A stretch of DNA of 6,277 nucleotides from IMG/VR virus record IMGVR_UViG_2690316166_000005. The stretch is one strand, 5' to 3'. The position numbers and the translations under genes are program-made. The DNA comes from a virus. Its lineage: Duplodnaviria; Heunggongvirae; Uroviricota; Caudoviricetes. Positions 1 to 6,277 of this stretch are shown here, piece by piece (positions within the stretch are counted from its first letter, which is position 1; each line of letters begins with the position of its first letter). The notes under the pieces are model-generated. The model was not told the DNA's origin. It searched no databases and saw nothing but the letters and a program-made list of their open reading frames with translations.

Positions 1-117
1 GCCATGATTCGCCATATCACAAAGGCGGAGTTATCCCGCGTGGAGATAGTCGAGCTGCTCAGTCAGGAGTCGGAAAAATTTCACAATATCGGATTGTCTC
101 GCGGGGAGGTGCTTTGA
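1..117 (+). CDS. C-terminal fragment of an upstream phage early-region ORF (hypothetical protein); 5' end lies outside the window
   Basis: Frame 1 is open from position 1 to a TGA at 115-117 (translation ...[38 protein letters not shown]). The stop overlaps the next start as TGATG (TGA 115-117, ATG 117-119), typical of translational coupling in phage operons. Too short to appear in the ORF track; product unknown. Confidence 0.35.
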
Positions 118-416
118 TGTCCTGTTCTCATTCAGTTGTATTACTGAATAACGCCTTAAAAATCGCCGTTATGAAAAATGGCGACTTGTCTCTTATTCAA
201 CTTTGTCTTGATAAAGAAAAACGCGACATCACTGAATCTGTTATCGCGATTTATCAGAATGAATTAAACCTCCTGTCTGATGTGGTCAATTTACTTGTTA
301 AACGCGCTGTATTCCACAAGCAAATTTCCTCAGTGGATGAACTGACAAAATTAACGACAGAACTTGCCAGTTATTGCGCTGATGTATCCAGGAAACTTAA
401 CGATAAAAGGAGCTGA
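117..416 (+). CDS. hypothetical small protein of the P2-like early operon (~99 aa)
   Basis: ORF track 114..416; the ATG at 117 is preferred over the TTG at 114 because a GGGGAGG Shine-Dalgarno sits ~7 nt upstream. Stop TGA 414-416. Same strand and tight spacing with flanking genes. No recognisable motif. Confidence 0.6.
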   Translation: MSCSHSVVLLNNALKIAVMKNGDLSLIQLCLDKEKRDITESVIAIYQNELNLLSDVVNLLVKRAVFHKQISSVDELTKLTTELASYCADVSRKLNDKRS

Positions 417-418
417 TA

Positions 419-643
419 ATGCCGGACAACATAGATTTTATTCAGGAACAACAGGCTGAATTACTGGAGCGCCAGATTAACGCGGCAAGGGTAAAACATT
501 GCGGTGCTTCTGCGCTGGTTTGCGAAGAGTGTGACGCGCCAATTCCTGCTGCCCGTCGTGCGGCTTATCCGTCAGCCACGCGTTGTGTTTCCTGTCAGTC
601 AGTCTTTGAAGCAAAAAACAAACATTACCGGAGAACGGCATGA
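419..643 (+). CDS. TraR/DksA-family C4-type zinc-finger protein (74 aa)
   Basis: Strong SD AAGGAG (407-412) 6 nt before ATG 419. The protein has two CxxC pairs (C-E-E-C ... C-V-S-C) about 20 residues apart near the C-terminus and a helical N-terminus, the pattern of TraR/DksA zinc fingers; such a gene is found just upstream of the replication gene in P2-like phages. Stop TGA 641-643 overlaps the next ATG (ATGA). Confidence 0.85.
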   Translation: MPDNIDFIQEQQAELLERQINAARVKHCGASALVCEECDAPIPAARRAAYPSATRCVSCQSVFEAKNKHYRRTA

Positions 644-915
644 GTATTCGTATTGAAATTGGCGAACGTTATGTCGTTACCAGTGACAGCTTCCAGTTTA
701 TTCTCCACGAGAAAAAGAGAGCGGAAAGCGGTAAAAACGCCGGTCAGGAATGGCTGGCGGTGGTTGGTTATTACCCGAAATTAAGCCAGCTCGTTTCCGG
801 CCTGATGCATCACGATATTCTGACCGGAAGCGCAAAGTCTTTTGCTGATTTAAACGCGCAGGTTGAGCAACTCAGCAAGCGTTGTTCAGAGGCTTTTGGC
901 TCATATGGCCGTTAA
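640..915 (+). CDS. hypothetical small phage protein (91 aa)
   Basis: ATG 640 overlaps the preceding stop (ATGA at 640-643), with a GGAGAA SD-like sequence upstream. Ends TAA 913-915, overlapping the start of the replication gene. No recognisable motif. Confidence 0.6.
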   Translation: MSIRIEIGERYVVTSDSFQFILHEKKRAESGKNAGQEWLAVVGYYPKLSQLVSGLMHHDILTGSAKSFADLNAQVEQLSKRCSEAFGSYGR

Positions 916-3202
916 AGCCTCCGGGCGTTTTGTCCCTCCGTCAGCATTTGCTGCAGGCACCGGTAAGGCGTTTACCGGTGCTTATGCATGGAACGCGCCA
1001 CGCGAGGCTGTCGGGCGCGAAAGACCCCTTACACGTGACGAGATGCGTCAGGTGCAAGGTGTTTTATCCACGATTAACCGCCTGCCTTACTTTTTGCGCT
1101 CGCTGTTTACGTCACGCTATGACTACATCCGGCGCAATAAAAGCCCGGTGCACGGGTTTTATTTCCTCACATCCACTTTTCAGCGTCGTTTATGGCCGCG
1201 CATTGAGCGTGTGAATCAGCGCCATGAAATGAACACCGACGCGTCGATGCTGTTTCTGGCTGAGCGTGACCACTATGCGCGCCTGCCGGGAATGAATGAC
1301 AAGGAGCTGAAAAAGTTTGCCGCCCGTATCTCATCGCAGCTTTTCATGATGTATGAGGAACTCAGCGATGCCTGGGTGGATGCGCATGGCGAAAAAGAAT
1401 CGCTGTTTACGGATGAGGCGCAGGCTCACCTCTATGGTCATGTTGCTGGCGCTGCACGTGCTTTCAATATTTCCCCTCTCTACTGGAAAAAATACCGTAA
1501 AGGACAGATGACCACGAGGCAGGCATATTCTGCCATTGCCCGTCTGTTTAACGATGAGTGGTGGATTAGTCAGCTTAAAGGCCAGCGTATGCGCTGGCAT
1601 GAGGCGTTACTGATTGCTGTCGGGGAGGTCAATAAAGACCGTTCTCCTTATGCCAGTAAACATGCCATTCGTGATGTGCGTGCACGCCGCCAGGCAAATC
1701 TGGAATTTCTTAAATCGTGTGATCTCGAAAACAGGGAAACAGGCGAGCGCATCGACCTTATCAGTAAGGTGATGGGCAGTATTTCTAATCCTGAAATTCG
1801 CCGGATGGAGCTGATGAACACCATTGCCGGTATTGAGCGTTACGCCGCCGCAGAAGGTGATGTGGGGATGTTTATCACGCTGACCGCGCCGTCAAAGTAT
1901 CACCCGACACGTCAGGTTGGAAAAGGCGAAAGTAAAACCGTCCAGCTAAATCACGGCTGGAACGATGAGGCATTTAATCCAAAGGATGCGCAGCGTTATC
2001 TCTGCCGTATCTGGAGCCTGATGCGCACGGCATTCAAGGATAATGATTTACAGGTCTACGGTTTGCGAGTCGTCGAGCCACACCACGACGGAACGCCGCA
2101 CTGGCATATGATGCTTTTTTGTAATCCACGCCAGCGTAACCAGATTATCGAAATCATGCGTCGCTACGCGCTCAAAGAGGATGGCGACGAAAGAGGAGCT
2201 GCGCGAAACCGTTTTCAGGCAAAACATCTTAATCGGGGCGGTGCTGCGGGGTATATCGCGAAATACATCTCAAAAAATATCGACGGCTATGCACTGGATG
2301 GGCAGCTCGATAACGATAGCGGCAGACCGCTGAAAGATACTGCCGCGGCTGTTACCGCATGGGCGTCAACGTGGCGCATTCCGCAATTTAAAACGGTTGG
2401 CCTGCCGACAATGGGGGCTTACCGTGAACTACGCAAATTGCCTCGCGGCGTCAGCATTGCTGATGAGTTTGACGAGCGCGTCGAGGCTGCACGCGCCGCC
2501 GCAGACAGTGGTGATTTTGCGCTGTATATCAGCGCGCAGGGTGGGGCAAATGTCCCGCGCGATTGTCAGACTGTCAGGGTCGCCCGTAGTCCGTCGGATG
2601 AAGTTAACGAGTACGAGGAAGAAGTCGAGAGAGTGGTCGGCATTTACGCGCCGCATCTCGGCGCGCGTCATATTCATATCACCAGAACGACGGACTGGCG
2701 CATTGTTCCGAAAGTGCCGGTCGTTGAGCCTTTGACTTTAAAAAGCGGCATCGCCGCGCCTCGGAGTCCTGTCAATAACTGTGGAAAGCTCACTGGTGGT
2801 GATACTTCGTTACCGGCTCCCACACCTTCTGAGCACGCCGCAGCAGTGCTTAATCTGGTAGATGACGGTGTTATCGAATGGAATGACCCGGAGGTTGTGA
2901 GGGCGCTCAGAGGTGCATTAAAACACGGACTGAGAAGACCAAACCGTCAGCAAAGAAACGGAAGCCCGTTAAAACCGCATGAAATAGCGCCATCGGCCAG
3001 ACTGACCCGGTCGGAACGAATGCAAATTACCCGTATCCGCGTTGACCTTGCTCAGAACGGTATCAGGCCGCAGCGATGGGAGCTTGAGGTGCTGGCGCGT
3101 GGGGCAACCGTAAATTATGACGGGAAAAAATTCACTTACCCGCTCGCTGATGAGTGGTCGGGATTCTCAACAGTATTAGAGTCAAACTCAGTGAAGCGTT
3201 AA
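905..3202 (+). CDS. A: rolling-circle replication initiation endonuclease, P2 gpA-like (HUH superfamily), ~765 aa from ATG 905
   Basis: Long ORF (track 863..3202, which begins at a TTG). HUH motif P-H-W-H-M-M-L-F encoded at 2099-2107. Paired catalytic tyrosines in G-Y-I-A-K-Y-I-S-K (Tyr codons 2252-2254 and 2264-2266), the same YxxKY spacing as phiX174 gpA and P2 gpA. The size (~765 aa) and the N-terminus MAVKASGRF... are consistent with my recollection of P2 gpA. Start set at ATG 905, which overlaps the upstream ORF by 11 nt; TTG 863 is an alternative. Confidence 0.9.
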   Translation: MAVKASGRFVPPSAFAAGTGKAFTGAYAWNAPREAVGRERPLTRDEMRQVQGVLSTINRLPYFLRSLFTSRYDYIRRNKSPVHGFYFLTSTFQRRLWPRIERVNQRHEMNTDASMLFLAERDHYARLPGMNDKELKKFAARISSQLFMMYEELSDAWVDAHGEKESLFTDEAQAHLYGHVAGAARAFNISPLYWKKYRKGQMTTRQAYSAIARLFNDEWWISQLKGQRMRWHEALLIAVGEVNKDRSPYASKHAIRDVRARRQANLEFLKSCDLENRETGERIDLISKVMGSISNPEIRRMELMNTIAGIERYAAAEGDVGMFITLTAPSKYHPTRQVGKGESKTVQLNHGWNDEAFNPKDAQRYLCRIWSLMRTAFKDNDLQVYGLRVVEPHHDGTPHWHMMLFCNPRQRNQIIEIMRRYALKEDGDERGAARNRFQAKHLNRGGAAGYIAKYISKNIDGYALDGQLDNDSGRPLKDTAAAVTAWASTWRIPQFKTVGLPTMGAYRELRKLPRGVSIADEFDERVEAARAAADSGDFALYISAQGGANVPRDCQTVRVARSPSDEVNEYEEEVERVVGIYAPHLGARHIHITRTTDWRIVPKVPVVEPLTLKSGIAAPRSPVNNCGKLTGGDTSLPAPTPSEHAAAVLNLVDDGVIEWNDPEVVRALRGALKHGLRRPNRQQRNGSPLKPHEIAPSARLTRSERMQITRIRVDLAQNGIRPQRWELEVLARGATVNYDGKKFTYPLADEWSGFSTVLESNSVKR
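2755..2785 (+). other. candidate rolling-circle origin (nick site) embedded in the gpA coding sequence
   Basis: In P2 the origin cleaved by gpA lies inside the 3' part of gene A. The segment GCGCCTCGGAGTCCTGTCAATAACTG here resembles my unverified recollection of the P2 ori/nick region and sits about 80% of the way through the gene. Position is inferred, not demonstrated. Confidence 0.25.
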
Positions 3203-3240
3203 CTCAATAAATATGAGTTTATAAGTTAGGCCTCGAGATT

Positions 3241-3285
3241 TTGTAGAAAGGGATGTATACTGAGTATCGTATAGATTTGGAGTGA
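3241..3285 (+). promoter_or_regulatory. putative promoter and ribosome-binding region for the methyltransferase gene
   Basis: AT-rich 83-bp intergenic spacer after the gpA stop. -10-like hexamers TATACT (3256-3261) and TATAGA (3270-3275) and a -35-like TTGTAG (3241-3246) are present, but spacing is non-canonical. SD GGAG (3279-3282) lies 6 nt upstream of ATG 3289. Confidence 0.3.
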
Positions 3286-3288
3286 GTG

Positions 3289-4311
3289 ATGACTGTAAAG
3301 GTGATAGACCTTTTTTGTGGTGCTGGCGGATTAACTCATGGTTTGCAGCTTGCGGGGCTTGATGTCGTTGCAGGCATTGACCTTGAGGGGGAATGTAGGT
3401 TTCCCTATGAAAGAAACAATAAATCTAAGTTTATTGAGCAAGATATCGCTAAAGTAACAAAAGAGGAACTGCTGAGGCTTTATGGTGATGCGTCTGTAAA
3501 AGTATTGGCAGGATGCGCACCTTGCCAACCTTTTTCAAAATATACTCAAGGAAAAGATAAGGCTGATGATAAAAAATGGCCTCTTCTTTATGAGTTCGAA
3601 CGTTTAATTCGCGAAGTATCTCCAGAAATCGTAACAATGGAGAACGTTCCTGATGTAACTAAACATAAAGTTTATAATGATTTTTATAATTCATTGTTAA
3701 AGTTGGGCTATTATGTTTGGGCGTCTAAGATTGATTGTGTCGAATATGGAATCCCACAAAACCGTTCCCGTCATGTATTGTTGGCCTCAAAATTGGGGGC
3801 GATTGAGTTAGTAAAACGTGACGATGTTATTTTGAAAACAGTTAGAGATGCAATAGGAAATCTTCCTCCATTAGAAGATGGCCAAACAGATCCAAATGAT
3901 ATATTACATAGAGCCAGTAAATTAAATCCGATTAATAAAAAAAGAATTATACACTCTGTTCCTGGTGGTACATGGAAGGACTGGCCGAAAGAGTTGGTTG
4001 CCGCTTGTCATATGAAATCCAGCGGTAAAGGGTATGCTAGTGTATATGGGCGCATGTCTTGGGATAAGCCAAGTCCAACAATTACAACTCTTTGTTATGG
4101 TTTCGGGAATGGGCGTTTTGGACATCCAGAACAGCATAGAGCGATTTCTCTTAGAGAGGCTGCTTTATTGCAAACTTTCCCGATGGATTATATTTTTGTA
4201 GAAGACAAAAACAAGTTTGTTATAAGAAGTATTGGGAAAATGATAGGTAATGCTGTTCCTGTGGAACTAGGAAAAGCAATTGGGCAATCAATCAAGAACC
4301 ATTTAGAATGA
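3289..4311 (+). CDS. DNA (cytosine-5)-methyltransferase (C5-MTase), ~340 aa
   Basis: Canonical C5-MTase motifs in the canonical order: motif I F-C-G-A-G-G (3313-3330, AdoMet binding); motif IV G-C-A-P-C-Q-P-F-S with the catalytic Cys in PCQ (3520-3528); motif VI E-N-V (3640-3648); motif VIII Q-N-R-S-R; C-terminal motif X G-N-A-V-P-V. ATG 3289 is preferred over GTG 3286 on SD spacing. Stop TGA 4309-4311. Confidence 0.9.
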   Translation: MTVKVIDLFCGAGGLTHGLQLAGLDVVAGIDLEGECRFPYERNNKSKFIEQDIAKVTKEELLRLYGDASVKVLAGCAPCQPFSKYTQGKDKADDKKWPLLYEFERLIREVSPEIVTMENVPDVTKHKVYNDFYNSLLKLGYYVWASKIDCVEYGIPQNRSRHVLLASKLGAIELVKRDDVILKTVRDAIGNLPPLEDGQTDPNDILHRASKLNPINKKRIIHSVPGGTWKDWPKELVAACHMKSSGKGYASVYGRMSWDKPSPTITTLCYGFGNGRFGHPEQHRAISLREAALLQTFPMDYIFVEDKNKFVIRSIGKMIGNAVPVELGKAIGQSIKNHLE

Positions 4312-4312
4312 T

Positions 4313-4340
4313 AAAATGGCCTGCTTTACAGGCCTTATAA
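4313..4340. terminator. putative bidirectional intrinsic terminator between convergent genes
   Basis: Perfect inverted repeat GGCCTG (4318-4323) / CAGGCC (4329-4334) with a 5-nt loop, flanked by an A-run on one side and T-rich sequence on the other. It lies exactly between the MTase stop (4311) and the HEPN gene stop (4341). The stem is short (6 bp), so strength is uncertain. Confidence 0.45.
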
Positions 4341-5021
4341 CTATTGTTCTAAATATTCATTATTATTTATATAGTGCTCTATATTATTCACGATAGCATC
4401 AAGATAGGCGATTACTTCTAATGAAATATTCTCTAAGTCCTGATATGAAACATTTTTTCCAATCTCAGCAAATGATACATTGCCATGAGATAAATCATTA
4501 CGATGTTGTTTAACAGTGGCTAATTTTTCACCATGTTTAGTGTGAGTGTAATCGGAATGTGTAGAAAAACCATATATTTTCGATTTTTCTTTGATTTCCT
4601 CTCTATCAATATTTCCTGAGAATATTTTCTTTTTGTTGAACGTGCCATAAGATATACCGCAAGATATACCTTTGGTAAGGTGATTAACTAAACTTTCAAC
4701 ATTTACAGATTCATTTTTTAATCTTTTTAATATTTCTGACCTGAGATTTTTCCTGAGTTTGTCAAATTCTACGTTTCTATCATAAATAGTCTCATGAATA
4801 AGGCAGATAGCTTCTCTCATTGTTGATTCAATGAGGTTATATAACAGTATATATACTGCTCCCTTTAGAGTTTTTCGTGATTGAGCAGTAATGGAGAACT
4901 TATGTTCTTTATCATCAGCTGATATCAGTTCTGCACCGGCATACTCAATAAATTTCAAAAGATCCAAATAGGCCAAGATCTCTCCTGACCTTTCGTCAAA
5001 ATCCTCACGAAAACGATCCAT
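4341..5021 (-). CDS. HEPN-domain protein (MAE_28990/MAE_18760-like predicted RNase), 226 aa
   Basis: ATG at 5019-5021 (- strand) with an AGAGGA SD 5 nt upstream, located inside the 3' end of the upstream gene. Only 1 nt separates the upstream TAA (5023-5025) from this ATG. Contains an Rx4H HEPN-type motif, H-R-N-D-L-S-H-G (Arg codon 4500-4502, His codon 4485-4487), near the C-terminal third of a small, predicted all-helical protein. Stop TAG 4341-4343. Confidence 0.75.
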   Translation of the reverse strand: MDRFREDFDERSGEILAYLDLLKFIEYAGAELISADDKEHKFSITAQSRKTLKGAVYILLYNLIESTMREAICLIHETIYDRNVEFDKLRKNLRSEILKRLKNESVNVESLVNHLTKGISCGISYGTFNKKKIFSGNIDREEIKEKSKIYGFSTHSDYTHTKHGEKLATVKQHRNDLSHGNVSFAEIGKNVSYQDLENISLEVIAYLDAIVNNIEHYINNNEYLEQ

Positions 5022-5022
5022 G

Positions 5023-6165
5023 TTAATCCTCTAATAATTTATCCCGAACATATTCAATTCGTTCAATTACCTTCACGCGACTATTAGCTCCGTCGGAAGT
5101 GGTCAATCGTTTGAATTCTTCTGAGCTTAGCCAATCTAAGTTCTTGGGAACAAGGTCAGGGACTTCACGTAATGCAAGTGCTGCGCCAACAGCGAGAGAT
5201 TCGAATCTAACTCGAGGTGTAGATTTTGCAGTAATAGTTTTCTTGAATCCTGCTGGGAAATAGTTTTCAACAAAAGATAGAACATTAGCAAACTCTTGTT
5301 TCATTGAGTTTTGTTTAGTTTCGTCTATATCTCGATTTTCTGACATATAGTCATTTAGAAAATCCCGTACGGAATGATCAAAGTTCTTGTACTTATCTAC
5401 GTAGGCAAAGAATCTTAATGTAAATTCTAACCGTTCATCTCGTTTTTCTTTAGTCTGAGATAAAGGTGCTAATTCTTTAAATTTAGGTATTGTTGAGCAT
5501 GGCTTAATAACCTGTGTATATAAATTTGTTGAACCAAGTTCTGATCCTTTACGGACTTCCATATCTTTCAATATATCGCTGCCAGAGTTAATACGCTCAA
5601 AAAGATCTCTACGGGTTTCTTCATTGCATTTAGAACTCAATTCTATAACGCGGACAGGAATTCTCATGAAACGACGTTGACGTGATAATGGTAAATCTTG
5701 GAATTTGAAACCATTAAGGACGTCTAAAGATTTCAGGTCTTGTAAAACTAATTCATTTTGGATAAAAGCGTGTATAGTCCTAACTCGTTGTGAGCCATCA
5801 ACAATCTCAATTCGCCCATCTAAATCGGGATCTTCGGAGAGAACATCTGCTATAAATATATATGGTATAGGAAAACCCAAAATCAAAGACTCTATCAATT
5901 TTGATTGTCTTTTTTCACTCCAAACAAAATCCCTTTGATAATCAGGAACAAAGAGTTCGTTAGTATCATCCTCTAATCCGTTATGATACTTATTAACTAA
6001 TAACTCAACGGTAAATTCTTTGGTCTCAAAATCCACATCCTTTTGCTCAGCACGAATTTGCTCTTCAGCGTTTTGCTTTATCACCTCTAGCTGAGCAAGC
6101 AACTCTGCTCTTTTCTTGGCATTATCTTCATTTTCTAGTTGAGATTTTAAATCAATAATGTCCAT
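5023..6165 (-). CDS. DUF262 (ParB-like / GmrS-like N-terminal domain) protein, ~380 aa
   Basis: ORF track 5023..6183, beginning at a TTG. ATG at 6163-6165 (- strand) is preferred because an AAGGGAA SD lies 7 nt upstream. Hallmark DUF262 motifs: V-P-D-Y-Q-R-D-F-V-W (DYQR codons 5932-5943) and I-V-D-G-S-Q-R (DGSQR codons 5785-5799, the DGQQR-type motif). No HNH/DUF1524-like motif was recognised in the C-terminal half. Confidence 0.8.
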   Translation of the reverse strand: MDIIDLKSQLENEDNAKKRAELLAQLEVIKQNAEEQIRAEQKDVDFETKEFTVELLVNKYHNGLEDDTNELFVPDYQRDFVWSEKRQSKLIESLILGFPIPYIFIADVLSEDPDLDGRIEIVDGSQRVRTIHAFIQNELVLQDLKSLDVLNGFKFQDLPLSRQRRFMRIPVRVIELSSKCNEETRRDLFERINSGSDILKDMEVRKGSELGSTNLYTQVIKPCSTIPKFKELAPLSQTKEKRDERLEFTLRFFAYVDKYKNFDHSVRDFLNDYMSENRDIDETKQNSMKQEFANVLSFVENYFPAGFKKTITAKSTPRVRFESLAVGAALALREVPDLVPKNLDWLSSEEFKRLTTSDGANSRVKVIERIEYVRDKLLED

Positions 6166-6277
6166 GTCTAGTTCCCTTAACAAGTGTTAAAAATTGAAGC
6201 GGATAGCATACCGCATAGATCATGAAAAATGCCATCATGTGCATGGTGCGTATTCCGCTCTATTCGATCACGGATTG

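Follow-up and report, generated by a model that had tools for sequence, protein, structure and literature searches.

Gene A of a P2-type prophage and the probable rolling-circle origin embedded in its coding sequence

Introduction

In phage P2 (AF063097/NC_001895), the replication origin (ori) lies inside gene A (PMC3986222, citing Liu and Haggard-Ljungquist 1994), and the A protein has two active-site tyrosines in motif C (PMC3986222, citing Odegrip and Haggard-Ljungquist 2001). The P2 origin, at position 29,892, was determined experimentally, and its nick-site sequence is one that Peduovirinae have conserved (PMC8537503). Phage 186 (U32222) has an annotated rep_origin at 28576, which its record describes as 'located by similarity with P2; consistent with electron microscopy mapping'. 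In phiX174 (NC_001422), the gene A protein carries HFH at residue 263 and YVAKY at residue 343, and the origin (rep_origin 4306) is located inside the initiator's own gene A. The phiX174 genome is single-stranded DNA.

A similar layout is found at the oriT of conjugative relaxases of the TrwC/TraI type, where an inverted repeat lies on the 5' side of nic, separated from it by a few nucleotides. The order of elements is a stem-loop, a short single-stranded spacer, and the cleavage site, and the HUH enzyme stays on the 5' end of the cleaved strand.

Here, we analyzed a 6,277-nt stretch of Caudoviricetes DNA (the window) by comparison with these systems. We assign a probability of about 0.93 to the reading that a P2-type (Peduovirus) prophage is represented here by its gene A, which holds a rolling-circle origin within its own reading frame.

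Results and Discussion

Gene A and its product

Gene A, encoding the rolling-circle replication initiator gpA (765 amino acids), spans positions 905 to 3202 of the window on the + strand. Its ORF and translation begin with the ATG at 905 and end with a stop codon at 3200-3202, which is included in the span; the start at 863 given in the ORF list is merely the first in-frame TTG. The gene is 96.6% identical to P2 gene A at the nucleotide level. The preliminary description had called its product a gpA-type HUH initiator, and this assignment was borne out by a match to Pfam PF05840 (Phage_GPA; E = 1.9e-123, with a score of 412 bits where the curated cut-off is 31.4) that covers profile positions 1-321 of 321, and by 97% identity to P2 gpA (740 of 759 residues, with 19 substitutions and no gaps). 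The frame is full-length, uninterrupted, and colinear with that of P2 gpA. Homology to P2 stops at about position 3182 of the window, and the last six gpA residues therefore differ.

All catalytic motifs of gpA, including the HUH and Y450/Y454 motifs, are the same as in P2 gpA. The HUH motif, H399-W400-H401 within EPHHDGTPHWH, is encoded in frame by CAC TGG CAT at 2099-2107 on the + strand, and the active-site tyrosine pair, Y450-I-A-K-Y454, by TAT ATC GCG AAA TAC at 2252-2266, also in frame and on the + strand; both had been reported at these positions in the preliminary description. Residues E391, P392, D395, T397, P398, H399, W400, and H401, as well as Y450, K453, and Y454, showed no variation among nine divergent gpA proteins. 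The A protein of 186 is only about 36% identical to the gpA of the window. The phiX174 gene A protein shares the enzyme class and the same Y-x-A-K-Y-x-x-K motif with gpA, and the second Pfam family matched by gpA, PF23343 (REP_ORF2-G2P; E = 2.2e-7), also links the two. A PDB sequence search found no related solved structure for gpA. These comparisons support identification of the gene A product as a gpA-type HUH initiator, which is predicted to nick one DNA strand site-specifically, with covalent 5' attachment.

The ori core and nick site

The preliminary description stated that the P2 ori lies inside gene A and proposed a candidate segment around 2755-2785. The 26-mer quoted there, GCGCCTCGGAGTCCTGTCAATAACTG, is located at 2756-2781, one base off, and the P2 'nick site at ori' (AF063097, position 29892) corresponds to window position 2763, within the candidate. 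An alignment to the P2 and 186 origins had been suggested as a check. Positions 2733-2793 of the window (61 nt, spanning the nick site) are the same as in P2, and the offset of the nick site within gene A, 1858 nt, is equal in both. By this comparison, the candidate segment is the known P2 origin, which is already textbook knowledge.

The nick-site core, CTCGGAGTCCTGTCAATAACTGT, occupies positions 2760-2782 on the + strand (23 nt) and matches the rep_origin annotations of both P2 and 186. It starts at offset 1855 of the 2298 nt of gene A (81%), on the coding strand and in the C-terminal part of the gene. In 186, the ori also lies within the gene and on the coding strand; its core is identical to that of the window at 22 of 23 positions, in the same frame, and forms a 23-nt island amid diverged flanks. 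The 186 rep_origin is placed on the same motif, one base further along than the P2 annotation. Based on these two single-base GenBank annotations, one position apart, the nick most likely separates G2763 from G2764, give or take 1 nt, which corresponds to the slash in CTCG/GAGTCCTGTCAATAACTGT. The coding (+) strand is presumably the one nicked. This base-level coordinate (2763/2764) can be used in annotation, in the design of mini-replicons, and in interpreting the neighboring defense hotspot.

The 23-nt core is present as a single copy in the window, the next best match having eight mismatches, and the ori covariance model gave one match there (2737-2786; 68.9 bits, E of about 2e-15), far more than chance would give. 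A phiX174-type origin was rejected: local alignment scored 12, against a shuffle mean of 13, and the two systems have in common only the placement of the ori inside gene A and the enzyme class. Model R1 gave no match on the phiX174 genome, where the ori lies at 21% of its gene rather than at 81% as in the window.

Conservation of the core across gpA genes

The core was present in the same frame, with zero to five mismatches, in all nine phage gpA genes that had been selected at the protein level and whose hosts range from Escherichia to Vibrio, Mannheimia, and Burkholderia. These homologous cores were located at 77-93% of the gene length. Each of 80 genomic gpA loci, chosen by their HUH and tyrosine motifs only, had exactly one core match, which lay on the coding strand with its frame preserved (80/80), and covariance model R1 found a match within the gene on the + strand in 81 of 81 sources. 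A practical rule follows: any Peduoviridae gpA gene is expected to carry one ori core in its 3' part.

The block could in principle be conserved for protein function only, as the peptide P-R-S-P-V-N-N-C, with the DNA not being a cis-acting site. Its translation is indeed an island of peptide conservation, P-[R/W]-[S/T]-x-V-N-N-C, amid a poorly conserved C-terminal region, and V623 and N625 are invariant in the compared gpA proteins. Codon usage argues against this explanation. Across eight divergent genes, only four of the 54 invariant columns with degenerate amino acids used the same codon throughout, and two of these four are in the ori core: V623 (GTC) and N625 (AAC). Both codons were kept in 8/8 genes, even in GC-rich Burkholderia and AT-rich Mannheimia, whereas only two of the other 52 invariant residues had a single codon. 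The P2 nick, moreover, was mapped experimentally to this exact core motif (PMC8537503), and the neighboring hairpin (see below) covaries although its encoded amino acids change. A constraint on the protein alone is thus extremely improbable. The codon comparison indicates that conservation of the core is acting on DNA, overlaid on the reading frame, which agrees with the earlier suggestion that a cis-acting origin constrains evolution of the gene. The core thus offers a clean example of DNA-level constraint within a reading frame.

A hairpin upstream of the nick

A GC-rich inverted repeat, GCGGC-ATC-GCCGC, is located at 2745-2757. It has a 5-bp stem and a 3-nt loop, and it ends 6 nt 5' of the nick. 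Taken alone, the hairpin of the window (-6 kcal/mol, z = -0.56) is indistinguishable from shuffles, and an Rfam scan of the window matched no family. Phage 186 likewise has a GC hairpin directly 5' of its core; that stem is predicted to have 7 bp and a 4-nt loop and, in contrast to the one in the window, is individually significant (z = -3.5).

Such stems are short (5-8 bp) and GC-rich, and the inverted repeat might accordingly have arisen from GC-rich codon usage, or from the way in which sequences were chosen, rather than being a selected structure. The set used for the first covariation count was indeed picked by register, and alignment with a covariance model leans toward the modeled structure. 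Comparison across sites makes this explanation very unlikely. At 83% of 72 distinct sites, the stem was perfect over 5 bp or more. Shuffles reached this length in 9% of cases, and control windows, drawn from the same genes and scored by the same free hairpin search, in 7%. In a set chosen on protein motifs alone, compensatory changes occurred in all six stem pairs (56 double-sided cells), one-sided changes were almost absent, and 86% of cells were paired, compared with 28-65% for slid controls. RNAalifold recovered the helix on its own. The amino acids encoded by the hairpin vary while the stem covaries. Mismatches in the stem, a potential clue to the folding strand, were few overall, with zero G.T and one A.C. 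In the unbiased set, about a sixth of distinct sites lacked the hairpin, and it therefore cannot be essential everywhere.

The hairpin might instead lie outside any origin function, as an intrinsic terminator for minus-strand antisense transcripts from the cargo genes. When the minus strand is read, TTTTTAAA comes directly after the stem, a consensus scan rates the site as terminator-like, and a T-tail is present at 28 of 36 distinct P2-type sites. The T-tail is, however, found at only 39 of 118 hairpin-bearing sites overall, and at 3 of 65 sites in the largest (186-type) clade, which keeps the hairpin. The A-run codes for Leu-Lys-Ser in the P2 clade, where shared ancestry can explain it. The hairpin is also situated 440 nt inside gene A, distant from the cargo genes, and keeps a constant spacing from the nick core, with its end 3-5 nt ahead of GGA. 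We consider termination an improbable role for it.

A TTGAC box and a possible composite origin

Upstream of the hairpin, a TTGAC box is present at 2732-2736, and a degenerate second copy, TTGAG, lies at 2724-2728; the first copy, TTGAC, is the one considered here. Its reverse complement, GTCAA, is an invariant part of the core (2771-2775). The motif occurred at -70 to -20 in 55% of 160 distinct sites, compared with 3.7% of control windows. It was found in two codon phases, 46 times in one and 67 times in the other, and is therefore conserved as DNA. TTGAC-type repeats are also present upstream of the hairpin in 186, where the codon phase of TTGAC is unlike that in the window. The TTGAC box and hairpin were also considered as a sigma-70 promoter; this was rejected, as a promoter scan called no such site there.

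We tentatively suggest, as a possibility that we consider less likely than not, that the P2-family origin is a composite element in coding sequence, consisting of the TTGAC box, the covarying GC hairpin, a 6-nt spacer, and the invariant nick core, with the hairpin as a recognition or positioning handle for gpA, as at a relaxase oriT. The layouts of the oriT and of the ori in the window are alike; this is a functional analogy only, since relaxases differ from gpA in HUH class and domain order, and their oriT is intergenic, outside the coding sequence of the enzyme. Such an architecture may be previously undescribed: the secondary literature covered here discusses the P2 ori but mentions neither a stem nor a hairpin. 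For the question of how gpA locates its site, the hairpin and TTGAC box offer testable candidates.

Proposed mechanism and genomic context

In the mechanism that we propose, gpA would be produced from gene A and would act preferentially in cis, in line with published work on P2. It would cut one strand at the ori core and become covalently linked to the new 5' end via one of the paired tyrosines, Y450 or Y454, with the catalytic metal held by the HUH histidines. The free 3'-OH would then serve as primer for unidirectional rolling-circle synthesis of the entire phage genome, and the second tyrosine would serve when cleavage and joining are repeated in the following round. On single-stranded or unwound DNA, the hairpin might help gpA to recognize or position the site, perhaps together with the TTGAC box, in a way comparable to the inverted repeat beside nic in conjugative relaxases.

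From the 97% identity to P2, we infer that this copy of gene A and its ori would be active; replication competence of the phage region can also be reasonably inferred from its sequence, and the replication module appears to be intact in this P2-type phage element. An alternative is that the gene and ori, while intact in sequence, are part of a prophage remnant, defective or non-inducible, whose origin never fires. The visible span is only 6.3 kb, with gene B, cos, int, the late genes, and the host factors lying beyond it, and to our knowledge P2 prophages are not SOS-inducible, which we count for a remnant. The gene order in the window is orf81, orf82, orf83, A, as in P2, and no frameshifts or stops were found in these four genes; the ori is the same as in P2. 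In addition, a 98%-identical relative lies within an apparently complete Escherichia coli prophage, in the order int, C, cox, B, orf80-83, A, the same cargo, and then Q, P, O, and N. In view of this conserved context, we regard a silent remnant as unlikely, and an element that may still replicate remains the preferred reading. For the window itself, the result carries small weight.

In place of the P2 genes orf91-tin-old, the window has genes for a cytosine methyltransferase, a HEPN protein, and a DUF262 protein, which are transcribed leftward. This cargo position downstream of gene A is the known gpA-gpQ hotspot (PMC9122126). The preliminary description had proposed that the origin is relevant to mobilization of the downstream defense cargo; this proposal gained no support. 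The cargo lies in the known hotspot and is simply copied along with the rest of the phage genome. Orphan copies of ori, open to mobilization by gpA in trans, were likewise unsupported in E. coli, where they are not common: the ori segment was found at 1858 places and a catalytic segment of equal length at 1831. Among the plasmid matches to ori that were listed, all fell within genes annotated as 'replication endonuclease'.

A P2-type replication initiator gene

The window carries the early replication region of a P2-type phage, consisting of orf81 (114-416) and orf83 (640-915), both DUF5405 genes, orf82 (419-643), which encodes a TraR/DksA zinc finger protein, and gene A (ATG at 905, stop codon at 3200-3202), which encodes the 765-aa initiator gpA. 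gpA matched the full Pfam Phage_GPA profile (E = 1.9e-123), with a further, weak match to PF23343, the phiX174/filamentous-phage Rep family. Gene A shares 96.6% DNA identity with P2 gene A and 97-98% with many Peduovirus isolates, and the window and P2 proteins align without gaps with 740 of 759 residues identical. The HUH motif H399-W400-H401 (2099-2107, codons CAC TGG CAT) and the tyrosine pair Y450-I-A-K-Y454 (2252-2266, codons TAT ATC GCG AAA TAC) are in frame on translation, at exactly the coordinates at which the preliminary description had placed them, and all of their residues are unchanged from P2. An alignment of nine gpA proteins with 29-58% identity to window gpA revealed that E391, P392, D395, T397, P398, H399, W400, and H401 are invariant, as are Y450, K453, and Y454. 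The active site of P2 A is described in a passage of PMC3986222 as partly formed by two tyrosines in motif C.

phiX174 shares with this system the enzyme class (motifs HFH and YVAKY) and an origin internal to gene A, annotated at 4306, but its origin DNA has no significant similarity to the window ori. In all testable features, the window element belongs to the P2 gpA/ori system. With only 6.3 kb seen, the element could be part of a dead prophage whose origin never fires; against this, none of the four reading frames is disrupted, and a relative with 98% identity lies in an apparently complete prophage adjoining cpxP.

Position 1 of three complete E. coli chromosome records (NZ_CP171864.1, NZ_AP027532.1, and NZ_CP116176.1) is the gpA start codon (window 905), and in two further E. 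coli chromosome records, position 1096 aligns to window 2000, implying the same start. A genome-rotation tool probably set position 1 at this 'replication' gene.

The P2 origin lies within gene A

The P2 record AF063097 annotates a rep_origin, 'nick site at ori', at 29892 within gene A. This base, 1858 nt from the start of the gene, corresponds to window G2763, and window 2733-2793 is identical to P2. PMC8537503 describes the P2 origin as determined by experiment at 29,892 and the nick-site sequence as conserved across the Peduovirinae. The ori passage of PMC3986222, citing Liu and Haggard-Ljungquist 1994, also places the P2 ori inside gene A. In the record of coliphage 186 (U32222), the ori is at 28576, on the same motif, and is annotated as assigned 'by similarity with P2; consistent with electron microscopy mapping'. 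The 26-mer proposed as the origin was found exactly, at 2756-2781, and it contains G2763. The candidate segment is therefore the known P2 origin, and the feature itself is already known. The original observation is confirmed, and its interpretation is supported. Since the annotated base is the fourth of CTCGGAG in P2 and the fifth in 186, a cut between the two G residues (G2763|G2764, plus or minus 1 nt) would fit.

The nick-site core is constrained as DNA

Comparison with 186 revealed a 23-nt core, CTCGGAGTyCTGTCAATAACTGT (window 2760-2782), as an island of identity between diverged flanks. The core was present with 0-5 mismatches in each of nine gpA genes chosen by protein similarity alone, from Escherichia, Yersinia, Klebsiella, Erwinia, Salmonella, Vibrio, Mannheimia, and Burkholderia phages. 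The codon phase of the core did not vary among them, and it lay 77-93% along the gene. For an unbiased sample, the HUH and Tyr peptide patterns alone were used to retrieve 80 loci from bacterial assemblies limited to one genome per species. A covariance model of the ori matched exactly once in the window and in every one of these loci (80/80), always on the coding strand and 1.6-1.9 kb into the gene.

Conservation of the block for its protein sequence only is contradicted by synonymous sites, which are frozen in the core. Among 54 invariant amino acid columns with degenerate codons, just four had a single codon across the eight divergent genes, and two of these, V623 (GTC) and N625 (AAC), fall within the core; the constraint on the core therefore acts on DNA. 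In E. coli, 182 records matched the 269-nt ori segment at ≥99% identity, versus 66 for an equal-length segment of the catalytic domain. These frozen codons and record counts bear out the earlier proposal that an internal origin constrains evolution of the gene. In two loci (L048:5217-5266 on the minus strand and L202:4644-4708), the 5' half of the core is repeated in short tandem duplications beside the nick position, with TTGGAC in three copies and CTTGGAGTTC in two as the repeated units.

A hairpin and a TTGAC box precede the core

A GC-rich inverted repeat, GCGGC-ATC-GCCGC (2745-2757), lies directly 5' of the core and ends 6 nt before the inferred nick. Folded alone, it does not stand out (-6 kcal/mol, z = -0.56). 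Of 72 distinct segments upstream of the core, taken from loci picked on the core only, 83% had a perfect stem of 5 bp or more, compared with 9% of shuffles and 7% of equal-sized control windows elsewhere in the same genes. The arms of these 72 comprised 39 different sequences, with the stem ending 3-5 nt before GGA. In the protein-selected set, two-sided changes occurred in all six modelled pairs (56 cells) with almost no one-sided changes, and 86% of cells were paired, versus 28-65% with slid partners. RNAalifold independently recovered the inner four pairs. The same-gene controls and the protein-selected sample contradict an artefact of composition or selection. G.U-type intermediates were nearly absent, which is more in keeping with a DNA element than with an RNA one.

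It is possible that in the P2 clade the hairpin is a minus-strand terminator: read on that strand, 2737-2757 is the hairpin followed by TTTTTAAA, called terminator-like, and such a tail occurs in 28 of 36 P2-type sites. However, the T-tail accompanies just 39 of 118 hairpin sites overall, and 3 of 65 in the 186-type clade.

About one distinct site in six lacks the stem, several Rahnella and Xenorhabdus loci among them, so the hairpin is common but not obligatory, being dispensable or replaced in some lineages. Loci that keep the core with no recognisable hairpin directly upstream include L150, L151, L153, L155, L157, L158, and L161 (Serratia, Rahnella, and Ewingella), L198 (Xenorhabdus), and L203 and L208 (Pantoea).

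The sequence TTGAC, the reverse complement of invariant GTCAA in the core (2771-2775), lies 25-45 nt upstream of the nick at 2732-2736, with a degenerate further copy, TTGAG, at 2724-2728. The box may pair with the core GTCAA or bind a protein. It occurred at -70 to -20 in 55% of 160 distinct P2-family ori sites, versus 3.7% of control windows. The boxes are in two codon phases, indicating that this element too is conserved as DNA. Among the loci inspected, it was absent from the Vibrio, Burkholderia, and Pasteurellaceae lineages.

By the established mechanism of P2 and HUH enzymes, gpA nicks the ori strand, and a tyrosine keeps it attached to the 5' end. Rolling-circle synthesis is then primed by the 3'-OH and runs in one direction, and the second tyrosine is used to cleave again and to join. 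gpA has a preference for acting in cis. The window gpA would be expected to follow the same steps at G2763|G2764 (plus or minus 1 nt). The strand cut is probably the + (coding) strand, given a reported gene-A-dependent L-strand break and the analogy with phiX174. The hairpin, 6 nt 5' of the nick, may position gpA on unwound or displaced single-stranded DNA, much like inverted repeats at relaxase nic sites.

The new content is modest: a family-wide description of the origin at the DNA level, with a covarying hairpin and a TTGAC box whose roles are putative. PMC8537503 and the retrieved ori passages of PMC3986222 describe no stem or hairpin at the P2 ori; the 1990s primary papers may well have it, and the description as a whole may already stand in that literature.

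Cargo genes and copies of the origin elsewhere

Three cargo genes 3' of gene A (3286-6183) lie in the gpA-gpQ hotspot of Rousset et al. 2022 (PMC9122126). They encode a C5 cytosine methyltransferase (3286-4311, plus strand; best PADLOC matches DrmMII/MTase_II), a MAE_28990-type HEPN protein (4341-5021, minus strand; no PADLOC match), and a DUF262/GmrSD_N protein (5023-6183, minus strand; PADLOC NsnA, 1.7e-54, and PD-T4-2_A, 2.5e-35). Of 5426 complete E. coli genomes, 9 had the full cargo arrangement and 1725 the gpA region. P2-type homology ends at ~3182, ~20 nt short of the gpA stop codon, and the last 6 residues are unlike P2, which places the hotspot recombination junction within the final codons of the gene. 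A promoter-like site (TCGAGA-17 nt-TATACT, 3233-3261) lies directly upstream of the methyltransferase gene.

The suggestion that the origin is relevant to mobilisation of this cargo found no support: no specific link between the two was seen, and the cargo replicates along with the rest of the phage genome. Orphan ori copies are not typical of E. coli genomes (1858 places with the ori segment versus 1831 with the catalytic segment), nor are they a feature of plasmids, in which the matches listed all fall within 'replication endonuclease' genes. About 20 plasmid records (e.g., NZ_CP025141.1 and NZ_CP104682.1) carry such a P2-type gene including the ori segment (18 at 95-99% identity). Many of these plasmids are ~200 kb, from Klebsiella, E. 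coli, Citrobacter, and Enterobacter; conjugative ability is predicted for 12.

The sole orphan ori seen is a ~265-bp fragment in the 254-kb T4-like Aeromonas phage AP1 (MT713136, 242698-242970; L212:1501-1773). It corresponds to window ~2522-2787, is ~98% identical to P2 gene A, and has sharp ends. The fragment adjoins a tRNA cluster and contains the complete nick core together with the hairpin and TTGAC box, with the rest of gpA absent. It scored 68.9 bits with the ori model and may be either a genuinely captured orphan ori or a chimera made in assembly.

Follow-up and report, generated by a model that had tools for sequence, protein, structure and literature searches.

Described systems related to the locus

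In GmrSD, BrxU, and SspE, DUF262 domains sense DNA modification and couple this sensing to NTPase activity (PMC10952713, PMC12137116). A DUF262 protein and a HEPN protein form PD-T4-2, which protects E. coli against T4 (PMC9519451), and a ParB-HEPN fusion with a methylase forms PD-lambda-5, described as a compacted RM+Abi system (PMC9519451). For Menshen (NsnABC; Millman 2022), NsnA was proposed to be a DNA sensor, and some loci carry solitary methylases (PMC12065111); the Menshen paper suggested non-modified DNA as a possible target of those ParB-DUF262 proteins that are linked to solitary methylases (PMC12065111). The MAE_28990 HEPN operon type was noted in 2013 by Anantharaman et al., who proposed HEPN as an RNase arm of restriction-modification systems (PMC3710099); their note was purely computational and defined no system, specificity, or mechanism.

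The 6,277-nt window (the whole stretch of DNA that was analysed) carried such domains on three separate genes, encoding a C5 methylase, a DUF262 protein, and a HEPN protein. The trio as a locus is already known from a published catalogue, as the supplementary table of P2-encoded loci by Rousset et al. 2022 lists it, including methylase WP_001697730 (PMC9122126). The catalogued locus has the same position and the same three domains, and WP_001697730 is the methylase of the E. coli copies 98% identical to the window. It was not among the systems tested there, and the window copy adds an IS21-family insertion on the cos side. No functional test of the methylase-DUF262-HEPN trio was found in the searched literature.

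Comparison with PD-T4-2 was based on PADLOC models and published HHpred tables. PD-T4-2 is a two-gene E. coli operon combining DUF262 with a small HEPN protein of the RiboL-PSP / MAE_28990 clan, as in the pair described here, but it has no methylase, works in K-12, and at ca. 1.5 kb for both genes is smaller. The DUF262 protein matched PADLOC PD-T4-2_A (E = 2.5e-35) with a lower score than NsnA, and the HEPN protein matched no PADLOC model at E <= 0.01, PD-T4-2_B included. The two-gene, methylase-free definition of PD-T4-2 does not describe the locus, which, like 80-89% of related loci, has a linked, conserved C5 methylase. PD-lambda-5 shares with the trio ParB-like and HEPN-like domains, a DNA methylase, and a prophage location, and its need for an mrr-deleted host indicated that its methylase is active. 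However, its ParB and HEPN domains are fused and its methylase is Dam-like (MethyltransfD12, N6-adenine), whereas the window encodes separate proteins and a C5-type methylase (PF00145); the PADLOC PD-lambda-5 model had no match in the cassette.

The DUF262 protein matched PADLOC NsnA with E = 1.7e-54 (residues 17-380 against 25-376 of the 385-residue model), sharing the ParB-DUF262 and C-terminal helical (ParBDB-type) architecture of the Menshen protein. The NsnB ABC ATPase and the NsnC effector were absent from the cassette, in which HEPN was the only downstream gene. As in GmrSD, BrxU, and SspE, an N-terminal DUF262 domain carried the QR, DG(Q/S)QR, and FxxxN motifs (Q77-R78, D123-G-S-Q-R127, F189-x3-N193), invariant in the alignment of relatives, with the second Q of the GmrSD DGQQR motif replaced by S (DGSQR 123-127). 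Those enzymes attack modified DNA. The locus described here has a separate HEPN protein as its putative effector and a linked methylase. The GmrSD-type DUF1524 His-Me nuclease domain was absent, and no Pfam match beyond PF03235 was found in the DUF262 protein.

A foreign insert at the P2 tin/old hotspot

The left flank of the window (1-3182) represented P2 core, consisting of orf81, orf82, orf83, and gene A, with 96.6% nucleotide identity to P2 (overall range 96-98%). The orf81-like gene of this core (114-416) is also AT-rich (GC 0.376). Gene A (905-3202, + strand), encoding the replication endonuclease (PF05840 Phage_GPA, E = 2e-123), forms the conserved left flank of the insert; at the equivalent position P2 carries orf91, tin, and old, followed by cosR. 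Relatives with the same cargo carried it in a P2-like prophage, with the replication endonuclease gene on one side and portal gene Q on the other (L001, L002, L091). IMG/VR contig L091 was 100% identical to window positions 1-6246, and its P2 homology returned 75 nt past the window's IS junction as the last 48 nt of P2, including cosR. The insert was matched by no phage record, while 86 phage records aligned to 1-3185 only, and the cargo was found in 9 of 5,426 complete E. coli genomes versus 1,712 for the adjacent gene A segment. The preliminary description had placed variable cargo, and not conserved core of P2-like phages, at the tin/old position, and had expected conserved sequences to bracket it; both points held, as gene A lay on the left and cos/portal Q on the right in intact relatives. 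This hotspot for anti-phage cargo is documented (Rousset 2022, PMC9122126; Vassallo 2022, PMC9519451).

GC content fell from 0.512 over 1-3202 to 0.360 from 3203 to 6246/6277, and in 300-nt sliding windows from 0.52-0.59 up to ca. 3150 to 0.29-0.41 beyond. The single maximum-likelihood change point in GC followed base 3162 and raised the log-likelihood by 74.7; under 300 shuffles of 50-nt blocks, the gain averaged 5.4 and reached at most 19.3. GC3 dropped from 0.542 in gene A to 0.289 in the methylase gene, 0.270 in the DUF262 gene, and 0.256 in the HEPN gene. The AT-rich shift proposed earlier was confirmed by these measures, and the minus-strand genes were its most AT-rich part, as had been described. 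The break had also been placed exactly at the gene A stop (3202), a claim that failed, as P2 homology already ended ca. 20 nt earlier. At the nucleotide level, P2 and 85 further P2-like phage records were homologous to the window only up to ca. 3157-3185 (3182 for P2 itself), and the gene A product ended in STVLESNSVKR in the window and in STVMEWT in P2. Because homology ended inside the 3' end of gene A, its last ca. 7 codons (3183-3202) were replaced and are not P2-like.

Nucleotide homology between unlike backbones bounded a mobile cassette at 3226/3232 on the left and 6165/6239 on the right, with 76-77% identity (blastn against L086, L096, and L003). This cassette (3226-6239; GC 0.36) was shared among an E. 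coli P2-like prophage, a Klebsiella lambdoid prophage, and a Tatumella chromosome. The right-hand junction of the cargo lay outside the window, which was interrupted at 6246/6247, 81 nt upstream of the DUF262 gene, by the end of an IS21-family element (6247-6277; ISSso4-like, istB side) that occupies the terminal 31 nt between operon and cos. The last 34-37 nt of the window matched many unrelated E. coli sites at 100%; in one of these (L085), the match adjoined istB/istA of an IS21-family element that interrupts rhsC, and the insertion was missing from the otherwise identical L091. A group II intron 5' end, considered for the last 31 nt because of a GTGCG string, was rejected, as the matching sites were istB-side ends of IS21-family elements. 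Rfam, tRNA, and repeat scans of the whole window returned nothing relevant.

Horizontal acquisition, also claimed in the preliminary description, was supported by the composition shift, the homology stop, the rarity of the cargo, and the presence of the same cassette in unrelated backbones. The cargo is foreign in composition, rare, and located between gene A and cos; on balance, 3183-6246 is probably a horizontally acquired defence cassette of ca. 3 kb in the tin/old hotspot that encodes one three-gene system. As a genome feature, the window represents a textbook P2-like prophage with swapped-in defence cargo at this hotspot.

Gene content and conserved linkage of the trio

The C5 cytosine DNA methyltransferase gene (3289-4311, + strand) encodes 340 aa from ATG 3289; GTG at 3286 is also open, and the RefSeq start of the E. 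coli copy corresponds to 3289. Its product matched PF00145 (E = 3e-58), TIGR00675 (130 bits; cut-off 100.65), and the PADLOC models DrmMII (1e-90) and MTase_II (7e-89). Every C5 motif was intact, including motifs I (FCGAGG, residues 9-14), IV (P78-C79-Q80), VI (E118-N-V120), and VIII (Q157-N-R-S-R161), and the enzyme is predicted to be active. The most conserved part of the methylase was the target-recognition region, which points to one fixed specificity. The target motif was not inferable from the best solved relatives (M.HaeIII, DNMT1, and M.HhaI), which matched through shared catalytic motifs only. A promoter-like site upstream of the gene (3233-3261, + strand; TCGAGA-17-TATACT), identified by consensus match only, fell within the part of the cassette conserved across backbones. 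Between the convergent methylase and HEPN genes, a GC-rich hairpin (GGCCTGTAAAGCAGGCC, 4318-4334) is probably a bidirectional terminator.

On the opposite strand, the DUF262 (GmrSD_N, ParB/Srx-like) gene (5023-6165, - strand) encodes a 380-aa protein of NsnA-like architecture from ATG 6165 (PF03235, E = 8e-26); homologues and the RefSeq copy have the same length. Only 1 nt separates the stop of this gene from the start of the HEPN gene, and the two are probably translationally coupled. The HEPN gene (4341-5021, - strand) encodes a 226-aa protein of the MAE_28990 family, matching PF18737 over its full length (E = 6e-29, 102.2 bits; cut-off 26.8) and PF18735 (E = 8e-9). In its R174-x4-H179 motif (RNDLSHG), the R, N, H, and G residues were at least 95% conserved among 61 sequences. 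The catalytic motifs of all three predicted proteins were intact. The region upstream of the operon (6166-6246, - strand) was conserved with E. coli relatives up to 6246, and neither a scan nor inspection by eye found a convincing sigma-70 promoter within it.

An AlphaFold2 model of the DUF262 protein, built from a 13-sequence alignment, was mediocre (pLDDT 75), the motif loops scored low in confidence, and the C-terminal half was predicted to be all-helical. Foldseek comparison of this model with the PDB ranked SspE, the ParB N-domain, and BrxU first, none significantly (E > 0.08), a ranking that agrees with the family assignment and adds no evidence to it. PDB sequence searches gave only marginal matches for the DUF262 protein (E about 0.006) and none for the HEPN protein. 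HEPN-DUF262 Rosetta-stone fusions were absent among the best 150 of 1,170 representatives.

The three genes are linked across phyla and mobile elements. The genome set comprised 54 dereplicated loci that extended at least 1.3 kb to either side; DUF262 was directly followed by HEPN in 53 of them, and a C5 methylase was directly adjacent in 43. These loci spanned Gammaproteobacteria, Cyanobacteria, Planctomycetota, Acidobacteriota, Bacteroidota, Verrucomicrobiota, and others. The corresponding counts in IMG/VR viral loci (n = 56) were 54 and 50, giving 107 and 93 of ca. 110 distinct pooled loci, or 80-89% per set for the methylase. The dedicated neighbouring methylases were all of the C5 type. 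Two layouts recurred: the convergent arrangement of the window (DUF262 and HEPN facing the methylase), and a methylase-DUF262-HEPN order with abutting reading frames, which implied co-transcription. Methylase class tracked that of the nearest DUF262 neighbour in 83/84 loci with an orthologous methylase, 8/11 with another C5 methylase, and 13/15 with none. Pairwise identities co-varied between DUF262 and HEPN (r = 0.89), DUF262 and methylase (r = 0.79), and HEPN and methylase (r = 0.80; Mantel p = 0.001 each), a pattern that can also come from simple co-inheritance. The same cassette also occurred in Klebsiella lambdoid prophages, and with its regulatory flanks it moved as a unit among P2-like prophages, these lambdoid prophages, and chromosomes.

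No adjacent methylase was found beside the DUF262-HEPN pair in 10/54 genome loci and 5/56 viral loci (ca. 10-20%). Phage P24B2 carried a diverged copy of the cassette in which a frameshift within a G8 run divided the methylase gene; if real and not a sequencing error, this frameshift would indicate that the pair is tolerated without its methylase. The methylase-less pairs, together with PD-T4-2 working in K-12, indicate that the pair is not always dependent on a linked methylase, nor always lethal without one.

Proposed methylation gating and competing explanations

We favour the reading, which we regard as reasonably probable, that the trio is a methylation-gated, restriction-modification-like defence system. 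The methylase, expressed from its own putative promoter, would mark a fixed cytosine motif in the DNA of both host and prophage. DNA would be scanned by the DUF262 protein, a predicted ParB/Srx-fold NTPase with a helical C-terminal domain, which the 5mC mark would hold off. On unmethylated incoming DNA, the DUF262 protein would bind or hydrolyse NTP and switch on the HEPN partner, which by analogy with other HEPN proteins may be a metal-independent RNase, so that infection would be aborted or phage transcripts destroyed. The overall scheme would follow restriction-modification logic with an unconventional restriction half. We infer an anti-phage activity of the trio, the polarity of methylation sensing by DUF262, and physical contact between the DUF262 and HEPN proteins; RNA is the presumed HEPN target by analogy. 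Restriction of DNA would not be expected of HEPN domains, which typically act on RNA; the ParB-like domain could be the nuclease instead of HEPN.

Two independent cargo items may instead travel together, an orphan C5 methylase and a separate DUF262-HEPN pair of the PD-T4-2 kind; the methylase would shield the DNA of phage or host against restriction by other systems, or act epigenetically, and the pair would be modification-dependent (Type IV-like) or abortive-infection machinery that needs no methylase. The methylase gene and the operon form distinct transcription units that converge on a putative terminator, pairs without a methylase exist, and PD-T4-2 works without one against T4, which has modified cytosines. 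The DUF262 enzymes characterised to date sense modified DNA, all being activated by modification and none blocked, so that the polarity proposed here is without precedent among them (PMC10952713, PMC12137116), and Rousset 2022 labelled a Vibrio DUF262 + DUF262/DndB + HEPN_MAE_28990 locus 'Type-IV restriction'. However, co-travel by chance leaves unexplained the adjacency of an orthologous C5 methylase across phyla in both locus sets (43/54 and 50/56), as well as the operonic layout, the exclusive use of C5 enzymes, the co-variation, and the tracking of DUF262 phylogeny by methylase class. A 5mC-activated sensor beside a 5mC methylase would also attack its own genome. We consider independent co-travel rather unlikely.

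Still less likely, in our judgement, is that the trio is mainly a selfish addiction module that stabilises the prophage or cassette through post-segregational killing, as in many Type II restriction-modification systems, with little or no phage defence. The restriction-modification-like gene content, the movement of the cassette between prophages and chromosomes, and the common role of HEPN proteins as toxins of toxin-antitoxin systems would fit such a module. The tested cargo of the P2 hotspot is, however, overwhelmingly anti-phage, and phage protection is known for the closest relatives that have been tested, PD-T4-2 and PD-lambda-5; addiction and defence can coexist and are not mutually exclusive. 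A compositional shift intrinsic to the P2 genome or due to chance, for which the AT-rich orf81-like gene is the one precedent in the core, was refuted by a change-point gain far above the shuffle maximum, the stop of homology to all P2-like phages at the break, the rarity of the cargo relative to its flank, and the same cassette in unrelated backbones, leaving it a negligible probability.

Beyond the single locus, the trio may constitute a distinct, widespread restriction-modification class in which a ParB-like NTPase sensor is kept silent by 5mC at a fixed motif and foreign DNA lacking that methylation sets off a HEPN RNase, a proposal that we advance tentatively. If true, it would represent methylation-gated abortive infection instead of DNA cleavage, and the first demonstrated case of a DUF262 sensor that responds to a missing modification. 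The trio is conserved as a unit from enterobacterial prophages to cyanobacteria and planctomycetes, and the target-recognition region of its methylase is unusually conserved. At 3 kb, the E. coli copy is small; it has putative promoters of its own and resides in a tractable host, so that the gating question is directly testable. If the methylase gates the pair, this family would link classical restriction-modification, Type IV (DUF262) enzymes, and HEPN abortive-infection toxins, and DUF262 sensors would be able to work in either polarity.

Compositional break and left junction

The preliminary description had placed an abrupt compositional break after the stop codon of gene A (905-3202, + strand), which encodes the P2 replication endonuclease gpA, and had taken the DNA beyond it for acquired cargo. 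The shift was real and large, and lay where it had been put: mean GC fell from 0.512 (1-3202) to 0.360 (3203-6246), and a 300-nt sliding profile stayed at 0.47-0.59 between about 450 and 3150 and at 0.29-0.41 over the remainder beyond 3200. A single maximum-likelihood change point was located after base 3162, with a log-likelihood gain of 74.7; the gains in 300 shuffles of 50-nt blocks averaged 5.4 and peaked at 19.3. Third-codon-position GC was 0.542 in gene A, and 0.289, 0.256, and 0.270 in the methylase, HEPN, and DUF262 genes of the cargo. The orf81-like P2 core gene (114-416) was also AT-rich (GC 0.376) and produced a smaller GC dip at 150-450, within the conserved region; low GC alone is therefore no mark of cargo in this phage.

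The break did not coincide exactly with the gene A stop (3202), as had been claimed, since homology to P2 already ended at 3182, and between 3157 and 3185 across P2 and 85 other P2-like phage records. The recombination junction is therefore situated ca. 20 nt inside gene A. The gpA C-terminus reads STVLESNSVKR before the stop codon (window 3183-3202) and STVMEWT in P2, indicating that an essential protein receives a new C-terminal tail when cargo is swapped at this hotspot.

Position, rarity, and mobility of the cassette

The left flank (1-3202) was 96.6% identical to P2 and carried orf81, orf82, orf83, and gene A (Pfam DUF5405, zf-dskA_traR, DUF5405, and Phage_GPA, respectively). The corresponding P2 region continues from gene A into orf91, tin, old, and cosR. 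The right flank was recovered from an IMG/VR contig (L091) that is 100% identical to window 1-6246, in which P2 homology restarts 75 nt beyond 6246 with the final 48 nt of P2, a segment that contains cosR. The cargo (3203-6246) matched segments of nine complete E. coli chromosomes, eight at 98% identity and one at 89%, where it was flanked, within a P2-like prophage, by the genes for the replication endonuclease and the portal protein. Among 5,426 complete E. coli genomes, the gene A segment was found in 1,712 (2,026 places) and the cargo in only 9; by nucleotide comparison, none of the sequenced phages in INPHARED covered the cargo. The P2 flanks and these counts upheld the claim of acquired cargo at the tin/old hotspot, and the genes did not behave as conserved core at this position.

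In the P2-like prophage of E. coli GN04592 (L002, 1950-2957 and 5245-5909), a DUF3850 (orf91-like) gene and a small ORF were retained between gene A and the cassette, indicating that the cassette can join existing hotspot genes and does not necessarily replace all of them. The same prophage carried a PAPS-reductase-family gene inserted between orf83 and gene A.

The same cassette was found in lambdoid prophages of Klebsiella pneumoniae (L086-L090, 6001-8886), between replication genes (O/P or DnaC-like) and the NinG/RusA/antiterminator Q region, with a DUF262 protein of 85% amino acid identity. Nucleotide homology across these backbones delimited the mobile unit to window 3226-6239, including both regulatory flanks, and its occurrence in P2-like and lambdoid prophages indicated that the unit is passed, its own flanks included, from one phage family to another, unrelated one. 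A diverged allele of the trio occupied the same hotspot in the P2-like Peduovirus P24B2 (NC_049387.1, 3579-6480), with identities to the window proteins of 45% (DUF262), 30% (HEPN), and 72-76% (methylase). The P24B2 methylase gene was split into two frames at a G8 run (4252-4259), either by a sequencing error or by a real, possibly phase-variable, inactivation.

An IS21-family (ISSso4-like) element had entered between the cassette and cos, 81 nt upstream of the DUF262 start codon, and its istB-side terminus made up the last 31 nt of the window (6247-6277). This insertion was absent from the otherwise identical L091 and from the E. coli relatives, and may cut off or replace the promoter of the DUF262-HEPN operon.

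Three cargo genes and their linkage

The cargo encoded a C5 DNA methyltransferase (3289-4311, + strand; PF00145, E = 3e-58) with all catalytic motifs intact, including P78-C79-Q80, a 226-aa HEPN protein of the MAE_28990 family (4341-5021, - strand; PF18737, E = 6e-29) with an R174-x4-H179 motif, and a 380-aa DUF262/GmrSD_N protein (5023-6165, - strand; PF03235, E = 8e-26) with QR, DG(S)QR, and FxxxN motifs, which are canonical for DUF262 by published definitions (PMC12137116). Only 1 nt separated the DUF262 stop from the HEPN start, and a GC-rich hairpin (4318-4334) lay between the convergent methylase and HEPN genes. For the methylase (340 aa), ATG 3289, with GGAG 6 nt upstream, and for the DUF262 protein, ATG 6165, were preferred to the ORF-call starts GTG 3286 and TTG 6183, because RefSeq copies and all homologues agreed on them. 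Against PADLOC models, the DUF262 protein best matched NsnA of Menshen (E = 1.7e-54, full length), followed by PD-T4-2_A (E = 2.5e-35), and the methylase matched the generic DrmMII, MTase_II, and DruM models; no PADLOC model matched the HEPN protein.

Linkage was examined in 80 genome loci (GTDB representatives) and 80 IMG/VR loci encoding relatives of the DUF262 protein, by searching the ORFs of the fetched loci against the three window proteins, with dereplication and at least 1.3 kb required on both sides. HEPN directly followed DUF262 in 53 of 54 genome loci and 54 of 56 viral loci, and a C5 methylase was directly adjacent in 43/54 (plus one within 3 kb) and 50/56, respectively. The genome loci spanned Gammaproteobacteria, Cyanobacteria, Planctomycetota, Acidobacteriota, Bacteroidota, Verrucomicrobiota, and others. 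Writing M, D, and H for the methylase, DUF262, and HEPN genes, two layouts recurred: the convergent D>H<M of the window, and M>D>H with abutting frames. Pairwise identities co-varied (D-H r = 0.89, D-M r = 0.79, H-M r = 0.80; Mantel p = 0.001 each), and the methylase class of a locus was predicted by its nearest DUF262 neighbour. The HEPN family comprised 1,170 representatives at 50% clustering, and the DUF262 protein had 3,674 matches at E <= 1e-5 among 8,000 candidates scored.

Most neighbouring methylases were orthologous to that of the window (47-86% identity), the remainder being other PF00145 enzymes; no N6 or N4 methylase held the dedicated methylase position in the loci examined. The sole N6_N4 methylase seen belonged to a neighbouring BamHI-like restriction-modification system (L057), separate from the DUF262-HEPN pair. 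Another locus (L078) had the same two neighbouring ORFs as L057, matched by size and N-terminal sequence. Across 50 methylase orthologues from many phyla, the target-recognition region (residues ca. 200-300, window ca. 3886-4188) was the most conserved part of the protein, with a mean column conservation of 0.73-0.85 versus 0.5-0.7 elsewhere. Such strong conservation of this region is unusual for C5 methylases and suggests one fixed target motif and a single specificity shared by the methylases of these loci.

Related DUF262-HEPN pairs had no adjacent methylase in 10-20% of cases, for example in Microcoleus-type cyanobacteria. One clade of cyanobacterial pairs (L052, L055, L059, L066, L068, L073, L080, and L081) was methylase-less, several of its members lying beside clpB.

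Proposed function and known systems

The linkage pattern, the fact that every dedicated methylase was of the C5 type, and the operonic M>D>H arrangement argue for the methylase as a working component of the system. The simplest model of the trio, which we consider somewhat more probable than not, is a methylation-gated restriction-modification logic. The methylase would mark self DNA; this mark would be read by the DUF262 protein, which combines a ParB/Srx-fold NTPase with an NsnA-like helical C-terminal domain; and the HEPN protein would act as the effector. Metal-independent RNase activity is typical of HEPN domains. For HEPN proteins encoded within restriction-modification operons, Anantharaman et al. 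suggested a role as a second, RNA-directed arm (PMC3710099). The NsnA-like architecture was proposed as a DNA sensor in Menshen, and ParB-DUF262 proteins linked to solitary methylases were suggested to possibly target non-modified genomes (PMC12065111).

The methylase-less pairs and the split P24B2 methylase gene count against the methylation-gated model, or at least complicate it. It is further complicated by the functionality of PD-T4-2 without a methylase (PMC9519451), and by the characterised DUF262 enzymes (GmrSD, BrxU, SspE, and GrwAB), all of which are modification-activated (PMC10952713, PMC12137116). The main rival explanation, in which the methylase travels as cargo independent of the DUF262-HEPN pair and the pair acts in a Type IV-like manner or abortively, was judged rather unlikely, set against the co-variation and the frequent adjacency of a C5 methylase.

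The nearest validated systems were PD-T4-2 (DUF262 and HEPN, without a methylase) and PD-lambda-5 (a ParB-HEPN fusion with a Dam-like methylase, described as "compacted RM+Abi"). The window system lacked defining features of both, as well as of Menshen (no NsnB or NsnC) and GmrSD (no DUF1524). The P2 hotspot was documented by Rousset 2022 (PMC9122126) and Vassallo 2022 (PMC9519451), and the operon type was recorded by Anantharaman 2013 (PMC3710099). In the Rousset 2022 P2-loci table, WP_001697730, the RefSeq accession of the E. coli cargo methylase, and WP_000373633 occurred at least seven times each, WP_000351260 at least six times, and the GN04592-type allele (WP_021539395) at least three times; in that paper, the trio was outside the set of systems tested (PMC9122126). 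No paper characterising the trio was found in the literature searched. The finding of acquired cargo is thus correct and well supported, but the locus is already catalogued. Its remaining interest lies in the trio as a system, whose cassette is widespread across phyla.

Follow-up and report, generated by a model that had tools for sequence, protein, structure and literature searches.

The DNA analysed here, in the following called the window, is a stretch of 6,277 nucleotides with a three-gene cassette. Judged by its flanks, the cassette is cargo of a P2-like prophage, inserted at the 'tin/old' defence hotspot between gpA and portal. The following features were assigned:

863..3202, plus strand: P2 replication endonuclease gene A (PF05840 Phage_GPA, 2e-123), left border of the hotspot
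3203..3288, plus strand: left junction of the AT-rich island and upstream region of the methylase, with a homology break nearby
3289..4311, plus strand: C5-cytosine DNA methyltransferase (MTase), 340 aa (PF00145 over the full length, 3.4e-58; TIGR00675, 1.4e-37)
4318-4334, no strand assigned: GC-rich hairpin GGCCTG-CTTTA-CAGGCC in the 29-nt gap between the MTase and HEPN genes, between their convergent stop codons
4341..5021, minus strand: HEPN_MAE_28990-family protein, 226 aa (PF18737, 5.8e-29, 102 bits at a cut-off of 26.8; PF18735, 8e-9)
5023..6165, minus strand: DUF262 (ParB/GmrSD_N-type NTPase) protein, NsnA-like, 380 aa (PF03235 GmrSD_N, 8.2e-26)
6166..6246, minus strand: rest of the operon upstream region, 81 nt, from the alignment to the related loci L001 and L090
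6244..6277, no strand assigned: end of an IS21-family (ISSso4-like) insertion sequence, about 31–34 nt; the window stops inside this element

The gene A stretch is 96–98% identical to P2-like phages, and this homology ends at about position 3182. Across 3200–6200 the GC content is 0.30–0.40, compared with 0.50–0.58 for the P2 backbone, and all three genes lie within this one AT-rich island, as the initial annotation had it. A putative promoter, which is a consensus match only, is located at 3233–3261 and is followed by the ribosome binding site GGAG ahead of the ATG at 3289. At the right side, the window is identical to L001 and L090 up to position 6246, where the P2 homology ends. In intact relatives native P2 intergenic sequence runs on to the portal gene, the gap between DUF262 and portal gene being about 370 nt in L001. 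The insertion sequence end found in the window recurs with 100% identity at many unrelated sites in E. coli, and in one further locus (L104) minus-strand istB/istA come after such a match. The element in the window was inserted about 80 nt ahead of the start of DUF262 and may have altered expression of this copy of the operon. In P2-like prophages the cassette takes the place of tin/old between gpA and the portal gene Q; an identical cassette followed by the portal gene is present in L001, L002 and L083-L087, and it is the right side of the window that is cut by the insertion sequence. The gpA–portal site of these prophages is a documented defence hotspot (PMC9519451, PMC9122126). The initial annotation mentioned neither this hotspot nor the 2013 publication of the HEPN-ParB-methylase neighbourhood (PMC3710099).

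The methyltransferase is complete and, as had been noted before, all key motifs are intact: FCGAGG (I), PCQPFS (IV, with the catalytic Cys), ENV (VI), QNRSR (VIII) and GNAVP (X). They align with those of M.HaeIII, and the PADLOC DrmMII/MTase_II models match the protein as well. The catalytic motifs are kept in 57 out of 58 orthologues. By these motifs the enzyme should be catalytically competent, as a type II restriction-modification (R-M) system demands. The recognition domain (residues 175–275) shows 52–70% identity across phyla, which makes it as conserved as the catalytic core. Because this domain is conserved, the target motif is likely to be conserved across the whole clade, too. In three lineages a Vsr mismatch-repair gene is found alongside the cassette, and resident DNA is thus a likely substrate of the methylase. 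The MTase is predicted to be the self-marking component.

On the other strand, tail-to-tail with the MTase (3289–4311) as described earlier, lies the DUF262-HEPN operon (6165–4341), of which DUF262 is the first gene. The stop codon of DUF262 and the ATG of HEPN lie just one base apart, therefore both genes were read as a single operon; by this arrangement they are translationally coupled. In the HEPN protein, the Rx4H motif RNDLSH is invariant in an alignment of 27 homologues and the blocks FSGNID and YNLIES are conserved, as are RNxLxHG (HEPN) and DGxQR (DUF262) among homologues. No PDB relative of HEPN was found by sequence search. We regard it as the predicted RNase effector. The hairpin between the two stop codons, which the initial annotation had taken for a shared terminator, is real: it has a folding energy of -10.8 kcal/mol (z = -4.3), equalled by none of 200 shuffles, and was flagged on the minus strand in a scan for terminator-like elements. 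It is probably a bidirectional terminator. Its position is kept in related enterobacterial cassettes, with compensatory changes (L096, L099); it was not found where the MTase and HEPN genes overlap (L083, L087).

A profile search with the 380-aa DUF262 protein returned PF03235 only, with no DUF1524 (HNH) domain and no reader domain of the SRA, EVE or ASCH type. Among the PADLOC families, NsnA matches over the full length (1.7e-54, profile positions 25–376 of 385) and PD-T4-2_A (PDLC04027) with a lower score (2.5e-35), whereas matches to SspE, HEC-05 and HEC-06 are limited to the N-terminal ~70 residues. Weak REase_II matches to DUF262 proteins of this kind range from 9e-6 to 6e-12, with 9.4e-6 for the window protein. 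The motifs DGSQR and PDYQRDFVW are conserved. In an AF2 model of moderate quality (pLDDT 78), an N-terminal helix and an alpha/beta core are followed by an all-helical C-terminal half; the best three PDB matches of this model in Foldseek were SspE, at non-significant E values of 0.2–0.5. The protein is predicted to be a DNA sensor or switch. A recognised DNase fold (PD-(D/E)XK, HNH, GIY-YIG, PLD) was absent from both DUF262 and HEPN in the profile search; thus, classical restriction via DNA cleavage is not evident.

The comparative check that had been proposed for the co-occurrence of methylase and pair came out positive from both sides. Anchored on HEPN, DUF262 was located immediately upstream in 80 out of 80 species-level genome loci and a full-length orthologous C5-MTase was adjacent in 36 of the 80. 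These 36 loci belong to Gammaproteobacteria, Cyanobacteria, Bacteroidales and Pyrinomonadales; the identity of the orthologous methylase is 50–56%, recognition domain included. Anchored on the MTase, HEPN_MAE_28990 and GmrSD_N adjoin nine out of nine homologues (60–72% identity; including E. coli, Klebsiella, P. aeruginosa, Pseudomonas, Stenotrophomonas, Shewanella, Halomonas and Vibrio), and the pair was present in 11 out of 13 viral contigs. The triad ranges over Gamma-, Beta- and Alphaproteobacteria, Actinomycetota, Cyanobacteria, Bacteroidota and Acidobacteriota; it was counted in six bacterial phyla and in many kinds of mobile element. The same methylase clade also stands beside the same pair in non-phage chromosomes, plasmids and integrative elements. 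On plasmids of Roseomonas (Alphaproteobacteria) and Rhodococcus (Actinomycetota) the genes form a co-directional DUF262-HEPN-MTase operon in which the stop codon of one gene overlaps the start codon of the next, and a Polaromonas (Betaproteobacteria) plasmid carries the convergent form. Among 60 triads the order was convergent in 55, co-directional downstream in three and upstream in two; thus, the adjacency survives rearrangement. Pairwise identities are correlated for MTase and DUF262 (r = 0.81), MTase and HEPN (0.77) and, most tightly, DUF262 and HEPN (0.92), and the trees of MTase and DUF262 agree in their major clades. Two E. coli P2 alleles differ more in the effector pair (32–45% identity) than in the methylase (71%), and the DUF262-HEPN pair may evolve fast relative to the methylase. 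On this comparative evidence, methylase, DUF262 and HEPN form one unit in inheritance as well as in transfer. Since the three genes travel together across six phyla, they very probably constitute a single R-M-like anti-phage system, and we are confident that they form one functional system.

Pairs without a methylase exist, too. A monophyletic cyanobacterial DUF262-HEPN clade lacks an adjacent methylase and is found next to acnB, clpB, secA or cobN; over many genera its reading frames and catalytic motifs are intact. In one locus a 75-aa remnant is all that is left of the methylase (L015), another has none (L016), and a pair on E. coli IncF plasmids likewise has no adjacent methylase. Furthermore, PD-T4-2 was functional and tolerated when cloned into K-12 without a methylase (Vassallo et al. 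2022). These examples show that absence of a dedicated methylase does not make the pair lethal in every case. Conversely, some MTases nested in the triad clade have other partners, a GHKL ATPase and Vsr in one case (L100) and an SNF2 helicase in another (L102). Such partner swaps are the behaviour expected of a self-marking module.

The three components are not new as a neighbourhood. The MAE_28990 family was described in a HEPN-ParB-methylase neighbourhood by Anantharaman et al. 2013 (PMC3710099), the basis of Pfam PF18737, with the same components as in the window and a predicted R-M logic; nothing essential differs. The window holds a family HEPN with Rx4-6H, a DUF262 gene in the same operon and an adjacent methylase, and by these features the cassette belongs to the neighbourhood predicted then. 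The 2013 entry is one table line, with no experiment, gene order, host range or P2 prophages. A validated system close to the window is PD-T4-2, a two-gene anti-T4 defence of DUF262 and HEPN from E. coli ECOR65 (Vassallo et al. 2022). As in the window, a DUF262 gene is followed by a HEPN gene and both come from E. coli mobile elements; the window HEPN matches PF18735 (8e-9), the Pfam family quoted for PD-T4-2, and the DUF262 protein resembles PD-T4-2_A. In contrast, PD-T4-2 has no methylase, its two ORFs take 1540 nt and not 1825 nt, and the window HEPN does not resemble PD-T4-2_B: for this protein and four relatives no PADLOC family, PD-T4-2_B included, gave a match at E ≤ 1. With Menshen (NsnABC; Millman 2022; Li et al. 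2025, PMC12065111), where ParB-DUF262 plus ParBDB is the proposed sensor, the window DUF262 protein appears to share the ParB-DUF262 and helical DNA-binding (ParBDB) architecture of NsnA, but the window holds no NsnB ATPase or NsnC effector, their place being taken by a HEPN RNase, downstream of DUF262, and a C5-methylase. GmrSD, BrxU and SspE have in common with it the N-terminal DUF262 NTPase domain with DGxQR (DGSQR in the window) and the link to DNA modification, whereas the DUF1524/HNH nuclease domain is lacking in the window and a separate HEPN protein serves as effector. For a simple m5C-dependent type IV enzyme, moreover, the C5-methylase of the cassette would mean suicide. PrrC-EcoprrI is a precedent for an RNA-level output coupled to R-M, a HEPN RNase being embedded with a methylase-containing restriction module; it differs by its ABC-ATPase N-domain and its place inside hsdMSR (type Ic), compared with a DUF262 partner and a monomeric C5 methylase here. 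From a classical type II R-M system the window is set apart as it lacks a cognate endonuclease of a recognised DNase fold, HEPN being an RNase fold.

How could such a system work? We propose a mobile R-M-like anti-phage unit, carried as lysogenic-conversion cargo. The C5-methylase would mark resident DNA at one short motif. The DUF262 protein would combine, like Menshen NsnA, a ParB/GmrSD_N-type NTPase switch with a helical domain for DNA binding; it would read the methylation state of DNA and react to unmethylated incoming DNA. It would then license the HEPN RNase (Rx4H) for RNA cutting, by which phage development would be halted; the infected cell would possibly die. In a close variant, DUF262 and methylase would act as first-line restriction and HEPN as a latent, PrrC-like back-up once this is blocked, which is the model of Anantharaman et al. 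for R-M-linked HEPN families (PMC3710099). We give the proposal, with the polarity and mechanism as stated, an even chance. The characterised DUF262 proteins GmrSD, BrxU and SspE have modified DNA or the self mark as their target and not DNA free of modification; therefore, the sensing polarity could be opposite to the one proposed here. Of the self/non-self system suggested in the initial annotation, the functional linkage of the three genes is upheld by adjacency, gene orders, congruent phylogenies and motifs, while the protection of resident DNA from the pair by methylation is an inference and is weakened by the intact methylase-less pairs and by PD-T4-2 being cloned alone. It is conceivable, though somewhat doubtful, that the cassette represents a new functional type of R-M, DNase-free, in which self and non-self would be told apart by a C5-mark at a motif fixed in six phyla. 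A DUF262 NTPase switch would read this mark and fire the HEPN RNase, an RNA-level output of the abortive type, and the chromosomal versions of cyanobacteria would have given up the dedicated methylase for a housekeeping one.

The opposite polarity would mean that DUF262 binds the methylase's m5C sites on the chromosome, by which the NTPase switch is positioned, licensed or stimulated, and that HEPN fires on infection cues other than an unmethylated site, so that loss of the methylase silences the system. There is a model for this in SspABCD-SspE, whose DUF262 domain senses the phosphorothioate mark of the host and is stimulated in its activity; GmrSD and BrxU likewise read modified DNA, and SspE provided the best, albeit non-significant, structural matches. 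Loss of the methylase was evidently tolerated in L015 and L016 and also at the base of one cyanobacterial clade. However, the intact motifs of the methylase-less clade are unexpected if the pair is dead without the mark, barring a substitute methylase of the host; the GHKL and SNF2 partners of same-clade methylases are typical of restriction arms, and a dedicated reader domain of the types named above was not detected. We consider this reading unlikely.

The two-tier scheme, taken strictly, makes methylase and DUF262, as a 'ParB nuclease', a conventional R-M pair against unmethylated DNA; this pair would keep a latent HEPN inactive and set it free only when disabled by a phage anti-restriction factor. 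Apart from being the published model for HEPN families linked to R-M, MAE_28990 among them (PMC3710099), it agrees with the weak REase_II matches and with the tightest co-evolution and translational coupling being those of DUF262 and HEPN, which are compatible with a physical complex. But characterised DUF262 domains are NTPases and their nuclease sits in a separate DUF1524 domain, absent from the window; no anti-restriction trigger is known and the PD-T4-2 pair defends alone without a methylase. The scheme thus appears quite improbable. That an orphan anti-restriction or epigenetic phage methylase merely neighbours a self-contained, PD-T4-2-like and possibly modification-dependent pair, the other suggestion made at the outset, would suit the methylase-less pairs and a PD-T4-2 working alone, the convergent transcription from separate promoters in most loci and the habit of hotspots to gather defence genes, but is very improbable and largely refuted by the comparative data: same-clade adjacency across six phyla and also outside phages, its persistence under different gene orders, some of them overlapping co-directional operons, the congruence of the phylogenies and the pair's presence in the methylase-first samples (9/9 and 11/13) rule out chance co-location in a hotspot as its source.

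In kind the finding is ordinary, defence cargo in a known P2 hotspot and a neighbourhood predicted in 2013. PADLOC v2.0.0 holds no model for the HEPN_MAE_28990 family, hence the cassette is unnamed in that catalogue. It is a common cassette, borne by prophages, and its hosts include E. coli/Shigella, Klebsiella, Salmonella, Pseudomonas, Vibrio and cyanobacteria. The comparative dataset points experimenters to suitable constructs, namely methylase-linked clades, methylase-less clades and partner-swapped methylases. If the proposed logic is true, an immune response based on an RNase can be under the control of DNA methylation, and the DUF262 sensor family, with Menshen, PD-T4-2 and Dazbog, would gain a tractable ligand in methylated versus unmethylated DNA.

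Behind the replication gene of the P2-like prophage, the window carries a C5-cytosine methylase gene and, convergent with it, a DUF262-HEPN gene pair. The features are:

863-3202, plus strand: replication gene A (PF05840 at 2e-123), which closes the P2-like stretch
3289-4311, plus strand: C5-cytosine methylase, 340 aa (PF00145, 3.4e-58; TIGR00675, 1.4e-37)
4318-4334: hairpin within the 29 nt between the stop codons of the two convergent genes, methylase and HEPN (-10.8 kcal/mol, z = -4.3)
5021-4341, minus strand: HEPN gene, 226 aa (PF18737 HEPN_MAE_28990, 5.8e-29; secondarily PF18735, 8e-9)
6165-5023, minus strand: DUF262 gene, 380 aa (PF03235, 8.2e-26; DGSQR motif)
6244-6277: IS21-family (ISSso4-like) terminus, about 31-34 nt, in the DUF262-portal intergenic region, about 80 nt upstream of the DUF262 ATG

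The initial annotation had described an intact C5-methylase, tail-to-tail with a DUF262-HEPN operon, a shared hairpin and an AT-rich island, and this anatomy was borne out in every particular. The methylase motifs FCGAGG, PCQPFS, ENV, QNRSR and GNAVP are all found and align to M.HaeIII; the protein is 100% identical to one named from Shigella sonnei, which occurs on 754 contigs. Between the DUF262 stop codon and the ATG of HEPN lies a single base, and the RNDLSH (Rx4H) motif of the HEPN protein is unchanged across 27 diverse homologues. The position of the hairpin is kept in related enterobacterial cassettes, with compensatory substitutions, and the hairpin is absent where the methylase and HEPN genes overlap.

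P2-like phages (P2, L-413C, many Peduovirus) match positions 1-3182 at 96-98% identity; from about 3200 to the end of the window no counterpart was found in the phage collection searched, and from there onward the GC content falls from 0.50-0.58 to 0.30-0.40. [quoted passage not shown] The gpA-portal position corresponds to the 'tin/old' hotspot, which Vassallo et al. and Rousset et al. documented as a reservoir of defence systems (PMC9519451, PMC9122126). In some P2-like relatives additional cargo surrounds gene A, of which the window has none: upstream of A there is a member of the PAPS-reductase family, and the stretch from A to the methylase contains a DUF3850/ASCH gene and a small ORF (L002:3950-4957 and 7245-7909; L083:5127-5785). 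A group II intron 5' end was considered for the right-hand end of the window and ruled out, the sequence being the IS21-family terminus. Insertion of this element probably explains why the window or contig ends at this point. In the reference IS copy istB/istA come next on the minus strand, that is, in the same direction as the DUF262-HEPN operon. Judged by its position and this direction, the insertion may either have cut off the native operon promoter or drive the operon by read-through.

For the HEPN side, 27 homologues were aligned (A1) and one genome per species was scanned, the three proteins being placed by tblastn in the 80 loci returned. In 80 of 80 loci HEPN is directly preceded by DUF262 sequence (truncated in some from Microcoleus and Oscillatoriales), and in 36 of them a full-length methylase, 50-56% identical to that of the window, immediately adjoins the pair. 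These 36 loci come from Enterobacterales, Vibrionaceae, Cellvibrionaceae, Pseudoalteromonas, Methylococcales, many cyanobacteria, a Bacteroidales MAG and two Pyrinomonadales (Acidobacteriota). Starting from the methylase instead, nine homologues (60-72% identity) were looked up, and each of them has HEPN_MAE_28990 and GmrSD_N as neighbours, the settings being P2-like prophages (three different positions), integrase-bounded islands and defence islands; of 13 viral contigs that are related, 11 have the pair as well. Plasmids of Roseomonas (Alphaproteobacteria) and Rhodococcus (Actinomycetota) have all three genes on the same strand, ordered DUF262-HEPN-methylase and overlapping at their stop and start codons; here HEPN is only about 27% identical to that of the window, yet the methylase still reaches 52%. 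The convergent form is found on a Polaromonas plasmid, where the methylase is missing from the plasmid gene table. Altogether, 55 of 60 triads are convergent, three have the methylase co-directional downstream and two upstream. Pairwise identities correlate between methylase and DUF262 (r = 0.81), methylase and HEPN (r = 0.77) and DUF262 and HEPN (0.92), and the neighbour-joining trees have major clades in common. This co-evolution is the pattern of a functional unit, and we are confident that methylase, DUF262 and HEPN constitute one system. Of the earlier proposal that the triad is a single self/non-self system, the linkage thus stands on adjacency, gene orders and co-evolution, while the protective role of methylation is putative.

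The methylase is the most conserved component of the cassette, with intact catalytic motifs in 57 of 58 orthologues. Its target-recognition region (residues 175-275) is conserved like the catalytic core (52-70% identity across phyla), and because of this the methylated motif is probably the same throughout the clade. Comparison with solved relatives did not reveal the motif: M.HaeIII, M.HhaI and SpCmoX align with the catalytic core, DNMT1 with residues 210-338. The same hotspot is occupied by a second allele in E. coli (L083-L086) and Klebsiella (L087); its methylase is 71-72%, its DUF262 44-45% and its HEPN 30-32% identical (71%, 45% and 32% for L083). Such divergence fits a restriction arm that evolves faster. 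In this allele, whose methylase occurs on 160 contigs, the 3' ends of methylase and HEPN overlap, with no hairpin in between. Vsr genes stand beside the cassette in P. aeruginosa, a Bacteroidales MAG and a Pyrinomonadales MAG, suggesting that resident DNA really carries m5C. Within the triad clade, two nested methylases have other partners, namely Vsr plus a 714-aa GHKL (HATPase_c_3) protein (L100:4998-8569) and a 1056-aa SNF2-family helicase (L102:4962-9229). These two cases suggest that one portable self-marking methylase module serves several exchangeable restriction-type partners.

Pairs without a methylase fall, in our genome sample, into one cyanobacterial clade beside housekeeping genes (aconitase B, ClpB, SecA, CobN), the exceptions being L015 and L016, and also L006, which is not assessable as its contig ends just after HEPN. 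A methylase of a different class was considered for these loci and rejected: the conserved upstream ORFs of about 880 aa are aconitase B, ClpB and SecA. Pairs of this type keep DGxQR in 33 of 33 and RNxLAHG in 41 of 44 cases. In Nostocales they show conserved synteny directly downstream of aconitase B, in Microcoleus they follow clpB, and several of the Microcoleus copies have a truncated DUF262 (about 177 aa). The cyanobacterial methylase-less pairs (L021, L022, L026, L032, L035, L044 and others) look like a vertically inherited, partly decaying chromosomal version. In a Dolichospermum MAG a 75-aa C-terminal methylase remnant with motifs IX and X only (L015:7710-7937) accompanies intact DUF262 and HEPN genes, and in the related Aphanizomenon locus L016 the methylase is lost completely. 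A pair on an E. coli IncF plasmid also has no methylase. The smaller DUF262+HEPN pair PD-T4-2, cloned with no methylase, gave protection against T4 in K-12 as well as in ECOR65, its native host. Together with the intact methylase-less pairs this means that lack of a dedicated methylase next door does not in itself make the pair lethal. Either a methylase of the host can stand in for it, or methylation acts as something other than a simple protective mark.

Among PADLOC models the DUF262 protein matched Menshen NsnA best (1.7e-54, full length), followed by PD-T4-2_A (2.5e-35); the HEPN protein matched no model even at E ≤ 1. Menshen is excluded by the absence of NsnB and NsnC, and PD-T4-2, by model, by the HEPN protein lacking a PD-T4-2_B match and by the presence of the methylase. 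GmrSD, BrxU and SspE do not apply since the DUF1524 domain is absent, and Dazbog was likewise rejected on missing components or model matches. The 'REase_II' model PDLC03418 weakly matches the window DUF262 and its relatives (E 9e-6 to 6e-12), from which it follows that some type II restriction enzyme listed in REBASE is a DUF262 protein. No DNase domain was detectable in the DUF262 or HEPN protein, so the cassette does not qualify as a classical type II R-M system. In an AF2 model of the DUF262 protein (pLDDT 78, pTM 0.50) there is a helix at the N terminus and an alpha/beta core, and the C-terminal half is all-helical; this fits the ParB-DUF262 + ParBDB architecture described for NsnA. Foldseek with this model gave no significant PDB match (SspE on top, E 0.2-0.5), which says no more than 'compatible with DUF262', and sequence searches of the PDB with DUF262 and the HEPN profile gave nothing. 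Near the HEPN operon neither an Rfam match at E ≤ 1 for an RNA antitoxin (AbiF/ToxI-type control) nor meaningful repeats were found.

For the mechanism, we give about even chances to an R-M-like logic, in which the methylase would mark self DNA and the DUF262 protein would sense unmethylated DNA and then license the HEPN RNase. The opposite, SspE-like polarity, with the self mark used as a positive cue, draws on the fact that characterised DUF262 proteins read modified DNA or a self mark, and appears unlikely here. A PrrC-like two-tier arrangement is somewhat more doubtful still. That the methylase is a phage-carried orphan, independent of a separate defence module beside it, as had been offered as a second hypothesis, is highly improbable and was rejected, since chance co-location in a hotspot cannot produce the observed co-evolution.

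The HEPN-ParB-methylase neighbourhood is an entry in Table 1 of Anantharaman et al. (PMC3710099), who proposed in general that R-M-linked HEPN RNases are a second line of defence. All three of its defining features are found in the window, which is therefore a member of this MAE_28990 HEPN-ParB-methylase neighbourhood. Full-text literature searches turned up no experiments on the triad. The neighbourhood was predicted earlier and the prophage defence hotspot is well known; the cassette adds a member to a kind that is predicted but uncharacterised. With it, one can test whether methylation of DNA gates the DUF262 protein as a switch, and with it an RNase effector.

Follow-up and report, generated by a model that had tools for sequence, protein, structure and literature searches.

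A methyltransferase-linked DUF262–HEPN gene pair related to PD-T4-2: a candidate three-gene defence cassette at the P2 hotspot

Introduction

Among the defence systems that unite a DUF262 protein with a HEPN protein, PD-T4-2 of Escherichia coli ECOR65 has been validated against phage T4, both natively and in K-12, and its HEPN component was assigned by HHpred to HEPN_RiboL-PSP (97.8%) and HEPN_MAE_28990 (96.9%) (Vassallo et al., 2022; PMC9519451). DUF262 domains sense DNA modification (PMC10952713; PMC12065111; the work on Dazbog), and Dazbog itself is a two-gene abortive infection system that has a DUF262 domain in its first gene and responds to C5 cytosine methylation. A neighbourhood of ParB, methylase and MAE_28990 genes was described by Anantharaman et al. 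(2013), who proposed a cell-death module tied to DNA modification and read the ParB protein as a DNase, whereas later work sees in DUF262 an NTPase sensor. The P2-hotspot table of Rousset et al. (2022) lists the very accessions of the locus considered here (WP_000351260, WP_001697730 and WP_000373633). Descriptively, both report the same thing as the present locus, as bioinformatic listings without name, experiment or mechanism.

That locus lies in a stretch of 6,277 nucleotides, hereafter the window, from a Caudoviricetes record (IMGVR_UViG_2690316166_000005), where an original prediction, made from the letters alone, had singled out adjacent genes for a DUF262 protein (A) and a HEPN protein (B) as a candidate two-gene defence operon not recognised as any named system. 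Outside the coordinates of that prediction lies a gene for a C5 cytosine DNA methyltransferase (M), convergent with A–B and forming its own transcription unit. The catalytic motifs are intact in M, A and B alike. Judged by sequence, the cassette is a relative of the known PD-T4-2 pair whose grouping of DUF262, HEPN and methylase genes had already been described, and a defence role for it is plausible by homology to validated DUF262 and HEPN systems.

Layout and Genomic Setting of the Locus

Table 1. Features of the locus, in positions of the window.
Feature	Position	Strand	Details
C5 cytosine DNA methyltransferase M	3286..4311	+	340-341 aa, start GTG 3286 or ATG 3289; PF00145
Terminator-like hairpin GGCCTG-TAAAG-CAGGCC, then ATTTTAT	4318..4334	-	terminator scan and RNA fold
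HEPN gene B, MAE_28990 / RiboL-PSP type	4341..5021	-	226 aa
Gene junction A/B	5019..5031	-	Shine-Dalgarno GAGGA 5031-5027, TAA 5025-5023, C 5022, ATG 5021-5019; direct reading
DUF262 (ParB/GmrSD_N) gene A	5023..6165	-	380 aa
Native upstream leader of A	6166..6246	-	81 nt, includes Shine-Dalgarno AAGGGA; homology to intact prophages L001 and L097 stops at 6246
IS21-family element, terminal sequence	6247..6277	.	three-way alignment; interrupts the upstream region of A, no part of the system

Direct reading of the junction (Table 1) bears out the single-nucleotide gap that had been predicted between A and B, as also the location of B's Shine-Dalgarno sequence within the coding sequence of A, 5 nt ahead of B's ATG, a layout that suggests translational coupling. 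The junction is conserved: in each of the 67 genome loci that have full-length genes, A and B are -4 to +6 nt apart, in keeping with the proposed co-expression of the pair as an operon, and A abuts B in all 46 viral loci and in 80/80 genome loci of distinct species. The start codon of A is ATG 6165, with AAGGGA ahead of it at 6178-6173; the ORF listing lengthens it to TTG 6183, and RefSeq holds the 380-aa form in near-identical prophages. A promoter scan returned 8 sites against 11.6 expected from shuffled sequences, that is, fewer than in the shuffles, and none assignable upstream of A. At the other end, a GC-rich hairpin, which as RNA folds at -13 kcal/mol (z = -3.3 relative to shuffled sequences), sits in the 29-nt spacer that separates the convergent M and B, and closes the DUF262–HEPN operon as an intrinsic terminator-like site.

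Positions 6241-6277 (37 nt) match, at 100% identity, DNA beside an ISSso4-like istAB element in NZ_CP172185. This IS21-family insertion stands 82 nt before the start codon of A, and the window copy may therefore be poorly expressed. The clone suggested earlier, 4341-6277, leaves out M and ends in the IS element, and thus may be toxic or promoterless; the practical course would be to clone the pair together with M, using a copy whose upstream region is IS-free, for example that at 2524444-2527700 of NZ_CP024223.

In a P2-like prophage inserted next to cpxP, a copy with 98% identity stands between gpA, the gene for the replication endonuclease, and the portal gene, so that the locus is cargo at the P2 gpA–portal hotspot, the defence hotspot of P2-like phages at which it had been placed. 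The AT-rich island noted there is present too: GC content is 0.50-0.59 in gpA and drops to 0.29-0.41 past position 3150 or so, and the island therefore starts upstream of M rather than at the A–B pair.

The DUF262 Protein A

All three DUF262 motif types occur N-terminally in A, namely QRxxxW (DYQRDFVW, 5943-5920), DGxQR (DGSQR, 5799-5785) and FxxxN (FERIN, 5601-5587), the first two being those quoted in the original prediction, and the match to Pfam PF03235 (GmrSD_N) is far above chance (E = 8.2e-26, 91.8 bits, cut-off 33.2). The nucleotide-binding motifs are invariant. In the predicted structure, the fold resembles those of BrxU, SspE, DndI and ParB, and residues 214-380 are all helical. Pfam gave no second domain in A, and no nuclease domain, whether DUF1524 or His-Me finger, was found; a GmrSD-type Type IV enzyme was rejected for want of DUF1524.

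Compared with PADLOC models, A matches NsnA of Menshen over its full length (E = 1.7e-54, 184 bits, residues 17-380 aligned to model positions 25-376 of 385) and PD-T4-2_A with a lower score (E = 2.5e-35, 120 bits, 300 residues). Its 17 PADLOC matches do not include DzbA or DzbB, the Dazbog models, neither of which matches B either. Those to SspE, HEC-05 and HEC-06 span only about the first 40-90 residues of the DUF262 domain, and that to the REase_II model PDLC03418 is weak (E = 9.4e-6) and confined to the DUF262 region, with no nuclease fold recognised. Searching solved structures by sequence gave no match for A and only noise for B, NCBIfam has no family for either protein, and PHROGs places A and B in the function-unknown families phrog_2598 and phrog_3846. 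A is a predicted NTPase and a predicted sensor of DNA modification state, a role that DUF262 domains have in SspE, DndI, BrxU, GmrSD and probably Dazbog.

The HEPN Protein B

B matches PF18737 (HEPN_MAE_28990; E = 5.8e-29, 102.2 bits, cut-off 26.8; Pfam) and also PF18735 (HEPN_RiboL-PSP; E = 8e-9, 36.1 bits, cut-off 28.4), and with PF03235 in A the profile search proposed as a check thus places both proteins in the anticipated Pfam families above cut-off. Its Rx4H motif, R-NDLS-H, has the arginine (R174, codon 4502-4500) and the histidine (H179, codon 4487-4485) exactly as originally predicted, and the R, N, D, L and H of this motif are at least 90% conserved among 16 diverse homologues; an N-terminal helix with YNLIES (4841-4824) is conserved as well. 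The predicted structure is an all-alpha HEPN fold that resembles HEPN RNase toxins and Csm6, and the nearest solved folds are the HEPN toxins of HEPN–MNT systems. Assignment to a HEPN–MNT toxin-antitoxin system was rejected, there being no MNT and the partner being a DUF262 protein. By family membership, B is a predicted RNase effector.

No PADLOC family was found for the window B at E <= 1, nor at E <= 0.01 for the HEPN proteins of phages P24B2, Mcat32 and ST16-OXA48phi5.4. The last of these, a Klebsiella phage, carries at a tail-fibre hotspot a pair of DUF262 and RiboL-PSP HEPN genes that was considered as PD-T4-2 and judged to be another divergent variant, with a HEPN protein not BLASTP-similar to the window B.

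The Methyltransferase M and Its Linkage to the Pair

M is assigned by profile (PF00145, E = 3.4e-58; TIGR00675 dcm, 130 bits), and its translation displays the C5 motifs FCGAGG, PCQ, ENV, QNRSR and GNAVP, with the catalytic cysteine of PCQ encoded at 3523-3525. The closest solved structure is M.HaeIII (E = 8e-22), matched mainly in the N-terminal catalytic half, and in Moraxella phages M is 59% identical over its full length. Of the components of Type II restriction-modification, the locus thus has a DNA methyltransferase by profile and C5 motifs, whose activity is predicted.

The original prediction had confined the unit to two genes, and on this point it gives way, the convergent M belonging to the unit by virtue of both a co-transferred block and persistent linkage. 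In copies from P2-like (Salmonella, L008), lambdoid (Klebsiella, L002) and Tatumella (L013) settings, DNA homology is confined to one 3.0-3.2 kb block, corresponding to 3226/3232 to 6165/6245 of the window and containing exactly M, B and A, and gene maps show identical M/B/A spacing in P2-like and lambdoid phage backbones. In viral contigs, M is adjacent in 43/43 informative loci, meaning those whose contig does not end directly behind B; 37 of them have M convergent with the pair, and the other 6 have it upstream in the same direction. In genomes of distinct species, it is adjacent in 35 of the 79 informative loci, usually convergent with 3′ ends overlapping by 4 nt; it lies upstream of the pair in L079, L082 and L091, and M-A-B operons occur. 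Linked loci are also found in non-phage chromosomal settings of cyanobacteria and Acidobacteria. M travels with A–B as one 3.0-3.2 kb block across unrelated phage backbones and across phyla, and the predicted functional unit is three genes, not two (M+A+B), and horizontally mobile.

Identity and tree analyses drew on 70 loci, the window and three added enterobacterial copies among them, of which 37 are M-linked. In a neighbour-joining tree of A, M-linked loci hold all deep branches, and those lacking M fall into a single derived clade of cyanobacteria and scattered cases of loss, so the linked state appears ancestral on this tree. One locus without M (L023) retains a methylase remnant, another (L024) keeps A and B intact after methylase loss, and in the cyanobacterial clade at least 31 intact A–B pairs stand beside housekeeping genes with no adjacent methylase. 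Median identities in the distant viral set are 59% for M, 45% for A and 31% for B, and a single M orthologue remains linked even where identity has dropped to 39-49% for A and 26-36% for B; on these values the order of conservation, M > A > B, is that of the restriction-modification pattern. In L134, a different C5 methylase occupies the slot of M. Damaged copies of A or B, truncated or in fragments, occur in 13/44 M-less against 1/35 M-linked loci, counts that are phylogenetically non-independent. M is proposed as the self-marking component of the cassette.

Gene maps revealed no ATPase gene in the cassette in any context examined. Recurrent large neighbours (870-1,100 aa) of M-less pairs were considered as possible methylases or helicases; those identifiable by Pfam proved to be the housekeeping proteins aconitase B, ClpB, SecA and CarB, and two more large ORFs near such pairs (L023, L024) had no Pfam match. 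These neighbours are taken as genomic context and not as components of the system.

Comparison With Described Systems

The pair shares with PD-T4-2 the order of a DUF262 gene followed by a stand-alone HEPN gene, with the same two HEPN Pfam families. To this extent the architecture, not recognised in the original prediction, is a known one; the PADLOC v2.0.0 models would call no complete system, neither PD-T4-2 nor Menshen, as B matches no model, including PD-T4-2_B, and NsnB and NsnC are absent. The differences from PD-T4-2, in a comparison drawn from PADLOC profiles and published HHpred tables, extend to size, with 226 aa for the window B whereas HHpred matches of PD-T4-2B end at residue 163 and the two PD-T4-2 ORFs taken together come to 1,540 bp; to the higher score of A with NsnA than with PD-T4-2_A; and to gene content, PD-T4-2 having been cloned and working as two genes without a methylase, whereas the clade of the window has a tightly linked C5 methyltransferase. 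Sequence comparison thus suggests a relative of PD-T4-2 that is not clearly a member.

With Menshen (NsnABC), the locus shares the NsnA-like architecture of A, a ParB-DUF262 domain plus a helical C-terminal domain equivalent to ParBDB, the latter being the proposed sensor module. In place of the NsnB ABC ATPase and the NsnC inPIN-nuclease there is a single HEPN protein, and a methylase is linked; identity with Menshen was rejected since NsnB and NsnC are missing and the gene after A encodes a HEPN protein. Dazbog resembles it in being a two-gene pair with DUF262 in the first gene and C5 methylation involved, but there the trigger is a phage methylase and methylated DNA is non-self, whereas here the cassette itself carries the methylase gene, and therefore the polarity must differ from that of Dazbog or sequence context be discriminated. 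In SspABCD-SspE and DndBCDE-DndI, as proposed here, a DUF262 protein reads a mark written by a linked self-modification module. That mark is phosphorothioation rather than 5-methylcytosine from a single methylase, and in SspE, DndI, GmrSD and BrxU the DUF262 domain is fused to a DUF1524/His-Me DNA nuclease, unlike the separate HEPN RNase predicted here. PrrC–EcoprrI also embeds a HEPN RNase, inactive until infection, in a DNA-modification and restriction locus, but PrrC is an ABC-ATPase–HEPN fusion that guards a full Type Ic system, whereas the present locus has a DUF262 regulator and no restriction subunit.

Proposed Mechanism and Alternatives

We consider it probable that the locus serves defence and that M belongs to its functional unit, and put at about even the chances of the fuller proposal that M marks self, A reads the mark and B is the RNase effector. 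M would place a 5-methylcytosine mark on resident DNA, that is, on the host chromosome and the prophage, and A would read the modification state of DNA through its ParB-type NTPase domain and its helical C-terminal domain, the ParBDB equivalent. B, sharing a transcript with A and translated in coupling with it, would probably be held in a complex with A and be released when A meets DNA without the mark of the cassette, or when methylation fails; the freed B would cut cellular or phage RNA, arresting translation and aborting the infection. The net logic would be that of restriction-modification, the endonuclease being replaced by an RNase. We infer the A–B complex, the RNA target and the polarity of the signal. 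That unmethylated DNA switches the system on is a suggestion in which our confidence falls somewhat short of even, and weighing against it is the activation of GmrSD and BrxU, and probably of Dazbog, by modified DNA, which is the opposite polarity. Weighing against a requirement for M is the persistence of DUF262–HEPN pairs without it, as in PD-T4-2, the cyanobacterial clade and L024.

These same facts lend themselves to a different account, in which a two-gene system, Type IV-like in the manner of PD-T4-2 or Dazbog, uses A to sense foreign modified DNA (e.g. glucosyl-hydroxymethylcytosine or foreign methylation) and trigger B, with M being separate cargo that happens to share the mobile block, for instance an orphan methylase by which the phage genome is shielded from restriction. 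It is consistent with the action of PD-T4-2, which needs no methylase, on T4 with its modified cytosines, with the response of the DUF262 proteins of GmrSD, BrxU and Dazbog to modified DNA, with the existence of pairs without a methylase and the separate transcription unit of the convergent M, and with the label "Type-IV restriction" given by Rousset et al. to a Vibrio locus of DUF262 and HEPN_MAE_28990. Hitch-hiking, however, leaves unexplained why the linkage of M persists at 39-49% identity of A and 26-36% of B, why two gene orders, M-A-B operons among them, occur, why linkage is seen in non-phage chromosomal settings of cyanobacteria and Acidobacteria, and why 3′ ends overlap by 4 nt, and the M-linked state appears ancestral on the tree of A; we regard this account as unlikely, though not remote.

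Tight linkage and co-transfer of M would equally fit an arrangement like PrrC–EcoprrI, in which A–B watches M or the resident methylation and fires the RNase when an invader blocks methylation (e.g. with a SAM hydrolase or methylase inhibitor), as a second line of defence or an addiction device, and Anantharaman et al. propose such logic for HEPN genes embedded in restriction-modification loci. We hold it to be improbable: a cassette of M, A and B only offers no recognisable restriction endonuclease as a first line, evidence of contact between M and A is absent, and in most loci M is read from the other strand. Least probable of all, and indeed very doubtful, is a plain toxin–antitoxin or prophage-addiction pair with B as a toxin restrained by A, no DNA sensing and M irrelevant. 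HEPN toxins are common in such pairs, the nearest solved folds to B are HEPN–MNT toxins and A and B appear to be translationally coupled, but A, at 380 aa, is a predicted NTPase whose helical C-terminal domain is NsnA-like and whose nucleotide-binding motifs are invariant, and is neither an MNT nor a small antitoxin; its gene, which lies upstream, is far larger than that of the putative toxin, and the relative PD-T4-2 is a phage-defence system.

Significance

Under the preferred reading, with M working in the system, the cassette has the look of restriction-modification in which the effector is an RNase. It would join epigenetic self-marking, as in restriction-modification and Dnd/Ssp, with abortive infection by a HEPN RNase, two notions mostly treated separately, and provide a simple three-gene E. 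coli model of how DUF262 turns modification state into an effector signal, a question that PD-T4-2, Menshen and Dazbog raise as well. A bolder view, which we advance only tentatively, is that of an epigenetic immunity in which 5-methylcytosine is the self/non-self signal and restriction acts on RNA, with no DNA endonuclease. If true, this would be a widespread class, DUF262 readers would be able to work with either polarity, and PD-T4-2 could be its methylase-free, modification-triggered form. Should M be only a passenger, the locus would be a divergent PD-T4-2-like pair of modest interest.

Distribution

The window has no near-identical DNA among sequenced phages, and M, A and B occur together in the sequenced phages Peduovirus P24B2 and Moraxella Mcat24-32. 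Common and mobile, the cassette turns up in many cyanobacteria and, among 5,426 complete E. coli genomes, in 9; for Klebsiella and Salmonella, the index of the collection has this DUF262 protein in 487 and 227 blocks, respectively. The profile of B retrieves 1,716 clusters at 50% identity, and the cassette as such crosses phyla, with cyanobacteria at one end of its range and, at the other, P2-like and lambdoid phages of enteric bacteria and the phages of Moraxella.

Genomic setting and gene layout

The window comes from a P2-like prophage, of which it covers the early-gene end; in it the replication endonuclease gpA is followed by an AT-rich stretch of three genes (GC of 0.29-0.41, compared with 0.50-0.59 inside gpA) encoding a C5 cytosine methyltransferase (M), a DUF262 protein (A) and a HEPN protein (B). 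E. coli O169:H41 has a copy of 98% identity, placed between the gpA and portal genes of a complete P2-like prophage next to cpxP, and the gpA–portal site is a described hotspot (Rousset et al., 2022; Vassallo et al., 2022), which upholds the defence context assigned to the locus in the original prediction. The IMG/VR contig UViG_2558860170_000011 is 100% identical to window 1-6246; beyond this the window carries the end of an IS21-family element, whose sequence has ISSso4-like istAB as neighbour in E. coli GF60, while intact relatives (prophage L001) run on into the spacer ahead of the P2 portal gene. Insertion at 6247 may have removed or replaced the operon promoter, so the native promoter is perhaps missing from the window, and the clone first proposed (4341-6277) would include IS sequence and lack the methylase.

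Features of the window and of the block shared with other prophages
Feature	Position	Strand	Remarks
Small early genes			before gpA
Replication endonuclease gpA	863-3202		PF05840, E = 2e-123
Shared homology block	3226/3232-6165/6245		5777-8960 in L002 (Klebsiella lambdoid); 5766-8960 in L008 (Salmonella P2-like)
C5 cytosine methyltransferase (M)	3286-4311	+	in AT-rich stretch after gpA
Hairpin with T-rich tail	4334-4318		3' of HEPN stop codon; z = -3.3
HEPN gene (B)	4341-5021	-	226 aa; in AT-rich stretch after gpA
HEPN motif R-NDLS-H	R 4502-4500, H 4487-4485		in B
A–B junction	TAA 5025-5023, C 5022, ATG 5021-5019		
GAGGA	5031-5027		inside gene A, ahead of HEPN ATG
DUF262 gene (A)	5023-6165	-	380 aa; ATG at 6165, preceded by AAGGGA; in AT-rich stretch after gpA
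IS21-family terminal sequence	6247-6277		begins 82 nt upstream of DUF262 ATG

The DUF262–HEPN pair

Direct reading of the sequence bears out the coordinates, junction and motifs first reported for the pair, and to the DUF262 motifs DYQRDFVW and DGSQR it adds a third, FERIN. The domain assignments were likewise correct: A matches the Pfam profile GmrSD_N (E = 8.2e-26) and B matches HEPN_MAE_28990 (E = 5.8e-29) and HEPN_RiboL-PSP (E = 8e-9), and predicted structures agree, that of A (pLDDT 79) matching BrxU, PadC, SspE, ParB N-domains, KorB, sulfiredoxin and DndI. The C-terminal half of A (residues 214-380) is helical in this prediction, and no nuclease domain was found in it. The suggested comparison with PADLOC models succeeded for one partner only: A matches over its full length the model of NsnA (E = 1.7e-54), a Menshen protein composed of a ParB-DUF262 domain and a DNA-binding ParBDB domain (PMC12065111), whereas B matches none. 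Ahead of its DUF262 domain A has a long, charged, coiled-coil-like N-terminal helix (residues 3-40, within residues 1-45), which may be a dimerisation element or the counterpart of the optional NsnA-N region of Menshen.

A profile built from 16 diverse HEPN homologues retrieved 80 genome loci from distinct species (mostly cyanobacteria, plus gammaproteobacteria and Acidobacteria) and 46 viral loci from IMG/VR contigs; the family itself comprises 1,716 clusters (50% identity) at E <= 1e-3 and 383 at E <= 1e-30. The DUF262 gene lies directly upstream of the HEPN gene on the same strand in 126/126 loci, and the spacer measures -4 to +6 nt in each of the 67 genome loci that have full-length genes. 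Such constant pairing and short spacing support co-translation, as the predicted operon had implied, and the two proteins probably form a complex. The DUF262 motifs QRxxxW, DGxQR and FxxxN are invariant across homologues; RNDLxH and the N-terminal YNLIE helix of the HEPN protein are kept, as are FCGAGG, PCQ, ENV, QxRxR and GNAVP of the methylase.

The methylase as third gene

The unit is three genes, not the two of the original prediction, and this is the main correction to that finding. Klebsiella copies of the cassette are found in lambdoid prophages, flanked by the replication genes on one side and the NinG/Q region on the other; Salmonella copies occupy the gpA–portal hotspot of P2-like prophages. 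Both backbones show equal spacing of DUF262, HEPN and convergent 340-aa C5 methylase genes. DNA homology among P2-like, lambdoid and Tatumella copies is a single block of 3.0-3.2 kb covering exactly the three genes and short flanks; it ends about 60-75 nt past the methylase start and, on the other side, at the DUF262 start or as much as roughly 230 nt before it. These limits make the three genes a discrete mobile block, in which no recombinase of its own is recognisable.

Where the viral contig does not stop directly behind the HEPN gene, the methylase is adjacent in 43/43 loci: 37 have it in convergent orientation and 6 have it upstream and co-directional. Genome loci have an orthologous methylase (51-57% identical) alongside in 35 of 79 informative cases (37/70 in the set used for identity and tree analysis, with enterobacterial copies added), usually convergent with 3' ends overlapping by 4 nt; three form an M-A-B operon. 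The triad also occurs in sequenced phages, namely Peduovirus P24B2 and Moraxella phages Mcat24-32 (DUF262 identity 43-45%), with 59% identity along the whole Moraxella methylase. In the distant viral set M has a median identity of 59%, A of 45% and B of 31%; restriction-modification systems usually show this pattern, with the methylase as the most conserved member. The sensor-like gene is coupled to the effector gene, and all three members of the cassette are inherited and transferred as one.

In a neighbour-joining tree of DUF262 proteins, methylase-linked loci occupy all deep branches. The loci without it are sporadic losses, one of which retains a methylase remnant, and a single derived clade of cyanobacteria (within L029-L092), whose identifiable large neighbours are aconitase (B), ClpB, SecA or CarB. 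Truncation or fragmentation of the DUF262 or HEPN ORF affects 13/44 methylase-less versus 1/35 methylase-linked loci; as the loci are related, the nominal p = 0.002 makes this difference look stronger than it is.

Relation to known systems

The locus represents a clade of putative DUF262–HEPN systems with a linked methylase and is catalogued in the literature; its novelty as an unrecognised system had been overstated. The architecture is already named and validated in PD-T4-2, annotated "DUF262, HEPN", whose HEPN protein matches RiboL-PSP (97.8%) and MAE_28990 (96.9%) in HHpred and whose deletion from ECOR65 restores T4 plaquing (PMC9519451). The locus was not assigned to PD-T4-2: its HEPN protein matches no PADLOC model, and its DUF262 protein scores higher against NsnA than against PD-T4-2_A. 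Menshen was ruled out by the lack of an NsnB ATPase and NsnC effector, and a GmrSD-type enzyme by the lack of a DUF1524 domain; Dazbog models matched neither A nor B.

The ParB–methylase–MAE_28990 neighbourhood was described by Anantharaman et al. (2013), and Makarova et al. (2013) suggested that DUF262 proteins, frequent fusion partners of nuclease domains, HEPN among them, make up cell-death modules attached to DNA-modification systems. The P2-hotspot catalogue of Rousset et al. (2022) lists WP_000351260, WP_001697730 and WP_000373633, the accessions found in the 98%-identical prophage; their table of tested systems does not include the cassette, since "DUF262" occurs nowhere in that file. 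No study of the M-A-B triad or of how PD-T4-2 works came up in a full-text literature search. If shown, logic akin to restriction-modification with an RNase as effector would be a real conceptual addition, albeit one anticipated bioinformatically in 2013 and with a validated two-gene relative.

Proposed mechanism and alternatives

In GmrSD, BrxU, SspE and DndI, DUF262 domains are NTPases by which DNA modification is read (PMC12065111, PMC10952713). C5 cytosine methylation is the cue for Dazbog, a further DUF262 system of two genes, and HEPN Rx4-6H domains are RNases (Anantharaman et al.). In the proposed scheme, the methylase would mark resident DNA, and the DUF262 protein would tell marked from unmarked DNA and gate the HEPN RNase, whose action would arrest translation and abort infection. 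The likely reading is a defence module of which the methylase is a functional part; the polarity, with unmethylated DNA switching the system on, is put forward only tentatively.

The main counter-evidence is that PD-T4-2 functions without a methylase, that intact methylase-less pairs exist, and that modified DNA activates the characterised DUF262 readers GmrSD and BrxU and, probably, Dazbog. Of the alternatives, a Type IV-like two-gene system with the methylase as passenger, which all this would suit, is judged unlikely, a PrrC-like guard of methylation improbable, and a plain toxin-antitoxin pair very improbable.

Variant cassettes

An IMG/VR locus (L134, 2795-3916) has a different C5 methyltransferase, 29% identical to that of the window, in the upstream co-directional slot, which suggests that the methylase is exchangeable within the cassette. 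In the P2-like phage P24B2 the methylase (L093, 2337-3041), annotated as 234 aa, spans just half of the C5 methylase profile, the N-terminal one, and may be truncated or mis-annotated. One Salmonella P2-like prophage (L010, 7933-8973) has an IS with an rve-type transposase between HEPN and methylase genes, all three ORFs being intact. Klebsiella phage ST16-OXA48phi5.4 (L095, 3363-5266) carries, without a methylase, an NsnA-like DUF262 protein (407 aa) and a RiboL-PSP HEPN protein (220 aa) that has no BLASTP similarity to the window's and no PADLOC model match; the pair occupies the second defence hotspot of P2, flanked by tail-fibre and tail genes.

Follow-up and report, generated by a model that had tools for sequence, protein, structure and literature searches.

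DUF262 acts as the NTPase and modification sensor of SspE, BrxU and GmrSD (PMC10952713, PMC12065111), and PD-T4-2, Dazbog and Menshen contain a DUF262 protein devoid of DUF1524 (PMC10952713, PMC12065111). Makarova et al. reported in 2013 frequent combinations of COG1479/DUF262 with HNH, PD-(D/E)xK or HEPN domains, as well as its linkage to DNA-modification systems (PMC3632139). In the same year, Table 1 of Anantharaman et al. included a one-line entry, without experiments, whose three genes and HEPN family correspond to those of the locus described here (PMC3710099). HEPN proteins are mostly RNases (PMC3710099). Vassallo et al. subsequently found in 2022 that PD-T4-2 ("DUF262, HEPN") of E. coli ECOR65 protects against T4 when cloned in K-12, and deletion in the native strain also revealed protection against T4 (PMC9519451). 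Finally, Rousset et al. listed the triad of genes in the P2 hotspot in 2022, with a methyltransferase of accession WP_001697730 (PMC9122126, Table S5A). The same accession occurs in locus L001, which shares 98% identity with the window, i.e. the entire 6,277-nucleotide stretch of prophage DNA that we analyzed.

The preliminary description of this DNA had suggested a split between a DUF262 protein and a HEPN protein, the novelty of which was overstated; the arrangement had in fact been published, with one example validated (PMC3710099, PMC3632139, PMC9519451). The cassette is a PD-T4-2-like DUF262-HEPN system of the methylase-linked form that was described in 2013, and it is already catalogued. 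It appears only as a catalogue entry in the hotspot survey, as the term DUF262 does not occur in the table of tested systems of that paper (PMC9122126). A row for the triad itself was not found among systems 23-83 of its Table S5B. A literature search on "MAE_28990" and on DUF262 with cytosine methyltransferase returned the 2013 analysis alone, and no biochemical or genetic test of the methylase-linked DUF262-HEPN family was found in the literature.

Three cargo genes in a P2-like prophage

The window corresponds to the end of the early region in a P2-like prophage (Peduovirus). Over positions 1-3180, where DUF5405, TraR/DksA-like and gpA replication proteins are encoded, it shares 97-98% identity with sequenced P2-like phages. 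The gene coding for the P2 gpA replication endonuclease (863-3202, plus strand; Pfam Phage_GPA, E=2e-123; 97-98% DNA identity to Peduovirus up to ~3180) bounds the P2 A-Q cargo hotspot on the left and provides context, lying outside the defence cassette. A sharp break in G+C content, from ~0.52 to ~0.35, coincides with the gpA stop codon (3150-3300, ~3200), where the similarity to P2-like phages also ends, which indicates that the cargo is foreign to the P2 backbone. The interval between gpA and the portal gene is a known cargo hotspot, occupied in P2 itself by old and tin (PMC9519451). We found the low-GC insert between these two genes in 9 complete E. coli genomes, 8 at ~98% and one at 89% identity.

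The insert consists of three genes, coding for a C5 DNA cytosine methyltransferase (3289-4311, plus strand), a HEPN protein (4341-5021, minus strand) and a DUF262 protein (5023-6165, minus strand); in L001, these are the sole genes located between gpA and the portal gene. We favour, with modest confidence and jointly with the mechanism proposed below, the reading of 3289-6165 as a defence cassette of three genes that a P2-like prophage carries in its gpA-portal cargo hotspot. A GC-rich hairpin (4318-4334), in which a terminator-like GGCCTGTAAAGCAGGCC precedes a T-run on the minus strand, separates the convergent stops, 7 nt past the methyltransferase stop and 7 nt past the HEPN stop. Its sequence and position suggest that it is likely a bidirectional terminator.

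Similarity between the window and both L001 and L002 ends at position 6247. Its last 31 nt (6247-6277) are the end of an ISSso4-like IS21 element, ~82 bp upstream of the DUF262 start, and its last 37 nt match at 100% the sequence adjoining istB of an IS21-like ISSso4-family element. This insertion, which is not part of the cassette, may disrupt or replace the promoter of the DUF262 and HEPN genes in this strain. No convincing sigma-70 promoter was found for the DUF262-HEPN operon, whose upstream region is cut by the IS end and the window edge, and an Rfam scan and a repeat search of the window returned nothing relevant.

The nuclease-less DUF262 protein and its HEPN partner

The DUF262 gene starts at an ATG at position 6165, and its 1143-nt model is identical in the RefSeq annotation of homologous E. 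coli prophages. The 380-aa product is composed of an N-terminal helix, a ParB-like DUF262 NTPase domain and a helical C-terminal domain. The DUF262/GmrSD_N domain (residues 64-212; 5530-5976, minus strand) matches PF03235 (E=8e-26), the only Pfam hit in the protein at E<=0.1, DUF1524 being absent. All three DUF262 motifs, QRxxxW, DGSQR and FxxxN, are intact (QRDFVW77, DGSQR123-127 and FERIN189) and are invariant or nearly so among 29 homologues of 58-86% identity; the nucleotide-binding motif DGSQR, located by translation at 5785-5799 on the minus strand, is invariant in all 29. The long N-terminal helix (residues 16-40; window 6046-6120) that precedes the DUF262 domain is confidently predicted, with conserved charged residues listed as E27, E34, R38 and Q41; dimerization and HEPN docking are possible roles for it.

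An N-terminal DUF262 domain bearing DGxQR is the feature shared with GmrSD, BrxU and SspE. In contrast with these enzymes, there is no DUF1524 His-Me finger nuclease (D/EHxxP) here, the protein stops after the helical domain, and the effector is a separate HEPN protein. The absence of a fused HNH/DUF1524 nuclease, suspected from the sequence in the preliminary description, was borne out by the negative Pfam result, by the lack of any strand past residue 175 and by an all-helical model of the C-terminal domain. The supporting residue counts needed correction, as the stretch following DGSQR has 253 residues rather than ~200 and two histidines (H132 and H264) rather than one. Within the C-terminal domain (residues 205-380; 5026-5553, minus strand), H264 is the sole histidine, and it is ~90% conserved, some homologues having K or P in its place.

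Structure prediction, which had been proposed as a check for a cryptic nuclease in the C-terminal half, revealed a helical domain instead. The AlphaFold model of the full-length protein (29-sequence alignment, pLDDT 84.5) contains zero beta-strands beyond residue 175, which excludes a beta-beta-alpha metal finger, and the model of residues 205-380 (pLDDT 92.6, pTM 0.90) is made of 11 helices. A fold search with the C-terminal model matched only the helical middle domains of BrxU, 9jfl (a DndI-system protein) and SspE. This result agrees with the definition of "ParBDB" given in the 2025 analysis of Menshen, i.e. a helical DNA-binding domain located between DUF262 and DUF1524 and common to NsnA, GmrSD, SspE and DndB (PMC12065111); in our protein, a domain of this type ends the polypeptide. 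No PD-(D/E)xK, HNH, GIY-YIG or PLD domain was detected by Pfam and fold search in either the DUF262 or the HEPN protein, the 380-aa DUF262 protein showed neither a motif nor a fold of a metal nuclease, and no solved structure was found to be sequence-related to the C-terminal domain or to the HEPN family. When a profile of the C-terminal domain was searched against 1.84 billion representative proteins, 979 relatives were retrieved at E<=0.001, and in all of the best 150 of these the domain constitutes the protein end (longest <=424 aa), which argues that the nuclease-less architecture is stable and is not the product of a truncation. The 2013 Table 1 entry calls the DUF262 partner a "ParB nuclease" (PMC3710099), a label to which later structures of relatives and our models give no support.

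The HEPN protein (226 aa; 4341-5021, minus strand), a predicted RNase effector, belongs to the MAE_28990 family. It matches PF18737 (HEPN_MAE_28990) at E=6e-29, with a score of 102 bits against a cut-off of 26.8, and, more weakly though above the gathering score, PF18735 (HEPN_RiboL-PSP; E=8e-9). The catalytic motif RNDLSH (R174-H179; 4485-4502, minus strand), identified by translation, falls within an RNxLAHG consensus in 79 orthologues, with R174, N175, H179 and G180 conserved at 99%, 97%, 100% and 100%, respectively. Y61, N62, E65, G136 and N137 are also conserved in these orthologues.

The HEPN gene had been described as lying immediately downstream of the DUF262 gene, and its start is indeed one base past the DUF262 stop (TAA-C-ATG). 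A HEPN homologue directly follows DUF262 in 78 of the 78 loci having at least 650 nt of sequence after DUF262. The spacer between the DUF262 stop and the HEPN start does not exceed 15 nt in 73 of 77 loci (median 1 nt), and a 4-nt overlap is seen in 22. These short spacers and the unbroken association, together with an intact Rx4H site, identify HEPN as an obligate, translationally coupled partner. Pairwise distances of the two proteins correlate strongly (r=0.89; Mantel p=0.001, 45 loci). The DUF262 family comprises thousands of homologues with equal length and architecture, hence the DUF262-HEPN arrangement is not due to chance.

Comparison with defence models using PADLOC placed NsnA of Menshen first (1.7e-54; residues 17-380 on profile positions 25-376 of 385) and PD-T4-2_A next (2.5e-35; residues 79-378 on positions 55-356 of 363), both being full-length matches. 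With Menshen, the protein shares the ParB-DUF262 plus "ParBDB" build and the use of a separate predicted RNase effector (PMC12065111; Millman 2022), with the difference that the effector is here a HEPN protein. Membership in Menshen was considered and rejected: NsnA is the best match, yet the hotspot contains neither an NsnB (ABC ATPase, AAA_15/DUF3696) nor an NsnC (inPIN + toxin) gene. The resemblance to PD-T4-2 extends further, as both are two-gene operons found on E. coli mobile elements, in which a DUF262 protein without DUF1524 is followed by an adjacent HEPN protein, and PF18735, one of the two families matched by our HEPN protein, is the family quoted for PD-T4-2. The two nevertheless differ in that the HEPN protein of the window is larger, its 226 aa comparing with ~140-150 aa in PD-T4-2 as judged from the 1540-bp operon, and is primarily a PF18737 (MAE_28990) protein. 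No PADLOC model matched it even at E<=10, PD-T4-2_B included, on the assumption that the library contains that model. Neither the DUF262 nor the HEPN protein received an NCBIfam name. A weak match of the DUF262 protein to the PADLOC model PDLC03418 (372 positions), labelled "Type II restriction enzyme", was also recorded (E=9e-6; residues 78-261, window 5383-5934); some proteins filed as type II restriction endonucleases may be DUF262 proteins of similar size.

A conserved C5 methyltransferase and the distribution of the family

The third gene codes for a 340-aa C5 DNA cytosine methyltransferase that matches the Pfam DNA_methylase profile over its full length (PF00145, E=3e-58) as well as TIGR00675 (dcm), and it is convergent with the DUF262-HEPN operon. 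The preliminary account of a two-gene split holds for the pairing of a nuclease-less DUF262 protein with HEPN; it overlooked this conserved enzyme, whose presence gives the system the look of an R-M-like, modification-linked one instead of a simple Abi pair. The conserved third gene also distinguishes the cassette from PD-T4-2, which has none in its cloned form. With type II R-M systems, the cassette shares a linked DNA methyltransferase, but neither the DUF262 protein nor its partner is a DNA endonuclease of recognized nuclease fold as judged by Pfam and fold search.

Relatives were found in 397 of 185,579 species-representative genomes, a lower bound as the scan demanded two conserved peptide patterns, and 80 of these loci were fetched. 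They span Gamma- and Betaproteobacteria, Cyanobacteria, Planctomycetota, Bacteroidota, Acidobacteriota, Verrucomicrobiota and Leptospira. Among the 54 loci flanked on either side by 1.2 kb of sequence or more, 44, from many phyla, have a methyltransferase within 1.5 kb, and the neighbouring enzyme is mostly an orthologue of that of the window (47-57% identity). It is encoded upstream on the same strand (8-130 nt) in 25 loci, where the three genes probably form one operon, and downstream in convergent orientation, as in the window, in 26; a few loci have a divergent C5 or an N6_N4 methylase at the same position. The methyltransferase and DUF262 distances correlate (Mantel r=0.83), although part of this signal may stem from the common descent of a single mobile block and not from a functional dependence.

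The complete triad is present in at least 116 of 5,426 complete E. coli genomes (~2%), always at prophage cargo sites, 9 of P2 type and 107 lambdoid. The lambdoid prophages carry a 47%-identical allele immediately behind the antiterminator Q gene and ahead of the lysis genes (L088, 3347-6208; L089, 3347-6205), and its three genes are complete in 107 of 107 matching E. coli genomes. A second P2-hotspot allele occurs in Peduovirus P24B2 and E. coli 181.1, with a DUF262 protein and a methyltransferase that are respectively 45% and 73% identical to those of the window, and the triad is also found in Moraxella phages Mcat24-32 (43%).

Ten of the 54 loci lack a nearby methyltransferase. Nearly all are from filamentous cyanobacteria, and six share one Microcoleus-type context; the loci devoid of an adjacent methylase include L051, L054, L058, L065, L067, L072, L078, L079 and L082. 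In L075, only a 73-residue methyltransferase fragment (5506-5724) persists beside intact DUF262 and HEPN genes, and in L077 the methyltransferase is 3 kb away from DUF262-HEPN. The P24B2 methyltransferase gene (L084, 1994-3041) is split by a single 1-nt indel relative to the intact allele of E. coli 181.1 (L086, 4002-5048), beside intact DUF262 and HEPN genes; the frameshift reflects a sequencing error or else a natural knockout tolerated by the pair. These MTase-less loci, the P24B2 frameshift and the activity of PD-T4-2 without a cloned methyltransferase suggest that the enzyme is perhaps not strictly required. On the other side, its retention across phyla, vehicles and orientations, its co-divergence with DUF262 and its substitution by other methylase classes argue that it is an integral part of the system.

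A variant of the P2 hotspot (L087, 2812-7190) encodes a C5 methylase that is 76% identical at the DNA level together with IS2 and an "ATP-binding protein", without DUF262 or HEPN, which indicates that related methylases have other partners in the same hotspot. We also considered whether the window methyltransferase is M.EcoT38I. Table S5B of Rousset et al. prints a methyltransferase under system 40, EcoT38I (RE_SacI, HTH, DNA_methylase; type II R-M), that differs from that of the window at 3 of 340 residues. The identity is not supported, since Table S5A gives the EcoT38I loci another accession, WP_071791628 (PMC9122126), and the printed protein is most likely a cluster representative. The two methylases appear to share a protein cluster without being the same gene; their specificity is possibly shared.

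Proposed mechanism and alternative explanations

The catalytic motifs are intact in all three cassette proteins, and the nuclease-less state of DUF262, the obligate DUF262-HEPN pairing, the translational coupling and the co-inheritance of the methyltransferase were all observed. We propose that the methyltransferase would mark resident DNA and that the DUF262 protein, combining a ParB-like NTPase with a helical DNA-binding domain and lacking a nuclease, would bind DNA and read its modification state through NTP binding or hydrolysis. Upon meeting DNA in the wrong state, it would release or activate HEPN, a putative metal-independent RNase, which would cut tRNA, mRNA or rRNA; phage growth would then halt, the infected cell probably being sacrificed. 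This methylation-linked module, with DUF262 as an NTP-driven DNA sensor and HEPN as an RNase effector, is the interpretation that we consider somewhat more probable than not. We infer the division of labour between marking, sensing and cleaving from the established roles of the parts; the DNA state that is sensed, a physical DUF262-HEPN complex, the RNA target and an abortive-infection outcome are likewise predictions.

The sensor would respond either to unmethylated DNA, following an R-M logic, or to foreign hypermodified DNA, following a type IV logic. The authors of the Menshen study raised the same possibility for methylase-linked DUF262 systems (PMC12065111). The specificity of PD-T4-2 for T-even phages might suggest, by analogy, a type IV logic. 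More tentatively, and with clearly less confidence than for the module as a whole, the cassette could be an R-M-like system without a DNase arm, in which the NTPase reads an m5C mark and unmarked DNA switches on the HEPN RNase. Such a system would be a case of methylation-gated abortive infection, in which self is told from non-self by DNA methylation and the output is RNA cleavage.

An explanation that we regard as rather unlikely is that the cassette comprises two separate units, a PD-T4-2-like pair sensing hypermodified phage DNA and a solitary methyltransferase serving the prophage, for instance by shielding its DNA against host restriction, or left over from an R-M system. Temperate phages often carry orphan methyltransferases, that of the window is encoded on the strand opposite to the pair, PD-T4-2 cloned without a methyltransferase still blocks T-even phages, and both the 10 MTase-less loci and the frameshifted P24B2 gene with its intact partners are compatible with such independence. 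However, a solitary enzyme is difficult to reconcile with an adjacency kept across phyla in two orientations, with its co-divergence with DUF262, with the replacement of the enzyme in position by other methyltransferase classes and with the 107 lambdoid and 9 P2-type copies that keep all three genes. Moreover, the MTase-less loci are nearly confined to filamentous cyanobacteria, in which an unlinked methyltransferase could plausibly serve.

Less probable still is a classical R-M system. The DUF262 protein would then be the DNA endonuclease acting on unmethylated DNA, and HEPN a PrrC-like back-up RNase, kept inactive by the R-M proteins and freed if restriction is neutralized. This corresponds to the 2013 reading of HEPN in R-M operons, for which the PrrC analogy was proposed along with the "ParB nuclease" label (PMC3710099), and the linkage of a methyltransferase to DUF262-HEPN as well as the weak PDLC03418 match on the DUF262 domain would favour it. 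Yet in GmrSD, BrxU and SspE it is the fused DUF1524 that cleaves, DUF262 being the sensor, and the 380-aa protein has neither that domain nor another recognizable metal nuclease. The obligate presence and translational coupling of HEPN are also more in keeping with a core subunit than with an accessory back-up. Lastly, an addiction module in which DUF262 neutralizes a HEPN RNase toxin, stabilizing the prophage without sensing of DNA modification, is very improbable: the tight coupling of the two genes, of which the second would encode the toxin, their position in prophage moron loci and the well-known partner-neutralized HEPN toxins such as HEPN-MNT and PrrC (PMC3710099; bioRxiv 10.64898/2026.02.22.705581) speak for it, but it leaves the NTPase motifs, the DNA-binding-type helical domain and the conserved methyltransferase unexplained, and the homologous PD-T4-2 pair provides phage defence.

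The combination of DUF262 and HEPN has been validated as a defence system, yet a 2025 analysis still refers to it as "largely uncharacterized" (PMC12065111). The methylase-linked form is widespread. What distinguishes it from the validated PD-T4-2 is a larger HEPN protein of another family and the conserved methylase. If the methylase does not provide a self mark, the cassette would be one further allele of a known two-gene system residing beside a phage methylase. If, on the other hand, the mark by which a nuclease-less sensor recognizes self is laid down by the methylase, and this sensor triggers an RNase, these elements would join the discrimination of R-M systems to the output of abortive infection.
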